Shown here: piece after piece, positions 1-64,000 of the stretch
Layout: each line of letters begins with the position of its first letter
Position numbering within the stretch: the first letter of the stretch is position 1
IMG/VR virus record: IMGVR_UViG_3300009149_000011
Span: 1-64,000 of that record
Strand: one strand, 5' to 3'
Source: a virus
Length of the DNA stretch: 64,000 nt
Translations under genes and position numbers: made by a program
The notes under the pieces: generated by a model
What the model saw: only the letters and a program-made list of their open reading frames with translations
Told to the model about the DNA's origin: nothing
Databases searched by the model: none

Positions 1-12
1 CGTTATAAAACA

Positions 13-228
13 TTAGAGAAGCATACTTTCTAATATTTCTATTTCTATATAATTTTTAGTTGTAAGTTCTTTTAATGATAAACCACCAGTTGATTTCATC
101 CACACTTTCTTACCATTATTAAATTCACTTAACCATTCTTTCTCTTTATATAAGTCAAACAACTTACTTTTAATATTTTTTTCAATTCTATCCACAATAA
201 ACGTTTTATAACAAAGTGTAAAAACCAT
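13..228 (-). CDS. hypothetical protein (cassette-borne)
   Basis: 71-aa ORF whose start lies inside an attC-like hairpin. Confidence 0.6.
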   Translation of the reverse strand: MVFTLCYKTFIVDRIEKNIKSKLFDLYKEKEWLSEFNNGKKVWMKSTGGLSLKELTTKNYIEIEILESMLL

Positions 229-371
229 TTTGTTCGTGGTTCTAATTAACTTTGTTTGGTTATTATTTAATTTATATTTTTAATTTAGTTCAGTTTCAAA
301 ACGGTTCTTACACAGACCGTTGTGCTTCATTAAAACGCCACTTCGTTAAGCACAACACAGAATATAAATAA

Positions 372-581
372 TTAAATTTTTCCGTCTGCAAATTCACATT
401 TAATATTTGTGTGCTTTTCAAGTTCACCCTCCCAAGCATTGAGGTCGCTTAGTGTATAGCCATCAATACCCCTTTGATTTCTATCTTGTTTTTGTAATAT
501 TCTTTTACCGTCTCTTATTAAGTTAAGCAACCTCGCAACTTCGTGAGGGTTTGTAATTTCAATTAAAGTTCTTGTTTTCAT
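372..581 (-). CDS. hypothetical protein lying inside the loop of an attC-like site
   Basis: 69-aa ORF between the hairpin arms at ~348-370 and ~598-623. Confidence 0.65.
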   Translation of the reverse strand: MKTRTLIEITNPHEVARLLNLIRDGKRILQKQDRNQRGIDGYTLSDLNAWEGELEKHTNIKCEFADGKI

Positions 582-614
582 AATCCAAAATTTAAAAATT
601 CATATTCTAATTCG

Positions 615-917
615 TTATAGCACATACATACCAAGTACCTGCCTAATCATATCGTCAGTGTGTTTGATTATTTCCGCTATATGCTTCATCTGTTCTTCGT
701 CTGAACACCGCAGCATTTGTTTTGCCACTTCTTTTTTATAAGCCAATATTTCTTTTAGGCTTTCAGTTGTCTTTTCAATATCCATTGATGCTGCTACGTG
801 CAATGAATTAAGTTCACCTATCCTTGTTGCCATCGTTGCATTATCCGCATCAGAAGTACGTGCCATAACATTATGTATAGCACATTGCTGTAATCGTTTC
901 AATCTAAGGTCTTCCAT
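615..917 (-). CDS. hypothetical coiled-coil protein (cassette-borne)
   Basis: 100 aa; stop TAA is the TTA of the GTTATAG core site. Confidence 0.65.
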   Translation of the reverse strand: MEDLRLKRLQQCAIHNVMARTSDADNATMATRIGELNSLHVAASMDIEKTTESLKEILAYKKEVAKQMLRCSDEEQMKHIAEIIKHTDDMIRQVLGMYVL

Positions 918-978
918 AATCTATAAAGTTTGTGTTTCAAATTAAAGTCATCGTTGGCAACGTGCCATACACGAGCCG

Positions 979-1185
979 TTATAGCCAATTAAAATAAATG
1001 GCAGTTTTCACAAATACAATAGAGCCTCCAACCATAGTTACAAACCAATACCAAAGTCCATATAATTTGTTTTTTAGTTGTTTGTTAGAAGCCCAAATAA
1101 TACCAATAAAGGGTAAAAAACTGGCTATAACACCACCTATATGTAATGCCTTGTTTCCTTTTTGGTTATTCTGTTCTTTATCCAT
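979..1185 (-). CDS. small membrane protein (cassette-borne)
   Basis: Two hydrophobic segments; stop lies in the GTTATAG core. Confidence 0.65.
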   Translation of the reverse strand: MDKEQNNQKGNKALHIGGVIASFLPFIGIIWASNKQLKNKLYGLWYWFVTMVGGSIVFVKTAIYFNWL

Positions 1186-1437
1186 TGTTTTAGTATTTAC
1201 TTGTTAGTGTAGTAATTTATCAAGGTCGGCACTACACATAGCCAAACCATTGTGCTTAATATGGGCTACATCAGTTCTTCGTAGGAACATTTTCGGGAGC
1301 CTTATTTTTTTGCCAACGCTCAATTAACTTACGGATTTCAGTTTCACATAAGTTCTTTCTGCTTCTACCATCATCACTTGCAATTTGGTCAAGTGTTTCG
1401 GTTTCATCTTCTGTTAGGTGTATTTCAATTCGTTTCA

Positions 1438-1755
1438 TTAATCAATCATTTTTATAGATGAATATGCGATATTCCAAACTTCACCGTTTTCTCTTTTACA
1501 TTTTACTTTTTTAGGGTTAAGCTTTAAAACCTCCCATATTTCACCATTAAATTTGTCGGCAGTAACAGAAACTATATCTCCAACTTTTAAATCGGTTCTT
1601 GCTTTTTCCTTTCGCTCTAATTTAGCTTGGTGCTCTTTTTCACGAATGAGTCTATTAGCATCAGCAATCACTTTATTCAGTTCATATAATGATAATCCAG
1701 TTAAGTCTATTTTACTTTCTGTGTTTATTGTTGCAAGTTCTTGTAGTAAATTCAT
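1438..1755 (-). CDS. coiled-coil plus KOW/SH3-like small protein
   Basis: LKVGDIVSV...WEVLKLNPKKVKC beta-barrel pattern; own promoter motif at 1786-1810. Confidence 0.65.
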   Translation of the reverse strand: MNLLQELATINTESKIDLTGLSLYELNKVIADANRLIREKEHQAKLERKEKARTDLKVGDIVSVTADKFNGEIWEVLKLNPKKVKCKRENGEVWNIAYSSIKMID

Positions 1756-1971
1756 GTCTTTTTGTTTTAGTGTTACAATTAATTATACGACAAACTTACG
1801 ATAAAGTTTCGTAACCACCAAATTTATTTTACAACACTCTAAAAAATAAGGAGGAAAGGTTCGTGCTTCGTAGGTAGTTTATCGGTTCAAACCGCCCATA
1901 CTAAAGCACAACAACACCTAAAAAGCATACCCTACGGGATACGCATTTTAGCCAAACCGTTGTAAGTAATA

Positions 1972-2205
1972 CTACGTTAGTGCTATTCCGTTCATAAACG
2001 GTTTACCATCTATATAATACCTTACTTTGGTTTTGTCATAAGGTTTAATTTCGGTATAGTCTACCCACCCCTTTTGATTTATATTATGAGTTCCACCACT
2101 CCAATCGCCTTGTATTTCTACGGTTGTTTTTCTGATTCCAACCACTTCAAAAGGGGATGCATCTGCTTTATGGTAAACCTTGTCACCTAATTTAAAATTG
2201 TGCAT
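1972..2205 (-). CDS. hypothetical protein, SH3-like (FKLGDKV)
   Basis: 77-aa ORF filling one cassette. Confidence 0.6.
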   Translation of the reverse strand: MHNFKLGDKVYHKADASPFEVVGIRKTTVEIQGDWSGGTHNINQKGWVDYTEIKPYDKTKVRYYIDGKPFMNGIALT

Positions 2206-2300
2206 ATATATATTATTTTAGTTATTAAATCCGTACTACTTACAACACGTAATATAGTTAACCCTATCGGGTCGCTATCGCTTAACCATATTGCCATACG

Positions 2301-2453
2301 TTATAAAAAATTAAGCGTAAACCAATCTCTTATTCTTATAAAGAATCTCCACCGTTTTCTAACCTCAACTTTTTTAATCCAAGCCTTAGCTCTTTTGTCT
2401 GTGTGTGGTACAAATTCAAAACCCTCACGTTTACATATTTCTTTTATATCCAT
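2301..2453 (-). CDS. 50-aa hypothetical protein (not in ORF track)
   Basis: ATG at 2453 reads MDIKEICKREG...WFTLNFL; stop in the GTTATAA core at 2301-2303. Confidence 0.5.
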   Translation of the reverse strand: MDIKEICKREGFEFVPHTDKRAKAWIKKVEVRKRWRFFIRIRDWFTLNFL

Positions 2454-2583
2454 ATCACATTTTATAACAAGGTTTATAAAGTAATTAGGCGGTTAAACTA
2501 CGTGGGTTTATTAATCTCAACTTACTCTTACCAATGCACTGGTGTGAGAAACTAAGCGCGCCTAAATACTTATACACTTAACA

Positions 2584-2907
2584 TCATAAACAATAAAGCG
2601 TACGTTCTTCAATTGGTATATTGTTTTTAGTTGCGTATTCTTTAGCGTAAATCATCCCTTTGCTGTATCCATAATCAATATAAAATATATGCTTTTCAGC
2701 TACTTCTTTCCATATAAGACCAGCATCAATACCCCATTTTCTTTCGTGAGGTATATCATCATTTAAAATACCTTCTTGGGTATAAAGTAAATGGCTTGCT
2801 ATAGGCGCTTCCCCTTTGCTTAAGCTATCCCTTACGCATTCCCTAGCGTACTTTATGTTTCTTTCGATATCTCCAGCGTATGGGCTTTCTAATATTACTC
2901 TTATCAT
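2584..2907 (-). CDS. conserved phage protein, nucleoside 2-deoxyribosyltransferase-like fold
   Basis: VILESPYAG...GEAPIASHLLYTQ...SKGM motif pattern. Confidence 0.6.
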   Translation of the reverse strand: MIRVILESPYAGDIERNIKYARECVRDSLSKGEAPIASHLLYTQEGILNDDIPHERKWGIDAGLIWKEVAEKHIFYIDYGYSKGMIYAKEYATKNNIPIEERTLYCL

Positions 2908-2963
2908 AATTATAATTTAAAGTTTATAACACTATGCAAAACTCAATTAAAAAAGCGAATACA

Positions 2964-3320
2964 TTATCCAAAATGAACCATCTTTCGCTTTTTAATGGCA
3001 TCATTGCACCCATCAATGAATTTATCTATCATTTCAATGAAATCGAAATCACGCCCCTTTGAGTTATCAAAATTTTCTTTAATTGAGGTTAGTCCTTTCA
3101 CAATTCTCTTGCACTCTTTTATTGTGAGTCTACCATCACAATCTGAATGATTAATTAACGGCATTATGTCGTGATCTAAGTCTTTAGCGAACCCTTTATT
3201 CCCCCCGTATTCTTTTAGTTCGTTTATATCTATATCTATTTGCAAACATAAAGACTTCCTAAATCTTGCGAAAGTACTATAAGGTCCATTGAAACATCCA
3301 AATGTTGTATCTAATCCCAT
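2964..3320 (-). CDS. conserved phage protein (MGLD...HSDCDG family), paralog of 5762-6238
   Basis: Shares Y..F..FR..L and HSD.DG motifs with 5762-6238. Confidence 0.65.
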   Translation of the reverse strand: MGLDTTFGCFNGPYSTFARFRKSLCLQIDIDINELKEYGGNKGFAKDLDHDIMPLINHSDCDGRLTIKECKRIVKGLTSIKENFDNSKGRDFDFIEMIDKFIDGCNDAIKKRKMVHFG

Positions 3321-3411
3321 AATTTTTTGTTATTGTTAATTATACCGTAATAATGCTAACACAAAACATAAAGCCATGCTTCGAAACGCCTTATATTTTT
3401 TATAATTAGCA

Positions 3412-3642
3412 TTAACTCAGTGAGTCAAATCCTACAAATTCCTTAATTCTGTTTAATTCCTCTTCTAAATTATCAGCACGTTCATTTGAGCAACTGCTAA
3501 AATTATGCATAGGTAATGTATTTGCTACGCCCCTGCTTTCAATGAAGCTTTTTACCATTTCGAAAATTCTTATTTCATTTGCTCCACTATCGAAGATGTG
3601 CTTTATCTCCATTCTTAACTGCTCTTTTTCTATATCGTTCAT
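3412..3642 (-). CDS. hypothetical protein
   Basis: 76-aa ORF in the co-oriented array. Confidence 0.55.
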   Translation of the reverse strand: MNDIEKEQLRMEIKHIFDSGANEIRIFEMVKSFIESRGVANTLPMHNFSSCSNERADNLEEELNRIKEFVGFDSLS

Positions 3643-3854
3643 AATTCTGCGGTTTTAAACTTTAAATAAAATACCCACGCACCTATCATTAGCAAACACT
3701 AAACTCATCGTGTGAAAAAACTAAGACCTCCAAAACCAATTGCCTTTTATGTGATTTCTATCTTCTGGATAAAATTGTGGACTATCAAAAGCAATCCACC
3801 ATAGTTCTAGTTTCCAAATATAAAATCTTCTTTGCGCTACACTTACCTCCATAT

Positions 3855-4280
3855 CTATTCCGTTTTATAAATCTTAATGGTATACTTATCGCCTTCTTTA
3901 ATCTGAAATTCACTATCTATATCCGTCCAAATCTTAACTCCCCCATGCTCTATTGTCATTAATCCTGGACATTCTTCCCAAAACTCTTCACCTTCACCTT
4001 CAAACTCATAACAAATTTTAGAATCATTTAAAGATAGCTTTTTCTTCATTAACTCCATAGCCCATACAGCTCCTCCAATGAAAGTTGCTTTAGTATCTTC
4101 AAAATCTCTTTTGTTATTGCAATTTGCAAAAGATACGGCTTCATCAAAAATTTCCTGTTTACTTATAGTTTCTGGTTCTATTTCAGATTTACACACAATC
4201 CTTCCGCATTCTTTGCAGAAAGGGATTATGTTTTTTTCAAAAGAAACATTAGGCTTAATACATTTACAAGGTATCGTCAT
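3855..4280 (-). CDS. hypothetical protein with N-terminal CxC/CxxC motifs
   Basis: CKC...CKEC; co-oriented. Confidence 0.6.
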   Translation of the reverse strand: MTIPCKCIKPNVSFEKNIIPFCKECGRIVCKSEIEPETISKQEIFDEAVSFANCNNKRDFEDTKATFIGGAVWAMELMKKKLSLNDSKICYEFEGEGEEFWEECPGLMTIEHGGVKIWTDIDSEFQIKEGDKYTIKIYKTE

Positions 4281-4319
4281 GTTATTTCATGTATGTGTAA
4301 ACTTTTTCTAAATCGATTA

Positions 4320-4523
4320 TCATTTGTTCAAACCTAAATCTTTAGTAGATTCAGCTTTCTTCAACTTTTCATATTCCATGATAGCAGACTTAAGTATAGT
4401 TCTACAAGTTAAATCTCCAAAAACAGTGTTTCCGTCTTTATGTTTCAATTCAATTGGATCATCACCAACAACGGTCCACCCAATTGACTGTAAAGCCTTT
4501 TTATCTTCTTTTAACAATTTCAT
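4320..4523 (-). CDS. hypothetical protein, related to N-terminus of 7931-8287
   Basis: GW....dP.El.H.DG motif shared with 7931-8287. Confidence 0.6.
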   Translation of the reverse strand: MKLLKEDKKALQSIGWTVVGDDPIELKHKDGNTVFGDLTCRTILKSAIMEYEKLKKAESTKDLGLNK

Positions 4524-4529
4524 AGTTTA

Positions 4530-4799
4530 TTAATAACAACGATTATAATTTAACCAATTATACCAATAGTGATACCCGCTTCTCCAGACATAAACCCATC
4601 TGTTACCATTCCATACATAAACATAGTGACCACCGTATTCAGAGTGCCAATAGGCTCTCTGACAAAAGCATCCATTACACCTATCTGAAATACTATATTG
4701 TTGACTGTAATAACTGCCTGATGAGAATCCGCTCTGAGCTTTAGTTTCGATGCTCATAATTCCTATGAGCAACAAACAAGTTAATATAAATTTTTTCAC
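4530..4799 (-). CDS. secreted Trp/Tyr-rich small protein
   Basis: Signal peptide ending KAQ; aromatic-rich C-terminus. Confidence 0.6.
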   Translation of the reverse strand: MKKFILTCLLLIGIMSIETKAQSGFSSGSYYSQQYSISDRCNGCFCQRAYWHSEYGGHYVYVWNGNRWVYVWRSGYHYWYNWLNYNRCY

Positions 4800-4836
4800 T
4801 ATATTAACTTAAACATTTAACTAATAAAAGACAAAT

Positions 4837-5373
4837 TTATCTTTCCATAAACACCTCTTCTCTTTCAATGTTTTCAATAGACTCAATGTTTGATCTTTTC
4901 ATCTTTCTAACCAGTATATTTGATTCATTCCTACAATGCCCAACTCTATAGTCTCCAGCCGTAACTCTAAAAGTTATTTCACCATCTCCATTAACAATAA
5001 ACCCGCCATCATTGAATGGCACATCTATATCTGGGCCTCCTACAAGACCATCATAATAAATGTTCTCTAATTCTATTTCATCTTTTTCCTCTGCGCCTTT
5101 AAGTATTTGATCATACTCTTCATTAGAAAGTTCTCTAGCCCCTCTCCATCTAGAGCAAACGTTCTTACTAATGTTTTTATCGTATCTATCGAATAATACC
5201 CAATGATATGTTACGGACCACACTAAGCTGTCATCATCCTTTTCAAAAACCTTACCGCTTCTAACTTCAAAGTCATTCTCTTCAATCTTCTTTCTTAGAT
5301 CTGCGGCTCTGGTCTCTAAATCAAGTCGATCAACCCTTAATTGATCTAATTCTTTTTGTAATTGGTCTTTCAT
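4837..5373 (-). CDS. hypothetical protein
   Basis: 178-aa ORF, N-terminal coiled coil. Confidence 0.65.
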   Translation of the reverse strand: MKDQLQKELDQLRVDRLDLETRAADLRKKIEENDFEVRSGKVFEKDDDSLVWSVTYHWVLFDRYDKNISKNVCSRWRGARELSNEEYDQILKGAEEKDEIELENIYYDGLVGGPDIDVPFNDGGFIVNGDGEITFRVTAGDYRVGHCRNESNILVRKMKRSNIESIENIEREEVFMER

Positions 5374-5466
5374 TACTTGATTTATCTTTAAATATTATTA
5401 TTTTATTAGATTCAATGCCTCTTGAAAAAATCTTATCTAATTGTTTGAAGTTTGTTTTAATTTTTT

Positions 5467-5760
5467 TCATAACACAGTTTCCCCTATTGATTCCACCATC
5501 TCTTCCACTTGTTTAATAACTTCAGGCTTTCTAAAACGAGAAGCACAAAACCCTGGCTCTACACCCTTAAGAACTCCATCGGTAAATGGTTTGTTAGTAA
5601 TTTCTACTAATAACAATCTACCTCTACTATCCCAACTTTCCACTCTACGAACAGTGTATTCCTGACCCTTTCTTGGAAGTTGATCAAAATGAGCTATCAT
5701 AACATCCACCATATCGGTGAAGTCATCATCAATACATATAACTTTATCCCCTACTTTCAT
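5467..5760 (-). CDS. hypothetical protein (KVGDKVICID family)
   Basis: Typical phage SH3-like pattern ending F...RF. Confidence 0.65.
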   Translation of the reverse strand: MKVGDKVICIDDDFTDMVDVMIAHFDQLPRKGQEYTVRRVESWDSRGRLLLVEITNKPFTDGVLKGVEPGFCASRFRKPEVIKQVEEMVESIGETVL

Positions 5761-5761
5761 A

Positions 5762-6238
5762 TTAACAAAATTCTAATTCTTCTCCTGCTTCAGCAGCTTC
5801 ATCCATAGCATCAGCTAAAGATAAAGCTCTTTTTTTATCAAAATCATCTTCTGACCAGTCGGCAACTAACTCCCTTAATCTAGGAGCAGTGTCTACACAT
5901 TGAATAACTGTTAGACTATCTTCTGCATCAGAGTGGTATAACAGATTCTTTATAGGATCTTTTATTTTATCCCAACTCATAGGTTTGTGACAAACCATTT
6001 CAGACATGTTTTTATATTTATAGGCACCTACAAAAGAGCTGCCTTTCGCTTCCAAAATTTTAATCACAGCGTCTTGTGCTTGCTGCAAAGCTGATTTGCT
6101 ATGAAGTAAAACATCTTCTTGAGTAAATCCTTCCATCTGATCGATGTTGATACCTATATCTCTTGCAAGCTTTCTTCTAAAGTGACGAAATCCTCCATAG
6201 CTCCAGCTAACATCTCCATGACTAAATCCTAATCCCAT
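5762..6238 (-). CDS. conserved phage protein, paralog of 2964-3320
   Basis: SYGGFRHFRRKLA...LLYHSDAED. Confidence 0.65.
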   Translation of the reverse strand: MGLGFSHGDVSWSYGGFRHFRRKLARDIGINIDQMEGFTQEDVLLHSKSALQQAQDAVIKILEAKGSSFVGAYKYKNMSEMVCHKPMSWDKIKDPIKNLLYHSDAEDSLTVIQCVDTAPRLRELVADWSEDDFDKKRALSLADAMDEAAEAGEELEFC

Positions 6239-6240
6239 AA

Positions 6241-7281
6241 TTATTGCTTTAATAGTTTATCTAAATGTTCTTTAACCGTTTCTAAACTTGTTGGTTCCGT
6301 TGGAGTATAATCTACCGACTGCTTAGGGTTTTTACTTAACCTGGTAACTCCAAGTTGAAACTCATGCCACATCGGTGTTACATCACTAATTAACATCACA
6401 TGAGTATTACAAGCCCAAGATAGCCACGACAATCCAGAACTTACACCAATAAACAAAACAGACTCTTCAATCTGACTAATTCTATCTATCAAACTTATGT
6501 TGCCAGTCAAATCAATAACACGTTCCAATTCAGTAGGTTCTTTTGAAATAACAGCTACCTCAAAACCAAGAGAGCGGATATGATCAACAACCTTTTGCCA
6601 ACCGCCTTCTTCTTTCCAACCTTTCTTAGCATCACTAGCATGCTCTGATATACATACGACTTTTACCTTATCTTTGTTGCTCGATGTGCTCAGTTTAGTT
6701 TTTATTTCTTTATAATCAAGACCTAAAATACTAGAAGCCACCATTTGTAAAGGAACCTTTGAGCTATTTACTGGTGAATAAATAGAATTACCTTCTTCAT
6801 TAGCGCCAACATAATATTGGGCATATAAATTTTCTATTTCCGTATTAGGCTTTACGAAAACTATATCGGGATAAGCTCTGCTAAATATGCCATTAAAAAA
6901 TGTTGAACATATTACTTTGCAATTATGCTTTTTCCTAAACTCTTCTATATATGGCATCCATGCTATATTATCCCCAAGAGCAAATGCATCTATTTTAATT
7001 GAAACAATTTTATTTGTTGCATTAAAATGATCTATAAACACTATTTTTCCAGCTTTGTTGTTAATTCTTATCTTCCAATTTGTAAACCACTGCCTAGCCC
7101 CTAAGATCATATCGCCAGTCTCACACTCTCCAGAAAAAACTACGTTACCATTGTCATTGTTAATAAAATCAACGTCATAAATATCATCTTGTCCAGATTT
7201 AATCATAACTCTTGGACAATTACCTTGTATAGGTAAATTGCAAACATATGACACCTCTACTTCTATCATAATTCTATTCAT
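6241..7281 (-). CDS. autotransporter O-heptosyltransferase-like (Aah/TibC, GT9-like) glycosyltransferase
   Basis: ALGDNIAWMPYIEEFRKKHNCKVICSTF and FIGVSSGLSWLSWA motifs. Confidence 0.8.
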   Translation of the reverse strand: MNRIMIEVEVSYVCNLPIQGNCPRVMIKSGQDDIYDVDFINNDNGNVVFSGECETGDMILGARQWFTNWKIRINNKAGKIVFIDHFNATNKIVSIKIDAFALGDNIAWMPYIEEFRKKHNCKVICSTFFNGIFSRAYPDIVFVKPNTEIENLYAQYYVGANEEGNSIYSPVNSSKVPLQMVASSILGLDYKEIKTKLSTSSNKDKVKVVCISEHASDAKKGWKEEGGWQKVVDHIRSLGFEVAVISKEPTELERVIDLTGNISLIDRISQIEESVLFIGVSSGLSWLSWACNTHVMLISDVTPMWHEFQLGVTRLSKNPKQSVDYTPTEPTSLETVKEHLDKLLKQ

Positions 7282-7741
7282 CTACGTAAATTGTCTCTTC
7301 GAACCCTCTACCACCTCTTCTTTTGTTAAAGCTAAGAACTTGCTTACCAGCCTCTTCAAATGATTCACAATCAAACTCAACACCGTCAATACTTAAAATG
7401 CGACCACCTGGATTATAAAAACAAGAAACCATATCACCCATTCCTCCTACATTAATTAAAAACATGTCACCACCAGTACCGTCAGCATAAACACTTCTAA
7501 TGTTCCAATTTAAAGGTTTGCACCTAAGCATATTCATACCATTGCTGGTCGTAAATCTTTCATAATTATAAACGCTAAAACCCCCCTTAGATGTTGTGTT
7601 ATTTATTTCACTATTCACTTCTGGAGAAAGTTTTTTCAAAGCTTCCTTTGGAACATCACCCCATTCGACAACTTCCATAAATTCTAAAGCGAACTCATTA
7701 GTCAAATCAATTGTGATCGGTATCGTAACTATATTACTCAT
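7274..7741 (-). CDS. hypothetical protein
   Basis: 155 aa, overlaps neighbours. Confidence 0.6.
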   Translation of the reverse strand: MSNIVTIPITIDLTNEFALEFMEVVEWGDVPKEALKKLSPEVNSEINNTTSKGGFSVYNYERFTTSNGMNMLRCKPLNWNIRSVYADGTGGDMFLINVGGMGDMVSCFYNPGGRILSIDGVEFDCESFEEAGKQVLSFNKRRGGRGFEETIYVDE

Positions 7742-7947
7742 TAAGAAGATATTTTGACTCCTTTGTTTAGCTCTGTTATTGCCTCTTGAACGTCTTTAGG
7801 GGTTATTGAGTATTTTCTACAAGTTTCGAATTTATGTATCACTTTCTTATTCAACCAAATGCTTACAACTTTTCCGTATAAACCTGACGATACGGTCCAA
7901 GCATACTCTACACCATCAACCGTTATATCTCTATGCTTCTTCTTCAT
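7741..7947 (-). CDS. hypothetical protein
   Basis: RDITVDGVEYAW...ITPKDV pattern. Confidence 0.6.
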   Translation of the reverse strand: MKKKHRDITVDGVEYAWTVSSGLYGKVVSIWLNKKVIHKFETCRKYSITPKDVQEAITELNKGVKISS

Positions 7948-8287
7948 AATGTTCTAATAATTCTTTTGCTAGTTCTCGACATTTCCCAAGTAGAAAGTCG
8001 GTTTCTTTAATATGATGTTTTTTAAACTCTTCAAGCTCAACTTGGGGGAATCTCCTAAATCTACTTTGGCTTTCATCAAACTTTTTAACCTTTATCCAGC
8101 TGTTCGTGTTGATTATTTCCCTTAATCGTTCTCTTACCTTAAACGATTCACTATTCTCTTCTTCAAGATGATCATATAATATTATAGCCGCGTATCCGCT
8201 GGCAAAAGATCCATCCTCATGACGAATCTCTAAAGGAGATTCACATTCAATCTCCCACCCTAAATCCTTTAACAAAGCTTCATTCAT
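7931..8287 (-). CDS. hypothetical protein
   Basis: 118 aa, overlaps neighbours. Confidence 0.6.
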   Translation of the reverse strand: MNEALLKDLGWEIECESPLEIRHEDGSFASGYAAIILYDHLEEENSESFKVRERLREIINTNSWIKVKKFDESQSRFRRFPQVELEEFKKHHIKETDFLLGKCRELAKELLEHYEEEA

Positions 8288-9356
8288 ATCTCTTAGCTAT
8301 TTTTTCCATTACTCCTTTGTGGGAATAATTCTCTGAATGCCTTCCTCCCTCAGTAATGTCGATCACAAATTCTATTTTGTTATCCACATTATCAATGAAC
8401 TCTTTTGTTTCTTCAACCGCAAGGTTCAGAAAGTAATCATCCTGGCTACCAGTCCATAAATAAACTTTACCATCTATTTTTGGAGCTAGTTCATCCCAAT
8501 TCTCTTTCAAATGTAGCAAAATGTCATATCTTTTCCAAGACTCAGACACTTCTTTATCTATAACTCCAGTCTCATCATTGAATAATGGCTTTGGAAATCC
8601 CTCCTCATCTCTCTTACCATATACAGCAGAGTGAGCACCAAATTGCATTCTAGAAATCACGTAAGACCCTCCACCTAATCTCTTTTCATACTCAACCACC
8701 TCTTTCATTGACATAGCTGAGCCAAAATCGGACCTGTTTAATGGGAGTAACTCACCATCTTTCTCAAAGATGTTATCATCTTCGTAGATGTTAGTATTCA
8801 AATAATTATTAAAACTAATAGGGTCTGGACTATATGAAAATATACCTCCAAATTTATCTGGGTTCTTCAACAAAATAAATAACGATGCCCACCCTCCAGT
8901 TGAATAACCGTCAAGATATCGATCTTCATCATTACCTGTAAATCTTACATTTTCTTCCACGAAAGGCATAAGTTCGGTCAACAAGCTTTGACCAAAAGGT
9001 CCAAAGTTATCAGAGTCAACTTGATGTGGATCTCCAAGGGGGGAATCACCATGTAAAAACACTGTGATCACCTGTGGTGAGTCCTCAGAGGCGTGCCATT
9101 CCTTAAAGTCAGGATCAGACATCAATTCATACACTTTGCTAGCTGTAGTCCCGTAGCCGCCAATAGAATACCTAATAGGATACTCTCTAATTTCATCTGA
9201 GAAGTAAGAAGATGGTAACAATACCGACAATGGTATGTCAACATTTACTCCGTGAAACGCGGTTAACAACTCACTAGTAAAATGAGCAAACTTAATATGC
9301 TTGTCATCCATCGATGATGGCGCAGGCTTAGGTGATAAATCTTTTATTTGACTCAT
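8280..9356 (-). CDS. alpha/beta-hydrolase esterase (Fes/enterochelin esterase-like)
   Basis: G-Y-S-T-G nucleophile elbow; G.qDD and C-terminal His of the catalytic triad. Confidence 0.8.
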   Translation of the reverse strand: MSQIKDLSPKPAPSSMDDKHIKFAHFTSELLTAFHGVNVDIPLSVLLPSSYFSDEIREYPIRYSIGGYGTTASKVYELMSDPDFKEWHASEDSPQVITVFLHGDSPLGDPHQVDSDNFGPFGQSLLTELMPFVEENVRFTGNDEDRYLDGYSTGGWASLFILLKNPDKFGGIFSYSPDPISFNNYLNTNIYEDDNIFEKDGELLPLNRSDFGSAMSMKEVVEYEKRLGGGSYVISRMQFGAHSAVYGKRDEEGFPKPLFNDETGVIDKEVSESWKRYDILLHLKENWDELAPKIDGKVYLWTGSQDDYFLNLAVEETKEFIDNVDNKIEFVIDITEGGRHSENYSHKGVMEKIAKRYE

Positions 9357-9361
9357 TTTCT

Positions 9362-9637
9362 TTAAAATATAATTGCTAAAATTCCACCTAATATAAGTGA
9401 TACTATTAAATCAGCCACCAACAAAACAACTATTGGAATTATTATTAATTTCTGAAATATTGATAAAACTTTTGATATCACAACGATGAGAGCTTTGTGC
9501 TTTTTATGAGCGCTAATACCAGTGGCATCAGTAACTCCATTATACAATTCTCTATAGTCTTGAATATCACTCCACTTCATATAAAGGAAACCAAACTGAA
9601 CCGCAACTAATATTGTGAAAACTAATATTGTAAACAT
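9362..9637 (-). CDS. membrane protein
   Basis: Hydrophobic N- and C-terminal helices. Confidence 0.6.
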   Translation of the reverse strand: MFTILVFTILVAVQFGFLYMKWSDIQDYRELYNGVTDATGISAHKKHKALIVVISKVLSIFQKLIIIPIVVLLVADLIVSLILGGILAIIF

Positions 9638-9680
9638 ATTTTTTGATTTAATTAAGATTAATTTTCCCCAAAAAGGGTGT

Positions 9681-10109
9681 TTATTTTTTTACAGTATCTG
9701 GAGCATTGTTTCTCACAAACTCAATACCCATACCCTCTAATGATTCAGCTACTTGAGTATTCCACCACCCAAAACTCCCTCTCTCCACTTCAGAGAACTC
9801 GCCCCACTTAACAACGTGCGGCTCTTTCTCTTTGTCATAGCTAACCTCTCCAGAATATTCACAAAGATATGTATACCCCAAGTATCCATCTCTAAATTTC
9901 ACATATATAATCTGAGGATTTGAAATGTCTAACCCTGTTTCCTCTTTAACTTCTCTAGCCAAAGCCTCTTCCAAAGAATTGTCTTCTGGGTCAACTTTGC
10001 CTCCAGGCAGCCCCATTGAACTATGGTCATTTTTTCGACTAACCATCAACACTTGACCTTCCTTGTTGAATATAATTGCCATTACAGCATACTTTATTCC
10101 TTCTATCAT
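9681..10109 (-). CDS. Nudix hydrolase
   Basis: Nudix box GGKVDPEDNSLEEALAREVKEETGL. Confidence 0.92.
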   Translation of the reverse strand: MIEGIKYAVMAIIFNKEGQVLMVSRKNDHSSMGLPGGKVDPEDNSLEEALAREVKEETGLDISNPQIIYVKFRDGYLGYTYLCEYSGEVSYDKEKEPHVVKWGEFSEVERGSFGWWNTQVAESLEGMGIEFVRNNAPDTVKK

Positions 10110-10435
10110 AATTTGAAGTGTTTGTTAAATTTTACTAAAGTTGCCTCAGGCGTATGTTCCCTTTTAAGATGTATACCAAAAGAGTTTATGATAACGCTAT
10201 CATAGAACTCAATCTTCATCTCTTGAGGCGCTTCGTTAATTATCTTTCTGGTGAACCAGCACCCTTTTCCATATTGAGTTAATATGCCTTCAGGAATTTC
10301 GTCACCACAAATGCTTTTAAGATGTTCAATTACTTCCAAATCTTTCATTGCAAATAACTCTTCGAAAATAGGATCTCCATACTCTTTAGAGTCTAAAATC
10401 TTTTGTGCCAGTGGACTTATTTTTGTTTGTTCCAT
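10106..10435 (-). CDS. hypothetical protein
   Basis: 109 aa, overlaps neighbours. Confidence 0.6.
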   Translation of the reverse strand: MEQTKISPLAQKILDSKEYGDPIFEELFAMKDLEVIEHLKSICGDEIPEGILTQYGKGCWFTRKIINEAPQEMKIEFYDSVIINSFGIHLKREHTPEATLVKFNKHFKL

Positions 10436-11151
10436 AATTCGTAATTTGTATAGTTTTCTAATTCATCTTCCAAATCATCTGGTAGATGATGGAAGAAATC
10501 AATATTGGTAACCGACTCTACTGAATCAACTGTAACAACAAAGTCTTTATATGTTTCATCATATTTCCCGTTTGGCATTAAGAACCCAATCATCTTGTAT
10601 CCAGGGTCAGTATAGTCAAATACCACTTTATAAAAGTGACTTGGTATCTCTACTTCATTTTCACCAATAACCCCTATTGAATCTATAAATGCTGGACCAG
10701 TAACTATATACAAATGATTGCAATCCAGAGCCCAATCTCTAATGTCTGTTTCTAACTGTTTCCATTTACCCCTATTAAATGAAGGGTGTTGAGGTGAGAC
10801 ATTAGACATTAAGAAACTCTCTTTAATAGAAGCTTCATTAATTTGCATATCTGCAGCTGGACATAAGTGTCCTCGATCATAACCAGAGCCTGTATAGTCA
10901 TTAGTAGACGCGCTGCCAGTGCTCACTGAACCATCGAGCGTAAAATAACTTATACGCTTTACCAAACCGTTCATGTTTGAGCTTCCCAATTCATAAGCTA
11001 CCCACTCAGCTTGCTCATACTCTTCAATATATGAAATAGTATAATACGCATGGGAGACAACTTCGCCATTACTAGTTGGAAGGTAGTTAAAATGCACCGT
11101 GTCGTAAGAACACAGTGCAATCAGTGCGATAAACAATAATAACTTTCTCAT
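10417..11151 (-). CDS. secreted DNA/RNA non-specific endonuclease (NucA/EndoG family)
   Basis: Signal peptide; YDRGHLCPA, SFLMSNVSPQ...FNRG.W..LE motifs. Confidence 0.92.
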   Translation of the reverse strand: MRKLLLFIALIALCSYDTVHFNYLPTSNGEVVSHAYYTISYIEEYEQAEWVAYELGSSNMNGLVKRISYFTLDGSVSTGSASTNDYTGSGYDRGHLCPAADMQINEASIKESFLMSNVSPQHPSFNRGKWKQLETDIRDWALDCNHLYIVTGPAFIDSIGVIGENEVEIPSHFYKVVFDYTDPGYKMIGFLMPNGKYDETYKDFVVTVDSVESVTNIDFFHHLPDDLEDELENYTNYELWNKQK

Positions 11152-11492
11152 AATACCACCGCTCCTTTATCCGCCTCTAAAGCGTATCTAAAATCTATGA
11201 AATCTTCATTAGCATTTGTAGCTAATAAAATCATAGCTTGAGATTCAATTCCTCTAATTTTTCTTGGAGCCAAATTTAAAACAAAAGGAAATGTCTTATC
11301 CAACACTTGATCTTGCTCCATTTGGTTAGCTATAGCCGAAACCACAGTTCTAACCCCAATCTCTTCACCGAAGTCTACCGCAAGCTTGTATAGCCTATCG
11401 GCCCCTTCTACTTTTTCAATCTCAGTGACGTTGCCTAAGCGTACGTCTACCTTCATTAAATCATCGAATGTTATTGTTTCTTTCTGCGACAT
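11148..11492 (-). CDS. tRNA-binding OB-fold protein (Trbp111/CsaA/MetRS C-domain)
   Basis: ITFDDLMKVDVRLG...ADRLYKLAVDFG...NLAPRKIRGIESQAMIL; start reassigned to ATG 11492. Confidence 0.88.
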   Translation of the reverse strand: MSQKETITFDDLMKVDVRLGNVTEIEKVEGADRLYKLAVDFGEEIGVRTVVSAIANQMEQDQVLDKTFPFVLNLAPRKIRGIESQAMILLATNANEDFIDFRYALEADKGAVVL

Positions 11493-11946
11493 AATCTTTA
11501 AATTTTTCTTCTTTATAATAATTACCATTAATCCACCATTCTTTAGATCCATCGGAATATTCAATAGATGGACCATCTACTCTATGTAAACTTCCATTAA
11601 GGTACCAATGTTTAGTCCCATTAACATATTCAATAGCTGGACCATCTTCTCGATGAAGTTTACCATTAATCTACCATTCTTTAGTTCCATCGGAATATTC
11701 AATAGCTGGACCATCTTCTCTATGAGGAGTTCCATCAATATACCAAAACTTAGATCCACTGGCATATTCAATAGCTGGCCCATCTATTCTATGAGGCCTA
11801 TCATTTATATACCACCCTATTGACCCGTCAGGGCATTCAACAGCTGGCCCGTCTTCCCTATGCCTTCTTCCGTTTAATAGCCAATTTTTAACACCCTCTG
11901 AATCTGTTTCACAAACTACTTCTGACATATTCTCTTTCTGTGCCAT
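11461..11946 (-). CDS. HREDGPA-repeat protein interrupted by in-frame TAG at 11671-11673
   Basis: Repeats continue in frame past the TAG (KEW*INGKLHREDGPA...) to TGA at 11461-11463; 161 codons. Confidence 0.75.
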
Positions 11947-11952
11947 AATATT

Positions 11953-12231
11953 TTATTTATAATTTTCTTTACGAGAAACAAAGTCTTTTCTATCCTCATC
12001 AGTTTCAATAGGCTTTTTAATATCACCCTTAGCTCCCCATAATACCACTTTGAAGGTTTCATCTAAAATTTCATAACAAGAATGACCCATATCTTTGATA
12101 TGTTCATCTATTGTTTCAATATCGCTAACCTGTTTTAATTTTACACCTGTAAAAGAACAGGTTATTGTACTAAAATGATATCCAATTATTGTATATTTCA
12201 TGTTTATTGTTTTATAAAAACTTTTACTCAT
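11953..12231 (-). CDS. hypothetical protein
   Basis: Co-oriented ORF. Confidence 0.55.
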   Translation of the reverse strand: MSKSFYKTINMKYTIIGYHFSTITCSFTGVKLKQVSDIETIDEHIKDMGHSCYEILDETFKVVLWGAKGDIKKPIETDEDRKDFVSRKENYK

Positions 12232-12233
12232 AA

Positions 12234-12575
12234 TTATATTACATCATGGGGAATCATGTGGTCAAAATATTCTTTAACCCTAACTAATTCTTCTTCTGTA
12301 AATTCATCTAACCTTTTCCATGAAGTAGACCCTTTCATACGAAAAGAATTATCTCTCCAGTTTAAAAACTCTATGTCCTCCACTCTGTAAACTTTCATCC
12401 AGTCAGTGTCTGGGCACCAGCTATCTCTAAGGCATCTATTGTTAAGTTCAATTGCAATAATTGGAATTTCGCCTGCTGTCATAACAAATGCTCCATGCAA
12501 GTTCCTAATAGCCGAACATGCTCGATGCATGATGTTAATTTTATTTTTAATATGCTTTATTGTATCTTTTCCCAT
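12234..12575 (-). CDS. hypothetical protein
   Basis: First gene after promoter motif 12584-12608. Confidence 0.6.
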   Translation of the reverse strand: MGKDTIKHIKNKINIMHRACSAIRNLHGAFVMTAGEIPIIAIELNNRCLRDSWCPDTDWMKVYRVEDIEFLNWRDNSFRMKGSTSWKRLDEFTEEELVRVKEYFDHMIPHDVI

Positions 12576-12583
12576 ATTATTAT

Positions 12584-12608
12584 AACGAAAAAACTTTCTT
12601 TTTGTTTC
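12584..12608 (-). promoter_or_regulatory. ECF-sigma-type promoter GAAAC-N16-CGTT (representative of >=12 copies)
   Basis: Same bipartite motif with N16-17 spacer at 1786, 15397, 21801, 26454, 30980, 36274, 41257, 49243, 54295, 56349, 62351, each upstream of a minus-strand unit. Confidence 0.7.
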
Positions 12609-12657
12609 AATTCTTATTACTATTCATAAGCAGGGTAAGTGCCACACCCTAACAAAT

Positions 12658-13455
12658 ATGAAAAATAAAGATACATCAAAAAGTTTAATATACCAATTCT
12701 TAGATCATAATAATGAACCATTTTATGTAGGTAAAACAAACAATCTACATAGACGTAAACAAGAACATAAAAAAGATTTAAAAAAGAAAGCTAACCTATA
12801 TGTATATAGAAAGATAACCAAACTCATCAGGGATCATAATTACAAACTGAAAATAGATATTGTATCCGAAGGCTTGTCTGAATCAGAAGCAAATGCTATG
12901 GAAATAACGCTTATTAAAAAGTATAGAGATAAAGGATATAAATTATCCAATCTCACAGATGGTGGAGACGGTACTCTGGGTCATGTTCCAGTTTTTACAG
13001 ATGAGTGGAGAAAAAATTTAAGTGAAGCAGCCAAAAAAAGAGTTGCTAGAGATGGAGTTCCATTTAAAGGGAAAAAGCACTCTGATGAAACAAAGAAGAA
13101 ATTAAGCCAGGTGAGAAAAGGGAAAATGCAAGGCAAGGATAATCCTTTTTATGGAAAACATCACACCGAAGAATTGAAAAAAGCTAATGCAGAAAGAGCT
13201 AGAAAACTTTTTTCTGGAAAAAAACAAAATAAAGAACATAAAGAAAAAAGAAGGCAAGCTATGATTAAAAAATTTATTAAAGCTACCCCTCCAAATAAAA
13301 AAACATTTATATGGAAAGATAGCTCTTCTACTCTTTCAGATTTCCTACTTAAAGAATATGGATATAAAGTAGCTAGGGGAACAATAAGCACATACACAAA
13401 AAGTGAAAAAACACTTAAAAGCGGATGGAAATTTAAATATATAGAAAGATTCTAG
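12658..13455 (+). CDS. GIY-YIG homing endonuclease with NUMOD3 repeats
   Basis: LIYQF...FYVGKT...R, LSNLTDGGDG, KGKKHSDETKKKLS, NPFYGKHHTEE. Confidence 0.88.
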   Translation: MKNKDTSKSLIYQFLDHNNEPFYVGKTNNLHRRKQEHKKDLKKKANLYVYRKITKLIRDHNYKLKIDIVSEGLSESEANAMEITLIKKYRDKGYKLSNLTDGGDGTLGHVPVFTDEWRKNLSEAAKKRVARDGVPFKGKKHSDETKKKLSQVRKGKMQGKDNPFYGKHHTEELKKANAERARKLFSGKKQNKEHKEKRRQAMIKKFIKATPPNKKTFIWKDSSSTLSDFLLKEYGYKVARGTISTYTKSEKTLKSGWKFKYIERF

Positions 13456-14756
13456 CTTACTTCCACCAAATATTCTATAGTAGTTTGATTCTCATTGTAA
13501 ACCATATACTCATTATTTCTCAAATCAGCACCACCATGAGCAAACACTGAATCATAATCCCCTAGCCTTTTAAGACGCTCTTCTGTTAATTGAGAATGAG
13601 AGTGCTCCCATTTCTTAATGTGATACTGATTACCAACGTGAACACTATACAAAGCTAAGAACGCTTTGTCACTACTTCCATTTGCCCAGTACGACCCTCT
13701 AAGAGAGGTGTAACCTAAAGATTTCTTAAACTTATCTGAAAAATACGTCGATTGACCAAACATTTTTCCCGTTATTACAGCATTTGAGGGTCTTAACACT
13801 AATCCACCTTCCATGATAGACAACCAGTTCTCATTCCTAGATCCATGCCAGTACAATTCTACCGTTTTGTTATCGGCGCTGTTTCTATATTTATCGAATT
13901 TATTAAATGTCTTTTCATTCTTAACTCTAAAAGCGGACTTGAACATGTTAGATTCAGGGCCCATTTTCTTTTTAATCATGTCAATAGTAGCTTTATCAGT
14001 TACAGCTTCCATTTTTAGCCCCATAAGGTCCACAATAGTACCTGAAGGCTTATCGTCTCCGTCTTCCTCTTCCTCCTCATCTTGAGCCGCATTCATTTTT
14101 ACCTGGCCACGCATTACATCAAGAGTATCTTGCTCACTACCCAATAAGTCTTGAGCCACACTAATAGTATCTTTGTTAATGTTTTCCTCTAAAAGGTAAT
14201 CTCCAACGTGAGCCATTTTTCTTGGAATTACTTTATAAAGAGATAAAAGCTTTTCGTTTACAGCATCCTTATCCGTGCCTACTTTAATCAATCCTACAAT
14301 TTCATCGATAATCTCCTGAGCTCTATCAACCATCTTTACAGTTACGCTTTCAGAAGAAATTTCATAGTTCTCTTTTACCGACTTGTTAGAGTACGAGCTC
14401 AAAAGCTTCATAATTCTCTTAATCTCCGAATCGGCAATGTTAAAAATATCTTTTTCAACCTTTGGCTTCGATGGGTCTTTACTCTCCACATGAAACAGCT
14501 CGGTCATATCTTCATAACCTTTCTTCACCTTAGATCTAAGCGTGGAATCCCATTTAGACATTGGATAAACGGTTATTTTTAGATAAGTCTCTTCTAAAGT
14601 GTCTTGCTTGGTGGGATCAGCCCTACCCCAATGGGCTTCAAATTGACCATCACCTCTTTCGTACATATTGTACACTTTGTTGTTGTTTTTGCCATCACGA
14701 CCCTCAACAAAAACAAGTTTTTTAGCTCCAAGAATTACTTTAGTATCTGTACTCAT
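13452..14756 (-). CDS. PARP-like ADP-ribosyltransferase with WGR and regulatory domains
   Basis: NNNKVYNM...HWGR (WGR); LYKVIPR helical domain; WHGSR, GKMFG...YFSD...KSLGY, NNEYMVY (H-Y-E triad). Confidence 0.9.
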   Translation of the reverse strand: MSTDTKVILGAKKLVFVEGRDGKNNNKVYNMYERGDGQFEAHWGRADPTKQDTLEETYLKITVYPMSKWDSTLRSKVKKGYEDMTELFHVESKDPSKPKVEKDIFNIADSEIKRIMKLLSSYSNKSVKENYEISSESVTVKMVDRAQEIIDEIVGLIKVGTDKDAVNEKLLSLYKVIPRKMAHVGDYLLEENINKDTISVAQDLLGSEQDTLDVMRGQVKMNAAQDEEEEEDGDDKPSGTIVDLMGLKMEAVTDKATIDMIKKKMGPESNMFKSAFRVKNEKTFNKFDKYRNSADNKTVELYWHGSRNENWLSIMEGGLVLRPSNAVITGKMFGQSTYFSDKFKKSLGYTSLRGSYWANGSSDKAFLALYSVHVGNQYHIKKWEHSHSQLTEERLKRLGDYDSVFAHGGADLRNNEYMVYNENQTTIEYLVEVS

Positions 14757-14757
14757 A

Positions 14758-15405
14758 TTAATTTTTGTTTTTATATTTTTTAAGTCCAGGTATATAATTT
14801 TTTCTTAATAAATTATATACCGTTTCAATTTTAGATTTATTTAAAAATAGTTGTTTCATATCATTTCCCTTAAAACAATTTGACCACCCTTCTGGATTTA
14901 TTTTTTTCAATCTTTCAATCTCCTTTTTTCTTTCAAGGCTTGAATTGTTACTGCCTAAACCTTTATTGGCCATATGCAAATCAATACACCTTTGTATCAT
15001 TTCGAATGACACAACGTCAATATATTCTTGAGGCGACACCATGTGATTAACAGCATACAATTTAAACTCTGCTATTTTTTGATATGTATATAGCTTAATT
15101 TTTTTGGATATGTCTATAATATCTTGCTTTAAATTTCCATGGATTGTATTTATATACTTTCTAGCTAATCCATAACAGTCCTCGGCAATATTAGTATATA
15201 ACCTATCTTCCGTCCCAGCTTCAACCAATGAAAGATATGATTTATCCTCAAAAACTGCAAAATTAAGCTTCCTACCAGGAATATCTTCATCATATATTTC
15301 TATGAAATCATATTTACCATATGAATCCTTCAATATTTCTAATGATGACAATTTCTTTTTAATTATTTCTACCTCTCTAAATCCCATATTATATACAACG
15401 CACAA
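14758..15405 (-). CDS. hypothetical protein, paralog of 17619-18518 C-part
   Basis: Shared GKY.F.E.Y, F.DKSY, CI.LHM, NPEGW..C, L...YIP motifs. Confidence 0.7.
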   Translation of the reverse strand: MCVVYNMGFREVEIIKKKLSSLEILKDSYGKYDFIEIYDEDIPGRKLNFAVFEDKSYLSLVEAGTEDRLYTNIAEDCYGLARKYINTIHGNLKQDIIDISKKIKLYTYQKIAEFKLYAVNHMVSPQEYIDVVSFEMIQRCIDLHMANKGLGSNNSSLERKKEIERLKKINPEGWSNCFKGNDMKQLFLNKSKIETVYNLLRKNYIPGLKKYKNKN

Positions 15406-15466
15406 TTTAAGAAAATGTTTTCAAAAAACCATATATATTTATATGTATATATACATATAAAACGGT

Positions 15467-15673
15467 ATGGCAAGAAAATTAGCTTCATTCACATTAGACG
15501 AGGATACGATAGTAATCCTCAATAGATACTCAGAGGAGCATAATATTAACAAGTCTAAATGTGTGGAGATGCTAATTAACAATCATTTGTCTGAAAATAA
15601 ATCGGACAACATTTCAGGGATGACTTTAGAAGACATTGCCGAAAAGGTAGCTGAAATTCTAAGCAAAAAATAA
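15467..15673 (+). CDS. ribbon-helix-helix (CopG-like) regulator
   Basis: SFTLDEDTIVILNRYSEEHNINKSKCVEMLI. Confidence 0.7.
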   Translation: MARKLASFTLDEDTIVILNRYSEEHNINKSKCVEMLINNHLSENKSDNISGMTLEDIAEKVAEILSKK

Positions 15674-15677
15674 ACTA

Positions 15678-15950
15678 TTAATCTTCGTAAGGATCTGGAT
15701 CATCATCAGTTCTTAATGATAACCTAAAACCTTCACTACACTCTTTATGAGTTCTATAGCTTTGGAACTCTGGGTAAAATTTATGACTATCATGCGGATC
15801 CCCTTTTGTAATTGTACCTCCACAATGTTCACAGCCATAGTCAGCTCTCGCTCTTGTTCCAACTCCAGTAGTCTCTCCAAGATCCTCTAACATTAAATGT
15901 TCATGCGGCACTCTTAATGGCTCACGTGATATGTAGAATTGCTTTCTCAT
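15678..15950 (-). CDS. small zinc-binding protein
   Basis: CEHCGGTI.KGD...THKEC. Confidence 0.6.
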   Translation of the reverse strand: MRKQFYISREPLRVPHEHLMLEDLGETTGVGTRARADYGCEHCGGTITKGDPHDSHKFYPEFQSYRTHKECSEGFRLSLRTDDDPDPYED

Positions 15951-15979
15951 TGTCTTAACTTTATATGTATAATATAAGC

Positions 15980-16018
15980 AAAAAAGGCTCTAAAATAAAC
16001 ATTTAGAGCCTTTTTTTT
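15980..16018. terminator. bidirectional intrinsic terminator
   Basis: AAAAAAGGCTCTAAA...TTTAGAGCCTTTTTTT. Confidence 0.75.
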
Positions 16019-16701
16019 ACTTATGTAGTGATGAAATTTTACCTCTCAATACATCTTTATATTTAGCTGATTTACCAGTAACATGGTCATTAACCACGCC
16101 TTCTTTAACTCGATAGGTTCTACGTTTATCACCTCTATTCCCTGACCCAATCTGACCTTGTCTAATATTCTTTTCTTTTAGGGAATTTTCCTTATCGTTA
16201 ATCTTCTGCAGCTTTTCTTTTAATCTAATCCAGGCTTCTACCTCATTCTTTTGTCTATGCCTGGTTCCTTCTGATCTAATCATTATACCTGTTGGCAAAT
16301 GTTTGAGGATGACACAAGTTTCAACCTTGTTTACATTCTGACCTCCACTGCCTCTACTTCTAGTATAAGAACGCTCAACTTCACTTTTATCTATTTCTAT
16401 TTGAGAATGATATGAATCTTCCATCACAGCAACTGTTACTATGCTTGTATGGACTCTTCCTCGTTTTTCTGTTGGTGGTATTCGGTGCCAGCGGTGACCG
16501 CCAGACTCATTCTTAAAGAATTTCTTTGCACCTTTGCCAGTTATGCTAAAGGCATACTAAGCCGTCTCTGTTGATCTCGGATGAGATAGAGAATGAATTG
16601 TTTTGACATGCTTTCTTGTAGATATTAGCCATATCTTCGACTAATAACTTGGAATCAGTTCCGCCCTCGGCAGCCTTGATTTCTAGGGTAATCTTTTCCA
16701 T
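16017..16701 (-). CDS. prfA: peptide chain release factor 1-like (lacks domain 1), expressed via +1 frameshift at CTT-TAG-C (16551-16545)
   Basis: Frame 0 from ATG 16701: MEKITLEIKAAEGGTDS...GLVCL*; +1 frame: SITGKGAKKFFKNESGGHRWHRIPPTEKRGRVHTS (PxT motif) joining GSGGQNVNKVET and RGDKRRTY; 227 aa. Confidence 0.88.
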
Positions 16702-16702
16702 C

Positions 16703-16903
16703 TTATTTTAAATTAGAAACAATGTATATTATAATCATTAAAGTTGATATAGCCAAAACTACTGCAGATGCAGCAATTAGCATTCTTTTTAAAGCCGATG
16801 GCTTCCCATTAGTTTTTAAAACCTTACAATCACATCCTAATAAATTTGATCTGCAACCTTTTTGGTTATAACATTCTTTCTTTTCCATAGCAAACTTAAA
16901 CAA
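16703..16903 (-). CDS. small membrane protein
   Basis: C-terminal hydrophobic helix. Confidence 0.5.
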   Translation of the reverse strand: MFKFAMEKKECYNQKGCRSNLLGCDCKVLKTNGKPSALKRMLIAASAVVLAISTLMIIIYIVSNLK

Positions 16904-16975
16904 AAAAATATAAAAACAAAAATGCCTAGATGAAATACTTATATATCATCTAGGCATTTTAAAATGTGTAGGTGA

Positions 16976-17380
16976 CTATTTATCTCCTTCAGATATGTTG
17001 TATGCCTTTTTCTCTAGGTCAGTCATATCATCAACTATATCAAAATATTCGCTTCTTTGAGTGTTAGAAATAGCTCCAATACCATAAGTTTGAACTACCC
17101 ATATCTTACCTTCATCGTCTAATTCGCTCCAATTAAGAGGGGCAATCATAGGGTAGAAGAAACTTACAAAACCTATTAATACTAGCGCTGTTCCTAAGGC
17201 AAACAAATTAGGGTTATTCATAGCATTTGTTTGAAATAAGCCTGATAAAATAATTCCAGGAACCATGAAGTTAGCGGTCTTTGGATAGTTTATGTATTTT
17301 CTTCTTCCAATTTTTATGGACATACCTCCAGAGACATATTTGTACATAAAATTTTTTAAGCCTGCTAGTTTTAAAGCCAT
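16976..17380 (-). CDS. membrane protein
   Basis: Two TM segments; TATTTATA motif upstream (17401-17408); terminator 16918-16960. Confidence 0.65.
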   Translation of the reverse strand: MALKLAGLKNFMYKYVSGGMSIKIGRRKYINYPKTANFMVPGIILSGLFQTNAMNNPNLFALGTALVLIGFVSFFYPMIAPLNWSELDDEGKIWVVQTYGIGAISNTQRSEYFDIVDDMTDLEKKAYNISEGDK

Positions 17381-17427
17381 AATCTTTTGTTTTTGTTATC
17401 TATAAATAGAAAAAAAAATCAACGATT

Positions 17428-17622
17428 TTACTCCAAAATAATACACACCTTATTGTCTTTAGCAAGCTTTTTAAGATTCATGGAATCCTTTCTATTAGTT
17501 ATTAGTTTAGATCCATACTCTCTTGGAACTATGCATATTGTAGGCTTTGGATTAATTTTACCTACTTTTTCTTTAAGTTGTTGCACCCCCTGCAACTCAT
17601 CCCCTACTTTAAACACTATCAT
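17428..17622 (-). CDS. hypothetical protein
   Basis: 64 aa, overlaps upstream stop. Confidence 0.55.
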   Translation of the reverse strand: MIVFKVGDELQGVQQLKEKVGKINPKPTICIVPREYGSKLITNRKDSMNLKKLAKDNKVCIILE

Positions 17623-18518
17623 AATTCTACTAAATTAGGTATATAAGACCTCTTTAATAAAGAATACATCTCTTCAACGGGAGCATTACTCAATGCCAAT
17701 TTTATAACATCATCTTTCATGATACAATAATTCCACCCTTCAGGATTACCATCTCTCAAATAATTTACTTCTTCTATTCTACCCTTCTCTTCCCTGTCAT
17801 CGCTCACCCCCTTTTTCTTCATGTGCAAGTTAATACAAGATTGAATTGCTGGATTGGTCACTTTCTCCATTAGGTCGTCAAAGGTTATTGTATTCTCTTT
17901 AAGGAATACAATAAGATCATCTTCATGTTGTTTAGCGTAGTTTATTACATATTTTGCTTTTGAAATAACTTCTTTCTTTTCCTGAGACTTTTCAGACTCT
18001 ATCCATTCTTTAGATAAACCCCAGAAATTATCCATAGCATTATAATTAAGATGTACATCATCAAAAGAAATCAATGCCACATAAGATTTGTCAGGGAATA
18101 CGATAAAATATGAGTTGTTAGAAGGAGTATTGCTATTGTATGCTTCTACAAAATTGTATTTTCCCTTCTTTTTATTAAGTTTCGTTTCTACTTCAGAATG
18201 TACATATCTCTTAGATCCAGATGGGACCTTTCCTTCTATTAAATCATCACCCTCTTCGGACTTTTTACCATCTACATATATCTTAAGAATTTAATCCTCA
18301 TGATCTAAGAATCCCTTTTCTTCAATAAAATCAAATGCTTCATCATAATCTTTAAAACCTTCAAAAACATCAGGGTAATGAAGTAAATCTCCTACACTTC
18401 CAGTATAAAATTTAACCAAAAACACCCCTTTAGGATATTTCTTCTTCATCCAAAAATGAAGCATAGAAAAGAATTTTGGCTCTTTCTTATCATTTGTCAC
18501 CATCCTAACATTTTCCAT
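17619..18518 (-). CDS. hypothetical protein, one frame broken by a single TAA at 18291-18293
   Basis: 18291-18518 and 17619-18080 share a frame; the 70 codons between are open, lack ATG and align with 14758-15405. Confidence 0.6.
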
Positions 18519-18522
18519 AGTA

Positions 18523-20550
18523 TTACTTTTTATAATTACCCTGATTCGCTTCTAACCATTTCATAAAGTCATGAGCATATAAATCTTTTATCCCTTCGTT
18601 ATCATCAGTTCCATAATCTGGATCATTAGCCTTCATAGAAGCGTGTTCATCATGGAGCCATTTTCCAATAGATCTTTTTGAATCACCCCCACTAAAAGTG
18701 TTGAAACCCCTTTCATCTATACGCCATCCGTTAATCTTTTTCCAATCCTTATCATATACATCAAAGTGTTGATTGTTGCCAAAATACTCTTGACCTTTTT
18801 TATTGTCTGGATGAGTAGTCCCTAAAGGTTTAGCTTTACTAGTGTCTATAAACAGGCCTAAATCTTCTAAATATAAGCACATTGCATTTTCTCCTACACC
18901 GAATCCTTGTCTGCAAAACTCATTTTCAGAATCGATAGTATCTTGAGTATACAGGTAAATGTCTTGCTTATCGCTCATTTCGAACTTCATGGTAATAACC
19001 GACTTGTCAGTATTTTCCACATAAAAGAATACGGACTTCACCTCTTCTATAGCCAATGTATCATCTACTGCTTTCTTTAAAACTGTGTAGAACTTGGTAT
19101 GCTTCAGGCATTCAATATCATTAAAATAACCTTTACCTAAAGATTTTAGATCCCCTTTATCTAGAAAAATGGTTCCGTATAAATTATTATCTGCATAATC
19201 ATTTTCTTTAGTGTCATTTAAATAGAAATTAGATACAGCGCCCTCTTTTTCCATTTCATAATGATTCAAACTTTTAGATTGAGGAAACCATTTTCTATCA
19301 GGGTATTTTTGCAAACTACCTTTCTGAATAGGTTCAAAGTTTTTCAAAAACTTATCTCTAACCGCATACTTATCTATTTCTTTTGGAACTTGATTTCTGT
19401 ACTCTTCAAATCCATTGTTAAGTAAAAACTTTTTAGCAAATTCAACATTATTCTCTTCCTCCTTATCTTTATGATCTAAAATTTCCTTGCATACATTAAT
19501 ACATTCATCAACAGCACTAGGTTCAAGAGTTTCACTTTTCTCTTTGTTATTATGAATATGAATAAGAGAGTATTTGCTAATAGGATAATAACTTCTATAT
19601 GGCATCTCTTTTTTCTTGATGTCAACAGTAACTTCAACACCTGCTTCTTTCTGATATTTCGCAAGCATACCTTCGAACATTTCACGTTTTTCATCAGAAA
19701 GCTTACCAACCCCTTTAGCTAATACGGTTTTAATGGTCTCAATCATTTCCTCTGGATCAACATCAGAAATCCTATTAGATTTCTTTTTATTCTCTTTCCA
19801 TTCTCTATGAGCGGCTTCTGCAGCTACAAAAGTTTTTTCAACTTCTGGATAAGAAAGAATCTTATCTACCATGCTCTGAATGTCTTTCTTGCCAAATTTA
19901 GCATTTTCCCATTCTCCATACAAATCAACATCTTGATCCGCCCCACTAGCTTCAGATATAATGAAACCATCTTTATTAACTCCATAGCCGTTACCTATGC
20001 AAAGTAATAGATGATTGGCTACATCTCTTCTATTTTTGTATATGGTATCGCTATACTTGCCTTCAGGGTCAGTTAACACATCAACCCATTCATCAAAGTT
20101 TTTATTTACCTTTTTAAGCCTATTTTCATAGTCAGAATATTCTCTACCTTCCCTAATTAAAGAAGAAAATACCTCATAAGACCCTTCTTCAAAATCATTG
20201 CTAACATGCATACCCCATGCATCATAAATAAGATTTTCAATATCCTCATCCGCTGGATCACACATCTCAATTTTATACTTGGGATTATCTTCACAGTCAT
20301 TATTCTTTTGAATCCTGCCTTCATACCCCCAGCAAACTCTTCCATTATACCAAAGAGTGTTATATATATAACCAAGCTTTGCCAATTGAGGCAAATTCTC
20401 AGGTTTAGTCAAATATTCTTGGTGCTTTTTAATAGCTTTTAAAATTGGATCAATTACCAATTTCTCATATTTAAACTTCACCGTTTTCTTAGTTTTAACA
20501 CTCATAGTTTTACGCTTTTTTAGTTTTCCAAATTTTGTAACCCATTGCAC
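18523..20550 (-). CDS. large hypothetical protein (start probably ATG 20505)
   Basis: 675-aa ORF, no motif recognised. Confidence 0.75.
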   Translation of the reverse strand: MQWVTKFGKLKKRKTMSVKTKKTVKFKYEKLVIDPILKAIKKHQEYLTKPENLPQLAKLGYIYNTLWYNGRVCWGYEGRIQKNNDCEDNPKYKIEMCDPADEDIENLIYDAWGMHVSNDFEEGSYEVFSSLIREGREYSDYENRLKKVNKNFDEWVDVLTDPEGKYSDTIYKNRRDVANHLLLCIGNGYGVNKDGFIISEASGADQDVDLYGEWENAKFGKKDIQSMVDKILSYPEVEKTFVAAEAAHREWKENKKKSNRISDVDPEEMIETIKTVLAKGVGKLSDEKREMFEGMLAKYQKEAGVEVTVDIKKKEMPYRSYYPISKYSLIHIHNNKEKSETLEPSAVDECINVCKEILDHKDKEEENNVEFAKKFLLNNGFEEYRNQVPKEIDKYAVRDKFLKNFEPIQKGSLQKYPDRKWFPQSKSLNHYEMEKEGAVSNFYLNDTKENDYADNNLYGTIFLDKGDLKSLGKGYFNDIECLKHTKFYTVLKKAVDDTLAIEEVKSVFFYVENTDKSVITMKFEMSDKQDIYLYTQDTIDSENEFCRQGFGVGENAMCLYLEDLGLFIDTSKAKPLGTTHPDNKKGQEYFGNNQHFDVYDKDWKKINGWRIDERGFNTFSGGDSKRSIGKWLHDEHASMKANDPDYGTDDNEGIKDLYAHDFMKWLEANQGNYKK

Positions 20551-20764
20551 CTAAGCCAGAGCAAACTAAAGCCATCAAGAAATTTGCTATAAATATAGCT
20601 CTTCCTTTAACTTCCATCATGTAATAAGCTGAATCAGTGTCTAGTTGATCCGCAGCTATTACAGAGTAGGAAACATCAATCTGATATCTTGATATGTTGT
20701 AAGCTCCAAATACTAGCACTGTTAGTATTATGAGAAATATGGTTTTTATAATTTTACCTTTCAT
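20510..20764 (-). CDS. two-TM membrane protein next to SPFH gene
   Basis: Two hydrophobic helices. Confidence 0.65.
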   Translation of the reverse strand: MKGKIIKTIFLIILTVLVFGAYNISRYQIDVSYSVIAADQLDTDSAYYMMEVKGRAIFIANFLMALVCSGLGAMGYKIWKTKKA

Positions 20765-20821
20765 CGAATGTAAATTTAAGTGAAAATTAGCGGGGATCTA
20801 TTCCCCGCTAATTTATTATTC

Positions 20822-21763
20822 TTACTTGTTAACTTTAAAATTGGGAAGTATAGACCCTTCAGGTAATACTGTATAGTTTTGAGGTAGTTTAACTTTACCT
20901 TTCCCTATCCCTCTAAATAGATCGGCTTGAGCGCTCATTAAATCAATAGTTGCATCTAACATTTTTTATTGCTCAATTGCGGCTTTTGCTTTAGCAAATT
21001 TATTTGCGGCATCAACTTCATTCTGAGCAGATAACACTTTCTTCTCCGAAGCAAATTGATCATTAATAGAATTTTGTATTTTAGCATCTTTATATGTAAA
21101 TCCACCAGCGGCTCCAAGCTGCATAATCTCTACACCAAATTTAGCAAAATGTTCTTTGGTCATTTTTATCATGACATTAAACACTTCCTTTCTTTCAGCT
21201 TGACACGTGGTCAAGTCTCTGATGCCAAATTCTGAAGATAAAACACTTTGTATGTAAGCTCTCACGTCTTCATCCATAACCTTAGCTAATGATTTACCGC
21301 TATACGAATATAAGAACTTAGCCGCCCACCTTTCTGGAATAGTTGCGGTAGCCGTAATCCCTTGACCAAAAGCGATAGACTCTTTAGATTCCACTTCTAT
21401 ATCTTCTTTCTTATTTCCTTTGGTGCCAGATCCATCATTAATAGTCCACTCCCTAGTTACTGGAGCTCTAACAACTGTTATAACTTTAACGGTTTCAATG
21501 TATTTATAATCATACCACATACGACCAGTGCTAATTGATTTAGTTGGTATATAAATACGCTTGGTGGCAACTTTCATACTGTCTAAGTAGTTTTCAGAAG
21601 CAAACTGCTTTTGTCCAGTTTTATTTTTAGCCTCCATTGGCACTACAAAAGCCGTTTCATTTGCGCCTATCTCTTTATAGACCTGCTCTTGAAAAGGGCC
21701 CATACAAGAACTAAACATTGATCCAATAATAACCATGGACATTAATAACACAATTTTCTTCAT
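20822..21763 (-). CDS. SPFH/band-7 family lipoprotein with in-frame TAA at 20966-20968
   Basis: Lipobox FSSC; IEVESKESIAF, FGVEI..LG, IQNSINDQF; frame continues KMLDATID...FKVNK* to 20822. Confidence 0.72.
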
Positions 21764-21855
21764 AATAATTTTTGTTTAAGTAAATAATACATACTCCCTA
21801 AACGAAAAAAGCTCCAGGTTTGTTGCCTGGAGCTCTAGTTAATTTATAAATAATT

Positions 21856-22884
21856 TTAATTTAATTTGGATACTTTATATAGACTGATTACTGGAGAGTC
21901 TGATCTAATTTCTTCAATATACACATCTCCATCTTCTATATATACTTCTTTTAGTATATTTTTTAAATTACTTGGAAATAATTCAGATGTAAATTTAGCT
22001 GTTTTACAAAGAGTAACATTATACCCAATAAGACTTAAATCTTGAAGCGTGTTTATGTATGGCAGCTTAACACTTTCAACTAAATCAATTACACTTAATC
22101 CTATATAATGTTTAGCATAATATTTATTCCATTCACTCAGGGAAACATATGTAGTGTTTGGGTTTTTAAATAAATGATTCCATGAAATTTTATCTTGAAT
22201 ATATTCAAAATCATCTTCAGACCAATTAGAAAGATCAGATTTCATACACACTATTTTCCAATTGATTTGTATTCCCTCATCTTCTAGTTTTTTAAACTCT
22301 TCAAGACCTAAACTAGCTACCTCTGACATAAAAAAAGCATCCCAATTTACTTCATGTTTAAAATCTATTAGAAACTGAAAATCTTTTGAAGTGAAGTTCT
22401 GATACCTACTTATCTCCATCCATTTAAGATCCGTGAACTTATCAGCATGTCTCTCTAATTTTTCGATACCTGTTTGCACAAACCCTCTTCCAGCTTGGAA
22501 CTCATACTCTTTTTCATTACTAACATGTTGTAACCTGCCATCATTATCACTAACCAATTCAGTTCTATCAAAGTTGTTAGAATTTATAAAAGCTGTTCTA
22601 AGTTTTGGATGTACTTCATGTTCTAAAAACTCTTTTGTAAATGTTTGTCTGTTTTCTGGCAATTCTGGATCCGTCTCTGGGAATAAATCACTATATAAAG
22701 CATTCATTTCCTCTAGCTCAATTTGTACTTGAACATCAGGCTCAGTATCTTCAATATCCATAACTGGATCAATATGAAGCCTTCCACCTATTATTCTCCA
22801 CTCACCTTCTACATTTAATAATGAATTAGGCAACCCTGACGCTTCTATATCATCAAAAGTTATTGTTTTTATACTTTCTTTCAT
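21856..22884 (-). CDS. tryptophan-repeat protein
   Basis: Repeats LKWMEIS, VNWDAF, INWKIV, ISWNHL. Confidence 0.65.
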   Translation of the reverse strand: MKESIKTITFDDIEASGLPNSLLNVEGEWRIIGGRLHIDPVMDIEDTEPDVQVQIELEEMNALYSDLFPETDPELPENRQTFTKEFLEHEVHPKLRTAFINSNNFDRTELVSDNDGRLQHVSNEKEYEFQAGRGFVQTGIEKLERHADKFTDLKWMEISRYQNFTSKDFQFLIDFKHEVNWDAFFMSEVASLGLEEFKKLEDEGIQINWKIVCMKSDLSNWSEDDFEYIQDKISWNHLFKNPNTTYVSLSEWNKYYAKHYIGLSVIDLVESVKLPYINTLQDLSLIGYNVTLCKTAKFTSELFPSNLKNILKEVYIEDGDVYIEEIRSDSPVISLYKVSKLN

Positions 22885-22923
22885 TAATCATACAATAATG
22901 AAAAAAAATGAAAAAGTAAAATG

Positions 22924-22999
22924 TAGTTCCAACTGGATTCGAACCAGCGACCTCTTGCATGTCAAGCAAGCGCTCTAGACCAGACTGAGCTATGGAACT
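22924..22999 (-). tRNA. tRNA-Val(GAC)
   Basis: Cloverleaf; CTTGC TT GAC AT GCAAG. Confidence 0.9.
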
Positions 23000-23006
23000 A
23001 TTTTAG

Positions 23007-23081
23007 TGGGCCCCTTCGGGATTGAACCGAAAACCTCTTGATTATGAGTCAAGTGCTCTAAACCAATTGAGCTAGAGGCCC
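23007..23081 (-). tRNA. tRNA-Ile2/Met(CAT), probably lysidine Ile2
   Basis: GGGCCTC acceptor; CTTGA CT CAT AA TCAAG. Confidence 0.85.
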
Positions 23082-23091
23082 TAAAATGGGA

Positions 23092-23826
23092 TTAATCCCA
23101 ACACCAAGAGTTTCTTTCGTAATCGTGAAAGTTTGCTAAAGAATCGTCATAATCATACTGTTTCATATTATTCATGACTTTTTTATTAGACGCTCTCCTG
23201 GACCTTGTGTATATGCACAGGGTTCTTTTTGGATAAGTTCTCCATTCATATTTTCGAGACTTATCCCAGTAACAAGAATCAATATGATTATCTATATAAT
23301 CATCTTCACTAATTAGATCTGGTTGAATCTCCTTATAATGGGTAGCATAGCATCTTTCGAAGTATCTATCCCAATACCATATAGGAACATTGCAATCGCA
23401 CCATCCACGTCCCCAGTAATCTAAGAATTCAGGAGGAGAGAACCATCGTTGAACTTCAGGTCTCAAGTGCTTATATGTTTCTATATCAATACCATAAGAA
23501 GAACCATAATATCCGCACCAAGGAGTATACTCTTGCCAATTGCGTAACCCTGTAACCGTACAAACGCTTCCATTAGACCTATATCCAAGTGATTTATTTT
23601 TAGACCAACATTTTCTTTCTATTAGTGAAACTACTTCCTCTATAGTGTCGGCATCGGCCCTATTAGCAATATCGCTTCTTAAACTAAGTCTAATGTACCA
23701 ACCGTGAGGTTCAGGCTCATCTAACTCAGCCCAGCAATTGTTCCTCTGGATATCGTTGATCTCATCTTGCCTTTTCTTCAAAGATCTTATCTTTGAATCA
23801 AGTTCATTGTATTTGTTTTTTCTCAT
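23092..23826 (-). CDS. aromatic/basic hypothetical protein inside tRNA operon
   Basis: 244 aa, preceded by a leader ORF and a start-sequestering hairpin. Confidence 0.7.
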   Translation of the reverse strand: MRKNKYNELDSKIRSLKKRQDEINDIQRNNCWAELDEPEPHGWYIRLSLRSDIANRADADTIEEVVSLIERKCWSKNKSLGYRSNGSVCTVTGLRNWQEYTPWCGYYGSSYGIDIETYKHLRPEVQRWFSPPEFLDYWGRGWCDCNVPIWYWDRYFERCYATHYKEIQPDLISEDDYIDNHIDSCYWDKSRKYEWRTYPKRTLCIYTRSRRASNKKVMNNMKQYDYDDSLANFHDYERNSWCWD

Positions 23827-23850
23827 TTTTCGATTTATTAAGTGAATTAC

Positions 23851-23883
23851 TTAATAGAATCGAAGCTTTAATAGGTTTTTCAT
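23851..23883 (-). promoter_or_regulatory. leader peptide MKNLLKLRFY with translational-attenuation hairpin
   Basis: TTCGATTCTATTAAGT...ACTTAATAAATCGAA hairpin ends 2 nt before ATG 23826. Confidence 0.55.
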
Positions 23884-24063
23884 AGGATTAAATTTAAAGT
23901 TGTACTATTTTTTATACATTAAATCTTTCTGTGGTCTAGCAATCAAAGTGCCTTTCACAATTTTAAATGTAGCTTTTTTACCAAAAGGCCTGCTGCTCTT
24001 TTTTCTTTTTGTTCTTACTCTCTTTCTCATATACATATATAGTTTATAAGATTTAATTTTTAG

Positions 24064-24137
24064 TGCTCCCGACAGGACTCGAACCTGTGACCTCTTGCAT
24101 GTAAGGCAAGCGCTCTTCGCAACTGAGCTACAGGAGC
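24064..24137 (-). tRNA. tRNA-Val(TAC)
   Basis: CTTGC CT TAC AT GCAAG. Confidence 0.9.
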
Positions 24138-24228
24138 TGGTATGAAGGTATCAATCGCTTTCCTTCATCTTTAAAACCTTACAAACTATTACGATTGTAT
24201 TATCGATAAGGTTACTGTATTCTAATTC

Positions 24229-24330
24229 TGGCACCAAATCGATGGAGTTGAACCACCTAGAATTGTAAAGAGAAATGCACTCGTTTACGCTAGAGAACCG
24301 CTCCCAGTATTGACCCAAAACTAGTTTGAT
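24229..24330 (-). ncRNA. atypical tRNA-like RNA with encoded GCCA end
   Basis: T-arm GGTGG-TTCAACT-CCATC, imperfect 8-bp acceptor, long extra arm, no standard anticodon loop. Confidence 0.45.
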
Positions 24331-24338
24331 TACTAGCA

Positions 24339-24408
24339 CAAATTAACCTGCTTTCGAAACAGGGACCTTCATAGTTCACAGACGCTCTTCCACCTGAGCT
24401 ATTAACCC
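24339..24408 (-). tRNA. degenerate tRNA (anticodon arm disrupted)
   Basis: GCTC/GAGC D-arm and CCTGT-TTCGAAA-GCAGG T-arm intact. Confidence 0.5.
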
Positions 24409-24423
24409 GCCTAAGTAATCTCG

Positions 24424-24496
24424 TTGTTCCACCAGGGCTCGAACCTAGACTCTTATCGACCAAAACGATACGTGTTGCCAATTACACCATAGAACA
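24424..24496 (-). tRNA. tRNA-Gln(TTG)
   Basis: TATCG TT TTG GT CGATA. Confidence 0.88.
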
Positions 24497-24570
24497 ATTT
24501 ATACAAATGTACAAAAGTTTAATCACAAACTCAAGTACGATACACAATATGTCAAATAACTATTTACTTG

Positions 24571-24645
24571 TTACCCTGGAGGGACTCAAACCCCCGACCC
24601 GATCCTTCGTAGGGAACCGCTCTAATTCAACTGAGCTACAGAGTA
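24571..24645 (-). tRNA. tRNA-Arg(ACG)
   Basis: CT ACG AA loop; variant T-loop TTTGAGT. Confidence 0.8.
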
Positions 24646-24647
24646 AT

Positions 24648-24872
24648 TTATATTATACAATATGATTTAGCCCACTTTCTAACAGAATTATCACTAACTC
24701 CATACTTTTTACCAACTGCAACATAAGATGTATCTTTTAACATATTTTCCAGCTCTTCCTTTGAAGGTCTCTCCACTTTTCTTATGTCAAGTCTTTCCAC
24801 TCTCAAACTTCTCCCATCAATCTTTTCTATTAAACCAATACTACCTTTGCAATGAAATATGTCAAAGAACAT
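24648..24872 (-). pseudogene. C-terminal HTH remnant of an HNH homing endonuclease
   Basis: RPSKEEL...VGKKYGVSDNSVRKW with no nuclease domain. Confidence 0.5.
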
Positions 24873-24879
24873 TATTTTG

Positions 24880-24953
24880 TAGAGAAGATGGGATTCGAAC
24901 CCACGACCAGCTGCATATAAGGCAGTTGCTCTACCTGACCGAGCTACTTCTCC
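24880..24953 (-). tRNA. tRNA-Ile(TAT)
   Basis: ACTGC CT TAT AT GCAGC. Confidence 0.8.
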
Positions 24954-24959
24954 ATGTTG

Positions 24960-25033
24960 TTGTTCCGATCAGACTCGAACTGATAACCTCCTGGATCAAA
25001 ACCAGACGCACTACGCAATTGTGCTACGGAACA
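24960..25033 (-). tRNA. tRNA-Gln(TTG), second copy
   Basis: TCTGG TT TTG AT CCAGG. Confidence 0.8.
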
Positions 25034-25039
25034 ATGTTG

Positions 25040-25113
25040 TTGGAATGGAGGGTCACGATCCCTCGACCTCTGACGTATCAGATCAGCGCTCTAACCAACT
25101 GAGCTACATTCCA
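25040..25113 (-). tRNA. tRNA-Ile(GAT)
   Basis: CTGAT CT GAT AC GTCAG; odd T-loop ATCGTGA. Confidence 0.8.
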
Positions 25114-25121
25114 ATTTAAAC

Positions 25122-25370
25122 CTAGTCCAATTGGACTAGGGTATTTTCTTTCAAGGCTTGTCTGATCCATTTCATGAAACCAGAGGCTTTGTCTTTAGCG
25201 TTGATGGTGCCGTTTCCAATATCTTCTCTCGGTACAAAGAATTGATATGTGTTACCATCTTTTGCTTTTACATTGTAGTAAAAGAACCCCGCTCTATAGT
25301 GATCAAATTTCACCATAGTGCCTACTACTAAATTTTTTACTTGCTCATTGAACTCTTTTAAGTTTTCCAC
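25122..25370 (-). CDS. hypothetical protein
   Basis: F..YR.G..YY...Y.F.VP..DIG.G...MKWIR conserved phage pattern. Confidence 0.7.
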   Translation of the reverse strand: MENLKEFNEQVKNLVVGTMVKFDHYRAGFFYYNVKAKDGNTYQFFVPREDIGNGTINAKDKASGFMKWIRQALKENTLVQLD

Positions 25371-25387
25371 TTTATTAATTGTTTACG

Positions 25388-25461
25388 AGCGAAAGACGGG
25401 CTTCGAACCCGCGACCTCAACGTTGGCAACGTTGCGCTCTACCAAACTGAGCTACTATCGC
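25388..25461 (-). tRNA. tRNA-Gly(GCC)
   Basis: CAACG TT GCC AA CGTTG; U73. Confidence 0.88.
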
Positions 25462-25472
25462 GTTAATTACCT

Positions 25473-25700
25473 TTACTCTTTTAAACTCATTTGCCACTGA
25501 GTTTTTCTGTGTCGCTTCCATGATCTCTCTAGGTTATTCCATTTTGAATTCACAGTTTCCATTCCATGAGGGAAGCAATAAGGGCATCCACCCATTTTTT
25601 CGTAATTGTGAATTCTCGACATCTTAACGTTTGAGAACTTTGGCGGTAATAATGGGAATCCTTCCTCATCAATACCGAACGCTTTTTTTTCTTTTTTCAT
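25473..25700 (-). CDS. small basic CxxC-xxH protein (RSWKxxRKTQW)
   Basis: CPYCFPH...RSWKRHRKTQW. Confidence 0.7.
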   Translation of the reverse strand: MKKEKKAFGIDEEGFPLLPPKFSNVKMSRIHNYEKMGGCPYCFPHGMETVNSKWNNLERSWKRHRKTQWQMSLKE

Positions 25701-25720
25701 CTTCTAGATTAGGTTTGGTG

Positions 25721-25756
25721 TTACCTAAAGAAGAAGTGTTTTAATAGTTTTTTCAT
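25721..25756 (-). promoter_or_regulatory. leader peptide MKKLLKHFFFR with translational-attenuation hairpin
   Basis: CTTCT..TTTAGGT/ACCTAA..AGAAG hairpin abuts ATG 25700. Confidence 0.55.
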
Positions 25757-25782
25757 TTTACATTTATTTAACATTTAACTTG

Positions 25783-25853
25783 AGCTACGAGTGGCGCTTG
25801 CATCCACGACCTCCTGAATCTATCAGGCGCTCTACTATCTGAGCTATCCTAGC
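25783..25853 (-). tRNA. atypical tRNA, shortened anticodon arm centred on AGA
   Basis: CCTGA TAGAT TCAGG; T-loop TGCAAGC. Confidence 0.55.
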
Positions 25854-25855
25854 TT

Positions 25856-25985
25856 ATTATTTTGCTTTTGTCTCCATCTTTTACGACCAATATTTCTTTT
25901 ATCCTTACCATTTCCTGCATTTAAAATGCCATAATTAGGAGTCAATGAATGACAATTTGGACAAAGCAATCTCGGATTTTTGACC
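25856..25985 (-). pseudogene. HNH endonuclease C-terminal remnant
   Basis: Reads NPRLLCPNCHSLTPNYG..NAGNG. Confidence 0.6.
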
Positions 25986-26009
25986 AATATTTCAAAGAAC
26001 AATAGTTTG

Positions 26010-26083
26010 AGCGGGTGGACGGGATCAAACCGACTCTATTCCAACTTGGAAGGCTGGCGCACCATCACTTATGCGTCACCCGC
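26010..26083 (-). tRNA. tRNA-Gly(TCC)
   Basis: CCAGC CT TCC AA GTTGG; variant T-loop. Confidence 0.8.
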
Positions 26084-26089
26084 TTATAT

Positions 26090-26257
26090 TTACATAGTCG
26101 AAAGCTTCTCTCTCAACTCTTTAATCTGCCTTTGGTGCGAAGCTACATTTATCTCCGCAATGTAAGAGGTTTTTTTAGTTAGTGAAGCAATCATTTCCTT
26201 CTCCAACATCTCGATTCTCTCTTCGAGCTTCTTTTTCTTTTTTTCTATTTTCCCCAT
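26090..26257 (-). CDS. 55-aa coiled-coil protein (not in ORF track)
   Basis: MGKIEKKKKKLEERIE...KLSTM*, first ORF after attenuator 1. Confidence 0.55.
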   Translation of the reverse strand: MGKIEKKKKKLEERIEMLEKEMIASLTKKTSYIAEINVASHQRQIKELREKLSTM

Positions 26258-26261
26258 AACG

Positions 26262-26412
26262 CAAAAAACCCGAATCCTGTTAGGGATTCGGGTCTGTTTG
26301 TTTAATGTTTTTATACAATCAACTAGAAGACATACGAATCCCGTAAGGTGAAAATCACCTGCCCTTGGCCTTGACCAATTATGCGAGATATTATGTTTGT
26401 CATTCTTTTCAT
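26262..26412 (-). promoter_or_regulatory. transcription attenuator 1: leader MKRMTNIISRIIGQGQGQVIFTLRDSYVF* (26323-26412), antiterminator and terminator
   Basis: Terminator ACCCGAATCC/GGATTCGGGT plus U-tract (26262-26294); GGGATTCG in the leader complements its 5' arm. Confidence 0.8.
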
Positions 26413-26496
26413 TGTCTTTATAAATATGTAAGTTTTTCTATTATTCAAATACTAACGATACAAACATACAAATTGTTTCGTTACTTGTCAAGTATT

Positions 26497-27063
26497 TTAT
26501 GATAAATCTTTAATATAATTTTCAAAAGTGCTCCTGTGAGTGAATTTAAGCCCTTCTTTTATTAAAGGAATTACCTTTTTATGTTTATCTGAAATAATTG
26601 GCCTCTCTATAAATTTTCTATTTGGATTCTCAACTCTATAGCATAACATATCGCTTAAATAAGCGCAAGCCTCTGCGACCAAATCTATTTTATCATCTGG
26701 AAACACATCTTCTAAAGCTTTTTCCATTTTCTTCTGTTTCTCAAGTATGAAATAAAATATGTATTCTATTTGCTTAGATGACATATACTTTCCATTCCTC
26801 TTGCTAACTCTTGTAACCACGGGAAGCATAACCATAGCTGTTTCTTTGTCTAAATTGGTCCCTCCGCCAATCGGTAGAGGTTTATGTGCAAATTCTGGAT
26901 CATCAGAAAATTTAGACATTAAAAAAGCCATTTTTTCCAAATTGGAGGTGGTTATACGTCTAGATTTTATATCATCTATAACATACAAAAGTCCAGACCT
27001 TTCCCAGGATAACGTAGGGTCCAGATCTGGAATTATATAAAACCTCTTTCTAGTTTTATCCAT
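26497..27063 (-). CDS. hypothetical protein
   Basis: 188-aa ORF. Confidence 0.65.
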   Translation of the reverse strand: MDKTRKRFYIIPDLDPTLSWERSGLLYVIDDIKSRRITTSNLEKMAFLMSKFSDDPEFAHKPLPIGGGTNLDKETAMVMLPVVTRVSKRNGKYMSSKQIEYIFYFILEKQKKMEKALEDVFPDDKIDLVAEACAYLSDMLCYRVENPNRKFIERPIISDKHKKVIPLIKEGLKFTHRSTFENYIKDLS

Positions 27064-27104
27064 TATAGTTTTTCAATTTTCTGATCTATACCTTGCACTT
27101 TATA

Positions 27105-27983
27105 TTACTTAGCGTCTAAATGTTTCATAACAAGAGTTAACTTAGGCATCAATCTCTCAATAATATCAGCTTTAGTATGTTCTTCCGTATTTCTTTTAGG
27201 GCAAGAGAAAATCTTAGCTCCTCTGTTCCCATATTTCCCTGTATGCCTCTTATCTGATTTATACATTCTGAATCCTAATCCGTCATCAACAGAGTCTATT
27301 AGAGTAAATGCGAAATCATCGGCAAACCACCTATCTTTACTATAAGTGTATTTTACATCAGGGATTGCATCAGAAACTTCTTTTAACAAATCTGATCCAT
27401 ATAAAGGAGTGGTTTTCAAATACCTTAACACGTCTATGTTGTAGTCCCTATTCACGTAATTACCATCTGTATTAAACCAACAGAACATAATACTACTCCA
27501 TTTACCGCCTATATCCGCTTTAACGGAAATGCCATTCCATGTGGAAACTTCAACTCTATGAGTTTTACAACCCACCTTTCCAAGAGCATCATAACATTTA
27601 TTGACAGTTTCCTCACTCCCATAAACTTCTAATCTTTCATATCCATTCTTAAGAAGTCCGAAATTATAGTTCCAATAAGTCCCCACTGGATACAAAGAAT
27701 TGATCTTATCAAGAAGATCTTTCTCTCTAGCGCTAGTGTAATCCTCTTTGTCTATCGTAAAGAATTCCCCTTCAGGACTCTTGCATAGATACTGAGTTTC
27801 ACTAAGCTCTTTGTCTATAACACAGCCTTTGCCGTATCTCCATTGAGAAAAAGAATCATCATCAAGTTTTACCGCTTTGATTTTTGACACTAGATCTTCA
27901 TCATGATTTTTGAATACAGTGCGTCCACTTTCCTCAATGGTGGATACAACTGTTATATTGTTATTTTTTTCTAAAGTCTCCAT
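27105..27983 (-). CDS. hypothetical protein
   Basis: 292-aa ORF. Confidence 0.7.
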   Translation of the reverse strand: METLEKNNNITVVSTIEESGRTVFKNHDEDLVSKIKAVKLDDDSFSQWRYGKGCVIDKELSETQYLCKSPEGEFFTIDKEDYTSAREKDLLDKINSLYPVGTYWNYNFGLLKNGYERLEVYGSEETVNKCYDALGKVGCKTHRVEVSTWNGISVKADIGGKWSSIMFCWFNTDGNYVNRDYNIDVLRYLKTTPLYGSDLLKEVSDAIPDVKYTYSKDRWFADDFAFTLIDSVDDGLGFRMYKSDKRHTGKYGNRGAKIFSCPKRNTEEHTKADIIERLMPKLTLVMKHLDAK

Positions 27984-29068
27984 TACTTAATAATCGATTT
28001 ATGATATCTAAAATCTTGACCATCCTCAATAGACAGTAATGAGTAATAAATTAACTCGATCACTGAATCAACATCTGTTATTTGAACCGTCTCTACAGAC
28101 GTGTGCATGTACTTCAATGGAAGTGATATCAATTGACATGCTACTCCTCCGTTAGACTTGTAGAACGCTTTTGTATCTGTTCCTGAGTTTCCGTTATAAG
28201 TACCTCTTTGGAATTCAATTTCATTTTCTTTAGCAACATTCAATATTTGCTTGTGTAAATTCAATTGAATATCTGCTCCTCTAAAAACCACTGGCCCTTT
28301 ACCTGATTTAGTGTCTCCAGCAAGTTTTGCATTTAAATGAGGAGTGTGAGTGTCATGACAAACATCTGTAATAATTGCAACGTCTGGTTTAATTCTATTA
28401 GCTACCATTTCGGCTCCAACTAAACCAATTTCCTCTTGCACAGCATTAACTATGTATAAAGAGAAAGGTAGCTCTACATTTGCCTTTTGAAGCTTACGAG
28501 CAACTTGAGCAATCATATATCCACCAATTCTATTATCTAAAGCTCTACTAATGTATTTACCCTTTCTTTCTTCAAACGAAGTATCATAAACCATAGGGGT
28601 TCCTACAAATATACCCATTTCTTCAACCTCTTCTTTAGAGTTGGCTTCGACATCTACGAAAAGAGTGTTTGGTTCTGGCTGTACCGCCCCTTCACCTTTT
28701 CTCTCATGTATTGCTGGCCATCCAAAATGTCCCGCAACAACCCCGTCTTCTCCAAGAATTTGAACTTTCATACCTGGAGCAATATGATGATCAGAACCAC
28801 CATTTCTAACAACAGATATAAATCCATTATCATCAATGTGATTTACCGTCCACCCAATCTCATCAGCATGAGCTTCGATGACAACTTTATAATCTTTGCC
28901 TGGATTAATAATTCCCCAAGCTGATCCATATACATCAGTGTCAACCTCATCTACAAATTGTTTAATGTAGTCAATCCAAATAGCTTGACCTTCCATTTCC
29001 ATACCCGTTGGAGACTTAGCGTTTAAATACTTTTCCAAAAACTCATTTGATTTCTTATTTTTCTTCAT
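27983..29068 (-). CDS. M42 family aminopeptidase (TET/FrvX-like)
   Basis: AHADEIG, ALDNRIG, QEEIG, TDV, GTDT, YMHT metal-ligand motifs. Confidence 0.93.
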   Translation of the reverse strand: MKKNKKSNEFLEKYLNAKSPTGMEMEGQAIWIDYIKQFVDEVDTDVYGSAWGIINPGKDYKVVIEAHADEIGWTVNHIDDNGFISVVRNGGSDHHIAPGMKVQILGEDGVVAGHFGWPAIHERKGEGAVQPEPNTLFVDVEANSKEEVEEMGIFVGTPMVYDTSFEERKGKYISRALDNRIGGYMIAQVARKLQKANVELPFSLYIVNAVQEEIGLVGAEMVANRIKPDVAIITDVCHDTHTPHLNAKLAGDTKSGKGPVVFRGADIQLNLHKQILNVAKENEIEFQRGTYNGNSGTDTKAFYKSNGGVACQLISLPLKYMHTSVETVQITDVDSVIELIYYSLLSIEDGQDFRYHKSIIK

Positions 29069-29552
29069 CTTCTTTTAGGTTTTTACTTTTTAAAATGATT
29101 GTAACACTTGAAGGGTATACTAAATTTTCACCCATTCCTATATCAAAAAAATCACGTTCATTAGGAAAGCAATATCTAAAGCTTTCCGCGTAATCGTTCT
29201 CTTTATACATTTTTGCGGCAATCATTGGATCTCTGAGAACTTCGTTATAATACTCTCTTCCTCTTCCAATAATCTCACTAATTAAATCGTCCCCTCGCTG
29301 TCCACCCATTCCAAATAAAACGGAAGGAGAGCATTTTAACCACGCTTCATAAATAGATTCTAACATTTCTCTATGATATATTTCCAATACGGACAACATC
29401 TCTTTTGGTATATTTTGATTTTTTTTATACTTAAAAGTTAGGTGAGTCCGTATAGATTTATAGTTATCATTGACACCTTTTTTCCACCCGATTTCTTCAA
29501 CCAGATTCCAAAAAACTACATTCTCTGGACACATATAGAACACCTTTCTCAT
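29055..29552 (-). CDS. hypothetical protein (DUF4240-like)
   Basis: FWNLVE...IIGRGREYY.EVL.DP...ESFRY pattern. Confidence 0.6.
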   Translation of the reverse strand: MRKVFYMCPENVVFWNLVEEIGWKKGVNDNYKSIRTHLTFKYKKNQNIPKEMLSVLEIYHREMLESIYEAWLKCSPSVLFGMGGQRGDDLISEIIGRGREYYNEVLRDPMIAAKMYKENDYAESFRYCFPNERDFFDIGMGENLVYPSSVTIILKSKNLKEDEEK

Positions 29553-30041
29553 TTAACTAAATTCTGTGGTATCACTTATTCTTAAACCATCAATATATTC
29601 TTCTTTATGATAATTGATAAAATGGTTACCACTAGGATTTGCTTTGTAATAACTCTCTAAATCCCACCCATCTGGATATCCCCACTCTAAAGCCATTTTA
29701 ATAAACTCATCAGACTCCAACTCTTCACCGTATTCATTTATGACTCTACCAGATTTAATGAAATCTATAAGAGTCTTTTTATCTGAGTAAAACTTGTTTT
29801 CGTGAAAATTCCAAACGAACTTCCACCCTGAAGACCTCTTTCCTAAATGGATAGACATTCCTTCTTTAAATTTATGCCATGGACTTATTTTATCCCAATC
29901 GGATTCCCATGCTCCAATAGATCGAAACCCTTCTCTTATAGAGTTTGAGTCTATAGGCATTTCATTGATATCGTCTATCAATACCTTTTTTCTTTTTAAA
30001 ACATCTTCCTCTGTAGGAATTCTGTAGTAATTTGTACCCAT
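29553..30041 (-). CDS. conserved phage protein (MGTNYY...HLGKRSSGW...EFS)
   Basis: Recurrent phage motif pattern. Confidence 0.7.
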   Translation of the reverse strand: MGTNYYRIPTEEDVLKRKKVLIDDINEMPIDSNSIREGFRSIGAWESDWDKISPWHKFKEGMSIHLGKRSSGWKFVWNFHENKFYSDKKTLIDFIKSGRVINEYGEELESDEFIKMALEWGYPDGWDLESYYKANPSGNHFINYHKEEYIDGLRISDTTEFS

Positions 30042-30095
30042 AAGTTAAAGTTATAGAAATTATTTGATAATAACACTTATGAAGTGATCTAAAAT

Positions 30096-30287
30096 TTATT
30101 TTTCATCAGCAAAATACCACACGGCAAAATATATCAAAAGCAAAACTTGGCTATACATAGCGCACCCTAGATAAACTAATAGGAACAAAACTCGTAGCAA
30201 AGTACTGTCAACCCCAATCTGATTAGATAATCCTCCAAGCACTCCGCCAATCCATCTGTCGTTTGTTGTTCTTTTAAATCTACTCAT
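30096..30287 (-). CDS. pspC: PspC-domain membrane protein
   Basis: R...DRWIGGVLGGL...GVDSTLLRVLF...LLIY..VW. Confidence 0.85.
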   Translation of the reverse strand: MSRFKRTTNDRWIGGVLGGLSNQIGVDSTLLRVLFLLVYLGCAMYSQVLLLIYFAVWYFADEK

Positions 30288-30673
30288 TTCTTCATTGCTT
30301 TTCTTTTCTCTTTTAATTTCTTAACGGTATACTCCATATGATCTAACATGTCATCAAAAAACTCAGTGTGATTTTTCATCAAGTGTTCAGTATAGCTAGA
30401 ATAAGCGCTTATTTCACAAACGGTGTTACCCATGTGAACATAAGTAGTGTGTGCGTCAGCATGTTTAGGCTCTTGGCATATAGTCATATTAGCATGGCTG
30501 CCTAATCCAAATTCTTTATCTGAAGACATGTTACCTCTCATGTTTCCGCTACAAGCGTTTAAAACGTTTTTAGCAAACTCTTCTGGATGCTTTTTAATCT
30601 CATCTAAGGCATCATTCCTTATAGTTATAGTTGTTAAGAATCCCATATCTTTATATTTCGCCAGTTTCAACAA
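30284..30673 (-). CDS. hypothetical protein (start probably MGFLTT)
   Basis: GF.TTI.I.NDAL..I...P..F; HAD motif. Confidence 0.65.
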   Translation of the reverse strand: MLKLAKYKDMGFLTTITIRNDALDEIKKHPEEFAKNVLNACSGNMRGNMSSDKEFGLGSHANMTICQEPKHADAHTTYVHMGNTVCEISAYSSYTEHLMKNHTEFFDDMLDHMEYTVKKLKEKRKAMKK

Positions 30674-30962
30674 ATTTTTGTAACACAGGAATTAGTTCGG
30701 CAACTTGCTCTTGCGTCAAATGCATTCTTGTACTTAATAAAACGTCTTCTGGAATAGGAAATGGAACCCAGCCTGTAGTCTCCTTTGTTTGGACTCCATG
30801 CTTAGCGGCTTGATTTGCCATTATTTTAGGGTCTGCATTATCAATGCCAAACCATATAGCATCCTCAAACGCGAGACTGCTTTTCTGCAATGAGCATTCT
30901 TGATTATATCTATCTTTAAAATTAAAGATAGAAAAACCTCTGTTCGTTTTTTCTTTTTCCAT
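30651..30962 (-). CDS. conserved phage protein
   Basis: RGF...FKDRY...CSLQKSSLA...IWFG...RMHLTQEQV. Confidence 0.75.
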   Translation of the reverse strand: MEKEKTNRGFSIFNFKDRYNQECSLQKSSLAFEDAIWFGIDNADPKIMANQAAKHGVQTKETTGWVPFPIPEDVLLSTRMHLTQEQVAELIPVLQKFVETGEI

Positions 30963-31017
30963 AAGACGTTTTATTATATAACGTCGAAGTTAAGGAAAAT
31001 GTTGCAATAAAAAAAGT

Positions 31018-31443
31018 TTATGTTATTTGTTGAGTCTGCCCATCTTGTTGATAAGCTTTCGGGATTTCTCTTCCTTGAGGGAAAATGTATATTCCCTTCT
31101 TTTTAAGGAGAGCATTGGCTATCTGTAAAATCATGTTACCCCCAGGCATAAATTGGAAACCTAGCAAATTAAGAACTTTAACAAAATCTATGCTCTTTTC
31201 TTTAAGGAATTTGATTTCTTCCGCTGTTATTGTTTGATCTTTAAGGCATGATAAAATAATCTTAGCCGCTATAATGTTTTCAACTTTAGCTCTACCAACC
31301 GCCTTTCTAAGTTCTCCAGCTTTTTTGATTACCATCTTTTTAACATCTATCTTCTTAAGAAAATCGCTAATCTTCCCTTCATCTAAATAAAAGTCCGCAA
31401 TCTCTTCTTGGATAATCTGTTGTATTCTAGCTTCGGTAATCAT
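31018..31443 (-). CDS. IIQEE-motif protein (putative internal head protein)
   Basis: Start reassigned to ATG 31443 (MITEARIQQIIQEEI); TATTTAT just upstream. Confidence 0.6.
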   Translation of the reverse strand: MITEARIQQIIQEEIADFYLDEGKISDFLKKIDVKKMVIKKAGELRKAVGRAKVENIIAAKIILSCLKDQTITAEEIKFLKEKSIDFVKVLNLLGFQFMPGGNMILQIANALLKKKGIYIFPQGREIPKAYQQDGQTQQIT

Positions 31444-31500
31444 GTCAATAAATATGACCAAAAACATAAAAAGCCCTCCAAAAAGGAGAGCTTTTTTAAA

Positions 31501-31715
31501 TGTAAAGTGAGCTTAGCCAAGCTTCTGTTTTAATCCATCATTTGTCTGAGCCTCTACCTTGTCATTATTGCCGCGAAGGAACCCCGACTAGACTGTTATG
31601 AGTTGCACACCATGTTGCGGAAGTGTAAGCGAATTTCTTCTCCTTCCTCCTTCGGATGTGGCCTGAGCTTCCTCTTAATAATTTACTTATTAAGCGATGA
31701 ATTCTCTTCTTTACA
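31501..31715 (-). ncRNA. rnpB: minimal RNase P RNA (~215 nt)
   Basis: P1 TGTAAAG/CTTTACA, P2 TTCATC/GATGGA, P3 hairpin, GAGGAAGCTCAGGC...ACAGAAGCTTGGCT (P4 with bulged U), P5 CAC/GTG-CAA, P6 CGAAGGA/TCCTTCG, L15 GGTA, AGACAAATG; terminator 31469-31498. Confidence 0.82.
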
Positions 31716-31866
31716 ATTTCCCTTTAACTCTATCAATTCTTGCTTAGTCTTATTGTGACTAGTTCTCTCCGCGTGAAAGGCAAACATATACATAAGTCCA
31801 CACACTCCAGCAATTATCAAAGGAAATGTTAAAGGATTAATTTGCTTTTTATTATTCATAACTTTT

Positions 31867-32658
31867 TTATTTAAATAACCAATAAAACCAAACCGCTTTC
31901 TTACCTATAGCTTTATAGAACTGATACTTAGTTAAAAATTTATCATTTATCCACCATTGTTTATCTCCATTGGAATATTCAACGGCTGGACCATCTTCTC
32001 TGTGATATAATCCATTGAGATACCATTTTTTAGTTCCATCAGCATTTTCAACGGCGGGACCATCTTCTCTATGCCTTTCTTTGTTGAGATACCAAGCTTT
32101 ATCTCCATTGGAATATTCAATAGCTGGACCATCTTCTCTATGAAGATTTCCATTTAGGTACCAACATTTATATCCATTGGAATATTCAATAGCTGGACCA
32201 TCTTCTCTATGCCTTTCTCCATTCAGATACCAATATTTACCCCCATCGGCATATTCAATAGCTGGACCATCTTCTCTATGCTTTTTTCCATTGAGATACC
32301 AACATTTATATCCATTAGCATATTCAATAGCTGGACCATCTTCTCTATGTAGATTTCCATTGAAATACCACTCTTTATTTCCATTGGCATATTCAATAGC
32401 AAGCCCACCTTCTCGATGTCTTCCCCCATTAAGGAACCATTCTTTGTCTCCGTTATCATATATGACAGCTGGACCATCTTCTCTATGAATCTTTCCATTT
32501 AGACGCCACTCACCACCCAAATCACCTTTCTTTTTGAAGGCATGTTCTTCTACAATTGGCACGCTAGTGGGTACGGTATTAGATCTCTCTTCAAACTCTT
32601 TCTGAGTTATTATAAGACCTTCCCATCTATAAATTTTTCTTTGTGTACTATCGCTCAT
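31867..32658 (-). CDS. HREDGPA-repeat protein (~8 tandem 23-aa repeats)
   Basis: LHREDGPAIEYANG.K.WYLNG repeated; 69-nt DNA repeat. Confidence 0.85.
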   Translation of the reverse strand: MSDSTQRKIYRWEGLIITQKEFEERSNTVPTSVPIVEEHAFKKKGDLGGEWRLNGKIHREDGPAVIYDNGDKEWFLNGGRHREGGLAIEYANGNKEWYFNGNLHREDGPAIEYANGYKCWYLNGKKHREDGPAIEYADGGKYWYLNGERHREDGPAIEYSNGYKCWYLNGNLHREDGPAIEYSNGDKAWYLNKERHREDGPAVENADGTKKWYLNGLYHREDGPAVEYSNGDKQWWINDKFLTKYQFYKAIGKKAVWFYWLFK

Positions 32659-33617
32659 TATGATTTCAGTTTAATTCTTGAATAAACTACCGCTTCTCTT
32701 TTTTGAAATTCGTAATAGTGTTCTATTTCCCAATCTCCTGGAGAAACTTCTACAGTAAAAGCTGAATATCTCTGCTCATCACCAGCATCATCTAACGTTT
32801 TCTGATCGGCACATTGCCATCTCCAAACATCACAACAAATATCCCCAACAAGATCAAACCCTTCAAACACTTTCAAATCTACAGTTTCTAACTCTTTCAA
32901 CCTTTTTCTATTTTCATCTCTAGCTTCATCTGGACATTCTTCAATAAACCCTCTTAAGTCTTCAATCTGATCTTCTATATAAGGGTCTCCAATTAATATC
33001 TCCTCTTTTTCTTTTGAGTAATAAACATTTACACTCATATTTCCCAGTTGTCCATACCCAACATTCTTTGACGCCAGGTGTTGCATTAGTTGGTTACGAC
33101 CCATTATATCATTAATAGAATGATAACCTTCTTCTTTCATATCATACAACGAATCAGTTATAAAGAAATTGTCAAATACCAGTTTTCCAGTTGGCACATT
33201 AATGGTAGCAGTTAATTTTCCAGCATCAATCAATGGAGTCGCTTTACATGGCTGAAAATCACTTGGAGATAGAGTGAAATCTTTTCCATTCTCTTTTCCT
33301 AAATTATTAAAATCAGTTACATTGAAGAAACCTAAAGTTTTTGCATCAATCATTACCAATGAATTCCTTCCCCCACAATTAAAGCAATAGTTATCATAGG
33401 TGTCGTGAATAGGGACTCCTATCTTGATGTTTTCTATAAAGCTTTTATAGAAGTTGGAAATTTCTTCGTTATTCTCCCTCTTTTCAATCATACTCTCAGT
33501 GAACTCAACAACTCTTTCCAAGTTGTCTATTACCGAATTTGTAAGATGCCCTTTCTTATCTAAGACAATACTTCCATCTTCAAGTCCTGCTATGATTTCT
33601 TTAACGCTAATTCCCAT
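32658..33617 (-). CDS. hypothetical protein
   Basis: CFNCG; GQLGNMS; CDVWRW.CAD. Confidence 0.7.
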   Translation of the reverse strand: MGISVKEIIAGLEDGSIVLDKKGHLTNSVIDNLERVVEFTESMIEKRENNEEISNFYKSFIENIKIGVPIHDTYDNYCFNCGGRNSLVMIDAKTLGFFNVTDFNNLGKENGKDFTLSPSDFQPCKATPLIDAGKLTATINVPTGKLVFDNFFITDSLYDMKEEGYHSINDIMGRNQLMQHLASKNVGYGQLGNMSVNVYYSKEKEEILIGDPYIEDQIEDLRGFIEECPDEARDENRKRLKELETVDLKVFEGFDLVGDICCDVWRWQCADQKTLDDAGDEQRYSAFTVEVSPGDWEIEHYYEFQKREAVVYSRIKLKS

Positions 33618-33626
33618 CTCTGTTAT

Positions 33627-33950
33627 TTAATATAAGTCTTCACTATATAATTGATTTCCGTAATTCAATTTCTTTATCTGACCGCATCCTAAAGCTATAG
33701 CAGTTCCTTCTTTGCGATCAACAAATCGATTTTTACTGGTAATAAAACCATCTTCCCAAGCTCCAGCTTCCGCCTGTCTCAGTCCCGTAATAGCATTCAT
33801 TGTTCTAATGCATTGCAAATGTCTATGTCCACAAAATGTGATTCCAGATTCTATGTTCACAGGATTAACTTGTTCATTTGGAACATCTTTTTTAAACTCT
33901 AGCTCTTTAAACCAAACGGCTGAGCATGCTATATATTCTTGTTCAAACAT
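33627..33950 (-). CDS. conserved phage protein
   Basis: CSAVW...G.RH..C...GFITSKNRFVDRKE...LYSEDLY. Confidence 0.75.
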   Translation of the reverse strand: MFEQEYIACSAVWFKELEFKKDVPNEQVNPVNIESGITFCGHRHLQCIRTMNAITGLRQAEAGAWEDGFITSKNRFVDRKEGTAIALGCGQIKKLNYGNQLYSEDLY

Positions 33951-33951
33951 A

Positions 33952-34254
33952 TTAACTTAACCTATCTGGAGTAAAAAGCTCCTTATCACATGTGTGAACT
34001 TTAATTGTTGTATAACTAGGAAACTCAGAACCCCAATATTCATTTGAGAATTTCATTTCCGCATGATAAGCAGTGCTGCTTAATACAGGCACCATTATCC
34101 TTTGCCCTTTTGTATATAAAGGCTGTTTGTTTTTTAAAATAAACCAAGCGTCTTCACAAATCTCTATTTCTACTACAAATATTCTTTTAGTTTTTTTCTT
34201 TTTATCAAAAGCCATATCACATAAATATTTTAAATTGTTCAACAAATATTTCAA
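33952..34254 (-). CDS. hypothetical protein
   Basis: Co-oriented ORF. Confidence 0.55.
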   Translation of the reverse strand: MKYLLNNLKYLCDMAFDKKKKTKRIFVVEIEICEDAWFILKNKQPLYTKGQRIMVPVLSSTAYHAEMKFSNEYWGSEFPSYTTIKVHTCDKELFTPDRLS

Positions 34255-34256
34255 AA

Positions 34257-34793
34257 CTATTGCACACTATAGGCTCCATCTTTTCTTACTAAGTGAAATT
34301 CTTCATCATCATCTACACCATAGAAAAACTCTTCTTCCTCTGCTTGTTTCAAAACTGACTTGAGCCACATTTTTGTATTAAGAGTATTAAAATAATCTTC
34401 TGATTCTGGATCTACTCTAACCGAAAGATTGCCATCTTCTTCAATCTTAGCTATAAACATCACCCCCTCTAATGCTCTATCCCCGCAACCTTCAAACATA
34501 GCCTCTTTTCTCGGCTCAATTCTCTCTCCTTCTATTTGCCAATCTTCTAAGAGTCCAAAATAATCATATGGACCCTCTTTCCCAGGCTCTATATCTACTT
34601 CGAAACTGTCTGAAAACCCCTCTCCATATCCATAGTTTACTCTAATCTTGTTTTCAGATACAATATCAAAACCTTCATAGTAAGCTGAAGTTACATTTTC
34701 TTCGTTAAACTTTTTCTCAGCAAAATCATTAACAATGTTTTGTTGATCTTTAACTGATATAAGTTTTTTTAAAGCTTTATTTAATTTACTCAT
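34257..34793 (-). CDS. acidic hypothetical protein
   Basis: 178-aa ORF. Confidence 0.65.
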   Translation of the reverse strand: MSKLNKALKKLISVKDQQNIVNDFAEKKFNEENVTSAYYEGFDIVSENKIRVNYGYGEGFSDSFEVDIEPGKEGPYDYFGLLEDWQIEGERIEPRKEAMFEGCGDRALEGVMFIAKIEEDGNLSVRVDPESEDYFNTLNTKMWLKSVLKQAEEEEFFYGVDDDEEFHLVRKDGAYSVQ

Positions 34794-34806
34794 AATATTA
34801 AGAGTC

Positions 34807-35313
34807 TTATATTAAATTAATATGTCCAACAAATATATCAAAACTATCGCACACCACAATCTTTTCCCTTTCTTTTTTTACATAAACGATAGAGTCTAAA
34901 ATATCACGCCAATGAGCTCCAATCAAAAACACTGGAGGAGCATCTTTCTTCTTGCGAATAATATCCCAAATTAAGAAGAGTTCAGCAAGGGTTCCAACCC
35001 CCCCTTTTTGTACCACAAACAAATCAGCATTCATCAACTCTCTCAATCGATCAAAGATATCCTTAGCGGGCATAACTATATCTAAATAGTCATTACCCTT
35101 CAAGCTGCCAAAAGATTGACAAGTGACCCCTATAACATCGGCTCCACCCTCTTTCCCCCCTTTAGATACGGCTTCCATAAGCCCAGAGTAACCTCCAGAT
35201 TTAATTGTATAACCTTGCTCCGCTAATAACTTCCCTATCTTTATAGTATCTTTATACTCTTTCGTTGTAGTGTCATTAATTGCGCCACCAAACAAAGTTG
35301 CTACCTTTCCCAT
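34807..35313 (-). CDS. LOG family (SLOG) nucleotide phosphoribohydrolase
   Basis: SGGYSGLMEAVSKG...R...GGVGTLAEL. Confidence 0.88.
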   Translation of the reverse strand: MGKVATLFGGAINDTTTKEYKDTIKIGKLLAEQGYTIKSGGYSGLMEAVSKGGKEGGADVIGVTCQSFGSLKGNDYLDIVMPAKDIFDRLRELMNADLFVVQKGGVGTLAELFLIWDIIRKKKDAPPVFLIGAHWRDILDSIVYVKKEREKIVVCDSFDIFVGHINLI

Positions 35314-35315
35314 AT

Positions 35316-36041
35316 TTATGCTTCTACTATATTTCTATTAAAATGTTTTTCCAATAAATCTCCCACCTTGCTATTAAAATCTTCCTCGTAATCATGAAAT
35401 GAGAACCAATGCATAAATGCCATAGCAACAAACTCCCTAATGTTGAGCGCGCATCTTAATCCGCAATAACCCATTTCTTTTATTTTAGAATCATTTGTTC
35501 TATTACTCGCAAATAAACCCATTGCGGACACTATGTCGCCATTGAAGCCTGGATCTACCCCTATCTTCCAAGAGGAATCTTCAGATTCATGATATTTATA
35601 GCCAACAGCTTCAATCATTTCTCTATATTCATCCTCAAACTTTTTATATAAGTCTAAGTGACAATCTAAAGCGTGAGTATACTCATGTAAGAAAATTAAC
35701 TCCCAACCATACTGTCTATCTTGCCTTGATGATACTGGGTGGAGTTTTATAGTTTTTGTTTCTATACAAAAACCGCCTGGAGCATTATAAGGCATTTCGC
35801 CCATAGCTATTATCTTAACCGCGTCTGGGTTGATATCCATCTCGCATGAATGTTCAAAATCCGCAAGCATCTCCTCTAATAATTCAACATTCTCTGGAGA
35901 ACCAGCTAAAACAATTCCATTAGGCAAAGTTTTTTGAAAAGGCTCTGTCCACTCGTCTTCATATTTGAATATTAAGCCTTCAACAAATGAATCATATTTT
36001 TCTAATTGAGTTTTATTTTTCATAATTCTATAACTTATCAA
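35316..36041 (-). CDS. HExxH zincin-like metallopeptidase
   Basis: FLHEYTHALD plus distal EFVA. Confidence 0.6.
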   Translation of the reverse strand: MISYRIMKNKTQLEKYDSFVEGLIFKYEDEWTEPFQKTLPNGIVLAGSPENVELLEEMLADFEHSCEMDINPDAVKIIAMGEMPYNAPGGFCIETKTIKLHPVSSRQDRQYGWELIFLHEYTHALDCHLDLYKKFEDEYREMIEAVGYKYHESEDSSWKIGVDPGFNGDIVSAMGLFASNRTNDSKIKEMGYCGLRCALNIREFVAMAFMHWFSFHDYEEDFNSKVGDLLEKHFNRNIVEA

Positions 36042-36225
36042 TTAAAATTCTTATAATTAAAGCTAGCGCCACATCAACAAGATACAAAGGCCAAAACTTA
36101 ATGACCATCTGCATTTGAGTTAATTCTGGATTGTTAAACCAAAAAACTATCGGTATCATTATCAAAAATAGGATAATTATAATCACTATAACTACTATTA
36201 CGGTTAAAGGTTTCAAGTTTTTCAT
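36028..36225 (-). CDS. small membrane protein
   Basis: Two TM helices around NPELTQMQ. Confidence 0.65.
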   Translation of the reverse strand: MKNLKPLTVIVVIVIIIILFLIMIPIVFWFNNPELTQMQMVIKFWPLYLVDVALALIIRILIDKL

Positions 36226-36350
36226 ATTATCTTATATTTAAAAACACTTATTTTAAATTCCAGTTACCTATATAACGAAAAAAGGCAACAATTTGTTGCC
36301 TTTTTAGAAATTTAAAATATGTAACCTAATATATACCTAAACAGATGTGA

Positions 36351-36632
36351 CTATTTAAAGCTTTGATTGAATCTGTATATAATCCCTCTATTTGTTTCAG
36401 GTTCACACTTCTCAACGTCCTCCAACTCTATCTCTTCACTATAAATATCTCCATTAAATCCTATTATATGGATCTCCGCAAAATCTTCTATTTCTGCAAA
36501 TATAAGACAACTATCAAATTGACTTGTAGCCGTATAAACTCCAGGGCTGTGAATAAACCCTCCTACGTTGGCTGTTGGATATCCACATTTAGTGGATAAT
36601 CCCATACCTCTTTCTACTTTATATTTTTCCAT
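36351..36632 (-). CDS. riboflavin kinase-like small protein
   Basis: G.G....GYPTAN, PGVY, EIHI.GF.GDIY motifs of the RibF C-domain. Confidence 0.75.
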   Translation of the reverse strand: MEKYKVERGMGLSTKCGYPTANVGGFIHSPGVYTATSQFDSCLIFAEIEDFAEIHIIGFNGDIYSEEIELEDVEKCEPETNRGIIYRFNQSFK

Positions 36633-36636
36633 TGTA

Positions 36637-37527
36637 TTATTTAAAATCGGATGTATATTCAGTTACATAACGCTGCCTCATTAAAGTTATTTCTCCATGG
36701 TCTGGGGATATTTTCTCCGCTCTTTTAAGGCAAGACATTGCATATATAGGTAAACCATTTTGATCAAAGAAATATGCAAACTTCAAAAACTCTAGAGGAG
36801 ATGTAACGTCCATAGTAGATTCGATTTGATCCATCTCTATAGATATAGGACCTTCTTTTTCCATTGAGATTAGTGAAAATGTAGATTGACTGCTGTTTTT
36901 TGGATTACCTTTCTCCGTAACTCTTATAATGTAATCGCTAAAGTAGCTTAAAAGCATGAAATTTATATCAACTACAGTTTCAGTCCCAAAAGCTTCAGCC
37001 ATCCAAAAGGTTTCATCAAATAAATTCAAAACTTCTACTTTATATAATTTAGATTTTTCTCCCGTCCAAGAAATTTCAAATGGTTTAGAATGCAATACTT
37101 TAAACTTCCCTGGAAGTATAAGCTTAACATCTCCCAACCCTCTAGATACGCTACCTGTTACATTTGAATTTGATTTAGAATCTTGCTTCTCCATATTATT
37201 TAAAACAAAAGACGCGTATTTAGATGAAAAGCTGGATTTACTTCCTTGTAATTTTTCTTCCAAATTACTTGATACGTATGTACCATCAGTTTTTAATTCT
37301 AAAGTTTTTCCTGAAGAATGCATTAACCCAACGTATGATCCGCTAGATAATTTTATCTTAGAATCTAACAATATTTTACTCCCACTCTTAAGTAAGACCC
37401 ATCCATTTCCATCATTACCTTGAACCACCCCCTTACTAGCTAGCACTTTAAACGTGTACGCCGTATCTTGTCCAAATACTGATAAAATGCTCATAAACAA
37501 CATTATGCATAGTAAAAATTTTTTCAT
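36637..37527 (-). CDS. secreted protein (FecR-like N-terminus, TPR-like C-terminus)
   Basis: Signal peptide; FKVLASKG...LMHSSGKTLELK. Confidence 0.6.
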   Translation of the reverse strand: MKKFLLCIMLFMSILSVFGQDTAYTFKVLASKGVVQGNDGNGWVLLKSGSKILLDSKIKLSSGSYVGLMHSSGKTLELKTDGTYVSSNLEEKLQGSKSSFSSKYASFVLNNMEKQDSKSNSNVTGSVSRGLGDVKLILPGKFKVLHSKPFEISWTGEKSKLYKVEVLNLFDETFWMAEAFGTETVVDINFMLLSYFSDYIIRVTEKGNPKNSSQSTFSLISMEKEGPISIEMDQIESTMDVTSPLEFLKFAYFFDQNGLPIYAMSCLKRAEKISPDHGEITLMRQRYVTEYTSDFK

Positions 37528-37601
37528 GTTCTTTTTTTTAAATTATCCTTTTGTAATAAATAACGATTCTTTTTAAGAATACCTAGTAAAACCCGATGTT
37601 T

Positions 37602-37808
37602 TTAACGCAAAAAAGCCAAAACATCTTGGGAATCATAATCTCTTCCTTTGTGCTTTGGCTTCTTATACTTTTTCTTTGACTCAACAATCTTGGATTGGAA
37701 TCTTCCGTCAAGAGCTCCTTGCTCTTTCAGGTCTCGGTGATGCTTAGACTTCTCAATTTGCATGAGCTTCTCTTTGCTGATCACCAAGGGTCTGTTTTTT
37801 CTAGACAT
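37602..37808 (-). CDS. small basic protein, ArfA-like ribosome rescue candidate
   Basis: GRFQSKIVESKKKYKKPKHKG; weak hairpin plus U6 before its stop. Confidence 0.5.
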   Translation of the reverse strand: MSRKNRPLVISKEKLMQIEKSKHHRDLKEQGALDGRFQSKIVESKKKYKKPKHKGRDYDSQDVLAFLR

Positions 37809-37871
37809 ATCGGTAACATTTAAATTAGTGGGGCATCCGATAAATCGAACACCATTAACCTATATAGGTTG

Positions 37872-38025
37872 TGGGATAGGTAGGATTCGAACCTCAACCT
37901 TACTTTTGGATATCACTAGTAATACTAAGAATCTGCGCAGACTTCCTTTCTCACAAAGATTGTTTTACACAGTCGTAAAACGCCTTGCTCGCCGCAAGGT
38001 GGGCTCACCAGCGCCCAGCTACCCC
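37872..38025 (-). ncRNA. oversized (154-nt) tRNA-like RNA with multiple hairpins in place of the anticodon arm
   Basis: GGGGTAG/CTATCCC-A acceptor, GGGC/GCCC D-arm, TTCGAAT T-loop; 3-4 internal hairpins. Confidence 0.65.
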
Positions 38026-38039
38026 ATGTAGCTTTATTG

Positions 38040-38120
38040 TGGGAGTAGCAGGGATCGAACCTGCACGTTGTTAAACCACGGAGTTACAGTCCGCTAAGCC
38101 ACCAGTTGCTCAATACTCCC
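38040..38120 (-). tRNA. tRNA-Tyr(GTA)
   Basis: CGGA CT GTA AC TCCG; long variable arm. Confidence 0.85.
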
Positions 38121-38121
38121 A

Positions 38122-38673
38122 TTAATTTTGTTTTGCTATAAAACTATCTCTGTATTTATTTACTCGCTCTGATATCAAATTTTTATATCTACTATGCATA
38201 TACATATGATGTGTAGGGCATAGTGGAATCAGATTATCTGGAGAGTTATTTTTTCTATCCTCATCATAATGATGAACATCTATAATTTTATCTTCTTCAC
38301 AAATAACACATTTTTTCTTATGATAATAAAAGCAAGTACTTCTATAAGCGTCATCTTTCCAATTAGGGTGATTAACTCCAGATCTATAATACGTATTAGC
38401 GCAAGAATGAGAACAGGTCACTTTTTCTTTAAGGCCTCCCAATCTTGTTTCAAATTTACCTAAACATATTGGACACTCTTTTTGGATTATGTCATATTTA
38501 ATATTTCTCTTAGATAACCCGCCATCAAAATGACTAACGTCCAACGAAAGGTCTTCAATCATTTTGGTGATTTTTCTTCGCCCTCCACCCCCAGTTACAT
38601 ATCCCATCTTTCTACATACATCGGATTTGCTTTTTGAACTTTTGACAGCTTCAATTAATTTTTCTTTATTCAT
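38122..38673 (-). CDS. HNH homing endonuclease
   Basis: CVICE...DVHHYD.DRKNN...NLIPLCPTHH. Confidence 0.88.
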   Translation of the reverse strand: MNKEKLIEAVKSSKSKSDVCRKMGYVTGGGGRRKITKMIEDLSLDVSHFDGGLSKRNIKYDIIQKECPICLGKFETRLGGLKEKVTCSHSCANTYYRSGVNHPNWKDDAYRSTCFYYHKKKCVICEEDKIIDVHHYDEDRKNNSPDNLIPLCPTHHMYMHSRYKNLISERVNKYRDSFIAKQN

Positions 38674-38762
38674 TATTTTTATTATAAATAATCAAATAAA
38701 AGTATACCACACATCTTTTGAATATGATTGTCCAAAAGTTGTAAGGTGTACCTAGTTTTATG

Positions 38763-38858
38763 TCAGGAGTGGGGGATTCGAACACCCGAACCACACTAAC
38801 TGTGCGCAGTTATCCGTGTCCAAAACGGATGCCTTAAACCTTACTCGATCAATTCCTG
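38763..38858 (-). tRNA. tRNA-Pro(TGG) with long variable arm
   Basis: TCCGT TT TGG AC ACGGA; extra arm AACTGCGCACAGTT; mismatched T-stem. Confidence 0.6.
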
Positions 38859-38896
38859 ATATCTCAAGGGAGTATACGCCTTACCCAAGAACTGCG

Positions 38897-38983
38897 TGGT
38901 GGGAGCGAGAGGGATCGAACCTCCTATCCATGCGGATTACCAGGGTTACAACCTGACGCCTAACCAATTTGTGCATCACTCCC
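38897..38983 (-). tRNA. tRNA-Tyr(GTA), CCA encoded
   Basis: CAGG TT GTA AC CCTG. Confidence 0.85.
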
Positions 38984-39003
38984 AATTTATGTGTCCTACT
39001 CCA

Positions 39004-39090
39004 AGAAGCAGACTGGACTCGAACCAGCGATCTTCGGCTTGGAATACGCAAATGCTTTTCCGACGCTCTATCCAACTGAGCTACAACCTC
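39004..39090 (-). tRNA. tRNA-like gene with ~15-nt insertion in the anticodon loop
   Basis: Normal D/T arms; TCGG[AAAAGCATTTGCGTA]TTCCAAGCCGA. Confidence 0.5.
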
Positions 39091-39285
39091 TCTTCAGACA
39101 CATACTTAATAGCTTCATCTACTTTATCAGATTGTTGCTTCCTTTCATTAAACTTTTACTTTCAGACCTGTCCAGCTCTTCCCTGGATCACAGTTTTTAA
39201 GGTCTAGCCTTTGCGTATGTTATCGTCCAGCTAATCGTTTAATTTCCAGAAACACTTCCCATCCATTTCCTTGAAGTGTTCGGTG

Positions 39286-39360
39286 TGGAGGATATCGGAG
39301 TCGAACCGATGACCTCTGCAGTGCAAGTGCAGCGCTCTAAGCCAGCTGAGCTAATCCCCC
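39286..39360 (-). tRNA. tRNA-Ala(TGC)
   Basis: G3:U70; CTGCA CT TGC AC TGCAG. Confidence 0.92.
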
Positions 39361-39418
39361 AAATATAATTCTATGCAGCTACTCTATAAGCTCTATGAAT
39401 TATTAACAGTCTCTCTCG

Positions 39419-39492
39419 TGGACACATACGGGCTTCGAACCCGTGACTCCTGGGTGCAAACCAAGTGTGATAGCCAACTTCACCAACGGCCC
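39419..39492 (-). tRNA. tRNA-Ala(TGC), divergent copy
   Basis: TGG TT TGC AC CCA; mismatched acceptor. Confidence 0.65.
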
Positions 39493-39503
39493 AAATATTA
39501 TTA

Positions 39504-39580
39504 TGGCGGTCCAGAAGGAATTCGAATCCTCAATCTCTCCCGTGACAGGGGAGCAACATGCGCCGATATGATGCTGGACC
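39504..39580 (-). tRNA. tRNA-Asp(GTC), CCA encoded
   Basis: CTCCC CT GTC AC GGGAG; G73. Confidence 0.82.
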
Positions 39581-39660
39581 ATGGTGGAGGGATTTTAGTT
39601 GACCTGCAGGATCAATTTAACTTTCACCACCCCCCGATGTGAATCACAATGAAAGTATTG

Positions 39661-39736
39661 CGGGATATACGGGATTCGAACCCGTGACCTTCTGCGTGAC
39701 AGGCAGACATCCTAAGCCAGACTAGACCAATACCCC
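39661..39736 (-). tRNA. tRNA-Asp(GTC)
   Basis: TCTGC CT GTC AC GCAGA; G73. Confidence 0.9.
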
Positions 39737-39742
39737 AATTAA

Positions 39743-39942
39743 AATTATCTATCCATTTCTAAGTGGAATATTTTCATTGACAAACGATCTGCTTTCACAG
39801 GCAATCCCTCAATATCTTACAATAAACAACGTCATCTTAGCATGACTATAAAACTTACCTAACGAACCTATCTCTGCCGCTCTAGGAGGTGTAGGGATTC
39901 AACCCACTTCATAGTTTTACTGCTTATCTTCAGTAGATAATT
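39743..39942 (-). ncRNA. candidate ~200-nt structured RNA between tRNAs
   Basis: Nested pairings AATTATCTA/TAGATAATT, AAGTGG/CCACTT, AATCCCT/AGGGATT, GTCAT/ATGAC. Confidence 0.45.
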
Positions 39943-39944
39943 AG

Positions 39945-40017
39945 CTCTCGCGCCTGGGCTTGAACCAGGGACCATCGGAGTAACAATCCGAAGCTCTACC
40001 AGCTGAGCTACACGAGA
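39945..40017 (-). tRNA. tRNA-Asn(GTT)
   Basis: TCGGA TT GTT AC TCCGA. Confidence 0.9.
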
Positions 40018-40019
40018 AT

Positions 40020-40585
40020 TTACACTTTAATGATTCCAGCATGTATCTCTCTATGACAATTAGAACACACTAAAATACATTTATCAAGTTCTTTTTTTAC
40101 TTTATCCCAAGAGTAACAATAACCTCTATGGCTTAAGGAAAAATCTTTTTCATTAGGATCAATGTGGTGAAACTCTAAAGCTCCGATATACTTGTCATAT
40201 CCACAACACTGACATTTTTCACCTTTATAATCCACGGCCATATCTTTAACTTTTCTCCTTCTTTTTTGTACAGCTTCGATTCCCCTCTTTCTTTTTTCTT
40301 CCAGAGAATAGGTTTTATTTTTTTCAGCTGAATATAATTTGTAACAGTACTCCTGCTAAATCCAAATTTTTCAGCCACTTTATTACTTGACCCACATTCA
40401 TCATAATACCTTTGCATATCAGAAATTGTATTTTCATCTATTCTTAAATCAGGAGCTCCAATACCAGCTTTTCTGCAATGATGAGAGACAGTGGATTTAG
40501 AACACCCTAATTCTTCGCTTATCTCTTTGTAAATCTTACCTTGTTTTCTTAGATCAATAATCTTACCTTTTAGAACACTTGTCAT
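40020..40585 (-). pseudogene. HTH-HTH-HNH homing endonuclease split by a frameshift near an A7 run (~40318-40324)
   Basis: HTH part (40175-40585) and CQCCGY...LEFHH...CSNCHREIH part (40020-40241) join if one A is added. Confidence 0.75.
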
Positions 40586-40642
40586 ATAAATTAATTTTTA
40601 TTGTTAATCTAAAAAGACGAAGGTCTAAAGTAAATAGTTTTG

Positions 40643-40716
40643 AGAATCATCTGAGACTCGAACTCAGATCTCTAAGTTTAACAAACTTGCATTTAAGCTA
40701 TTAAACTAAAAGTCCT
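40643..40716 (-). tRNA. degenerate tRNA-Asn(GTT)
   Basis: AAGT TT GTT AA ACTT; good T-arm, poor acceptor. Confidence 0.5.
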
Positions 40717-40722
40717 TTTTTG

Positions 40723-40896
40723 CTGTAGGAGAAGGATTCGAACCTTCAAGGTGCAGTTACCGATTAGACATTTTGCTTACTCTAAGTATTTTAATGCTTA
40801 GTGGTCAATCCATTATCTAACGTTTATCCCGTGATCACCGCCTTCGAGACAGGAAGGTGCGTTTGCCCAGACCGAAGTCCGTTTCGCCACCCTACA
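40723..40896 (-). ncRNA. oversized (174-nt) tRNA-Asp(GTC)-like RNA
   Basis: TGTAGGG/TCCTACA-G acceptor, CCTTC CT GTC TC GAAGG, GGAC-TTCG-GTCT hairpin in the D-loop, ~85-nt variable region. Confidence 0.7.
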
Positions 40897-40912
40897 ATTT
40901 GTTATTACCAAC

Positions 40913-40924
40913 ATGTCAAAGAAC
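40913..40924 (-). promoter_or_regulatory. boxA-like antitermination element GTTCTTTGACAT
   Basis: Also at 24859-24870, 25989-26000 and (variant) 24549-24560, all inside tRNA operons. Confidence 0.65.
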
Positions 40925-40949
40925 TGGAAGTAAACTTTTTTACTTCTCG

Positions 40950-41023
40950 TCGGAGCAGTAGGATTCGAACCTACGACCTCACCCCTCCAAAGGGCGTAAA
41001 CAACCTGACCGTTATCTACTCCG
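40950..41023 (-). tRNA. tRNA-Pro(TGG)
   Basis: CGGAGTA acceptor; CCC TT TGG AG GGG. Confidence 0.82.
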
Positions 41024-41035
41024 TTTTATTTAAAC

Positions 41036-41209
41036 ACAAAAAAACCCAAGCCTTTCGGACTTGGGTTTCTTTATATCTTTGGATTATATTCTGTTTTACC
41101 AGCTTATAATATCAAATATAACATCTCCAAGTCCTCGATTACGATCATAATCGGGATTGCCCGCGTTACACGGATAATTATTGGCGATATTTATATTTGC
41201 TCTTTTCAT
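41036..41209 (-). promoter_or_regulatory. transcription attenuator 2: leader MKRANINIANNYPCNAGNPDYDRNRGLGDVIFDIISW* (41096-41209), antiterminator and terminator
   Basis: Terminator CCCAAGTCC-GAAA-GGCTTGGG-U7; GGACTTGG (41127-41134) complements its 5' arm; upstream hairpin TCCCGATTAT-GATC-GTAATCGAGGA. Confidence 0.82.
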
Positions 41210-41489
41210 TTTCTTATTATTAAATAGTTAAGGTTTTTGTTTTTCCTAATTAACTATACGACAAACTTAGAGTTTTTGTTTCAATTTGTCAAGTATTATT
41301 ATGAAAAACTTTAAAAAAACTTTCATAATCTCTTATTATTGGCTAAAAACGCTATTTATTAGCGCATCATTATTACAGCCACTTCATTCATAATAATCAT
41401 AAACTTTATTCTTCTCTGCTTAATCTTGTGCTTCATCCTTATACACCTCATGTATATTGTAACATTTTTCATAACTCTTATAAAATAAG

Positions 41490-41547
41490 AAAAGGGGTTA
41501 GTAGCGAACTTTCCCCTTTTCAATGACCGAAGTCATAACGGTCCTAA
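41490..41547 (+). other. permuted mimic of 23S rRNA helix 69-71 sequence; doubles as minus-strand terminator
   Basis: GTAGCGAA in a hairpin loop, followed by GACCG-AAGTCATAA-CGGTC-CTAA. Confidence 0.55.
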
Positions 41548-41563
41548 TCCGTATGTTTTAACC

Positions 41564-42388
41564 TTAACTAGTAGGAAAGGTTGTTATAGTTTCATTATTT
41601 TTATCTATCACTAAAACTGGCATCTTATCGATCCCTAATTCTATAGCAGCATACGCTCTATGTCTACCATCGTGATCTACTACTTTATTATTATTCAAAT
41701 ATAATGTAGGAGGATCTATTTTCACACCTTTTTCCATCATATTTTTCAAGTCCTCTATATTATCTTTAGAATCTTCATCCTCAACATTCAATGCGGGGGA
41801 CAGTTTTAAAAACTTTTCTGGAGACATCATAAAAATCTTACCACCTCTTGCTTCATAGTCAGAGTCTCCATATTCTGGAGGCAAAGCAACTGGATATTGT
41901 GCAGAATTCTCTTTAACAGATAGTATTGGGTTAGATGTTTGAAAACCCTTTTTCCTCATCACCGTCTTGCTTACAAGGTCCATTTCTTGATTCTTCTCAT
42001 CCCATTCTAAAGCGAATGGAATATTAATGTCTGTAGATAAGCTTTTTATAACAGCTTGAAAGCTTGCTCCAGATTTATTGATGTCATCCTTATATTTAGA
42101 ATACACTTCCTTGAAGATAGCTCTTAGCTCGTCAATAGTGATATCCTTCTTGTTTCTAGGATCATTTACTCTATCTAAAAAATGTTTAGTAAACTCAATA
42201 TCAATTCCAGCTCCAGCAAAAAGAGCATCCAATTCTCTTTCTAAAGAATTTAGATGCTCACTTGTTATATAAGAATTGTAGGCGGGATCATCATGGGCAA
42301 TTTTTTTACCCATATCAACAGACCCTATCCTTGGTCGCTTTTCTAAAAAAAGTTTAACCTCTTCCTTAATTATGTCTATTAGTTTCAT
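41564..42388 (-). CDS. IIKEE-motif protein with HFLDRVND domain and C-terminal ParB/Srx-like domain
   Basis: MKLIDIIKEEVKLFLE; DHDGRHRAYAA. Confidence 0.7.
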   Translation of the reverse strand: MKLIDIIKEEVKLFLEKRPRIGSVDMGKKIAHDDPAYNSYITSEHLNSLERELDALFAGAGIDIEFTKHFLDRVNDPRNKKDITIDELRAIFKEVYSKYKDDINKSGASFQAVIKSLSTDINIPFALEWDEKNQEMDLVSKTVMRKKGFQTSNPILSVKENSAQYPVALPPEYGDSDYEARGGKIFMMSPEKFLKLSPALNVEDEDSKDNIEDLKNMMEKGVKIDPPTLYLNNNKVVDHDGRHRAYAAIELGIDKMPVLVIDKNNETITTFPTS

Positions 42389-42807
42389 ATCTTACCTAAA
42401 TATTTTTTTATTAAAACATTTTCTGGATTTGCTAAAAATTGTTCTGGAGTTTTTTTCCCAAACAACTCAAAGCTTTTTTTATACTTAGGATTAGTTAATA
42501 TGACTTCATATAAATGATTTGGCATATTTACACCCTCATCTTTGAAAATTCTTAACCACTCTTTAGGTGAATTTGATGCATATATATAATCTCCACTCCC
42601 GCCTCTTTCAGCGTTTTTTAGATCAGAATTTTGTTCATCCATGCTCTTTCCCAATTCTAAATCGGGAGCTGTTGACAAATGATAACTGTCAATAACTCCC
42701 TGATATAAAAATGTTCCTGGATAAATCTCTTTTAACTTGCTTTCAAAATCTTTATCAGATTCTAAGAACAGTTTAATTTCCTCTTGTATAATTTTTAAAA
42801 CATCCAC
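42385..42807 (-). CDS. IIQEE-motif protein, possibly ADP-ribosyltransferase-like
   Basis: MDVLKIIQEEIKLFLE; LYQG...IYAS...LYEV...E pattern. Confidence 0.55.
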   Translation of the reverse strand: MDVLKIIQEEIKLFLESDKDFESKLKEIYPGTFLYQGVIDSYHLSTAPDLELGKSMDEQNSDLKNAERGGSGDYIYASNSPKEWLRIFKDEGVNMPNHLYEVILTNPKYKKSFELFGKKTPEQFLANPENVLIKKYLGKI

Positions 42808-43872
42808 TTATGAATGCCAGTTTCTTTTAAGATCTGAAATGATTTCCTCTTTCTCTTCAGCAGATAGTCCATACCAATCGTCCCCAGCATATTCTAAACC
42901 TTCAGCTTCCCAGTCTACACCGTTCAATCCAGAAGTCTTAGCCCAAGCAATAGGATCTACCTCTTCGTCATTTTCTGATATGTTATTACTTTTTTCTTTA
43001 GTAATTTTATCTAAAACTTCAAACGCCTTACCTTTGTCACTGAAAGTTCCATGAGAATACTGTTCATAATATCCAGAGCCAGCCGATAACTCAAATATTT
43101 TATAGCTCCCGTCTTTTTCTCTAATTACATATCTGTGACCATCTGCGTCTGTAGCTTTTTTTATAACATCTTTAGGATATTCATCATTTTCAAAAATGTG
43201 CTCACCTTCAAAACTTTCTTTTAGCAAACCTGTTAGCTTCATCATTCTCTTATTAGAAGATTCATTCATGAAGTCTAAATCTTTAAAAAATAAAGATGAC
43301 TTAGGTCTATTTGCTATTTTTACATCAGATCTTTGTTTTAAAAGGCTTTGTAAAATTTCTTGTTCTTCCTCATCAAGAGAGATCATAGAGTCTCCTAAAG
43401 TAGGAATTTCTCCTTCATTTAGAGAAAAGGCTCCCATTGATTTTTTAGCCGCAGCCTTTTTAGCTAATATATTTTTAAGCTTTTGCAATTCTTCTTCATC
43501 AGACGGCAATCTAAGATTAGCTCTTTCTAGATCTCCAGATAAACTTTCTTCTTCTTCATCAGAAATATCATCCATAGGTTCTCCAAAATAATCTTCTATA
43601 TCTTGCGCTGCTGCAGACTTAGCTGTTGTTTTAAAATCAACGGCATCAAAGTCTTGATATTCATGAGGAACTTCGTCTTCATCAATATGCTGTATAGCTT
43701 CATCAATTTTTTGAACCTCTTTAGTTTTTTGAGCGATAGCTTCTTCAAGAAGCGCCTCTTTTACTAATTTCTTAAGTTCGCTTTTAGTTATTTTAAAATT
43801 TTGATCCTTCTCAAACGCTTCGTTTAGAGCTTTTTCGACCATTTTGCTTATTGGGGATTCTTCGTAGTTCAT
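42808..43872 (-). CDS. acidic protein with many (L/I/M)xE sites, putative internal head protein
   Basis: ITKSELKKLVKEALLEE; TATTTATA at 43888-43895. Confidence 0.6.
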   Translation of the reverse strand: MNYEESPISKMVEKALNEAFEKDQNFKITKSELKKLVKEALLEEAIAQKTKEVQKIDEAIQHIDEDEVPHEYQDFDAVDFKTTAKSAAAQDIEDYFGEPMDDISDEEEESLSGDLERANLRLPSDEEELQKLKNILAKKAAAKKSMGAFSLNEGEIPTLGDSMISLDEEEQEILQSLLKQRSDVKIANRPKSSLFFKDLDFMNESSNKRMMKLTGLLKESFEGEHIFENDEYPKDVIKKATDADGHRYVIREKDGSYKIFELSAGSGYYEQYSHGTFSDKGKAFEVLDKITKEKSNNISENDEEVDPIAWAKTSGLNGVDWEAEGLEYAGDDWYGLSAEEKEEIISDLKRNWHS

Positions 43873-43908
43873 CGAGTTAATATTTTATATAAATATATAG
43901 TAAAATAT

Positions 43909-44550
43909 CTATTTACACCATATCATACCCCAGTCGTTATTTTTCTTATCTAATGATTTTATAGACTCATATATAGAGTCGTAATCTTCTGTATATGATT
44001 CAGGTCTATTGAAGTAATCCTCCCGCCCCTTGTTACAAATATATACACCAAATTCTTTATACCCTAACTCGCTCAAGTGATCTAATATTTTCTTTACAAA
44101 ATAAACCCCTTCTTTATGCCACTCAAAACAAAGTTCAGGAGACTTTGTTTTTAACGATGAAATAGCTTCCCACTCATGCTCTTCAACGTCAACCTTTATA
44201 ATGTCTGGAACCCCATACTCTTCCACTAATGATTGGATAGTAACTGTGTCTACCTCAATTTCTTCTTCCCACTCTCCTATGTTAGAAAAAACTCCATTTA
44301 TAGAAAATCTTCCCATTTGCTGCCACGTTTTATTCACGGTTGACATTTCATGTTGAGAATAAACATATAGGGTTATCTTTTCACCATCAGTGTTAGACAC
44401 CGCTTTATTAATAACAGTTTGATTTGGTATATTATTTTTAAGCTCTTCTATAATTGCAGGGTTTGCCTCAACAGCAATTACATCATAACCTCTTTTAATA
44501 GCTGCTTTGGCATAATTACCAACATTTGCTCCGATATCTAAAAACTTCAT
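43909..44550 (-). CDS. FkbM family SAM methyltransferase
   Basis: FLDIGANVG, VEAN, IKVDVEEHE. Confidence 0.9.
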   Translation of the reverse strand: MKFLDIGANVGNYAKAAIKRGYDVIAVEANPAIIEELKNNIPNQTVINKAVSNTDGEKITLYVYSQHEMSTVNKTWQQMGRFSINGVFSNIGEWEEEIEVDTVTIQSLVEEYGVPDIIKVDVEEHEWEAISSLKTKSPELCFEWHKEGVYFVKKILDHLSELGYKEFGVYICNKGREDYFNRPESYTEDYDSIYESIKSLDKKNNDWGMIWCK

Positions 44551-44597
44551 AGGTAATTATAAACAAATTAATGCATACAATCAATATAGTTCAATGT

Positions 44598-45050
44598 TTA
44601 ATCGTCATGATTATGGTTTCTTGCCATTTCGATAGCAAGATCCCTAATCTCTTTAGATAATTCCCTATAATCATCTTGAGATGTTTTTCTCAGTTCTTTA
44701 TCTTGCTCATTAGCCCTATCTTCTACTCTTCTTATTTGATGCAACCTGCTTTCAACTTCACCTTTCAGAGCTTCCCTCATCTCTTTGTCGTTGTCATCGC
44801 TTTTATCCTCAATTCTCTTCTGCTCTTTTTTAAGCTTCTCTATTTCATTGTTAGCCAGGCTTCTGAAAGAGGTTAATTGACCATCGAATTCCTTTACTCT
44901 TTCTTTATCGTTTGAATAGTTATTTTCAATAAGTTTTTGATGATCTTTTTGATCGTTTTCTAAAAGTGAAATTCTAGTCTGTAATTTTACATATACACCA
45001 ACCAAAGCCCCCAAAAGACTGATTAAAGAAATGATAGTTGAAATGTCCAT
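44598..45050 (-). CDS. single-TM coiled-coil protein (holin/hemolysin-like architecture)
   Basis: N-terminal TM then coiled coil; TATTTAT upstream. Confidence 0.55.
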   Translation of the reverse strand: MDISTIISLISLLGALVGVYVKLQTRISLLENDQKDHQKLIENNYSNDKERVKEFDGQLTSFRSLANNEIEKLKKEQKRIEDKSDDNDKEMREALKGEVESRLHQIRRVEDRANEQDKELRKTSQDDYRELSKEIRDLAIEMARNHNHDD

Positions 45051-45106
45051 AATTATTGTAATTTTTATAATAAATATGGATACTTTGATGCCCTTCTGCT
45101 AGAGCT

Positions 45107-46060
45107 TTAATTTATAATTACTTTCTTGGTGAGTGAGTTTTTACCGTCAGAATAAATTACTAGATACATCCCTGGATTAACGCCATTAACATCTATCACA
45201 CTTGAGTTATAATACTCACCGACTACACATCCAGATATGCTATATATAATTACATTAAAGTTACCCTGATCCGTTTCTATGTATATATAGTCATCTACTA
45301 ATGTAGGGTATATTTCAATTACGTATTCCCCATCACCTTTTTGAACTGCTACAACACGACTATAATCATGTTGACCATCGTAATCCACTTGCTTTACTCT
45401 ATAGTATGCTATTTCACTACTATGGTCAGGATCTACAAATTCATAATTAATTAGGCTTAAGCTATTGCCAGCGCCTTCAACTTGACCTATATTGTGAAAA
45501 TTGATTACATCATAAGATTTTTGAATGTCGTAATAATCATTGTTATTTTCTAAAGCTGTAGCCCAACTAACAACAATTCCATCTTGTCTAGGTTTAGCAT
45601 TTATAAATATAAACTCTACAGGTAAAGCTGTACATGTTACATACTGCTCTGGTATACCTGGACCTTTTATATGATATGTAATTTCCGTGCATCCTATAGA
45701 AGAAGGCGTGGATGTACCGCAATCGCTAACTGGCCTCCAAGAATTAGATGTATTTACTGTTCCAGAACCCCCTCCATTTGGTAACCCAAAGAAAATTGAT
45801 CCTTGATCGCACTCTATTGTGCCATCCAATGTGTACATAGACCCAGAGCTAGGTGTTCCCCCTACAAATGTTATATCATAAGATATGACAACTTTAAATA
45901 CATATCCGCTACCACAAGTAGCTGGTTTAACCAAAGAAACAGCTTCTCCTTCAATATGAACCGTGTACCCCTCTGATGAAACAACATCATAAGAACACTG
46001 CGCAAAACCTGAAACCAAAGCGCGCAACAATAGTGCGGCTACTAATAAAATATTTCTCAT
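45107..46060 (-). CDS. secreted protein with T9SS type-A C-terminal sorting domain
   Basis: Signal peptide (FAQ); LPVEFIFINA...W.TA.E.NN..Y.IQKS; YYRVKQVDYDG; IYPT...GMYLV...KKVII. Confidence 0.85.
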   Translation of the reverse strand: MRNILLVAALLLRALVSGFAQCSYDVVSSEGYTVHIEGEAVSLVKPATCGSGYVFKVVISYDITFVGGTPSSGSMYTLDGTIECDQGSIFFGLPNGGGSGTVNTSNSWRPVSDCGTSTPSSIGCTEITYHIKGPGIPEQYVTCTALPVEFIFINAKPRQDGIVVSWATALENNNDYYDIQKSYDVINFHNIGQVEGAGNSLSLINYEFVDPDHSSEIAYYRVKQVDYDGQHDYSRVVAVQKGDGEYVIEIYPTLVDDYIYIETDQGNFNVIIYSISGCVVGEYYNSSVIDVNGVNPGMYLVIYSDGKNSLTKKVIIN

Positions 46061-46081
46061 GATTATAAATAGATTCTTAAT

Positions 46082-46504
46082 TTATGATATATTATCCATT
46101 AACTCCTTTACTAGACTACATTTAACATACTCTTCAGATACTATGTATACGGATAGCATTTCTTTTAAATATTTTTTTCTAGAATTATAGTCTGGCTCTA
46201 TTTTCTCAAAATGATCTAAATTTTCAAAAGGTATTAACTTAACGTCTAATATATCTCTATAAATTTTAGATATAGCTTGACCCTCTTCTTTAATTTTATG
46301 AAGAATATTGCTGTTTTCCAATAAAGATTTCTTTTGAAATATTAAAAAATTACTATCTATATCGTTTAACCCTCTCACATCTAAAGACTTAAGGGTATTT
46401 AGGTTTTTTAAAATTTCATCCTTAACTCTTATTATCTCCCTATCTTTAAGATCCAAGTAATCTCTTGTCACTTGTTTGATGATAATGAAATTAAAATCAC
46501 TCAC
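46082..46504 (-). CDS. hypothetical protein with UVR-like C-terminus
   Basis: YIVSEEYVKCSLVKE. Confidence 0.55.
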   Translation of the reverse strand: MSDFNFIIIKQVTRDYLDLKDREIIRVKDEILKNLNTLKSLDVRGLNDIDSNFLIFQKKSLLENSNILHKIKEEGQAISKIYRDILDVKLIPFENLDHFEKIEPDYNSRKKYLKEMLSVYIVSEEYVKCSLVKELMDNIS

Positions 46505-46740
46505 TTATTTTTTAATAAAGGATTTTCTAACATCTTTCCCCACTCCAAGCCTGCCTCTTTTTCTAGCTACACTTTTAGGTTCGTACTTTCTAAGTCGCTT
46601 AACTTCAGCTTTTAGAATTTCAATTTTTTGTTCTTTTGTCATATCAATTGCTATTTTATACAATTTATAAAAAATAAGCGTATTTCCATAGTTAAATAAA
46701 AAAAAACAATAGCTATAAATTATAGCTATTGTTTTTGTGT

Positions 46741-47592
46741 TTAAGCAGTTGCGTGATCTGGAGATAAAACTGTAATCTTATCAAGGGGAGCGTCAACATC
46801 AACCCTGATTTGTTTAACTGGATAATCATCTACAGCATAAACATTCCAAACTTTAATGATCAGCGCTAGTTTATAAGCTCTTGTCATACTTAAACTATTA
46901 GCCTTAGAAGTTTGCAATTTCTTATAAGCATAGAAAGTAGAACTTCCGCTATCAGCTTTAACTCCACAAATCATTTTCACAAAATTAATATGTCTACTAT
47001 CAATAGAATAAGTTTGACCTGATGTTATATAGAGTATTAAAGCTATATCTTTTACAGATAACAATTTAATAGGCTGCGCTTGATAAGTGCTCATAGCAAT
47101 TTTAATCACCTTGTAAAGCTCAGTTTTAAATTTAGTAGCATAATCAAGACCCATGCTATTTGAAATATAATTAATAGAACTGTTTCTGATACTTCCGCTT
47201 TTAGAAGATTTCAACCCTTGTCTATAAGCTAAAATAGACTTAATAGATCCAGCTAAGTGATTAGCATTTGTAAACTCATTCAACTGCAACACGTCAGCAA
47301 AACTACGGTTAGTGCCCGTATCAATTGTATCCATAACATCAGGATTAATATCCGTTATTAATGGAACATTGTAGCTAAACCCTGCCGCTATTACTGCATG
47401 TAATCTATGTTGACCATCTTTAACAAAACCATTGACATCAACTATGATTGGCTCACCGTTTTCTTTCCATTCACCCTTTTTCATTTGAGCTACATATACA
47501 TTTACAATAGGCTTCAGTCTCCTGTTACCTATATTCATTTTAAGTAGCTCTTCCGCTTTCTGAGGCGTTAAATTAATAATTTCTGCTTTCAT
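46741..47592 (-). CDS. ParB-like (DGQHR) protein
   Basis: ITP..A..LL..N..NR...M..G.W..NGEPI...DGQHRL.A. Confidence 0.82.
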   Translation of the reverse strand: MKAEIINLTPQKAEELLKMNIGNRRLKPIVNVYVAQMKKGEWKENGEPIIVDVNGFVKDGQHRLHAVIAAGFSYNVPLITDINPDVMDTIDTGTNRSFADVLQLNEFTNANHLAGSIKSILAYRQGLKSSKSGSIRNSSINYISNSMGLDYATKFKTELYKVIKIAMSTYQAQPIKLLSVKDIALILYITSGQTYSIDSRHINFVKMICGVKADSGSSTFYAYKKLQTSKANSLSMTRAYKLALIIKVWNVYAVDDYPVKQIRVDVDAPLDKITVLSPDHATA

Positions 47593-47597
47593 TTTTA

Positions 47598-48062
47598 CTA
47601 TTTTAATTTAGACATATATTTTCTTAAAATTTTCCAATCTACTTTAGGATCGAAACCCGCCTTATCTTCCAACAAAACATTCATATAAGGTTTTCCAGTA
47701 AAATTTCCATACTTATTGTCTTTAACATCTGGGTTTTCATTAACAAATTTAAAGTTAATCCCCTTACTTTTGAAATATTTTAAATATTCATCCGTTTGAT
47801 GTTGGTGAGAACATGTGTATAGATTTATAATCATATCACTTCTCTCGGACATCATACGCAAAGTTTCCTCAGCGTCTTCATAAAATTCTTTTGGAACCTG
47901 GACTTCATAGTTAGGTTTAACTATTGTTCCATGAATATCGCAGAACACAAAGAATTCTGGCCATCCTTTTTTACCCATCTCTTCGTAAGCTGTTACAAAA
48001 GCGTCTTTAGCTGAACTAATTCCAAAAGTTATTTTAATAAAATTGATTAGCTTCCTTTTCAT
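47598..48062 (-). CDS. HAD-superfamily hydrolase
   Basis: DIHGT, YTCS, KPY...EDKAGF. Confidence 0.75.
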   Translation of the reverse strand: MKRKLINFIKITFGISSAKDAFVTAYEEMGKKGWPEFFVFCDIHGTIVKPNYEVQVPKEFYEDAEETLRMMSERSDMIINLYTCSHQHQTDEYLKYFKSKGINFKFVNENPDVKDNKYGNFTGKPYMNVLLEDKAGFDPKVDWKILRKYMSKLK

Positions 48063-48559
48063 AAATCTTCTCTATTTGTTATTTCTCCTTTTCCTTTCAT
48101 TTTGGAGAAAGTCTTTTGACTTACCCACTTCTTTAAATCGTGAAGATAAAATCCCCACACACCTTTTCTTTTTCCAGTAATAACTAATGTTACTGTTGTT
48201 GAGTGCAGTTCATGAAGATTGTGAAAATCCCACTTATTCATAAAAGCTAAATTTAGAAAACCTCTTTTTCTCAAAACAGGTTCTCCGACATTTAATTCAT
48301 TTTTATCAAGCCTAGGATCATATGTGTATCCTAAATTCTTTCTTTTTTGTTCAGTATAACCTCCCCATAGTATGAGCGATAAAAAAGGCCAAGGGTGATC
48401 ATGGCAATATTTATCCTTAGAACCTTTATAAATTATATGGATGTATATATTAAACCATGGAATTCCAAATGGTAACATTCTCCATCTCTGAAAATGTAGC
48501 GTTCCCTTTTTTTGTCCCTCTCGTTTACTTGCTCTTATTTCCCGTACTAAAAACTTCAT
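48059..48559 (-). CDS. cupin-fold protein
   Basis: HDHPW...GGYTE...FH...TLVITG...WGF. Confidence 0.78.
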   Translation of the reverse strand: MKFLVREIRASKREGQKKGTLHFQRWRMLPFGIPWFNIYIHIIYKGSKDKYCHDHPWPFLSLILWGGYTEQKRKNLGYTYDPRLDKNELNVGEPVLRKRGFLNLAFMNKWDFHNLHELHSTTVTLVITGKRKGVWGFYLHDLKKWVSQKTFSKMKGKGEITNREDL

Positions 48560-48797
48560 TACCTTCGTTGTCTGTTATGGATATAAACATTTCTGATTCC
48601 ATAGCTTCAAATATTTGAGCTATTGCTGATAAAGTCAAATTCTTTTTGGCCCCAGTTTCTAGTTTAGAAATATGGGATCTTCCGACCCCAATTTTCTCAC
48701 CTAACTCTTCTTGACTCAAATCTTTAGAGAGTCTAGCTTTTTTGATTGCTTTCCCTATAAACTCTGGCGACAACTTAGATTTTTTATTTTTAGTCAT
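48525..48797 (-). CDS. XRE family HTH regulator
   Basis: IKKARL...SQEELGEKIGVGRSHISKLETG. Confidence 0.9.
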   Translation of the reverse strand: MTKNKKSKLSPEFIGKAIKKARLSKDLSQEELGEKIGVGRSHISKLETGAKKNLTLSAIAQIFEAMESEMFISITDNEGNEVFSTGNKSK

Positions 48798-48801
48798 AAT
48801 T

Positions 48802-49227
48802 TTATATTAATTTTAACTCTTCCAATATCGGCATGAATCTCCAGAAGATTTTAACTTTCAATTCTGACTTGTCAACAAATCCAGCCCAATCTACTTCTCT
48901 CAAAGAGAGTTGGCTTTTTTCCCTAACCTCACTATCAATTCCGATCTCGTCTAGATCACTAATTATTACTGGGAACCATTTTACCTTCTTATATGTTCTT
49001 CGACCTTTTTTATATCGAACCTCAACCCCCTCTACCCCTATTAATTCCTTAGGCACTTTTATTCCAGTCTCTTCCCATGTTTCTCTTATAGCTGCATCTA
49101 TAGGCTCTTCTCCTTTTTCCAACTTTCCCTTTGGTAAGGAATAAGTACCTTCCCAAGATTGTTTTGTCGGATGAACAAGTAAAAGCTTTTCTTTATAGAT
49201 GATAGCTAATCCTGCTGATATTTCCAT
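48802..49227 (-). CDS. Nudix hydrolase
   Basis: PKGKLEKGEEPIDAAIRETWEETGI; start moved to ATG 49227 below promoter motif 49243-49268. Confidence 0.9.
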   Translation of the reverse strand: MEISAGLAIIYKEKLLLVHPTKQSWEGTYSLPKGKLEKGEEPIDAAIRETWEETGIKVPKELIGVEGVEVRYKKGRRTYKKVKWFPVIISDLDEIGIDSEVREKSQLSLREVDWAGFVDKSELKVKIFWRFMPILEELKLI

Positions 49228-49332
49228 CTCACTTAATACTTTAACGTAGCAAACGGTTGCTTTGTTGCCTAATTTACAGAAAATAGTACCATTCTGCAAG
49301 AGAAAAGCCTAACATCTGTAAAGTTGTCACTT

Positions 49333-50112
49333 TTATGACTCTAGTTGCATCATTAAATCTTCCAATTGCTGCACCATACTGATGAACTTAGGATCTCTCT
49401 TTATTGACTTATCTCTGTCATAAGGTAAATCAACTTTGATGTGATGCTTAATCTTAGCTGGAGCATTTGACATGATGTAAATTTCATCAGCTAGATATAC
49501 AGCCTCAGCTATATCATGAGTAACTAATATTACAACAGGCTCTATATCTTTCCAAATACTAACCAATAGATCTTGCATTTGAAGTCTTGTTTTTATATCT
49601 AGAGCTCCAAATGGTTCATCCATAAGAAGAATCTCTGGACTTGCCAATAAGCTTCTCGCTATAGCAACTCTTTGCAGTTGCCCTCCCGAAAGAGAAGGGT
49701 ACTGAGCATATTTATTTTCATTACCTTCCAATCCTACCAATTTAATCATCTCCTTAGCTCTCTTTATACGCTCTTCTTTACCAACGCCCTTAAGCTCCAA
49801 GCCTAAGGCTACGTTATCTAGAACAGTTCTCCATGGGAATGATGAATATTTTTGAAATACCATACCAACACCGTTTCTAGCATTTGCTGGCTCATCATTT
49901 ACTAGAACTTCTCCAGACGTTGGATCTTGTATCCCAGCTATATATCGAAGCAATGTAGATTTACCGCAACCAGAAGGCCCTAATATGGCTTTAAATATAC
50001 CTTTGCCATTTACTTTGTTGGCTGAGAAGTTTAAATCCTTTATAATAGTTTTTTCTTTTCCATTAATACCTGGATAAACTTGAGTGATGTTTTTTAAATC
50101 TATTTTTGTCAT
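49333..50112 (-). CDS. NitT/TauT ABC transporter ATPase
   Basis: GPSGCGKS, LSGGQLQR, LMDEPFGALD, VTHD. Confidence 0.95.
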   Translation of the reverse strand: MTKIDLKNITQVYPGINGKEKTIIKDLNFSANKVNGKGIFKAILGPSGCGKSTLLRYIAGIQDPTSGEVLVNDEPANARNGVGMVFQKYSSFPWRTVLDNVALGLELKGVGKEERIKRAKEMIKLVGLEGNENKYAQYPSLSGGQLQRVAIARSLLASPEILLMDEPFGALDIKTRLQMQDLLVSIWKDIEPVVILVTHDIAEAVYLADEIYIMSNAPAKIKHHIKVDLPYDRDKSIKRDPKFISMVQQLEDLMMQLES

Positions 50113-50912
50113 TTGTTTACGTATTTATGTGGAAATATAGCTCTGTCCAATGCTTTAAATAGCAAATCTTGTAACACGCCAATTAATACAATTACAACAA
50201 GAAGGGCAAACACTTTATCAATCCTACTTTGTCTAGCTGCAGTGAACACCATAGCCCCTATACCTTCCGTCTTATTTAACATCTCAGCAACAATTATGTA
50301 TGTCCAAGAAATAGCCACTATAACTCTAATATCGTCAGATAACTTACTAATAACGGCGGGAATAAACACTTTAACAATTATTTGCCACTTACTAGCTCCT
50401 AATGTTTTAGCCGTCTGAACATATACTTTAAGGACCTCATCTATTCTTTGAACCACTATAGGTAATAGATATACAAATATACCAAAAGCTAAGAAATTAA
50501 TCTTCATATTATCTTCTATACCGAACCAAGCTATGAACAATCCAGTAACCGCAGTTAGGGGTATGAATCTAGCCGCATCAACATATTGAGAAAATAGAGA
50601 TCTGAAGAATGGGAACAATCCAATAATAAACCCTATAGGCAGCGCATACAAGATGGCTTTGAAATACCCCCAATAATTAAGTTTAATTGAATATATTGCA
50701 TTCTTAACTAGAAAATCTTTAAAATGCAACTCCTTGAAAGATCCTAAAACGTTTCCAGGATGAGGAAGCAGCGATGGTTCAACCCATTCATTTGCGGCAA
50801 TTGTGTACCATATTAACATGATTACAAAAACACCGCCCAATCCGATTATCATAGAAGTCCTTTTTTCAATAGAACCTCTTAACTCAAACCATCCACTAAA
50901 GAATTTTTTCAT
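50109..50912 (-). CDS. NitT/TauT ABC transporter permease
   Basis: Six TM; EAA-like QTAKTLGAS; WTYIIVAE. Confidence 0.92.
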   Translation of the reverse strand: MKKFFSGWFELRGSIEKRTSMIIGLGGVFVIMLIWYTIAANEWVEPSLLPHPGNVLGSFKELHFKDFLVKNAIYSIKLNYWGYFKAILYALPIGFIIGLFPFFRSLFSQYVDAARFIPLTAVTGLFIAWFGIEDNMKINFLAFGIFVYLLPIVVQRIDEVLKVYVQTAKTLGASKWQIIVKVFIPAVISKLSDDIRVIVAISWTYIIVAEMLNKTEGIGAMVFTAARQSRIDKVFALLVVIVLIGVLQDLLFKALDRAIFPHKYVNK

Positions 50913-50975
50913 GATTGTTTTGTTTTAAATTTAAAGTAAAAAAAAGGGAAGCTATTGACTTCCCTTTTTAATTTT

Positions 50976-52508
50976 TTAGTTTTCAATTAACTCAAAGTCT
51001 GTTCTCCTATTTTTAGACCTACCTTTTGAGGTAGAGTTGTCAGCTACAGGTTTATCTGGACCGTTACCTACAACTACGAACCTATTTGGATCAAATCCAT
51101 GTTCTGAAGCCAAGTAGTCAGCAACCGCTTGAGCTCTTTGTTTAGATATTCTCTTATTAGTAGATAAGCTTCCTGTGTTATCAGTGTTACCTTGAATTCT
51201 AATACGAGCGTTACCGAAACTCTTAGCTATTTCCAAAAACTGTAAGTCAATTATATATTTAGAATTCTCATCTAACTTATAAGCTCCAGTGGGGAATGTA
51301 ATAGTTACTTGTTTAGTTGAAATTGCTTCTTTAGTTATTAGAGCCGCAGTAGGCGCTTCGAAAGTTACCCCTCCTTCAGCATCATTTTCAGAACCACTTA
51401 ATGAAACGCTGCTTACAATTTCCTTGGTAGATACAGATCTCCAATTAGGAACTGTGCTAACAAAACCTAACTGGCTATATTTGTTACCCATATTTCTATA
51501 AAGATCTTCACCAGTAACCCCTCTATAAGAACCATCAAGTCCAAAGAAAGCTTGATTATCTCCCAGCGTTGCTAATCTTACATTATTAATAGCTGAGTAG
51601 CAGAAATTATAATCCATACCTAATCCTTTTTGAAGGATTTGAGCTGCTTCTTTCTTAGCTGATTCAGTTGTATTAATTGCGGCAGAACCTTTCATCCAAC
51701 CTTCAAACAATTGCGTCAACTCTTTATTATTATTATCTATGAAATCTTGCTTAGCAAAGAATACATCAGCGATAATATTAGAAGCCGTTTTAGTAGACTG
51801 TAATACCTTAGAGCCTTTTACGTTATCAACACAGTCAGCATCGTCTGGAGACCACACTACAGCCCCATCTACACTGCCAGATTTAAACATAGACGCGGCA
51901 TCAATTGCACTAGCTACCTCTATAATATTTACATCAGATGTTTTTAGATTACTAGTTTCAAGTAAATTGATTAAGAAAGAGTGAGACGGAGTCATATAAG
52001 CTACCGCAATTTTCTTTCCTTTTAAATCAGATACATTACCAATACCTCTTCGAACTACTATAGCATCTCCTCCACGGGACCAATCTGCCTGGAATACAAT
52101 CTTAGGATCAAACTCCTTAAGAGCATCAGCTTCAGTAGGGAAGGCATCAACTGTTGCCCATAATAAATCCACATCTCCTGATTTCCAAGCTTCTCTTGAG
52201 GCAACGAAGTCATCTAAAACTTTGAACTCTACTAGGAATCCGTAGTCTTTATAAAATTTAGAGGCAGTGTTAGCTTCAAAGCCTTTATTCCAAAACTGGC
52301 CTCCAGCATATCCACCCCAAGTCACTACTCCGACTTTAATGGTTTTTGTATCTTCAGATACGTCTGCAGCTTCTGCAGTTTGTTTATTTTCTTCAGGTGT
52401 TGGAATCACGCTATCTAGCGCTCCAGTGAAGTGAAGAGCCGCATAGATACCCCCGAACACGAGAGTAAATATAAAGATCTTAGCAAATGGTGTCATTGAT
52501 TTCCACAT
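50976..52508 (-). CDS. ABC substrate-binding protein (NMT1/TauA-like) fused to OmpA-like peptidoglycan-binding domain
   Basis: TWGGY, DWSRGGDAIV; GNTDNTG...S..RA.AV..YL...NRRTDF. Confidence 0.9.
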   Translation of the reverse strand: MWKSMTPFAKIFIFTLVFGGIYAALHFTGALDSVIPTPEENKQTAEAADVSEDTKTIKVGVVTWGGYAGGQFWNKGFEANTASKFYKDYGFLVEFKVLDDFVASREAWKSGDVDLLWATVDAFPTEADALKEFDPKIVFQADWSRGGDAIVVRRGIGNVSDLKGKKIAVAYMTPSHSFLINLLETSNLKTSDVNIIEVASAIDAASMFKSGSVDGAVVWSPDDADCVDNVKGSKVLQSTKTASNIIADVFFAKQDFIDNNNKELTQLFEGWMKGSAAINTTESAKKEAAQILQKGLGMDYNFCYSAINNVRLATLGDNQAFFGLDGSYRGVTGEDLYRNMGNKYSQLGFVSTVPNWRSVSTKEIVSSVSLSGSENDAEGGVTFEAPTAALITKEAISTKQVTITFPTGAYKLDENSKYIIDLQFLEIAKSFGNARIRIQGNTDNTGSLSTNKRISKQRAQAVADYLASEHGFDPNRFVVVGNGPDKPVADNSTSKGRSKNRRTDFELIEN

Positions 52509-52539
52509 AATTAATTAAATTTAAAGTTATACGTTTATT

Positions 52540-53577
52540 TTACAAGAATTTATCGTAACCTGTTTGATTACCCTTTTTTGACCTAGATGCTGGTAAAGCA
52601 ATCTTTTGTTTAGTTCCAACCTTAGCTTGTGAGCTATTAAGACTGTCTATTATAGAGTAGTCAGTACCCTCTTCTAAAAGAATGGTGTTAATTTTATTAT
52701 CCCATTCTTCAAGCATTTTTTCCCCCCTGGCTTCGAATACTCCATTTTGGATATCCATGTTTTCCATAAAAGATTGAGATTGCTCCATAAAACTATCCAT
52801 CTCACCAAGTTTCATTCCGATGTCATCTACCACATATTCCATTGCTTGGTCGAATAACATCTTCTTGTCATTATCACCCGCTATAATGGATTTAGCTGAC
52901 TTCATTACACTGTGACTTTTAAGGACAGCTTCTCGCTCAATTTTCATATGCTTAACTTTATCATCAGTATCTTCGATCATAAAATTAGAAGCTTTGTGCA
53001 TTTTCTTAATAACTTCCTCAAGAATACCCATTGTTCTATATAGGTTAATCAATTTCTGATTAGTAGCTTCAGAACGAGCGGCTTTGTTAGAGTATAAAGT
53101 AACGCTAGCCTTACTCTTACCTTGAGATTGAGCAGATTTAGCTTTCTCAATATTCTCTTTCATTTCTTGAGTATTGTTATCTATCTGTCGTTTAACCTTA
53201 CCTCTTTGGCCAGATAATTGAGTTATTTGTTCAGACATCTTATGACTCTTCTTATGAAGATCTTCTACATATGTTTCCAATATACCAATAGGGTCTATTT
53301 GAATAAAGGCCGCAGTCATTTTACGCATAGCCAGTTTGTAGAAATACCATAAAAGAGTTCTAAATCTTTTATCGGTTGCCAATACAAAGATAACTCCAAG
53401 GCCAGCAATTAAAGCTAAAGCCGTATAGATGTTAGTAAGTAAAGTTATTAAAAAAGGAAGTATATGATACAATCCTATACCCGCGCCTACTATGATAGCA
53501 GCCATGACTATCATACCTGGCGTACCTTCGGGTCTTTGCCAAAATGTTTTTATTGGCTTATTTCCTCCGTTTTCCAT
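52540..53577 (-). CDS. two-TM, PspA/IM30-like coiled-coil protein
   Basis: Two TM then DPIGIL..Y and long coiled coil. Confidence 0.6.
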   Translation of the reverse strand: MENGGNKPIKTFWQRPEGTPGMIVMAAIIVGAGIGLYHILPFLITLLTNIYTALALIAGLGVIFVLATDKRFRTLLWYFYKLAMRKMTAAFIQIDPIGILETYVEDLHKKSHKMSEQITQLSGQRGKVKRQIDNNTQEMKENIEKAKSAQSQGKSKASVTLYSNKAARSEATNQKLINLYRTMGILEEVIKKMHKASNFMIEDTDDKVKHMKIEREAVLKSHSVMKSAKSIIAGDNDKKMLFDQAMEYVVDDIGMKLGEMDSFMEQSQSFMENMDIQNGVFEARGEKMLEEWDNKINTILLEEGTDYSIIDSLNSSQAKVGTKQKIALPASRSKKGNQTGYDKFL

Positions 53578-54269
53578 TATGCGTTTTCTTTAGTAGTTGA
53601 AAGATACTTTTCAATATTAGCTTTATCTTCCTCAAGCTCTTGTCTAAGAGTATCAGCCGTAGCAATAAAGTTTGTTACGCTTGATGTTATGTTATCGCCT
53701 TCTGTGATGATTTCAGAATCAAGCTCTTTGTTCCTAGCACTTAACTCTTGAATTTCTTCAGTTAACTTCTGAATTTGAGCCGACTTAACCTCAATAGAGG
53801 AAGTATTAGCTTCTTTCTCTTGCTCTCTTGATCCAACTTGACTATTTCTCTTTGAATCAGCCGCAGATTGGAAAGTCACCTTTTCCGAGTCTAACTTGGA
53901 TATATAAGAATTGATTGCTGATAAAAGCGACTCTTGAGTTAACCCTTGCGAAGTTTGAAGTGTAATAAACGCGGTTTGAAACTTAGCCGAATCAGGAATG
54001 TTTACTGCACTCAAATTATCTAGCGCTGCAGAGAATGATTCCAACCCTTTATCTGGAACTGAAGAAACAAGAACACCTTGTAAGTGGTCATAAATCTCTT
54101 TATTGAAAACCCCTTCTTCTGGAGCCCCTTGAACACCAGCCTCAGTAAATGAAAAGTTGAATTCAGCTTTCTCGCCATTTTCAAGCTCCACCTCTTCGGT
54201 CACTTTTTCTTTTGCTTCTACTTCTGAATCAGTTTCAGATTCTTTGAAGAATAATCCTTTTAATCCCAT
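53577..54269 (-). CDS. coiled-coil protein, first gene of the ABC operon
   Basis: MGLKGLFF...; promoter motif 54295-54319. Confidence 0.7.
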   Translation of the reverse strand: MGLKGLFFKESETDSEVEAKEKVTEEVELENGEKAEFNFSFTEAGVQGAPEEGVFNKEIYDHLQGVLVSSVPDKGLESFSAALDNLSAVNIPDSAKFQTAFITLQTSQGLTQESLLSAINSYISKLDSEKVTFQSAADSKRNSQVGSREQEKEANTSSIEVKSAQIQKLTEEIQELSARNKELDSEIITEGDNITSSVTNFIATADTLRQELEEDKANIEKYLSTTKENA

Positions 54270-54333
54270 TTGCTTTTTTTAGTTATAATATGTTAACGAA
54301 CAAAACTTGATAATGTTTCCAAAACGGAAATGT

Positions 54334-54804
54334 TTATTTACTAAGTTTAGGTATTAGATAATCTAATACTGCTTTATGATTTGGAAACTTTTCTGTTTTA
54401 TAGTGGATTAACTCCCCCGTGAAGTCTTTCCAAGTATCTGCGTGATCATCTATAAGATAATCTCCTATATTCAATTCTTTATAGCAACTTAAAATTAATC
54501 TTTCAACATAGCTTGAGCCAAAATGTTTTTGGATCCACATAGCCTTTGCCGTAAAACACCAAAGGTTTCTTGGAGAAGGTTTAGATAAGAACAACGCAAG
54601 AACACCTGGCTGCCTATCTACTTCCAAAAACGCTTCTATCGCCCCATCTATAGGCTCTAAATTTTCAAAGAATCCAAACTGACTCTGAGGCCAAGCAATG
54701 CCTGGCTCCTCTCGTAATGCTGCTGAGCTGGCTCCAGTGAAGTCGGCCATAACATCATCCATGTCGAAATATACTATCTTACGATTTTTGCTTTCTTTTG
54801 TCAT
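54334..54804 (-). CDS. 5'(3')-deoxyribonucleotidase (NT5C, HAD)
   Basis: YFDMDDVMADF, FFENLEPIDGA, K..W...HF, GDYLIDD. Confidence 0.88.
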   Translation of the reverse strand: MTKESKNRKIVYFDMDDVMADFTGASSAALREEPGIAWPQSQFGFFENLEPIDGAIEAFLEVDRQPGVLALFLSKPSPRNLWCFTAKAMWIQKHFGSSYVERLILSCYKELNIGDYLIDDHADTWKDFTGELIHYKTEKFPNHKAVLDYLIPKLSK

Positions 54805-54927
54805 CTTTTTCTCGCCATTTTACTAGCTCTTTTTGAAGCTTTTCTTCTGCAAAGTCTAAAGGTATGTTTTTTCTTTGCATTTTTTTAATAAAACCTTGAC
54901 TTTATGTCTATTTTTATATCAAACATA

Positions 54928-55812
54928 TTACTTCAAGCTTATGTGTTTGGTCCAAAACTCAACAGACTCTCTATACTTATCCTCATCTATAGGTTCTCCA
55001 TTTCCACCGTACTCTTTACCTGCAGCATTACGCAACATAGTAATAGGTTTCATAGGCTCTTGTTCCTCGGCGTTGTGAGCTAATATAGCTACAACACACC
55101 AATCGGCATCAAGATTAGCGCTAGAATTATTACTTATTAAATCTCTTACGTTGATGTGGTCTGGAAAATTGTAGCCATCCAAGCTCAATTGTTCAGCAAC
55201 TGATTTAGCTGCAAACTTCTCTTTCTCTCTATAGGCTGAAGCTTTATCATACTCAGCGTCTTTAGCTGCTTTATTTTTTAAAGTTTTAATATCTCCTATA
55301 GCCCCTAGTCTAGAGCACACTATATCAAAAGCTTCATCTTTTTTTACTTGACCTAGCTCAGAATAATCAATCAACTCTTTCGCAACTTGAGAAGCATTCT
55401 CTTTGATCACCTGCTCTTTTGAATAAAGGACAATTGTTAAATTATTAGCAACAGGCTTTAGATGATCTAATCTCTTTGGCAATTCAAGCCATTCAGATAA
55501 AACTGGAAGCTCACTATTTGTTCTTGCTGAATATCCAGATCTAACAAAAGGGTAATAAGCTGGAGACAGCTCAACAACAGATAACTTAGCATTGGTGAAG
55601 TTTTCAAATGTAATTAAACGAGAAAATTCATAATCTCCTTTTCTTACATTTTTAACTCTAGTGTGTTCAGCATCATCTTGAATTTCCAAATTCATATTAA
55701 CACCTTCAATGAACGATTCATACGTTCTATCCGTAATCTTCGTTCCTCCAAATCCTGGATCGAAATGCCTTTTGGCAAAATCGGTCATGCATATACTTTG
55801 TACGTCTTTCAT
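54928..55812 (-). CDS. DUF3228-like protein with inserted UVR-like hairpin
   Basis: RSGYSART..ELPVL, LYSKEQ, PMKPITMLRNA.G..GG.G...Y..SV.FW. Confidence 0.75.
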   Translation of the reverse strand: MKDVQSICMTDFAKRHFDPGFGGTKITDRTYESFIEGVNMNLEIQDDAEHTRVKNVRKGDYEFSRLITFENFTNAKLSVVELSPAYYPFVRSGYSARTNSELPVLSEWLELPKRLDHLKPVANNLTIVLYSKEQVIKENASQVAKELIDYSELGQVKKDEAFDIVCSRLGAIGDIKTLKNKAAKDAEYDKASAYREKEKFAAKSVAEQLSLDGYNFPDHINVRDLISNNSSANLDADWCVVAILAHNAEEQEPMKPITMLRNAAGKEYGGNGEPIDEDKYRESVEFWTKHISLK

Positions 55813-55824
55813 AATTTCGGCAAT

Positions 55825-56325
55825 TTAATGAGAATAAGTGATTACACCAAATTTAATTTCCACTTCTTTATAGAAATCTTTCAAAGCGGATATCTCGTTA
55901 GAGTACTCCACTTCAAATTCTTGCTTTGATTTTTCTATGTGATGAAACTCTATCTCAGTAGTATATTGCTCACCTCTACCTGAGTCTGATGTTGATATGG
56001 TTCCCTTGCCTCCATTAGGCATAAGAATTGTGTAACCTGTCTTTTGGTCTATATATTCAGGCTGAAAGAAAGCGTCCTCGTTTAAGTTTTCAGGCTCATT
56101 AAGCTCTCTATACAAATCATGCCAACCACAAAACGTTTCAGGAACCTCAATAGTTTCAGTCAACCTTTCTACTGGATCTCCAGTATCTGGATCAAACTTA
56201 ACTTTTTTCTTGAATATTTTATTAGTCTTTTGATTTTTATATATCATCTTTATCTCTTTCTTAATAATGACTTTATTCTTAACAAGTAGATAAGACCCTA
56301 CTACTGTTGTTGTATCTATTCCCAT
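55825..56325 (-). CDS. hypothetical protein
   Basis: First gene after promoter motif 56349-56373. Confidence 0.65.
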   Translation of the reverse strand: MGIDTTTVVGSYLLVKNKVIIKKEIKMIYKNQKTNKIFKKKVKFDPDTGDPVERLTETIEVPETFCGWHDLYRELNEPENLNEDAFFQPEYIDQKTGYTILMPNGGKGTISTSDSGRGEQYTTEIEFHHIEKSKQEFEVEYSNEISALKDFYKEVEIKFGVITYSH

Positions 56326-56424
56326 ATTTTCTATTCGTTTTATATTATAACGAAAAAAATGGATAAATGTTTCTATAATGGCAACAAAAAACCGAAAGGT
56401 TTCCCTATCGGCTTTTGTTTCAAG

Positions 56425-56511
56425 TTGCGGTGGGTAGGATTCGAACCTACGTTCTCTTTCGAGTTAGAGCTTATGAGACTCCGCTGGTACCAGACTCCAG
56501 TCGACCCCGCG
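56425..56511 (-). tRNA. tRNA-Met(CAT) with C1:A72 mismatch and long variable arm
   Basis: CT CAT AA loop; extra arm CTC-GAAA-GAG. Confidence 0.72.
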
Positions 56512-56543
56512 ATATACCTTCAAGATTGATATTCATCTAATTG

Positions 56544-56629
56544 TAGCGGGAGAAGGACTCGAACCTCCGCAAGCGCCTACGCGTCTCTGGGTTATGAGCC
56601 CAGCGTGTTACCAATTACACCACCCCGCA
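56544..56629 (-). tRNA. initiator-type tRNA-fMet(CAT) with long variable arm
   Basis: CTGGG CT CAT AA CCCAG (three G-C pairs), 1:72 mismatch; extra arm GCG-TAGG-CGC. Confidence 0.8.
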
Positions 56630-56749
56630 ATATATGCTTTGTATCTCATGGGTCAGGATGAACCTGTCTCATGTGATATGAATACCAATAAAATTTTTCG
56701 AATGTTTGAGTTTCTCTACGGAAATCGCTTGTGTCGTTTTGTTGTTTAG

Positions 56750-57110
56750 TTTAAAGACCTGAGAGGAGGCTCCGCCTCCCCTAAAGTCTCGAATTCTTTT
56801 AATTGAATGAATGCTGATTAGGCAGCCATTGCAAGAGATTCTGTGTTTACGTTTATTTCGCCGTTTACTTGTTTTGATCTAACTCTTTTCACTCCGTTCA
56901 TCATGACCAGTCAAGTGCCAGTTAATCCCCATTTAAACTCTTTACCTTAAAGTTTGATTTCTCAGGGACAATAAGGAATCAGATAACTGTTTCCATGTCA
57001 TAGTTACGTTTCCGAAGAAAGAGGCTTTACTAGACCTAGTGGAGAATTGGGGAGTTGAACCCCAGTCCTGTGAAACTTCTCGAAACAAATACGAACGAGT
57101 AGCGATCCTG
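56750..57110 (-). ncRNA. ssrA: circularly permuted two-piece tmRNA; tag (A)GEINVNTESLAMAA
   Basis: Acceptor piece ...GGAC-TGGGG-TTCAACT-CCCCA-ATTCTCC-A (ends 57040) precedes coding piece GGGGATTAACTGGCACTTGAC (starts 56930); G3:U70; tag ORF 56818-56862. Outer ends are approximate. Confidence 0.85.
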
Positions 57111-57177
57111 TATAAATACAAAACAAAATTACAAAAAGTTCAAACTAATATCAAATTATTTTGATATTATTTTAATA

Positions 57178-57510
57178 TTAGTATAAATCATCTAAAAATA
57201 CGGGCGTAGTTTCACCTAAATAACCTCCAATTATGTTATAGTAAAAATACTCCAAAGCATCCTCGTGAGTCATATCATCCTTCATAAGGATATCTATGAT
57301 TCCCTTCTTACTGTATAATACGGCCATATCATTTCCGAATTTCTCTACAACCCCTACTATAGCATCGTCTAATCCATCGAAGAATATCAATCCATAATCT
57401 TCATCATAGTTTTGCTCTATCTCTTCACGTTTAGATATCTTTTTAATCTCTTTTTTTTCGCTCATTATTTTGGTTTTCTTATTGCTAATTGATATACGGT
57501 TATCGGCCAT
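57178..57510 (-). CDS. conserved phage protein (start probably MSEKK)
   Basis: DGLDDAIVG...Y....I...M..EDALEYF.YNI.G.Y.GE.TP.F. Confidence 0.75.
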   Translation of the reverse strand: MADNRISISNKKTKIMSEKKEIKKISKREEIEQNYDEDYGLIFFDGLDDAIVGVVEKFGNDMAVLYSKKGIIDILMKDDMTHEDALEYFYYNIIGGYLGETTPVFLDDLY

Positions 57511-57656
57511 GTTAATGTTACTGCTATTATCATAATCAGCTCTTTTTTAGGGACAGTTTGCTCCAAGTTAGTACCATACTTAAAAAGAAGCAAAGTAGAT
57601 AACGAGAAACAACCACCCATCAAAAAATACATTGAAATATATAATCCCCAGTCCAT
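57465..57656 (-). CDS. small membrane protein
   Basis: Two TM with WP motif. Confidence 0.6.
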   Translation of the reverse strand: MDWGLYISMYFLMGGCFSLSTLLLFKYGTNLEQTVPKKELIMIIAVTLTWPITVYQLAIRKPK

Positions 57657-58624
57657 TAGAAGTTTGTTTCTATAATCTTTTTTACTGGAAAAAATTCATT
57701 TACAGCACTAGACTCCTCGTCTTTATTAAACTTGTTACCATCCCAAAGAAAAGCCGATGCGTGAGTTGATCTTTGTATATATTTAATTACAAAATTATAC
57801 AACTCAACAAATGGCTGATCCTGTTTAAATCCTGGTAAAGTCATTCCCCAATAATTTAAAAAGAACTCCATAAATACCTCCAAATGAGCCGATCCCACAT
57901 GTTTCCAGTAATCTGCTGTCGGAGTCCATATATCTGTGTGAGGATGCACATCTACTATAGCTGAGGCAATTGCGAAACAAGCTTCATCAGGAACTTGTTG
58001 AGCCCATTTACTCATTTCAATATCAACGTCTCCATTAGACACCGCATCATATACCTCTAATGCTTTGTCAAACAATTTTTCAGCTGAGCCTCCTTTCTTC
58101 CAATAAATAAAGTGGCTATGTATTTGAGACATTGTTCCTTCTTTTAAATCAAAAGCTTTTGCAAAATTACCAACAGTACCCCAGTCCATTATTTTTTGAT
58201 TTGACTTTTTAGCAATGTCAAATTTACCAGAAACATATGAAGTAAAATCATGCTCCTGCAATTCATACATAAGCCATGAGACCTTTTTACCAGGAAACCA
58301 TAATGAATCAGAATCAATAAATGCAACTTCATCAAACGGGTTATAATGATTAATCATGCATTTAAATCTACTAGGCATCATAACGTCATCAACGTATAAA
58401 TCCTCCCTTTTAGCTAATATCTTTAAAGTGAATATCTTTTGCTGTTTATAATCCAATTCTGCAAACACCTCATCGCCATAATATATAATGGCAATTGGTA
58501 TTGTAGGGTCTTCAGATCTAATGCTTAGAGCTAGATTGTAGGCATACTTGCCATACACCGATTGCCCTGCCGCAAACAATAATACCCCTTTAGATAAATC
58601 TGTTTTTTCAGTTTTTACTCCCAT
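57656..58624 (-). CDS. GT-A fold glycosyltransferase
   Basis: Y...A.NLA.SIR, K......PFDE..FIDSD (DxD), PDE. Confidence 0.72.
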   Translation of the reverse strand: MGVKTEKTDLSKGVLLFAAGQSVYGKYAYNLALSIRSEDPTIPIAIIYYGDEVFAELDYKQQKIFTLKILAKREDLYVDDVMMPSRFKCMINHYNPFDEVAFIDSDSLWFPGKKVSWLMYELQEHDFTSYVSGKFDIAKKSNQKIMDWGTVGNFAKAFDLKEGTMSQIHSHFIYWKKGGSAEKLFDKALEVYDAVSNGDVDIEMSKWAQQVPDEACFAIASAIVDVHPHTDIWTPTADYWKHVGSAHLEVFMEFFLNYWGMTLPGFKQDQPFVELYNFVIKYIQRSTHASAFLWDGNKFNKDEESSAVNEFFPVKKIIETNF

Positions 58625-59127
58625 TAGAAATCTTCGTTTTTTACTTTAATGTCTGCGTAGTAATCAGCAAACTCTTTCTTTTCCCAAGAAAGTCTAGTGT
58701 CAATCTTTCCATCTTCCCAACCTCTACCAGACTTCATTCTCTTAATTCTTATATCCTCATCAATGTCAAATCCAATCACCACAAATTGATCATGGTATTC
58801 TTTAGGTATCTTGGATATACCTGAAGGAGTCATGATAAAAAGGTCAAATAACTCAAACTGTTCTTTGGTGGTGCCGTAATAATCAGATATCACCGTTCCA
58901 TCTTCCAATTTGTTATCAACTCTATCATATTCAAGCCACATATCTTGCTCTATCATACCTTCAAAATCTTCTTTAGTTATAAAAAGGTAATCCTCTCCAT
59001 TAACTTCTCCAGGTCTTGGATCTCTAGTAGTAAATGAAACGCCTAATTTAAAACCTTTAGTTTCAAACTTTTTTCTAGCGTAATCTTTTCCAGATGCGGA
59101 TGGCCCGCATAAAATAACTTTTCCCAT
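58624..59127 (-). CDS. gmk: guanylate kinase-like
   Basis: GPSASGKD, SFTTRDPRPGEVNGEDYLF, YYGT. Confidence 0.88.
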   Translation of the reverse strand: MGKVILCGPSASGKDYARKKFETKGFKLGVSFTTRDPRPGEVNGEDYLFITKEDFEGMIEQDMWLEYDRVDNKLEDGTVISDYYGTTKEQFELFDLFIMTPSGISKIPKEYHDQFVVIGFDIDEDIRIKRMKSGRGWEDGKIDTRLSWEKKEFADYYADIKVKNEDF

Positions 59128-59149
59128 TGTATTATACTTTTATCTTTCT

Positions 59150-59977
59150 TTAACTATTAGTGCTATATTTACCGTTTATAGATCTTCGATCTTTGTTCCT
59201 TTGAATAAATTCAATCATTTGCTGATTTTGTTGTTGAGCTAATATAGCATCAGAATGAGCTCTTTCTTCAGCTCTAATCTTCATTTCTGACCTACGTTCA
59301 TCTGAAATGTTTGGGACCTTATCCCAATAGCTTGCCGCACTATTACTTATAGATGCGTTATGAGATTGCATTTGATCTCCCGCTACACTTACATGATTAT
59401 TATGAGTTGCAGAAACGGTATCTGATACAGATATAAGTCTAATCTTAGGCTTTTTTCTACCAACAATTACTCTACTTGACCACCAATGTTTAAAGTCCTT
59501 ACTCATCCTACTATCTTTCTCGAAAATAGGAAATTTGTCTTGATACGTTATTATAAATTCATTAGATAAAATTTGAGTTTGCCAAATAACTTCCCAACAT
59601 CTATCATCTAGATATTTTATATGACCCCTAATGAAAGACTCACTCATTTCTTGATATTTACACACCAAAAACCAATTAATTTCTTCTTTGAAGCTTTCTA
59701 TAAAAGCTTCTGAAACAATTTGATCTTTTATAACCAAGGGCCATTCAATGTATTCAAAGTATGCTTCTAAAACTTCCTCTGGAATAAAGTAGTCTTGAGA
59801 AATAGATGTTATAACTTTCTCTATAGCAGAGAACTTTAGATTACGTGCATATTCTGCAGCATCACTGTAAGGGCTTACGATAACTCCATCTTCTTTATTC
59901 AAATAACTTTCAGCTATGTACTTTCTAGTTTCCTTGAATATAAGTTTCTCAGCTAAAGATATACTAATCTCTTTCAT
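59150..59977 (-). CDS. tryptophan-repeat protein
   Basis: INWFLVCKYQEMSESFI-type repeats. Confidence 0.7.
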   Translation of the reverse strand: MKEISISLAEKLIFKETRKYIAESYLNKEDGVIVSPYSDAAEYARNLKFSAIEKVITSISQDYFIPEEVLEAYFEYIEWPLVIKDQIVSEAFIESFKEEINWFLVCKYQEMSESFIRGHIKYLDDRCWEVIWQTQILSNEFIITYQDKFPIFEKDSRMSKDFKHWWSSRVIVGRKKPKIRLISVSDTVSATHNNHVSVAGDQMQSHNASISNSAASYWDKVPNISDERRSEMKIRAEERAHSDAILAQQQNQQMIEFIQRNKDRRSINGKYSTNS

Positions 59978-60008
59978 CTTGCGTTTTAATTCAAGACAAA
60001 TATAGGAA

Positions 60009-60734
60009 TTAATTATCTCTTAAGCAAATAGGAGATACTTCAAAATTCACAATCACAGATATTCCTAATGGGTATTCGCCAATTCCCTCTACAGGTTCCA
60101 CTTGTAGATTTATATAAGAAACTTTATCTCCAGAATTTAGACTGTCATGAATAGATGAGAATAGAGACACTTCAAACAGGTTATGCTTCTTTCTGAGGTC
60201 ATCCACGATTCCTACAAGCTCATCCTTTGAAACATCTGACTTAAACCCGTTAAAAAATGCTTCATAAATGTCTAGATTAAATTGAGCGGCTCTTTGAAAC
60301 ACGTGAAAAGATATGTTGTTTCCATGCTCTTTTTCAAAGTAAGATTTTAAATCTGAAGCTTCTAAATTTGTAAATATTTCGTGTATATGATGAGAGTCCC
60401 TACTGACATATCTATATAGCCTACTCCTATCATCGTTGTGTTGAGCAAAATGCTCTACCATATCCAATAATACATTTTCATCCCCTTTAGCATCCAGCTC
60501 AGCTAATGTATATATTGCTTTATATTTATCATATCTATCACCCAGGTAATCTTTATGATTCTCTAAAAATTCCCTTGATAGCTTTTGTTTTTTTAATACT
60601 AGATCTATATTTATAAACTCTATAAACTCGGAAAGAAATTCTTCAGGTATTTCTTCATGATTATCATATATAGCATCCCAATCGTCACCGCCATTTACAT
60701 CTTCAAGAATCTGTTCCTTTAATAATTCAGTCAT
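60009..60734 (-). CDS. hypothetical protein with Trp-repeat-like N-terminus
   Basis: IPEEFLSEF, QKLSREFLENH. Confidence 0.65.
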   Translation of the reverse strand: MTELLKEQILEDVNGGDDWDAIYDNHEEIPEEFLSEFIEFINIDLVLKKQKLSREFLENHKDYLGDRYDKYKAIYTLAELDAKGDENVLLDMVEHFAQHNDDRSRLYRYVSRDSHHIHEIFTNLEASDLKSYFEKEHGNNISFHVFQRAAQFNLDIYEAFFNGFKSDVSKDELVGIVDDLRKKHNLFEVSLFSSIHDSLNSGDKVSYINLQVEPVEGIGEYPLGISVIVNFEVSPICLRDN

Positions 60735-60812
60735 GTAAAAAATATACTATTATGAATTATTAAAATAAAGCAAAAAAAAGGAGACCTTAATAGGTCTCCT
60801 TTTTAATATTAT

Positions 60813-61520
60813 TTACTCATCATCATTATAAACGTAATTATCATCTTTCAATTTGTAATTACTTTTATAGTCGGGCCTTAATTGGAATGCTAGTTCATAA
60901 GACTCTCTTGAACCTCCTTCTAAAGAGCGTATTTGAGATACTCCATCCGACATGCTCATGATTCCACAATTATACCCAATATCCTCAGAGCTCCATTCAT
61001 ATTTAATTTCAACATCAGGAAACTTCTGCCCCAACTTTTCAATTAAATCAGGAACCCCACTCCAAGGTGTTTCAAATGTAAATATGTCTTCTGAAACTTT
61101 TTGGCAACAATAACTATTCCACTTAACTCCCCAATTTTCCCTATTCCAATTGCCCCACCAATTAGGCAAGTGATCAACCTCACTTTGGCTAGGCTCGTCA
61201 TTATAAGCTGGATCGTCCAGTGGTGGCTTTACAATTTTTCCAAAATCAGGAAGCTGATCCCATGCGTCATCAAAGTAAGGCACGTATCCTTCTGGAACAC
61301 CTTCCACAGGCTCCCCCTCTCTTCTTTTGAAGATATTTGTTTTCTCGTCTAACCAGCCATATTCTACATTATCATCATCGATATATTTCGTATATGTCCT
61401 ACCTCCATCAAAAGAGTAATGCTCTCTCTTCTTATGATGAGTGGTAATAGAGTCTATAACTTTTTTTACCAAGTCTGGATCTCCTATTATCTGTATTCTA
61501 TTCTTTATGTGATTTGGCAT
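60813..61520 (-). CDS. DUF1281/YubB ferredoxin-like domain protein
   Basis: MPNHIKN...WNRENWGVKWN...FETPWS...EDIGYNCG. Confidence 0.8.
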   Translation of the reverse strand: MPNHIKNRIQIIGDPDLVKKVIDSITTHHKKREHYSFDGGRTYTKYIDDDNVEYGWLDEKTNIFKRREGEPVEGVPEGYVPYFDDAWDQLPDFGKIVKPPLDDPAYNDEPSQSEVDHLPNWWGNWNRENWGVKWNSYCCQKVSEDIFTFETPWSGVPDLIEKLGQKFPDVEIKYEWSSEDIGYNCGIMSMSDGVSQIRSLEGGSRESYELAFQLRPDYKSNYKLKDDNYVYNDDE

Positions 61521-61523
61521 ATC

Positions 61524-61988
61524 TTATTGTTGTTTAAGTAATACGGCCTCCATTACATGATGTTCATCTTGCGTTCCAGGTAAAGTTTTATAACCTTTTT
61601 TAATATGTATAGCATCAAACTTAGGCTTGTCGTCTATAATATCCATAAAGTGAATTTGATCGATAACTTCTCCAATGTCAGGCTTTAAGAAAAATCTTGA
61701 TGATGATTTGCATAAGAACTGTATTGTTTTGTATTCAACAAGGCCCAGCAAAGGATCATCTACAGTTTCAATAATATCAAACGTAAGAGAAACTCTTCTT
61801 AGTTTTTCTTTTAATCTTTCCATAGATGAATCACTTAATGGGTAGTATCCAAATACAGTACCTTCACCTTTATGTATCTTAGAAACTATTTTAACGTTTT
61901 CTAAAATAGAAACTAACTTTTCATCTGATACGTTTTTATAGTTGTAATACAACTGCGAAATTGGCGCTTCTTTTGTCTCCATAATCAA
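61524..61988 (-). CDS. hypothetical protein
   Basis: FFLKPDIGEVIDQI motif. Confidence 0.65.
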   Translation of the reverse strand: MIMETKEAPISQLYYNYKNVSDEKLVSILENVKIVSKIHKGEGTVFGYYPLSDSSMERLKEKLRRVSLTFDIIETVDDPLLGLVEYKTIQFLCKSSSRFFLKPDIGEVIDQIHFMDIIDDKPKFDAIHIKKGYKTLPGTQDEHHVMEAVLLKQQ

Positions 61989-62254
61989 TCTTCCTCTAAG
62001 TAAAGTTTAGCAAATGGATTCATTTTGAATGTTCTGACAAATTCGTACTGTTTGCCTTTAGGTATTGCATCTAATACTTGTCTAATGTCTGGAGTATCGT
62101 TAATGATAAATCCTCCAGTCATAATCACCTCTTCACCTTTTCTTTGAATAGCTGCTAGATGGTTTTTTTTGTTAATTCTATTAGCTATTAAAATAACTTC
62201 TTCGTAACCCCCAGTGCTAGGGGTTATATGCAATACGTTCATAAATTCATCCAT
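61985..62254 (-). CDS. hypothetical protein
   Basis: Start moved to MDEFM (62254) because the upstream part overlaps a tRNA. Confidence 0.6.
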   Translation of the reverse strand: MDEFMNVLHITPSTGGYEEVILIANRINKKNHLAAIQRKGEEVIMTGGFIINDTPDIRQVLDAIPKGKQYEFVRTFKMNPFAKLYLEED

Positions 62255-62265
62255 TTTAAAGTTAG

Positions 62266-62338
62266 AGGGAGTGATGGGGCTCGAACCCACGACCACGGTG
62301 TTAGAGACCGCTGTTCTAACCAGCTGAACTACACTCCC
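62266..62338 (-). tRNA. amber suppressor tRNA(CTA), Trp-like body
   Basis: GGGAGTG/CACTCCC acceptor, GCGGT CT CTA AC ACCGT, GTGGG-TTCGAGC-CCCAT; own promoter motif 62351-62375. Confidence 0.88.
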
Positions 62339-62409
62339 ATATACTTCTATAACGAATGAATGTTATATTTGTTGCATGTATTGTAAAATATTGTATAGCA
62401 AGTAATGTT

Positions 62410-63318
62410 TTATATACTATTCAGTAGATCTGAGATGTATTTTGGAGGAGTTTCTTCTGGATCATTATCGTTTTCAACAGATCCTTTAATCCACTCAGAA
62501 ATGTCAGCAATGTCGTTTAGATCGTATTTATCATCCAATCCCGACTCTTTCATTTGATCTAGCCAAGCACTCCACGCTTTTTCTCTACCTTTCTCAACCA
62601 AGTCATACAAAAACCCTTTTAGTAAAGGGTTGTTTATTTTTTCTAATACAGATTTATCAATATGCTTATCATTTGAATCATTAAAAGCTTTTTCTAATTC
62701 ATTAAACCAAGCTTTTATTTCTGGTTTTAGATCAAGCTTTTCTAGTATAATAACAAAAAACTCTTTATCTCTATCTGTGTTGAATTTCTTTACATCATAA
62801 ACATCCGCTATATGATTATTTGTCTTCCCTTTAACTTTCATAGCATTTACTGCTTCTGATTTATCGGAGGTTATCTTCATTACCTTTCCATCTCCAATAT
62901 CATGAGCTGGCCCAAACATCCCCTTCCCTATAAAAGAAGATTTTTCAATACCCATTTTAGATTTTATTTTATCTAACATAGTTTCTTCATTCAAGTCTAA
63001 CCCCTCTGGCTCCTGATTAAAAGAAGAATAGTAATCACCAAACCCAAGATCGAAAACACCTAGATTTCCATTTGTTTTAATTCCTAAATTATCGACATTA
63101 ATAAAGTCTTTAGAATCAATACCACTTTCCCTTACTTCAGATACTAATGAGATAAATTGCTGTAGCACTTTCTTTAACTTATCATCCAACATGGGAACTT
63201 CAAACAATGAAGCGTCAGACCCATCATGTATATTAGAAATAAAGTCTTTAAAACTAACTTTCTTTTGCTCTAATAAAGCTCTTCTAACCTCTTCTTGTAT
63301 GATGTTTATAATATCCAT
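62410..63318 (-). CDS. IIQEE-motif protein with protein-kinase-like motifs in permuted order
   Basis: DFINVDNLG...VFDLG precedes IGKGMFG...VMKIT...E...IADVYDV...ILEKL. Confidence 0.6.
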   Translation of the reverse strand: MDIINIIQEEVRRALLEQKKVSFKDFISNIHDGSDASLFEVPMLDDKLKKVLQQFISLVSEVRESGIDSKDFINVDNLGIKTNGNLGVFDLGFGDYYSSFNQEPEGLDLNEETMLDKIKSKMGIEKSSFIGKGMFGPAHDIGDGKVMKITSDKSEAVNAMKVKGKTNNHIADVYDVKKFNTDRDKEFFVIILEKLDLKPEIKAWFNELEKAFNDSNDKHIDKSVLEKINNPLLKGFLYDLVEKGREKAWSAWLDQMKESGLDDKYDLNDIADISEWIKGSVENDNDPEETPPKYISDLLNSI

Positions 63319-63342
63319 ATATATAAATATTGTAAAATATTG

Positions 63343-63481
63343 TAGCGTAGAGAGGAGTCGAACCTCTACTTAATCATTATAAACATTAGAACCGCCGCAA
63401 GCAGGAGTTGCCCCAAATTTCACGCGCCATGAAACTCTTCTAATGCCTATTACTTTGGGTATACCCAATTGTAACTACGCT
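63343..63481 (-). ncRNA. oversized (139-nt) tRNA-like RNA with branched anticodon domain
   Basis: AGCGTAG/CTACGCT-A, AGAGG-TTCGACT-CCTCT, 12-bp stem TAGGCATTAGAA/TTCTAATGTTTA capped by three hairpins. Confidence 0.65.
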
Positions 63482-63573
63482 GGCCAAATAGTGAAAGCGG
63501 TTTCTCAATACCTCTGATTTAACCCTTGCAATGGGGTACCCTTTCATGCTATACCAGTAAACACGTACTATTG

Positions 63574-63649
63574 CGCCCAAGGAAGGATTCGAACCTCCAA
63601 ACATAAACTTTGCGGAATTTATGACATCATACCGTTTGATGTCTTGGGC
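63574..63649 (-). tRNA. atypical tRNA, extended anticodon arm with loop TCCGCAAA
   Basis: CATAAAT TCCGCAAA GTTTATG. Confidence 0.6.
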
Positions 63650-63655
63650 AACTTG

Positions 63656-63733
63656 AGCTCCTGGAAGGGATCGAACCTCCGAACTTTCTAAACCTTGCGG
63701 GGTTTAGCGCTTATACCAACCAGCCACAGGAGC
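63656..63733 (-). tRNA. atypical tRNA, extended anticodon arm with loop CCGCAA
   Basis: CTAAACC CCGCAA GGTTTAG; U73. Confidence 0.6.
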
Positions 63734-63739
63734 ATTTTG

Positions 63740-63812
63740 AGCGAAGGGGTAGAATCGAACTACCGTACTATAGGTTTGCGGACCTATCGCCTAACCACTC
63801 GGCAACCTTCGC
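63740..63812 (-). tRNA. Cys-like tRNA with 8-nt anticodon loop TCCGCAAA
   Basis: ATAGG TCCGCAAA CCTAT; U73. Confidence 0.68.
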
Positions 63813-64000
63813 TTATAGGGTTCTTATTTATAGAACCCTAGCTTTTCTGCTTTAAAAGCTACTCTCGCAGCTTCAGTTTTCGCAAGAAGATCTTTATACT
63901 CTTTTCTCAAAGAATCAATCTTTTGCTCTTTTTTAGATTTCTCAACATAGATCTTATCCATATCTTGAACTCTTGTCTTTAGGAAGTGAAGAAGTATGTT

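Follow-up and report, generated by a model that had tools for sequence, protein, structure and literature searches.

Integrons are regarded as bacterial, and lately also archaeal, devices, and their single-strand chemistry has been linked to a domain that no enzyme but IntI is known to have. Hairpin DNA imitating a duplex site can serve as substrate for Xer-type enzymes that lack the IntI insertion, as in the integration of the CTX phage, and the pdif modules of Acinetobacter plasmids are gene modules bounded by inverted Xer sites. Both of these systems rely on XerCD from the host together with a fixed dif-like sequence, and we know of no case in either where ordered arrays are built from a dedicated site beside the system's own recombinase gene.

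Acquisition of the IntI-specific I2 helix is held to have enabled single-strand recombination, at least as outlined by Escudero et al. (2020, PMC7790495). Phage genomes with attC clusters have also been published: using bacterial attC models, Qi et al. (2023, PMC9892861) described 2-4 sites per phage, with no integrase on the element, and treated them as phage-carried integron components. IntI1 recombined 5 out of 6 phage attC sites with related ATAAC/GTTAT cores, a core type also present in the published TJE1 and PH101 sites; the one it failed to recombine was P12002L_attC1, which was predicted with HattCI only and is the sole published site of exactly the type described below (PMC9892861). 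That paper contains no phage-encoded recombinase, attI-like site, end complementarity or inverted gene polarity, and we found no account of a recombinase-linked system in the literature. A further comparison is offered by the PeSL mobile regulatory cassettes of T4-type phages, conserved promoter-plus-terminator motifs that are thought to use homologous recombination (Arbiol et al. 2010, PMC2839356).

The window analysed here is the first 64,000 nucleotides of IMG/VR virus record IMGVR_UViG_3300009149_000011, a 149-kb phage contig that is 46% complete. We consider it very probable that positions 1-2576 form the distal portion of an integron-like array in which the gene cassettes are mobile, and our analysis supports the overall integron-like interpretation first put forward in a sequence-only reading of this DNA. 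Seven units, each opening with a C-GTT-R-T core (not the GTTRRRY of integrons) and closing with its own reverse complement, lie within positions 1-2469, all where that reading had placed them, and the contig itself starts exactly at a core, its first base being 1 nt before the GTT. The reading had let the array run from 2 to 3420; it in fact stops at about 2576, and 2584-3420 holds two ordinary genes without core pairs. A possible eighth pair (2299-2311/3394-3406, 11/13 matched) ends in AAT-T with no junction behind it, and was therefore taken as an AT-rich chance match.

Extending the cores by 1 base to the left and 3 to the right yields 13-nt pairs, of which four match 13/13 once A.C and C.A (G.T on the minus strand) are allowed, the other three having 1-2 true mismatches. 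In plus-strand coordinates, complete pairing is seen in unit a (span 1-213, cores 1-13/201-213, 2 wobbles), unit c (613-870, cores 613-625/858-870, 3 wobbles) and unit d (977-1132, cores 977-989/1120-1132, 2 wobbles), and unit g (2299-2469, cores 2299-2311/2457-2469) reaches 12/13. Unit f spans 1958-2247 (cores 1958-1970/2235-2247). Two mismatches in 13 are found in each of unit b (318-357, cores 318-330/345-357) and the two-gene cassette of unit e (1248-1913, cores 1248-1260, an ATT variant, and 1901-1913). Unit b had been described as an empty cassette at 319-356; the unit is real, but it is a recurrent hairpin type, with a conserved ATTAAAACG motif in its loop at 329-337.

The matching of ends, on which the earlier interpretation depended, held up against shuffled pairings: the true summed match was reached by only 3 of 5040 permutations, and those 3 merely exchange units having a common core. 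Of the 48 copies of CGTTRT in 149 kb, 6 lie in the first 2.3 kb, and the strict signature is found 5 times in 1-2469, the rest of the 64 kb yielding two pairs that look like chance, one of them AT-rich and the other long-range; a control set of unrelated phage loci (1.3 Mb) gave it 9+4 times, never with CGTT. Among 191 units defined without flank constraints, position -1 was C opposite A in 127 and position +10 was A opposite C in 135, both of which are G.T on the minus strand, and positions 11-14 were Watson-Crick in 112-153 of the units. As in integrons, then, a cassette's first bases complement its own inverse core, the difference being that the paired ends here measure 13-15 bp and include two fixed positions at which the minus strand has a G.T wobble. 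The canonical class 1 aacA4 cassette, the single cassette compared and one whose source plasmid is cut by IS elements, starts GTTAGGC, has an attC that opens with GCCTAAC and contains an N5 spacer followed by an N6 one, and follows the same end-complementarity logic.

Each right core had been reported to be followed by an imperfect hairpin, and six of the seven do lead through one into the next GTT; the last hairpin (2474-2576, plus strand), which follows the final inverse core and marks the distal array end, has no GTT after it. Junction J1 (210-321) reads AAC, a 2-nt spacer, arms 215-232/297-314, a 4-nt spacer and GTT. The arms of J3 (867-980) lie at 871-888/957-974, those of J4 (1129-1251) at 1133-1150/1228-1245, those of the 52-nt J5 (1910-1961) at 1918-1932/1937-1951 and those of the 59-nt J6 (2244-2302) at 2249-2261/2282-2294, all on the plus strand like J2 (354-616), whose 22-nt arms (359-380/587-608, 86%) surround a whole gene. 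In general the hairpins are imperfect, with arms of 12-18 bp and a GTT-side spacer always 2-3 nt longer than the AAC-side spacer. Judged by structure, the six window sites and 54 (50 distinct) sites in relatives have the attC architecture of R''/R' boxes, an imperfect L''/L' hairpin, unequal unpaired spacers and a variable loop, so that the layout of an AAC-ended inverse core, spacer, imperfect hairpin, longer spacer and GTT is shared with integrons. The window junctions have in common only their AAC/GTT cores and a few flanking bases, a motif of 5-6 nt; some lineages among the relatives have homogeneous 46-nt junctions reminiscent of Vibrio repeats, and a conserved 10-nt loop sets many of the phage-array sites apart from those of integrons. 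The same mini-junction and loop are present in P12002L_attC1 of Polaribacter phage P12002L, which sits in a unit with antisense methyltransferase genes. Relative to site polarity it is the bottom strand that folds better, again as in integrons: the minus strand was the better folder in 37 of 50 junction sites of the relatives (p = 5e-7), and in J5 it gave z = -3.7 versus -1.1 for the plus strand.

Every array gene in the window is on the minus strand, with one or two small genes per cassette. Gene a (13-228, 71 aa) has no family match and a weak homolog in another phage array (L135), as does gene f (1972-2205, 77 aa; array L139). Gene b (372-581, 69 aa) lies entirely within the J2 loop, confirming that a whole gene can occupy an attC-like loop. 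Genes c (615-917, 100 aa), d (979-1185, 68 aa, hydrophobic) and g (2301-2453, 50 aa) use the TTA of the core as their stop codon (at 615, 979 and 2301), as had been noticed. Of three starts said to fall inside attC loops, those at 917 (J3) and 1185 (J4) do so; that at 228 is in a hairpin arm instead. Cassette e carries e2 (1271-1438, 55 aa), an Arc/CopG-like ribbon-helix-helix protein that was the sole match of the cassette proteins to Pfam and PHROGs, and e1 (1438-1755, 105 aa), whose product is 91% identical in two other phage arrays (G001 and G002) and 68% identical in a third (G003).

The earlier proposal that an integrase lies outside the window was followed up on the whole contig and beyond. 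No tyrosine recombinase (PF00589) was matched on the 149 kb, yet relatives with a common cassette gene carry one at the array's left end, a 267-274-aa Xer/IntI-like enzyme encoded directly beside the array, as in integrons and especially the sedentary chromosomal ones. IMG/VR contains more than 100 relatives of the recombinase, and related recombinases with arrays also occur in Bacteroidota genomes. In the best 80 recombinase-bearing phage contigs, the 380 kb on the upstream side of the recombinase contained 130 strict units and the 549 kb on its downstream side 5 (a roughly 37-fold higher density upstream), with 6 in the opposite orientation. At 40 of these 80 loci no more than 6 kb of contig remains upstream of the recombinase, and some 7 of these 40 ends fall within 8 nt of a core, like the start of the present contig. 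Between 40 and 60 nt upstream of the recombinase start codon, a conserved, TATATA-rich attI-like motif is present at about 65 loci of relatives; it ends at GTTA with variable sequence straight after, and the arrays begin there, whereas the present contig, starting within its array, would not extend to such a motif. Judged from its sequence, the relatives' enzyme is not an IntI by the accepted definition: it lacks the IntI-specific insertion near patch III (intI_Cterm, I2 helix) that accompanies PF00589 in integron integrases, its residues 172-210 facing residues 174-260 of VchIntIA and thus being about 48 residues shorter, and it falls below the cut-offs of integron-integrase models (152.6 bits versus 265 for TIGR02249). 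With 6-7 sites, as judged by structure, and no integron integrase on a contig that is truncated at the array, the window itself corresponds to a CALIN (at least 2 attC sites without such an integrase nearby), resembling in this respect the published phage attC clusters.

Because no close backbone relative of this phage was found, cassette gain and loss were followed in recombinase-bearing relatives instead; a search with the protein at 2964-3320 returned no backbone relatives, and the protein at 6241-7281 has only relatives of at most 46% identity, in which arrays are absent. The predicted gain and loss of whole units was borne out, near-identical phages differing by entire cassettes with junctions inside GTTA. 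Directly behind the attI-like motif in L153 and L154 lies a 960-nt cassette (99.9% identical) that L142 carries further out, and a 277-nt cassette (97.5% identical) takes the first position in L180 and an internal one in L142, this second cassette being common to phages whose recombinase regions are 73% identical. Cassettes in first position in some relatives are internal in others, which in these relatives would parallel the entry of new integron cassettes at a recombinase-proximal site. The borders of both fell on GTTA in every case, the crossover being placed only to within these four bases. At the DNA level the two-gene cassette e shares 82% identity with one in G001 and G002, where the core sequence differs and yet is self-complementary in both versions, and J4 is 77% identical to a junction of those arrays in which a different cassette comes next; the regions fetched around the G001 and G002 arrays contained no other gene in common with this genome. 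Cultured Freya phages differ by a 4.9-kb indel adjoining the recombinase and flanked by a 20-nt direct repeat that begins at a core, which would also fit homologous recombination or slippage. Sequence comparison shows that these are discrete units that are moved and shared between phages, that their borders lie within GTTA, that a recombinase is linked to them in one orientation, and that the strand bias goes with the site and not with the transcript.

That the genes run opposite to canonical attC polarity was confirmed against the class 1 cassette and related bacterial arrays, and constitutes a clear difference from integrons, whose promoterless cassettes are oriented away from intI and read from Pc: the genes of the phage arrays run towards the recombinase gene. 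Out of 166 ORFs in phage arrays, 149 were antisense to site polarity versus 17 sense, whereas in arrays of related Bacteroidota genomes 60 were sense and 7 antisense. Since ORF polarity flips between the two, the wobble-compatible strand tracks the site and not the mRNA.

This last result bears on the possibility that the stems and hairpins are RNA elements of the minus-strand transcript, serving for example to process, stabilise or terminate each small mRNA. Start codons inside hairpins, and non-Watson-Crick positions that in phages are nearly all G.U-compatible on the transcribed strand, are what such elements would show; but the wobble-compatible strand is antisense to the genes in the related bacterial arrays, it is as DNA that the cassettes move, bordered by GTTA, the sites keep a constant position and orientation beside a recombinase gene, and an Rfam search of 1-5000 gave no meaningful match. 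We therefore think it highly improbable that this is the main function, and the hairpins may have a secondary RNA role. Equally improbable is a shuffling by homologous recombination of conserved promoter/stem-loop motifs, as proposed for PeSLs. The likeness lies in small accessory ORFan genes in a hyperplastic region with stem-loops between them, and both the 20-nt repeat around the Freya indel and the homogeneous 46-nt junctions could support homologous exchange. In the window, however, no repeated composite promoter-terminator motif long enough for such exchange was found: the junctions are mutually different beyond 5-6 nt, homologous exchange would not yield unit-specific complementarity of ends, and neither insertion at a junction-free attI-like motif nor linkage to a site-specific recombinase, as seen in relatives, is a PeSL feature. 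As for chance inverted repeats, at 33% GC pairs of the TATT type do occur, but the permutation test, the control loci and the orientation control reject them, and miniature transposons with terminal inverted repeats are contradicted by a repeat sequence particular to each unit and by the lack of a transposase and of target duplications; we give this pair of explanations practically no weight.

It is possible, although rather doubtful, that we are looking at an orphan array of the CALIN type, laid down by site-specific recombination in a phage that encodes no recombinase and now either a decaying relic or moved only in trans, by a co-infecting phage or by the related recombinase of a Bacteroidota host. 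The missing PF00589 match, two imperfect units, the terminal hairpin without GTT, the published phage CALINs without integrases (PMC9892861) and the recombinases accompanying arrays in Bacteroidota genomes all speak for it. Against it, the contig is just 46% complete and begins exactly at a core, the recombinase of the relatives occupies this very end, half of the related contigs are likewise interrupted in the array, and four or five of the seven units pair perfectly.

Returning to the reading as an integron-like array, each cassette would extend from the TT of one GTT core through the G of the next and end in an attC-like site, and the complementarity of its first 13-15 bases to its own inverse core would be the footprint of excision as a circle followed by reinsertion. 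We infer that strand exchange takes place inside GTT, that catalysis is probably by the Xer/IntI-related enzyme of the relatives, and that this enzyme most likely acts on the folded minus (bottom) strand, new cassettes being inserted at the attI-like motif. Since the contig is cut off within the array, at a core, the recombinase gene would either lie shortly beyond the contig end or be supplied in trans. With the mismatches in units b and e and the last hairpin without GTT, some of the array may be in decay. Although speculative, we lean cautiously towards the view that large Bacteroidota phages run their own integron analogue, with a compact Xer-type recombinase that dispenses with the I2 helix, folded single-stranded sites and an antisense cassette pool of their own that is exchanged between otherwise unrelated phages, the window being a distal part of one such array and its ORFan cassettes a store of accessory, possibly counter-defence, functions.

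The array belongs to a widespread phage family that combines integron cassette logic with a recombinase lacking the IntI domain and with inverted genes. If the enzyme works as proposed, it would offer a second and simpler way of recombining at hairpin sites, account mechanistically for how small ORFan genes turn over in large phages, and open a direct route of gene exchange between phage arrays and possibly also those of Bacteroidota hosts. An 'integrase' in phages with such arrays would then be no sure sign of lysogeny, contrary to what has been assumed for cultured flavobacterial phages (PMC8776804).

Exact 15-mers from two junctions gave only scattered, chance-looking single matches in IMG/VR, and a DNA search of 1-8000 against cultured phages had no match inside the array, its only matches being to the DUF7768 gene and, further to the right, to two genes at 5830-7089. 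The 13-nt left core of unit f recurs identically in G002 and in Polaribacter phage P12002L.

The 149-kb IMG/VR phage contig whose first 64 kb form the window is 46% complete (CheckV), no end repeats were found on it, and the window has a GC content of approximately 33% with nearly all genes carried on the minus strand. Its first 2.6 kb contain eight small genes, all on the minus strand, plus structure equivalent to one additional two-gene unit, and the pattern of paired cores between genes described in the sequence-only reading is confirmed, being present exactly as reported. Each of the seven units (a-g, positions 1-2469) starts with C-GTT-R-T and a unit-specific tail, and closes with that tail in reverse-complement form and then AAC-A. 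The 13-nt end pairs of 4 of the 7 units match throughout if A·C or C·A oppositions are allowed, and the remaining 3 have one or two true mismatches per pair. Behind six of the seven right (inverse) cores lies an imperfect hairpin with arms of 12-18 bp that runs up to the following GTT; of the two spacers, the one adjoining GTT is always 2-3 nt longer than the one adjoining AAC. The hairpin behind the seventh right core has no GTT, and ordinary genes devoid of core pairs follow from 2584 onward; we therefore place the end of the array near 2576, and not at 3420 as had been proposed.

This end-matching is better than that of shuffled pairings. When left and right cores were permuted the observed match was attained in only 3 of 5040 arrangements, all three of them swaps between units that share a core. 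The string CGTTRT occurs 6 times in the first 2.3 kb versus 48 times over the whole contig. A stringent core-pair search (the strict signature) recovered five units within positions 1-2469, and in the rest of the 64 kb one AT-rich and one long-range pair that resemble chance matches, as well as one pair in the opposite orientation. Applied to 1.3 Mb of unrelated phage loci, the same search returned 9+4 pairs; every one was an AT-rich match of the TATT/TGTT/CATT kind, and the CGTT type was absent.

No tyrosine recombinase was found on the 149-kb contig. The 105-aa protein of unit e, when used as a query, retrieved three IMG/VR contigs with units of the same kind, all three of which encode a PF00589 recombinase directly at the left end of the array (in window orientation). 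In one of these phages (G002) only 52 nt separate the recombinase start codon from the first core of an array of more than 5 kb. The enzymes are 267-274 aa long; the N-terminal domain is of SAM_4 type, and alignment shows the catalytic residues RHRH-Y. Their best NCBIfam matches were the archaeal XerA/integron-integrase and integron-integrase models, both below cut-off, and among solved structures the closest relative is Pyrococcus XerA, with VchIntIA second. Compared with VchIntIA they are approximately 48 residues shorter, exactly at the IntI-specific insertion, the I2 helix, and are thus not IntI as defined by Cury et al. 2016 (PMC4889954).

A protein search of IMG/VR with the recombinase yielded 109 relatives, from which 80 loci were kept for a survey. 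Upstream of the recombinase gene, 380 kb contained 130 strict units, versus 5 in 549 kb downstream, and 6 were in the opposite orientation. In approximately 65 loci the recombinase start codon is preceded, at a distance of 40-60 nt, by a conserved TATATA-rich, attI-like motif that ends in GTTA; directly past this GTTA the sequence is locus-specific. Half of the 80 contigs break off on the upstream side of the gene, at a distance of no more than 6 kb, while few do so downstream; about seven of these upstream ends lie 8 nt or less from a core, and the present contig likewise starts that close to one. Breaks at cores are the expected output of an assembler where a population diverges past a recombination point. 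Overall, the evidence supports the interpretation that the window carries part of an integron-like cassette array of phages, namely the portion distal to the recombinase.

Cassette mobility, at the level of genome comparison, is shown among the relatives. Three loci from three samples (L142, L153 and L154) have recombinase regions that are 97-100% identical, yet whole cassettes distinguish their arrays. One cassette of 960 nt (99.9% identical) occupies the position next to the attI-like motif in both L153 and L154, and one further out in L142; divergence sets in directly before the G of GTT at its left border and directly after GTTA at its right border. Likewise, a 277-nt cassette, 97.5% identical between L180 and L142, heads the array in the former and is internal in the latter, two phages with recombinase regions only 73% identical to each other. 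Unit e of the window shares 82% DNA identity with a unit in G001 and G002, and the regions fetched around the G001 and G002 arrays have no other gene in common with the window's genome; the core of this unit is not the same in the window as in G001/G002, but is self-complementary in both. Junction J4 (one of the hairpin junctions between the window's units) is 77% identical to a G002 junction up to approximately 3 nt before the core, where a different cassette follows in G002. It had been reasoned that indels in related genomes should end at GTT cores; cassette borders in the relatives do fall at GTTA, in favour of the proposed reading, and GTTA is also the limit to which these comparisons resolve the crossover. 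No close backbone relative of the window's phage was found in the collections searched.

The cultured Polaribacter phages Freya_1 and Freya_10 (L371-L374) are distinguished by a block of 4,921 nt, comprising 12 small genes, next to the recombinase gene, and across the records Freya_1 to Freya_10, which form a length series, the position of this gene shifts stepwise. A 20-nt direct repeat that begins with a GTT core flanks the block, an arrangement that fits site-specific and homologous exchange equally. The nearest phage concept, the PeSL stem-loop regulatory cassettes of T4-type phages, differs in its dependence on conserved motifs and homologous exchange.

For comparison with a known integron, the aacA4 cassette of plasmid pEC-IMP starts with GTTAGGC, and its attC starts with GCCTAAC, after which come a 5-nt spacer, a hairpin, a spacer of 6 nt and then GTT. 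Elements of the phage sites are arranged in this order too, with the longer spacer likewise on the GTT side, and in the relatives the recombinase lies on the side corresponding to the integron integrase. Only the genes are inverted: aacA4 lies on the strand of its site, and the claim that the phage genes run opposite to attC polarity is correct.

Among 191 units selected solely by GTT-R-T and five Watson-Crick pairs, C opposite A precedes GTT in 127, A opposite C occupies the eleventh position in 135, and positions 12-15 are Watson-Crick in 112-153. This pattern implies a helix of 13-15 bp with two fixed G·T wobbles that would form on the minus strand only, and the minus strand of junction hairpins also folds better in 37 of 50 cases (p = 5e-7). 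Because the phage minus strand is also the mRNA strand, such asymmetry alone fits RNA structure as well as a folded bottom strand of DNA. Bacteroidota genomes with related recombinases (Gaetbulibacter, Polaribacter, Aquimarina and others; L291-L370) carry arrays of such core-paired units, placed directly downstream of their recombinase genes (e.g. L367, 8860-16500; L323, 8800-16700), and their genes are predominantly sense with respect to site polarity (60 ORFs versus 7), whereas those of the phage arrays are antisense (149 versus 17). The asymmetry tracks the site rather than the transcript, which favours DNA as the probable folded substrate, as in integrons.

A further attribute of these arrays is the loop C-ATTAAAACG-A (window 328-338; also in the L129-L208 arrays), found 92 times in one orientation versus 8 in the other; it occupies either a junction hairpin or a core-to-core unit that is empty apart from it. 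In 75 cases the closing stem is at least 10 bp long, and these stems have many different sequences. Integron attC loops are not known to show such conservation.

Clusters of attC sites unaccompanied by integrases were described in 17 phages, and IntI1 recombined 5 of the 6 phage sites tested, the exception being P12002L_attC1 (Qi et al. 2023, PMC9892861). We found that P12002L_attC1 is a junction of the same type as those in the window, conserved loop included, and that this Polaribacter phage carries units of the window type with antisense genes. That study makes no mention of a phage recombinase, an attI-like site or end complementarity. In cultured flavobacterial phages that encode related enzymes at 37% identity, the gene has been taken as a sign of lysogeny (PMC8776804). 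A full-text literature search for phage integrons or integron-like arrays returned nothing beyond these papers.

Several gene-level observations accompany the arrays. Unit e (1271-1755) has overlapping genes for the 105-aa protein and then a 55-aa ribbon-helix-helix (Arc/CopG-like) protein, and this two-gene cassette is kept in the arrays of three other phages; by analogy with integron arrays the two proteins may form a toxin-antitoxin-like or regulatory pair. In G002 a small S1 RNA-binding-domain protein is encoded directly after the recombinase gene (L124, 1962-2339). The first gene beyond the window's array (2584-2907) encodes a DUF7768/nucleoside 2-deoxyribosyltransferase-like protein, and over approximately 120 nt shares 74-79% DNA identity with genes of enterobacterial jumbo phages (Serratia BF, Erwinia and Cronobacter phages). 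Finally, ARAGORN called one tRNA of amber suppressor type (anticodon CTA), and two tRNA-like genes for which it gave a four-base anticodon, at 62265-62338 and 63655-63812.

Follow-up and report, generated by a model that had tools for sequence, protein, structure and literature searches.

Leader-peptide attenuation units predicted ahead of codon-matched tRNA gene clusters in phages

The window analyzed here, a 64,000-nucleotide stretch of viral DNA (IMGVR_UViG_3300009149_000011:1-64000) from the 149-kb record of a giant uncultured phage, carries a tRNA gene cluster preceded by a short open reading frame (ORF) and an intrinsic terminator, which together probably make up a leader-peptide (ribosome-mediated) attenuator that would sense the supply of charged cognate tRNAs and feed back on tRNA transcription. 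Attenuation of this type is described for amino-acid operons, whereas full-text literature searches found no published description of leader attenuation for tRNA genes. An earlier note, made from the sequence alone, had proposed a trp/his/ilv-type attenuator at this site, and the core of that proposal is supported by every comparative test that was run (sister leaders, relatives, co-variation and distant phages). The features are listed in Table 1.

Table 1. Features of leader 1, the tRNA cluster behind it (cluster 1) and the sister units in the same record.
Feature	Coordinates	Strand	Details
Promoter-like site	26491-26461	minus	TTGACA, 17 nt, TATGTTTG; fits the Bacteroidota-type -7 motif TAnnTTTG
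Leader ORF (leader 1)	26412-26323	minus	29 codons and TAG stop
Control run (codons 7-20)	26394-26353	minus	Ile x5, Gly x3, Gln x3, Val, Arg(CGC), Ser(TCT) x1
Small hairpin	26359-26347	minus	Spans the end of the control run, with 4 nt between it and the antiterminator arm that follows; from the nascent-transcript MFE
Antiterminator arm (region 2), GGGATTCG	26342-26335	minus	ORF nt 71-78, 10-17 nt before the stop
Intrinsic terminator	26295-26263	minus	5' arm 26295-26284 (region 3 = 26290-26283), loop, 3' arm 26277-26266 (region 4), T run to 26263
55-aa ORF	26257-26090	minus	First gene 3' of the terminator; no assigned function
tRNA-Gly(TCC)	26083-26010	minus	First tRNA of the putative gated unit; Rfam 37.4 bits; ARAGORN only at relaxed threshold
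Degenerate tRNA-like element	25853-25783	minus	Rfam 37.8 bits; no ARAGORN call even at 70% thresholds
tRNA-Gly(GCC)	25461-25387	minus	ARAGORN and Rfam
tRNA-Ile(GAT)	25113-25039	minus	ARAGORN and Rfam
tRNA-Gln(TTG), first copy	25033-24959	minus	ARAGORN and Rfam
tRNA-Ile(TAT)	24953-24879	minus	ARAGORN and Rfam
tRNA-Arg(ACG)	24645-24570	minus	ARAGORN and Rfam
Internal promoter-like site, TTG-N-TACATTTG	24534-24504	minus	Just upstream of the second tRNA-Gln
tRNA-Gln(TTG), second copy	24496-24423	minus	ARAGORN and Rfam
Two odd tRNA-like elements	24409-24229	minus	Distal part of cluster 1
tRNA-Val(TAC)	24137-24063	minus	ARAGORN and Rfam
244-aa ORF	23826-23092	minus	Distal part of cluster 1
tRNA(CAT), Met or Ile2	23081-23006	minus	ARAGORN and Rfam
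tRNA-Val(GAC)	22999-22923	minus	ARAGORN and Rfam
Unit 2	41292-41039	minus	Promoter-like site 41292-41262; leader ORF 41209-41096; antiterminator arm GGACTTGG 41134-41127; terminator 41071-41039
Leader 3	78915-78814		Ser/Arg/Trp/Met codons, matched to its own tRNA cluster

The leader ORF, whose limits and codons 7-20 are exactly those given in the earlier note, begins with an ATG 49 nt downstream of the promoter-like site, in a frame that is conserved in relatives. Its start context is A/T-rich, lacks a Shine-Dalgarno sequence and has AAA as the second codon, resembling the long ORFs of the same phage, only 5% of which have a Shine-Dalgarno-like motif; the ORF is likely to be translated. Under standard wobble rules, 13 of the 14 codons of the control run can be decoded by anticodons of the downstream cluster, the exception being TCT, which bears out the match originally proposed. 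The background frequency of the cluster 1 codon set is 0.24, and among approximately 130,000 open windows in the six frames of the 149-kb record, this run is the sole 14-codon window that scores 13. The note had paired TCT with an ‘AGA tRNA' at 25783, an assignment that is not supported: the Rfam alignment of this degenerate element shows an anticodon loop of 5 nt, an aberrant T-loop and a mismatch in the acceptor, and the orthologous leaders lack the Ser codon. The rest of the tRNA list stands, with the qualification that Gly(TCC) is recognized by Rfam and escapes ARAGORN at all but the relaxed threshold; this gene has clear orthologs directly 3' of the leader in relatives. Small ORFs are interspersed among the tRNAs located between 25461 and 24570. 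That one leader gates the whole 3.4-kb cluster, as initially suggested, is not supported, given the internal site with a promoter-like motif of the same type, from which transcripts of the distal half may also arise and so bypass the leader.

The segment after the codon run had been described as complementary to the 5' arm of the terminator, and it is indeed the exact 8-nt complement of CGAATCCC within this arm (p = 0.015 when the ORF was shuffled 5000 times by dinucleotides); the two pair in the MFE structure of a transcript lacking the terminator 3' arm. The terminator itself has a 12-bp stem (26295-26266; hairpin of -18.4 kcal/mol) that starts 27 nt past the stop codon. The layout of the promoter-like site, TTGNNN-N17-TAnnTTTG, also appears upstream of leaders 2 and 3 and of the tmRNA/Met cluster, with 21 such sites in the record. 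A hairpin immediately upstream of the arm, possibly a pause hairpin, is found in eight of nine units (seven in this record and two relatives, plus the distant phage L027), whereas in another distant phage, L026, the corresponding stretch forms one larger folded structure. This hairpin does not pair with the arm and no 1:2 anti-antiterminator structure sequestering the arm was found in the nine units, so that an untranslated leader would read through, unlike the trp leader. For the full-length leaders of the window, the terminator state is 7–11 kcal/mol more stable than the antiterminator state; hence, readthrough must be kinetic.

Both the direction of the switch and its physiological signal are inferred, and the trigger might be anticodon nucleases, starvation or simple feedback. 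Transcription from the host-type promoter would yield a transcript of about 190 nt, on which a ribosome would start the 29-codon leader and encounter a central run calling for Ile, Arg, Gly, Gln and Val tRNAs, the species encoded downstream. When a charged cognate tRNA is in short supply, the ribosome would stall within the control run, leaving the antiterminator arm free to pair with the terminator 5' arm once the latter is made, so that no terminator forms and the polymerase enters the 55-aa ORF and the tRNA genes. With fast decoding, the ribosome would arrive at the arm and at the stop codon during synthesis of the terminator, the long-range pairing would be blocked, the local terminator hairpin would form and transcription would end. 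Because the products are the very tRNAs under test, such a circuit would amount to negative feedback on tRNA supply. Depleted or uncharged host tRNAs would likewise open the switch. Amino-acid starvation would open it too, although added tRNA would be of no help under these conditions.

The arrangement is not confined to a single cluster. Leader 2 is rich in Asn, Ala, Tyr, Pro and Asp codons, and it fits its own tRNA cluster, as leader 3 does. For Arg, the correspondence extends to the isoacceptor: leader 1 has CGC and its cluster Arg(ACG), whereas leader 3 has AGA four times and its cluster Arg(TCT). When leaders are scored against clusters in a 5x5 table, the diagonal is the row maximum throughout (13, 10, 14, 12 and 13). 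With the codon set of either cluster 1 or cluster 5, the top open 14-codon window across the six frames of the 149 kb is the leader directly upstream (13/14 and 14/14, respectively), and among the nine ‘short ORF plus terminator' units in the record, two leaders score 13–14 and the remaining seven score 8 or less. The codon-level enrichment of leader 2 is not unique within the genome: it ties for the top at 10/14 under strict wobble and reaches 12/14 with four-way U34 reading, with one region alone scoring higher (13). The leader 2 antiterminator arm stands out in shuffles (p = 0.003), and the arms taken individually yield p = 0.002–0.015. In the sister units, the first tRNA lies 11–24 nt past the terminator (15 nt for the tRNA-Pro of unit 2), and therefore, room for a separate promoter is lacking.

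Two relatives, in which the 244-aa marker protein is 54–59% identical, retain leader 1 ahead of Gly(TCC) and leader 2 ahead of Pro(TGG). The differences between their control runs are either synonymous or exchange one served amino acid for another (Gly to Val, Leu to Ile, Asn/Tyr, Asp to Ala), and a few ortholog codons are unserved by the cluster (AAT, CTA, AGA and AAC). The relatives carry the same sequence in the 3' half of leader 1 and in its terminator; for leader 2, they share the arm and the terminator stem but not the ORF tail. Across lineages, the antiterminator arm has changed in step with the two arms of the terminator, GGGATTCG/CGAATCCC here corresponding to TGGATCGA/TCGATCCA in the relatives for leader 1, and GGACTTGG/CCAAGTCC to GCTTGGGT/ACCCAAGC for leader 2. 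The same design is present in L026 and L027, two more distant giant phages, and there the leaders proved predictive: the Arg codons of the L026 leader and the Lys codon of the L027 leader led to Arg(ACG) and Lys(TTT) tRNAs, respectively, that the default scan had overlooked. The antiterminator is present in the nascent MFE structure, before the terminator 3' arm, in all nine units from uncultured phages, and the geometry is uniform (arm at ORF nt 71–91, terminator stem 20–30 nt past the stop). Leader 1 and phi4:1 unit A end in TAG, and the other eight leaders (from this phage and four uncultured giant phages, the two relatives and the two more distant ones) end in TAA. The proposed link of the UAG stop to an RF1/suppressor circuit is thus not supported: TAG does not serve as a general sense codon in the record, and a ribosome reading through the leader 1 TAG would meet a TAA after only three more codons.

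The cultured Cellulophaga phage phi4:1 (KC821632) has a unit at 87065-87133 and another that is annotated as the hypothetical protein gp075. In the phi4:1 leader, codons 4–14 (11 of 11 consecutive) all correspond to the downstream set of seven tRNAs (Pro, Glu, Gln, His, Leu, Leu and Arg). The phi4:1 tRNA array shares with the window the TAnnTTTG promoter, a tRNA-matched short ORF and a terminator adjoining the first tRNA; it differs in having a shorter leader of 22 codons that is nearly leaderless, has no annotated regulatory function and shows no detectable sequence similarity to the leader of the window. The antiterminator arm of unit A is weak and does not appear in the nascent MFE structure.

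Among the enterobacterial amino-acid attenuators (trpL, hisL, leuL and pheL among them), the ilvGMEDA leader contains Ile, Val and Leu codons and the thr leader contains Thr and Ile codons. The phage units share with this class a promoter-proximal short ORF whose regulatory codons cover several amino acids, an intrinsic terminator ahead of the first gene under control, and an antiterminator that uses the terminator 5' arm and is placed where a ribosome near the ORF end can block it. They differ in that tRNAs and small ORFs, rather than biosynthetic enzymes, would be regulated, the molecule that would be sensed is the product, the arm is not sequestered by a 1:2 structure and a Shine-Dalgarno sequence is absent, and the codon list is mixed, spanning nearly all anticodons of the block, instead of a tandem repeat of one codon. 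The Rfam leader families match below the gathering threshold (Thr_leader RF00506, 23.1 bits versus 55, with a 59-nt insertion; Phe_leader RF01859, 15.1 bits versus 55). With tRNAs as the putative regulated genes, the unit is classed as a variant outside the described leader families. The pheST attenuator, in which a leader peptide with Phe codons controls an aminoacyl-tRNA synthetase operon, is likewise leader-peptide attenuation of a component of the translation apparatus; it differs in controlling a synthetase, in responding to a single amino acid and in being cellular rather than viral.

The same attenuator could answer to another signal, namely amino-acid starvation or charging, as in ilv, thr and his, with the tRNAs being part of a general stress or early-infection program and no feedback on tRNA supply or response to tRNA-cleaving defenses. 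A stalled ribosome cannot tell a missing from an uncharged tRNA, as established for the trp and his attenuators, and the unit also holds ORFs without assigned function. This alternative nevertheless appears unlikely: every leader lists the species (for Arg, the exact isoacceptor) encoded behind it, and tRNA blocks with matching leaders are of no evident use for amino-acid sensing because added tRNA does not relieve starvation. Still less probable, to the point of being hard to sustain, is that the short ORF and terminator are a free-standing small-protein or small-RNA gene, with constitutive terminator leak or other promoters supplying the tRNAs and no regulatory meaning in the codon match. 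The combination of a promoter, a small ORF and a terminator does look like a monocistronic unit, and good folding of the 206-nt region (z = -3.5) and the internal promoter-like site speak for this too, but there are three paralogous units with unrelated peptides, each fitting its own cluster, the in-set substitutions fit selection for codon class and not for the peptide, the arms co-vary with the terminators and the sister units leave no promoter space before the first tRNA.

Direct sensing without a ribosome merits even less credence. T-box RNAs use one specifier codon and the T-box motif to bind uncharged tRNA directly and, like the phage unit as proposed, tie tRNA status to the terminator/antiterminator decision, so anticodons pairing with the codon run and bound tRNA stabilizing the antiterminator can be envisaged. 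Against this, the specifier and T-box motifs are absent from the unit, the T-box family RF00230 gave no match at E values up to 10 in 26200-26520 or up to 1 in 22000-27200, the run lies in frame within an ORF that has both start and stop codons and keeps its frame in all units, and the synonymous third-position changes in relatives fit ribosomal codon reading rather than a fixed RNA-binding sequence. An accidental ORF beside an ordinary terminator is the least credible of these explanations, with a probability close to nil: the 14-codon run and the codon set were picked after the sequence had been viewed, yet leader 1 is the unique genome-wide maximum, and the pattern is replicated in two other clusters, two relatives, two distant phages and phi4:1.

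Leader-peptide attenuation of tRNA genes would acquire a wider meaning if, in giant phages of Bacteroidota, tRNA blocks each placed behind a codon-matched leader act as a block-wise sensor and repair system, switched on when the host tRNAs of a block are cleaved by anticodon-nuclease defenses or are too scarce for the codon usage of the phage, and switched off by the block's own products. This generalization is offered tentatively, as a possibility that we consider more doubtful than the attenuator itself. Should it be correct, viral tRNA genes would be a regulated counter-defense and homeostat rather than constitutive helpers of codon usage.

The leaders and tRNA clusters of this IMG/VR virus record (149 kb, 34.5% G+C, ~46% complete, with the window as its first 64 kb) lie on the minus strand throughout. 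Leader 1, the short ORF ahead of tRNA cluster 1, is preceded by a promoter-like motif of the Bacteroidota type, and its start context (A/T-rich, with AAA as the second codon and without a Shine-Dalgarno sequence) is like that of the ordinary genes of the phage. Codons 7–20 read exactly as in the earlier note, which had described a leader peptide made of the codons that the tRNAs of the cluster decode. The terminator is followed by a 55-aa ORF, tRNA-Gly(TCC), a degenerate tRNA-like element and then the tRNAs Gly(GCC), Ile(GAT), Gln, Ile(TAT), Arg(ACG), Gln, Val(TAC), a CAT tRNA and Val(GAC), with small ORFs scattered between them. Between tRNA-Gln and tRNA-Val lie two further tRNA-like elements (24229–24409, minus strand), which ARAGORN detects only when its thresholds are relaxed and to which it assigns ‘anticodons' of two bases; these are possibly remnants of tRNA genes. 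The 188-aa protein encoded upstream of leader 1 has no homolog other than a copy of 99% identity on L002, a contig that is essentially the same as this one and offers no comparative information.

Features of the leader units (window coordinates unless stated otherwise)
Feature	Position	Strand	Description
188-aa ORF	end at 26497	-	upstream neighbour of leader 1
Promoter-like site	26491-26461	-	TTGACA, 17 nt, TATGTTTG
Leader 1 ORF	26412-26323	-	29 codons, after promoter-like site
Antiterminator arm GGGATTCG	26342-26335	-	inside leader 1 ORF; exact complement of 26290-26283, terminator 5' arm
Intrinsic terminator	26295-26263	-	12-bp stem and T run, -18.4 kcal/mol
Promoter ahead of leader 2	41292-41262	-	same layout as that of leader 1
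Leader 2 ORF	41209-41096	-	37 codons; codons 4-24 mainly Asn, Ala, Tyr, Pro, Asp
Leader 2 arm GGACTTGG	41134-41127	-	complementary to CCAAGTCC in terminator
Cluster 2	41023-38039	-	Pro, Asn x2, Asp, Ala x2, Tyr x2, Pro
Leader 3	78915-78814 of record, beyond window	-	16 consecutive Met, Ser, Arg(AGA), Trp codons

The match between leader and cluster is far from a chance coincidence, as can be seen when the anticodons of each cluster are converted to the set of codons read and every open 14-codon window in the six frames of the whole record (~130 000 windows) is scored against this set. For the cluster 1 set, with a codon frequency of 0.24, a single window reaches 13, and this is the leader, at 26394. 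Among the nine units in the record that combine a short ORF with a terminator, as identified by a simple finder, the leaders score 13–14 and the remaining seven 8 or less. An 8-nt complement to the terminator arm appears in 1.5% of the dinucleotide shuffles of the leader 1 ORF.

Two parallel units are present in the same record. Leader 3 is the unique genome maximum for its own codon set (14/14), and the tRNAs behind it are Ser (three genes), Phe, Met, Arg(TCT) and Trp; the choice of the Arg codon tracks the anticodon, with CGC ahead of the Arg(ACG) cluster and AGA ahead of the Arg(TCT) cluster. Leader 2, the terminator of which ends 15 nt before tRNA-Pro, has a strict-wobble score of 10/14, the joint top but not unique in the genome; when U34 is allowed to read four-codon boxes in full, its score is 12/14, with just one other region reaching 13. 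The cluster 2 tRNA at 39419–39492 is Ala(TGC). The same cluster contains two ORFs for HNH-type endonucleases (38122–38673 and about 40060–40586, minus strand), the former with over 300 metagenomic homologs, many of these on 200–350 kb contigs that also bear tRNA arrays, and two over-long tRNA genes (38762–38858 and 39004–39090, minus strand; 97 and 87 nt, the anticodon of the second being uncertain) that possibly carry an insertion or intron. No leader of this type precedes cluster 3 (a permuted tmRNA and two Met tRNAs) or cluster 4 (CTA suppressors). The tmRNA is circularly permuted according to Rfam (RF04321, 51.2 bits; 56818–57099, minus strand), lies directly 5' of two long tRNA-Met(CAT) genes and has a promoter-like site ahead of it (57154–57124), without a leader ORF. 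Two CTA tRNAs (amber suppressors) and two tRNAs with enlarged anticodon loops (cgca, according to ARAGORN) are located at 62265–62338 and 63655–63812 (minus strand) and at record positions 64291–64364.

Homologs of the 244-aa ORF located in cluster 1, with 59% and 54% identity, were found on a 240-kb ENA contig and an 88-kb marine contig. Both relatives possess a syntenic cluster 1 behind a 34-codon leader (core Ile, Gly, Gln, Val) with a terminator and, as found by walking upstream, cluster 2 behind a 39-codon Asn/Tyr/Ala/Asp/Pro leader. When ~30 kb of each relative are scanned, the top window for the cluster 1 set is leader 1 in both, and leader 2 ranks first in one and second in the other. 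Between the two relatives, the substitutions in the control run, i.e. the codons matched to the cluster tRNAs, are synonymous or exchanges inside the served set, the 3' half of leader 1 and its terminator are identical in sequence, and leader 2 retains the arm and the terminator stem with a different ORF tail. Such a pattern is what selection on codon class in the 5' half, and on RNA structure in the switch elements, should produce. Between lineages, the antiterminator arm and both the 5' and the 3' arm of the terminator change jointly, and each antiterminator arm is unlikely on its own (p = 0.002–0.015 in shuffles).

The TAnnTTTG promoter layout is absent in the relatives (L003 5570–5600 and L007 7420–7450). 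Their 5' leader instead contains an A/T-rich hairpin, and a motif with CGTT recurs ahead of both leaders; the promoter type, or the host, may be a different one. The 240-kb relative also encodes a short release factor-like protein (L003 19810–20427; 205 aa, PCRF and RF-1 domains) ~10 kb past cluster 1. In its leader 2 region (L022 4816–5665), the terminator is directly followed by the 5' part of a tRNA-Pro up to the anticodon loop, an HNH ORF (5042–5596) and a complete tRNA-Pro, an arrangement that may represent an interrupted or intron-bearing tRNA gene.

The same correspondence extends to more distant phages. Homologs of an HNH endonuclease from cluster 2 led to additional giant-phage contigs, in two of which the arm lies inside the ORF and the antiterminator is present in the nascent fold. 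One leader (L026) is rich in Phe, Val, Ile, Pro and Arg, with Pro, Ile, three Phe and Val among the tRNAs behind it; the other (L027) is a mixed ‘checklist' that includes His, Cys, Trp, Met and Lys, with a mixed tRNA block behind. The leader codons predicted an Arg(ACG) tRNA in the former and a Lys(TTT) tRNA in the latter, and both genes, missed by the default scan, were then found. When leaders are scored against clusters in a 5x5 table, the diagonal entry is the largest in each row. The 205-kb L027 contig also carries a full-length GOLLD RNA (RF02032, 330 bits; 15657–16063, plus strand) that adjoins SmpB and tRNA genes. In the cultured Cellulophaga phage phi4:1 (KC821632), 11 of 11 consecutive codons of a 22-codon ORF (87065–87133 of the record) match the seven following tRNAs, with the terminator abutting tRNA-Pro; the codons of a second unit, annotated as gp075, match the next tRNA block. 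No clear leader with a terminator was found in the gp076 region of phi4:1, ahead of Ser/Trp/Phe, and the automated finder detected no leader in another giant-phage tRNA region (L025), where hand inspection covered the first intergenic region. No relatives emerged from viral_contigs when it was scanned with the 188-aa protein, the terminator in its exact sequence, the alignment of the 244-aa protein and a pair of degenerate leader patterns; the 14 matches to these patterns were unrelated coding sequences, repeats or tRNAs. The 244-aa alignment had no match in metagenome_contigs, nor did the 244-aa protein in cultured phages (tblastn), and blastn of the leader against phages returned chance fragments only.

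When the transcript is folded up to the 3' arm of the terminator, the antiterminator is included in all nine units from uncultured phages. At full length, seven of the nine leaders favor the terminator state, by 1–11 kcal/mol, and two favor the antiterminator state slightly. Given these stabilities, the choice between the two must be kinetic. The arm lies within nucleotides 71–91 of the ORF, the stop codon follows 6–30 nt past the arm, and the terminator stem 20–30 nt past the stop. The switch most likely works as follows: a ribosome that is detained in the control run would leave the arm free and allow readthrough; once the ribosome has advanced as far as the arm and the stop, it would be positioned between the two pairing partners and melt the nested stems, so that the local terminator hairpin would win. 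At the stop codon, the ribosome would not extend to the terminator stem. No structure sequestering the arm was found in the untranslated leader, and the default state without leader translation is probably ‘on', which differs from the trp attenuator.

The proposed mechanism is the same as in the multivalent leader peptide attenuators (ilv, thr), but both its sequence and the kind of genes that it regulates exclude leader 1 from the described leader families. Its score against the Rfam Thr_leader model is 23 bits, below the membership threshold of 55; this weak match is driven by the terminator and was rejected as evidence of membership. Nor is the element a T-box. Several ancillary claims of the earlier note are not supported. 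For the element at 25853–25783, proposed to be an AGA tRNA reading TCT, the Rfam alignment shows an anticodon loop of 5 nt, and ARAGORN does not call it; the orthologous leaders lack the Ser codon (TCT) that it was meant to serve. The TAG stop, taken as a link to RF1 and suppressors, is shared only with the 22-codon unit of phi4:1, the other eight leaders from uncultured phages ending in TAA; suppression of TAG in leader 1 would add just three codons before a TAA. Genome-wide use of TAG as a sense codon was rejected as well, the gain in frame coverage being no larger for TAG than for TGA. Finally, leader 1 was thought to gate the entire cluster, but a promoter-like site at 24534–24504 may drive the distal tRNAs independently.

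What phages gain from tRNA genes has long been asked, and the proposed explanations include codon usage compensation, replacement of degraded host tRNAs and evasion of tRNA-cleaving defences, PARIS among them (PMC11464382; PMC12409363); recent papers on such defences, and on the phage tRNAs that counter them, provide the context for the leaders. A search of the full-text literature found no description of leader peptide control of tRNA genes. The presence of the design in a cultured phage, phi4:1, makes it accessible to bench experiments. If these switches indeed read the decoding speed at the served codons, the phage would be measuring the tRNA supply and adjusting to it block by block, and leader peptide attenuation would reach beyond metabolic operons, to the translation apparatus and also to viruses. 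In addition, the leader sequences would be a direct readout of the decoding steps that the phage treats as limiting.

Follow-up and report, generated by a model that had tools for sequence, protein, structure and literature searches.

Does a short RNA gene lying between two tRNA arrays of a phage genome encode a ribonuclease P (RNase P) RNA, and, if so, what could it do for the virus? RNase P is a ribozyme that trims the 5' end of new tRNAs. Its RNA is among the few ribozymes that are universal, and its gene is seen as a housekeeping gene of cells. A reading made from the letters alone (the sequence-only reading) had proposed a phage-borne RNase P RNA poor in specificity (S) domain within the window, by which we mean the whole 64,000-nt stretch that was analyzed. 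This stretch corresponds to the first 64 kb of the 149,006-bp IMG/VR record IMGVR_UViG_3300009149_000011 (G000; CheckV completeness 46%), in which nearly all genes lie on the minus strand and use the standard code. The record encodes a tape-measure protein, a ribonucleotide reductase, a Lon-like protease, and a split DNA polymerase. A protein with a C-terminal sorting domain for type IX secretion suggests a bacterial host of the Bacteroidota type. Our survey of the full-text literature, with most subscription journals outside its coverage, turned up no description of an RNase P RNA gene in a phage or other virus, and a 2024 review of the RNase P field names phages only as sources of substrates.

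We assign a miniature RNase P RNA gene of 217 nt, counted from P1 to P1, to the minus strand at 31716..31500; the extension of P1 by seven perfect pairs sets these bounds. Helices were placed by script on minus-strand coordinates (Table 1). All elements that the sequence-only reading had fitted into about 215 nt (P1-P6, P4 with its bulged U, P15-P17, and the GGU of L15) were recovered in place, on the minus strand, a point on which that reading was silent. The strands of P5 enclose only 43 nt, seven of which belong to P6 and 29 to the GGAAG...CUUCC hairpin that had likewise been proposed at the S-domain position. That reading had also pointed to the Infernal RNase P models as a check, and one of these agreed in part: the archaeal RNase P model of Rfam (RF00373) aligned full-model to 31708..31505 with 32.9 bits (E = 9.4e-8 in a 601-nt search, 5.4e-9 per genome), a score below its curated gathering threshold of 84. 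The match appears in E-value mode and is missed at gathering thresholds; under the curated thresholds, Rfam's hits in the window are limited to tRNAs and a permuted tmRNA. The alignment placed J3/4-P4, J5/15, the L15 region, and the J2/4-P4 3' element correctly and skipped the S-domain columns of the model. The other models did not concur, as the 149-kb record contained no match to RF00010 (bacterial type A) and none to RF02357 (type T) at E up to 10. Since the single-sequence fold energy of the window RNA is ordinary (z = -0.52), the case rests on homology and covariation, not on thermodynamics.

Table 1. Features of the miniature RNase P RNA gene and of the phage record. Positions refer to the window unless prefixed G000:C1; "script" marks elements placed by script.
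Feature	Position	Strand	Remarks
P1	31715-31709 with 31507-31501, plus 31706-31704 with 31511-31509	-	script
P2	31703-31696 with 31539-31532	-	script
P3 hairpin	31694-31674	-	script
P4	31669-31667 and 31665-31662 with 31521-31515	-	script; 7 bp, U31666 bulged
P5	31660-31655 with 31611-31606	-	script
P6 pseudoknot	31654-31648 with 31580-31574 (P17 loop)	-	script; perfect 7 bp
P15	31602-31600 with 31554-31552	-	script
P16	31593-31591 with 31563-31561	-	script
P17	inside P16	-	script
L15 GGU	31558-31556	-	script; on 3' side of L15, invariant in 11/11
CR-I (J3/4 and P4 5' strand)	31662..31674	-	bulged U at 31666; near-invariant in family
S-domain stub	31619..31647	-	29 nt; same layout in 11/11 members, both stems covary
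J5/15, P15, P16, P17, L15	31552..31605	-	P15/P16/P17 covary; J5/15-P15 motif resembles cellular type A
CR-IV-like joining region ahead of P2 3' strand	31539..31549	-	family-conserved; close to cellular rnpB element
CR-V (J2/4 and P4 3' strand, 31521-31515)	31515..31531	-	aligned to RF00373 CR-V columns
Intrinsic terminator-like hairpin and T-run	31468..31496	-	12-bp stem, starts 4 nt past 3' strand of P1
58-aa ORF	31683..31859	-	last 34 nt overlap RNA 5' end; hydrophobic middle
PARP-type ADP-ribosyltransferase domain protein	13452-14756	-	domain match
M42 aminopeptidase	27983-29068	-	
Protein with type IX secretion C-terminal sorting domain	45107-46060	-	host clue
CCA-adding-type nucleotidyltransferase	G000:C1:70145-70534	-	PF01743; counterparts in G025, G040
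DNA polymerase, two ORFs about 1.5 kb apart	G000:C1:141700-144087, 145559-147760	-	both PHROG 405

Upstream of the RNA, a sigma-70 scan called no promoter (Bacteroidota-type promoters lie outside the coverage of that tool). The 58-aa ORF overlapping the 5' end has no Pfam or PHROG match, and either the RNA is cut from the 3' end of its mRNA or the ORF is not real. Just upstream of the RNA on the same strand (31730-31759), the CRISPR repeat model RF01319 gives a single sub-threshold match (27.5 bits, threshold 39), probably due to chance because just one copy is present.

Relatives of the phage were first reached via its DNA polymerase (about 50–55% amino-acid identity). RF00373 gave nothing useful on these genomes; required instead was a covariance model (R1) built from the window sequence and its own structure, that is, from a single sequence. 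R1 matched a 272-nt homologue in a 372-kb phage of 100% completeness (G025; 72.7 bits, E = 2.5e-18). The motif common to these first two sequences, J2/4 plus the P4 3' strand, was scanned through viral and metagenome collections and its hits were filtered with R1; the remaining motif hits, outside the family, were chance matches in coding DNA. Together, these searches brought the family to 11 members by adding 10 further distinct homologues, 199–332 nt long across the family and located in large-phage and metagenome contigs, including a 362.5-kb phage with terminal repeats (G040). The smallest member (L068, 199 nt) is matched end-to-end by RF00373 with 45.2 bits (E = 1.1e-11). The Rfam RNase P models left 9/11 members unrecognised (L059, L060, and L065 among them). 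These nine are the members in which P15 and CR-IV are separated by an additional hairpin or two, at the position of P18, and the only two recognised, the window RNA and L068, are those without.

The same motif, which recovers all phage copies, yielded no family member and nine chance hits in the genomes of 185,579 prokaryotic species (one genome each). No copy was detectable in a near-complete relative of 291 kb (G026), so some related phages can do without the gene. A distant-mode blastn search of the region against 50,697 phage records found no match. Other routes led outside the family: an initial gapped CR-I to CR-V pattern run on viral contigs gave a lone chance hit in a coding region, and loci reached via the 263-aa repeat protein upstream of the RNA were not syntenic, their 14.7-bit RNase P hits falling in coding sequence. 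For the 149-aa protein downstream, one distant relative was found. A truncated relative of the RNA was observed on the minus strand of a further contig (L076:3937-4041; identical in L080). It keeps P1, a P18-like hairpin, CR-IV, the P2 3' strand, and CR-V, has neither CR-I nor a P4 5' strand between the strands of P1, and is followed by a tRNA-like sequence; this locus may represent a pseudogene or else one part of a gene that is split.

Each member was parsed by script from fixed anchors with separate folding of sub-segments, and an identical architecture was obtained in 11/11 members. The curated parse comprises 54 aligned base pairs with 99% canonical cells; 42 pairs vary, 39 of them with compensatory double changes, which include the P6 pseudoknot and P15-P17. 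When 3' strands were shuffled among the sequences, pairing dropped to 50–71%, and 0/10000 shuffles reached the observed pairing for each of P1, P2, P3, P5, P6, the P10-like and P12-like stems, P15, P16, and P17, where P1, P2, P5, and P15 are position-fixed and some helices were picked by maximising within-sequence pairing, which favors the cognate strand. An independent count on the model-based alignment gave 95.9% paired cells compared with 66.1% in shuffles, with 34/43 pairs changed on both sides, and sliding the partner by 1–3 columns as a control left 33–43% paired. P1, P2, and P3 all covary strongly, and P6 does so at 4/4 aligned pairs across the family. By contrast with these helices, P4 and the three inner P1 pairs show no double changes within the family. 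The CR-I/P4 5' strand is invariant in 11/11 members save two one-sided, pairing-preserving changes, as are the bulged U of P4, the J5/15 element, and the L15 GGU throughout. Covariation in P4 and P2 was part of what the sequence-only reading had staked itself on, and each helix provides it in its own way: P2 covaries at 6/8 pairs within the family, and P4, family-invariant, differs from 20 cellular type A rnpB sequences by compensatory double changes at 3–4 of 7 pairs with the bulge in register. Eleven diverged copies with every helix kept by compensatory change argue for selection on the fold. The RF00373 match, the 10 homologues, and this covariation uphold the central proposal of that reading, and we consider it very probable that the family is homologous to RNase P RNA.

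Likeness to cellular type A RNA was found at five sites in preserved order (CR-I, J5/15, L15 GGU, CR-IV, and CR-V). When a phage CR-IV to CR-V profile was run on 30 Bacteroidota rnpB loci (101.5 kb), 10 of the 15 matches fell at the rnpB 3' end (best E = 2.9e-5). Profiles of CR-I and J5/15 detected nothing in the same 30 loci (nhmmer), and the single-sequence model R1 found nothing in cellular rnpB, an uninformative result. At two pairs beside the bulged U, the P4 5' strand does not have the near-universal cellular sequence. Within the ACAGAA element of J2/4, an A replaces the G in 6/11 members (among them L059, L060, L084, L086, and L090); the window copy keeps the G, as do all 20 or more cellular rnpB sequences examined.

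With bacterial type A RNase P RNA (E. coli M1 RNA/rnpB, RF00010), the phage RNA shares P1-P6, P15-P16-P17, the P6 pseudoknot, J5/15, the L15 GGU, and CR-I, CR-IV, and CR-V in the same order, and many Bacteroidota rnpB genes have an almost identical CR-IV element. It differs in length (217 nt vs about 350–420 nt), in the reduction of the S-domain to a 29-nt stub, in a P4 altered by compensatory changes, in being carried by a virus, and in having no match to RF00010. The window copy lacks P7-P9, P13, P14, and P18, whereas a hairpin, or a pair of them, occupies the P18 position in 9/11 family members. The absence of P13, P14, and P18 from the window RNA is shared with archaeal type A, and RF00373 is the only curated model that scores this RNA or L068. 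Unlike archaeal RNase P RNA, however, the phage RNA scores far below 84, leaves the S-domain columns skipped, and apparently has a bacterial host; the better score of RF00373 probably reflects the shorter model, not archaeal ancestry.

Natural and engineered RNAs reduced to the catalytic (C) domain offer further comparisons. Bacterial P RNAs of this kind are poor enzymes in vitro. According to a passage in PMC5839562, engineered C-domain-only bacterial P RNAs still cleave at reduced efficiency; these mini and micro P RNAs are laboratory deletions that provide a precedent for activity of the phage RNA, which is by comparison natural, conserved, and covarying, and has a conserved stub. Diverged and reduced RNase P RNA forms are described in candidate-phyla bacteria (PMC8172020). 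The type T RNA of Thermoproteaceae (Pyrobaculum; Lai et al. 2010, as cited in passages of PMC8172020 and PMC3579882) is likewise natural and about 200 nt long, with a conventional catalytic domain and nearly no S-domain. Type T differs in being archaeal, chromosomal, and associated with archaeal protein subunits, and RF02357 finds nothing in the phage record. An analogy to type T, drawn by the sequence-only reading, therefore holds for size only, and the loss of the S-domain in the phage family is independent of type T.

The hairpin left at the S-domain position is itself a conserved structure. In the window, it consists of a 5-bp stem, a 2-nt 5' bulge (GA), a 3-bp inner stem with a GAAA loop, and a 7-nt 3' loop. 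All 11 members have the 5-bp stem, the 2-nt 5' bulge (GA in 10/11), an inner stem of 3–6 bp, and a conserved 3' loop of 6–7 nt. The inner stem covaries, and its cap measures 3–13 nt in most members and 82 nt in L065. This layout, the expandable inner helix (L065), and the 3' loop beside the closing stem recall P10/11-P12 with CR-III, a region that Infernal skips. We hypothesize that the stub is the counterpart of P10/11-P12 with CR-III, and we caution that, given its layout, recognition of the tRNA elbow need not be wholly lost. Relaxed specificity had been ascribed to the RNA, together with a suitability for tRNAs with variant T-loops. Neither idea fared well, as a conserved stub with a fixed asymmetric loop makes relaxed specificity an assumption rather than a finding, and the canonical GTTCRA T-loop is present in 20 of the window's 22 tRNAs.

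The genomic surroundings supply candidate substrates. All 22 tRNA genes of the window and the permuted tmRNA gene lie on the minus strand, with tRNA arrays at 22.9–25.5 kb and 38–41 kb, and the RNA gene is located between these arrays with its own terminator. Several of the tRNAs are 5–6 nt apart; in dense tRNA arrays, RNase P cleavage separates the precursors (as stated in a passage of PMC7049720). Most family members are found inside tRNA arrays of the same strand. The L068 RNA immediately follows a tRNA, and a tRNA begins 11 nt (L059) or 8 nt (L065) past the RNA, so that RNase P cleavage at the latter two loci would also make the 3' end of the RNA itself. A match to rnpA (PF00825) was absent from the window's record, from the complete 372-kb phage, and from the 362.5-kb phage with terminal repeats, and all three contain a CCA-adding-type nucleotidyltransferase (PF01743). 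Most tRNA genes here are without an encoded CCA, which together with the CCA-adding gene fits an enzyme that reads CCA via a conserved GGU.

On balance, we favor the reading that this minimal ribozyme is active and serves to mature the tRNA arrays of the phage itself, probably together with host RnpA; we infer catalysis, transcription, partner, and substrates. The transcript would fold into a complete bacterial-type catalytic domain (P1-P6, P15-P17, P4 with bulged U, J5/15, and L15 GGU), in which the L15 GGU would pair with the 3' CCA of tRNAs, supplied by the CCA-adding-type enzyme of the phage. Because the phage encodes no RnpA, the RNA would most likely assemble with host RnpA during infection. 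The ribozyme would then remove the 5' leaders of the densely packed phage tRNA precursors, and the permuted tmRNA precursor would probably be a substrate as well, adding a tRNA-maturation capacity independent of host rnpB transcription. The altered P4 next to the bulged U, the A in J2/4 of 6/11 members, the relative devoid of a copy, and the missing promoter call point against activity. The low Rfam scores, the ORF across the 5' end, and the poor in vitro performance of C-domain-only bacterial RNAs also count against the favored reading. More tentatively, we propose that a virus-encoded minimal RNase P captures host RnpA as a chimeric holoenzyme for phage tRNA arrays and trims its own ends where it is adjacent to tRNAs, with the stub as a vestigial P10/11-P12 that still touches the tRNA elbow. 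If true, this would be the smallest bacterial-type RNase P with both substrate contacts.

The same ribozyme might have another partner than host RnpA, working protein-free or with an unrecognised phage protein. We regard this as unlikely: the C-domain surface that binds RnpA is retained, no protein gene is conserved beside the RNA across the 11 loci (within 3 kb), and bacterial P RNA alone is active only at non-physiological salt, as is well established. It would nevertheless agree with the lack of rnpA in three phage records and with the wealth of genes of unknown function in huge phages, and the conserved stub and the extra hairpins of most members could bind a protein. Quite improbable, in our estimation, is a decoy, a catalytically weak mimic that soaks up host RnpA and stops host tRNA maturation. 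The invariant L15 GGU, J5/15, and bulged U would be needless for a pure protein sponge, and the phage's own 22 or more same-strand tRNAs, often beside the RNA, would be blocked too, even if the missing S-domain, the deviation of P4 from the cellular consensus, the replaced J2/4 G in 6/11 members, and the absence of an encoded rnpA are what such a mimic might look like.

That a structured phage RNA unrelated to RNase P resembles the catalytic domain by chance or convergence is very improbable. Two independent full-length Infernal matches (E = 1e-8 and 1e-11), the five conserved elements in the right order with the P4 and P6 pseudoknots, and the reciprocal profile matches in cellular rnpB outweigh the 9/11 members unmatched by any Rfam RNase P model and the failure of the single-sequence model to find cellular rnpB. 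Barely credible is a functionless, decaying fragment of a captured host rnpB, to which the RNA's much shorter length than its cellular counterparts and the related L076/L080 locus with just the 3' half might point, as the 11 diverged copies keep every helix via compensatory changes and no member occurs in the 185,579 species genomes.

Under the favored reading of an active minimal ribozyme, a conserved viral lineage of half-sized RNAs would add RNase P to the translation-related functions of huge phages and give structural and mechanistic work a natural, evolution-tested minimal bacterial catalytic domain. It would also allow direct tests of how much of the S-domain is required in vivo and of whether host RnpA can be captured by a foreign RNA.

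Unusual anticodons were also observed among the tRNAs. The minus strand of the window (62265-62338 and 63655-63812) has a CUA-anticodon tRNA (amber suppressor type) and two tRNAs to which ARAGORN assigns four-base anticodons, and another CUA tRNA lies near an RNase P RNA homologue (L071:3492-3564). Despite the CUA tRNAs, ORF lengths fit the standard code.

Follow-up and report, generated by a model that had tools for sequence, protein, structure and literature searches.

A predicted multivalent leader-peptide attenuator in front of a tRNA gene cluster of a giant phage

The usual view is that tRNA genes are controlled only by promoter strength and by growth-rate or stringent control. The role and timing of the tRNAs of large phages are debated: they have been proposed to compensate for codon usage, to replace host tRNAs that have been degraded, or to help the phage evade defences that cleave tRNAs. 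The locus described here raises the question of what a short ORF and an intrinsic terminator do directly in front of a phage tRNA cluster. It belongs to a giant-phage genome (149 kb, 34.5% G+C) and lies within the window analysed, a stretch of 64,000 nt (positions 1 to 64,000 of IMG/VR record IMGVR_UViG_3300009149_000011). Within 270 nt, one strand carries a putative promoter, a short ATG-initiated ORF, a terminator with a U7 run, and the first tRNA gene. The 5' part of this unit, referred to as leader 2, and its upstream boundary comprise:

41484..41520, minus strand: terminator-like hairpin with T-run, which ends the upstream 274-aa gene (stop at 41564)
41262..41292, minus strand: putative promoter, consisting of a TTGACA-like hexamer (41292..41287), a 17-nt spacer, and a Bacteroidota-type -7 motif, TAnnTTTG (41269..41262)
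41096..41209, minus strand: leader ORF of 37 codons plus TAA, starting Met-Lys-Arg, between promoter motif and terminator
41144..41185, minus strand: sensing block (codons 9-22), with Ala, Asn, Tyr, Pro, or Asp at 12 of 14 codons

The promoter was recognised from its consensus alone. Its motif block recurs 5' of leader 1 of the same genome (73% identity across promoter and start) and at 1798..1764. The terminator-like hairpin behind the upstream 274-aa gene suggests that the leader is transcribed separately from that gene, from a promoter of its own. Downstream of the leader lies a 3.3-kb cluster headed by tRNA-Pro, the content of which was determined with ARAGORN (default and relaxed settings) and Rfam:

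40949..41023, minus strand: tRNA-Pro(UGG), first gene of the cluster
40722..40896, minus strand: oversized tRNA-Asp(GUC), in which ARAGORN (introns allowed, relaxed threshold) predicts a 94-nt intron
40642..40715, minus strand: tRNA-Asn(GUU)
40020..40585, minus strand: small ORFs within the cluster for an HTH protein (40175-40585) and an HNH endonuclease (40020-40241)
39944..40017, minus strand: tRNA-Asn(GUU)
39504..39736, minus strand: two tRNA-Asp(GUC) genes (39660-39736 and 39504-39580)
39285..39491, minus strand: two tRNA-Ala(UGC) genes (39418-39491 and 39285-39360)
39003..39091, minus strand: tRNA-like gene with no confident anticodon (Rfam tRNA, 45 bits)
38762..38983, minus strand: tRNA-Tyr(GUA) (38897-38983) and tRNA-Pro(UGG) (38762-38858)
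38122..38673, minus strand: 183-aa ORF whose HNH endonuclease signature is weak and falls below the Pfam cut-off
37871..38120, minus strand: tRNA-Tyr(GUA) (38039-38120) and a long tRNA-like sequence (37871-38025)

Besides the two tRNA-like genes, the cluster thus contains two tRNA genes each for Pro, Asn, Asp, Ala, and Tyr and the additional, intron-bearing tRNA-Asp, which is the set that a first-pass annotation of this DNA had listed and that ARAGORN and Rfam re-found. The same annotation had reported the leader ORF and its 12 codons for exactly these amino acids, and all positions were recovered. The two exceptions in the sensing block are one Cys and one Gly codon, for which no matching tRNA was identified in the downstream cluster. 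The ATG frame fits the amino acids of the cluster best (10 of 12 codons, versus 3-7 in the remaining five frames). At the strict wobble level the match is lowered to 9 of 12 codons; GCC and CCC in the leader are non-classical targets of the UGC and UGG anticodons.

Similar leaders head other tRNA clusters. Leader 1 (26411..26322) precedes cluster 1 of the same genome and, as the first-pass annotation had stated, starts with Met-Lys-Arg, has the promoter motif, and shares only Gly with leader 2 in its codon run. A third matched leader in this genome heads a Ser/Phe/Met/Arg/Trp cluster. Thirteen further clusters with matched leaders were found in giant Bacteroidota-type phages: six in LR756504.1, five in LR756501.1, and two in Lak-B1. 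In total, 16 matched modules from four genomes are available, and in each of them the leader abounds in codons for the amino acids of the cluster that it heads. The expectation that matching leaders would occur at other clusters and in homologs was thus borne out by these modules and failed at two clusters of the same genome, the amber-suppressor tRNA cluster at the right edge and the Met/tmRNA cluster, both of which lack such a leader. Therefore, the proposed partition of the phage tRNAs into codon-matched modules is not total. The leader-by-cluster matrix is strongly diagonal. In a nine-module matrix, own-cluster scores are 6-12 and represent both row and column maxima in 9/9 cases. For 14 modules, scored by the best 12-codon window at the amino-acid level, the true assignment of leaders to clusters reaches 141 versus 58.8 ± 9.2 for random assignments (maximum of 200,000 permutations: 112), and the ATG frame is best or tied best in 14/14. 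In six frames, no other locus of the genome matches the codon runs of leaders 1 and 3. The three tRNA leaders are also the only places in the whole 149-kb genome where a strong antiterminator accompanies a short ORF and a terminator.

How could such a leader influence the genes behind it? The transcript of 41215..41030 folds with -60.9 kcal/mol, compared with -31.2 ± 3.95 kcal/mol for shuffled sequences (z = -7.5), and the following RNA elements were located:

41161..41173, minus strand: small hairpin within the sensing block, present in folds
41132..41156, minus strand: hairpin across the Pro-Asp-Tyr-Asp codons, present in folds; its 3' end shares 3 nt with the antiterminator strand
41127..41134, minus strand: antiterminator 5' strand, GGACUUGG (8 nt, codons 26-28), just past the codon run and complementary to the terminator 5' arm
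41113..41130, minus strand: 3' strand of a long helix whose other strand is 41199..41181, an anti-antiterminator candidate that sequesters part of the antiterminator strand; full-length minimum-free-energy (MFE) fold only
41038..41068, minus strand: intrinsic terminator, the predicted attenuator, with an 8-9-bp G+C-rich stem, GAAA loop, and U7 run (ΔG -13.9 kcal/mol)

The terminator consists of a 5' arm (41065..41057), a 3' arm (41052..41045), and the U7 run (41044..41038), and ends 15 nt before tRNA-Pro. In folded transcripts ending before the terminator 3' arm, 41134..41127 pairs with 41064..41057 with a probability of about 0.7. At -13.9 kcal/mol, this antiterminator duplex equals the terminator in energy, and only 7 of 2000 shuffles were as strong. 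The hairpin, antiterminator, and terminator of the 1:2 / 2:3 / 3:4 layout proposed earlier are located as described, but the 1:2 element is weaker than claimed, as the small hairpin and the antiterminator can coexist. The real competitor of the antiterminator is the helix between 41199..41181 and 41130..41113. This helix is not dominant in the truncated transcript, where the antiterminator prevails in the absence of a ribosome (P 0.69). The full three-hairpin scheme is thus only partly upheld, and most modules look two-state, with antiterminator opposing terminator. The small hairpin at 41161..41173 is a candidate that may possibly serve as an RNA polymerase pause hairpin.

Taken together, these features make it likely that leader 2 is a ribosome-mediated, multivalent transcription attenuator that senses decoding speed and gates the tRNA cluster. 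A host-type RNA polymerase would initiate at the promoter near 41265 and transcribe the 37-codon leader, which is predicted to be translated. In the middle of the leader, the ribosome would meet the run of codons for Ala, Asn, Tyr, Pro, and Asp, to which the tRNAs of the cluster correspond. If a charged cognate tRNA were scarce, decoding would slow at any of these codons and the ribosome would linger on the run, leaving 41134..41127 free to pair with the terminator 5' arm once this had been made. The terminator hairpin could then not form, and the polymerase would enter the tRNA genes. With fast decoding, the ribosome would overrun 41134..41127, the freed RNA might refold as the 41199..41181 : 41130..41113 helix, the terminator would form, and transcription would end at the U7 run. 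Newly made tRNAs would accelerate decoding and thereby close a negative feedback loop. As the run mixes codons for several amino acids, a shortage of any one of them would induce the whole cluster (multivalent, OR logic). Termination at leader 2 would accordingly be regulated, with the switch direction and physiological trigger that we infer here.

The position dependence that this scheme demands was examined in folding models in which the transcripts stop short of the terminator 3' arm and the ribosome is taken to cover -15 to +14 nt relative to the A site. In these models, the terminator 5' arm of leader 2 is captured upstream with a probability of about 0.7 when the A site is at codons 1-21, and of only 0-0.1 at codons 23-32. 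A drop of the same kind at the end of the codon run was seen in the 14 modules evaluated correctly. At codons 33-38 the probability returns to 0.3-0.7. A ribosome parked at the stop codon of leader 2 uncovers the antiterminator strand and, therefore, termination would depend on timing or on the weaker 1:2 helix. Moreover, at equilibrium hardly any modelled ribosome position makes another structure more stable than the terminator; the switch must therefore be kinetic, a behaviour that the folding models are unable to show. Without a ribosome, the antiterminator is predicted in seven of the first nine modules and in modules C1-C4 and D2 (P 0.6-0.97). Thus, termination would need active translation through the segment after the run, and the modules should also respond to a general loss of translation, beyond a specific tRNA shortage.

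The last point brings up a different reading, in which the leaders are global sensors of translation capacity and the codon match merely tunes the response. Host shut-off, a ribosome-targeting defence, or starvation would let ribosomes lag behind the polymerase, so that the antiterminator stays intact and the clusters are switched on. The ribosome-free folds just described are what such a sensor predicts, yet it leaves unexplained why each leader is sorted for the amino acids of its own cluster, as a general sensor needs no sorting. As a replacement for tRNA-specific sensing we regard it as unlikely, but the two can coexist. Less probable still is that the ORF and hairpin constitute an independent small gene or small RNA and that the tRNAs are expressed, unregulated, by leaky read-through or from another promoter. 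Promoter, short ORF, and strong terminator are indeed complete within about 230 nt, and equilibrium folds favour termination. However, the 15 nt between the terminator and tRNA-Pro show no further promoter-like motif, and the peptides are not conserved between modules except for their first residues and an RNA-constrained tail; their composition follows the downstream tRNAs. An independent unit would also not account for the segment within the ORF that is complementary to the terminator arm; this complementarity is significant in 11 of the 16 modules, where no more than 7 of 2000 shuffles do as well. The antiterminator strands match their own terminators although the terminator sequence differs between modules, and thus co-vary with them. 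The leader stop codon sits 22-39 nt before the terminator in the 16 modules. In the orthologs of one module from Lak A, B, and C, 0 of 24 columns in the terminator arms are variable versus 11 of 16 in the loop, the ORF length is retained, and most changes in the run either are synonymous or lead to another amino acid of the cluster's set.

T-box leaders are a known case of RNA that reads anticodons and thereby steers the choice between terminator and antiterminator, and one could imagine that the phage leader RNA likewise binds tRNAs directly, as a ribosome-free array of specifier triplets. This is very improbable, because in 16/16 modules an ATG lies a few codons before the matched triplets, in the same frame, which stays open to the stop codon, and other frames score far lower. 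The folds contain no feature resembling a Stem I platform or T-box sequence, and neither the T-box covariance model nor any other leader family of Rfam matched at the gathering threshold (whole window) or at E values up to 10 (40900-41400). Finally, the codon match might be due to chance in a genome this rich in A+T, with its many Asn, Tyr, and Asp codons, the more so as the 14-codon window was picked after the fact. A six-frame search of the whole 149-kb genome for the Ala/Asn/Tyr/Pro/Asp set found 12 of 14 codons at two loci besides leader 2, but these are Ala/Pro low-complexity stretches inside genes, and the three together correspond to about 1e-4 of the windows. The correspondence recurs in the 15 other modules, whose amino-acid sets are quite unlike this one, and, since random leader-to-cluster assignments never score as well as the true one, a chance match is effectively ruled out.

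A ribosome-mediated attenuator would resemble the multivalent attenuators of enterobacteria, such as the thr leader (Thr and Ile codons) and the ilvGMEDA leader (Ile, Leu, and Val codons), and also trpL, hisL, leuL, and pheL. Common features are a short ORF (translated there and predicted to be so here), a run of regulatory codons, an intrinsic terminator just 3', an antiterminator sharing a strand with the terminator, and, on the reading proposed here, selection of the structure by ribosome position and the response of one leader to several amino acids. In contrast, the phage leaders occur in phages of Bacteroidota-type hosts, and their targets are tRNA genes instead of biosynthetic enzymes. 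The operon product would therefore be the very molecule whose shortage stalls the ribosome. Sequence or covariance-model similarity is also lacking: none of the Rfam amino-acid leader families (Thr_leader, Trp_leader, His_leader, Leu_leader) was found at the gathering threshold in the whole window, and the best match (Thr_leader; 40900-41400, E up to 10) reached 25.2 bits against a cut-off of 55, mainly over the terminator. Furthermore, absence of translation causes super-attenuation in trp, whereas most phage modules have no convincing 1:2 anti-antiterminator and, therefore, predict read-through. The attenuator of E. coli pheST (phenylalanyl-tRNA synthetase), with its Phe-rich leader, is similar in that leader-peptide attenuation is applied to the decoding apparatus and not to amino-acid synthesis, but it senses one amino acid and controls a synthetase, a cellular gene. 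T-box riboswitches, too, respond to the state of tRNAs by a terminator/antiterminator decision in front of genes related to translation. Unlike what is proposed for the phage leader, they read the tRNA by direct RNA-RNA contact and need no ribosome. They also carry conserved Stem I and T-box sequences, and their targets are genes for synthetases, transport, or biosynthesis instead of tRNA genes.

Leader-peptide attenuation is already known, and its use on tRNA genes would be new; a published account of leader codons controlling tRNA genes was not found in the literature. If correct, the model brings this mechanism to a new target class and to Bacteroidota-type systems and adds a loop of direct product feedback, and the phage would gauge decoding speed codon by codon and make only the missing tRNA sets. 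Because each leader would name the shortage that its block answers, the debate on phage tRNAs would become testable. A more tentative, less likely extension is that the modules form a tRNA-supply homeostat of giant phages, in which an amino-acid-sorted block is on only when its own codons decode slowly and the leaders, as sensors of host-tRNA depletion, are part of a counter-defence. The trigger could be anticodon-nuclease defences that degrade or cleave host tRNAs, or a codon demand of late genes in excess of supply. We know of no description of such regulatory logic for any tRNA gene. The modules are compact (about 230 nt), naturally orthogonal, and available in many specificities, and could therefore be used as reporters of specific charged-tRNA availability.

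The cluster behind leader 2 is otherwise similar to known phage tRNA clusters, such as the T4 tRNA region and those of Lak, in being a dense tRNA array with interspersed homing endonuclease genes. Intron-bearing tRNAs are also present in the tRNA regions of Lak megaphages (bioRxiv 10.1101/356790). Neither a leader ORF nor an attenuator is mentioned in the descriptions of these clusters, and the words "attenuat", "leader", and "terminator" are absent from the Lak and huge-phage papers. The pair of HTH and HNH ORFs at 40020..40585 probably is a homing element, and the DNA of this region resembles HNH genes of many phages, Lak among them.

Cluster 2 of this phage genome, a group of tRNA genes on the minus strand, is quite probably gated by a ribosome-mediated attenuator, here called the leader 2 unit; its regulation, the in vivo direction of that regulation and the physiological trigger are predicted. 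The window covers the initial 64 kb of a virus record of 149 kb (IMG/VR). The genome has 34.5% G+C and 30 tRNA genes, all located on the minus strand (ARAGORN). The locus is organized as follows:

ending at 41564, minus strand: 274-aa gene upstream of leader 2, followed by its own terminator-like hairpin
41292..41287, minus strand: TTGACA-like hexamer of the leader 2 promoter block, by sequence
between hexamer and next motif, minus strand: spacer of 17 nt
41269..41262, minus strand: TAnnTTTG, a Bacteroidota-type promoter motif, by sequence
41209..41096, minus strand: leader 2 ORF, 37 codons, ATG start
41068..41038, minus strand: G+C-rich hairpin with GAAA loop and U7 run
from 41023, minus strand: tRNA-Pro, the first gene of cluster 2, 15 nt past the terminator

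Cluster 2 extends to approximately 37871 and, as correctly inventoried in the first-pass annotation, encodes two tRNAs each for Pro, Asn, Ala, and Tyr and three for Asp. One of the Asp genes has a predicted 94-nt intron. The cluster also contains HTH/HNH homing-endonuclease ORFs and two further tRNA-like genes; the one at 39003-39091 might account for the Cys or Gly codon of the leader 2 run. The endonuclease-like ORFs lie between the tRNA genes (38122-38673 and 40020-40585, minus strand), and at the DNA level they share 70-76% identity with HNH genes from phages of the Lak, Klebsiella, Aeromonas, and Yersinia groups.

Twelve of the 14 codons at positions 9-22 of leader 2 specify Ala, Asn, Tyr, Pro, or Asp. 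When every window without a stop codon was scored in the six frames of the 149-kb genome, no more than three loci attained 12/14 (frequency ~1e-4); the two besides leader 2 are low-complexity Ala/Pro stretches within genes. The folding energy of the leader 2 region is -60.9 kcal/mol, whereas dinucleotide-shuffled sequences give -31.2 +/- 3.95 (z = -7.5). The 5' arm of the terminator is complementary to an 8-nt segment of leader 2 (41134..41127), and the resulting antiterminator duplex (-13.9 kcal/mol) equals the terminator hairpin in energy, a value matched in 7 of 2000 leader shuffles. The codon-matched leader, terminator, and antiterminator that had been noticed in front of cluster 2 are confirmed.

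Two further units of this kind are present in the same genome:

26527..26260, minus strand: unit 1, paralogous to unit 2, with which it shares the promoter block and codons 1-3 (73% identity)
~78914..78760, outside the window: unit 3, with 16 Met/Ser/Arg/Trp codons in an unbroken row, preceding a cluster of three Ser, Phe, Met, Arg, and Trp tRNAs

Codons for Ile, Arg, Gly, Gln, and Val abound in the run of leader 1, and the cluster behind it carries tRNA genes for Gly, Ile, Gln, Arg, Val, and Met. The terminator of unit 1 differs from that of unit 2, and the antiterminator strand differs correspondingly. Neither the run of leader 1 nor that of leader 3 recurs in the six frames of the genome. 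When every genome terminator that follows a short ORF was scanned, a strong antiterminator duplex and downstream tRNAs came together in these three units alone. Of the 30 tRNA genes called by ARAGORN, 24 lie behind one of the three. Such leaders are absent for the six tRNAs outside the units, namely two tRNA-Met beside a permuted tmRNA, a pair of amber suppressors, and two odd calls with four-base anticodons. Not every tRNA cluster of this genome thus carries a leader, and the matching leader that the first-pass annotation had suggested for the cluster at the right edge was not found there. The promoter block common to leaders 1 and 2 recurs at 1764-1798 (minus strand) directly before an ordinary protein gene without a leader, so that promoters of this type are not confined to tRNA units.

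In a blastn search of leader 2 against the phage collection, the only match besides tRNAs was a weak one of its terminator to LR756504.1, a 636-kb phage. A survey of all tRNA clusters in LR756504.1 revealed six units, which precede clusters for Glu/Ala/Ile/Val/Gly, Trp/His/Phe, Leu/Ser/Cys, Thr/Asn/Arg, Arg/Ile/Met, and Tyr/Gln/Lys; five units were found in LR756501.1 (735 kb) and two in Lak-B1. Every leader was then scored against every cluster by its best 12-codon window at the amino-acid level (14 modules, each consisting of leader ORF, antiterminator, terminator, and tRNA cluster). The total for own clusters was 141, as opposed to 58.8 +/- 9.2 for permuted pairings (z = 8.9), and the highest of 200,000 permutations reached 112. 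Scoring codons under strict wobble rules gave a similar outcome (129 vs. 51.3 +/- 8.8), and in 14/14 modules the ATG frame was the best or tied-best among six frames. Three homologous modules share an Asn/Tyr/Asp core, to which Pro/Ala are added in this genome, Cys/Ile in LR756501.1, and Val/Ala/Trp/Gln/Met in Lak-B1; each leader gains those amino acids that its own cluster gains. The three units in this genome, their counterparts in other phages, and the permutation test all support the interpretation proposed from the sequence at the outset, that codon-matched attenuators control tRNA clusters. An exact-pattern search of IMG/VR with antiterminator plus terminator returned a single match, a duplicate of the Trp/His/Phe module of LR756504.1. 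Syntenic orthologs sought in IMG/VR via the neighboring 274-aa gene were not found, because the relatives of this gene are distant (≤55% identity) and their contexts unrelated.

How these units might switch was addressed by folding. When the full leader plus terminator was folded at equilibrium with the ribosome footprint forced to be unpaired, the terminator was kept in the minimum free energy (MFE) structure at almost every ribosome position. This test therefore cannot discriminate, and any switch would have to be kinetic, as in classical attenuators. Instead, the transcript was folded as it exists just before the 3' arm of the terminator, with a 29-nt footprint kept single-stranded at each A-site codon. 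For leader 2, capture of the 5' arm by the upstream segment had a probability of ~0.7 with the A-site at codons 1-21 and 0-0.1 at codons 23-32, with a partial rebound near the stop codon. The same step, located where the codon run ends, appeared in 14/14 modules with a correctly picked terminator; the position profiles of two others (C5 and D1), for which a wrong T-run had been taken as terminator, were left out, and their antiterminator duplexes were evaluated. The distance from stop codon to terminator stem is always 22-39 nt. A ribosome held on the codon run would leave the antiterminator free to form and permit read-through, and a ribosome that has moved past the run would cover it and cause termination. 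Since ribosome-free folds predict the antiterminator in most modules, the leader 2 module being intermediate, read-through may be the default state, and termination would then require active translation.

The three-hairpin scheme initially proposed for leader 2, with a small hairpin over part of the codon run, is only partly supported. A longer helix (41199..41181 with 41130..41113) does sequester half of the antiterminator strand in the full-length MFE structure but is not dominant in the truncated transcript, and the small hairpin overlaps the antiterminator strand by only 3 nt, so that both coexist. In these models most modules resemble a two-state system more than a three-hairpin one.

For one module, orthologs from Lak phages A, B, and C could be compared. 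None of the 24 columns in the terminator arms varies, compared with 11 of 16 in the loop, and the ORF length is retained. Of six variable codons in the run, three changes are synonymous and the others are Cys to Gly, Leu to Pro, and Ile to Val; Cys, Gly, and Pro lie inside the amino-acid set of the cluster, Ile and Val outside. This pattern, from a small sample, fits selection on structure and codon identity.

The leader 2 device would work in the same way as the leader-peptide attenuators known from the thr and ilv operons, which are multivalent too. It belongs to none of the curated leader families, however: the top Rfam match, Thr_leader, rests on the terminator and, at 25 bits, falls below the cut-off of 55, and all marks of a T-box are absent (Rfam). 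The new element is the target: control would be exerted on the tRNAs that decode the leader, and this would create a direct product-feedback loop. Searches of full-text papers, in a collection without most subscription journals, found nothing relevant on attenuators or leader peptides tied to phage or tRNA genes, and the Lak and huge-phage papers mention attenuators, leaders, and terminators nowhere.

The very large genomes LR756504.1 and LR756501.1 and the Lak phages belong to the Mahaphage clade, for which Bacteroidetes hosts are predicted (PMC7162821). None of LR756504.1, LR756501.1, and Lak-B1 contains a match to a 675-aa protein of the present genome, and membership in this clade is therefore not claimed. 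A Bacteroidota-type host is inferred from two features only, the promoter motif TAnnTTTG and the presence of amber-suppressor tRNAs.

Several other RNA features were noted. In LR756504.1, a repeated unit (~930-1010 and ~905-985 in two oriented copies, L091 and L092) consists of two promoter-like motifs and, behind them, a conserved hairpin-rich RNA of ~70 nt; it precedes odd tRNA-like genes not assigned by ARAGORN, in clusters without a leader ORF. In the present genome, protein genes mostly end in A-/T-run-flanked hairpins with AAGG...CCTT stems, and the three attenuators have AACCC...GGGTT stems. The permuted (two-piece) tmRNA at 56818-57099 (minus strand; RF04321, 51.2 bits against an Rfam cut-off of 47) adjoins the two tRNA-Met genes, and this cluster has a promoter motif immediately upstream but no leader ORF or attenuator. 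The adjacent tRNAs at 63655-63733 and 63739-63812 (minus strand; Rfam tRNA 37.7 and 49.6 bits), to which ARAGORN assigns the four-base anticodon cgca, may decode quadruplets, or their loops may have been mis-called. Two tRNA-like genes (26010-26080 and 25783-25850, minus strand) escape both the ARAGORN defaults and the Rfam gathering threshold. One has an irregular anticodon arm; the other is a clean cloverleaf whose anticodon loop reads UCC (Gly), in keeping with the GGG codon of leader 1. Leader 1 itself (26322-26411, minus strand) stops at TAG, and the phage encodes amber-suppressor tRNAs with anticodon CUA at 62265-62338 and, outside the window, at 64291-64364. If TAG were read through late in infection, leader 1 would be four codons longer and end at TAA, and the behavior of the attenuator could change once recoding starts.
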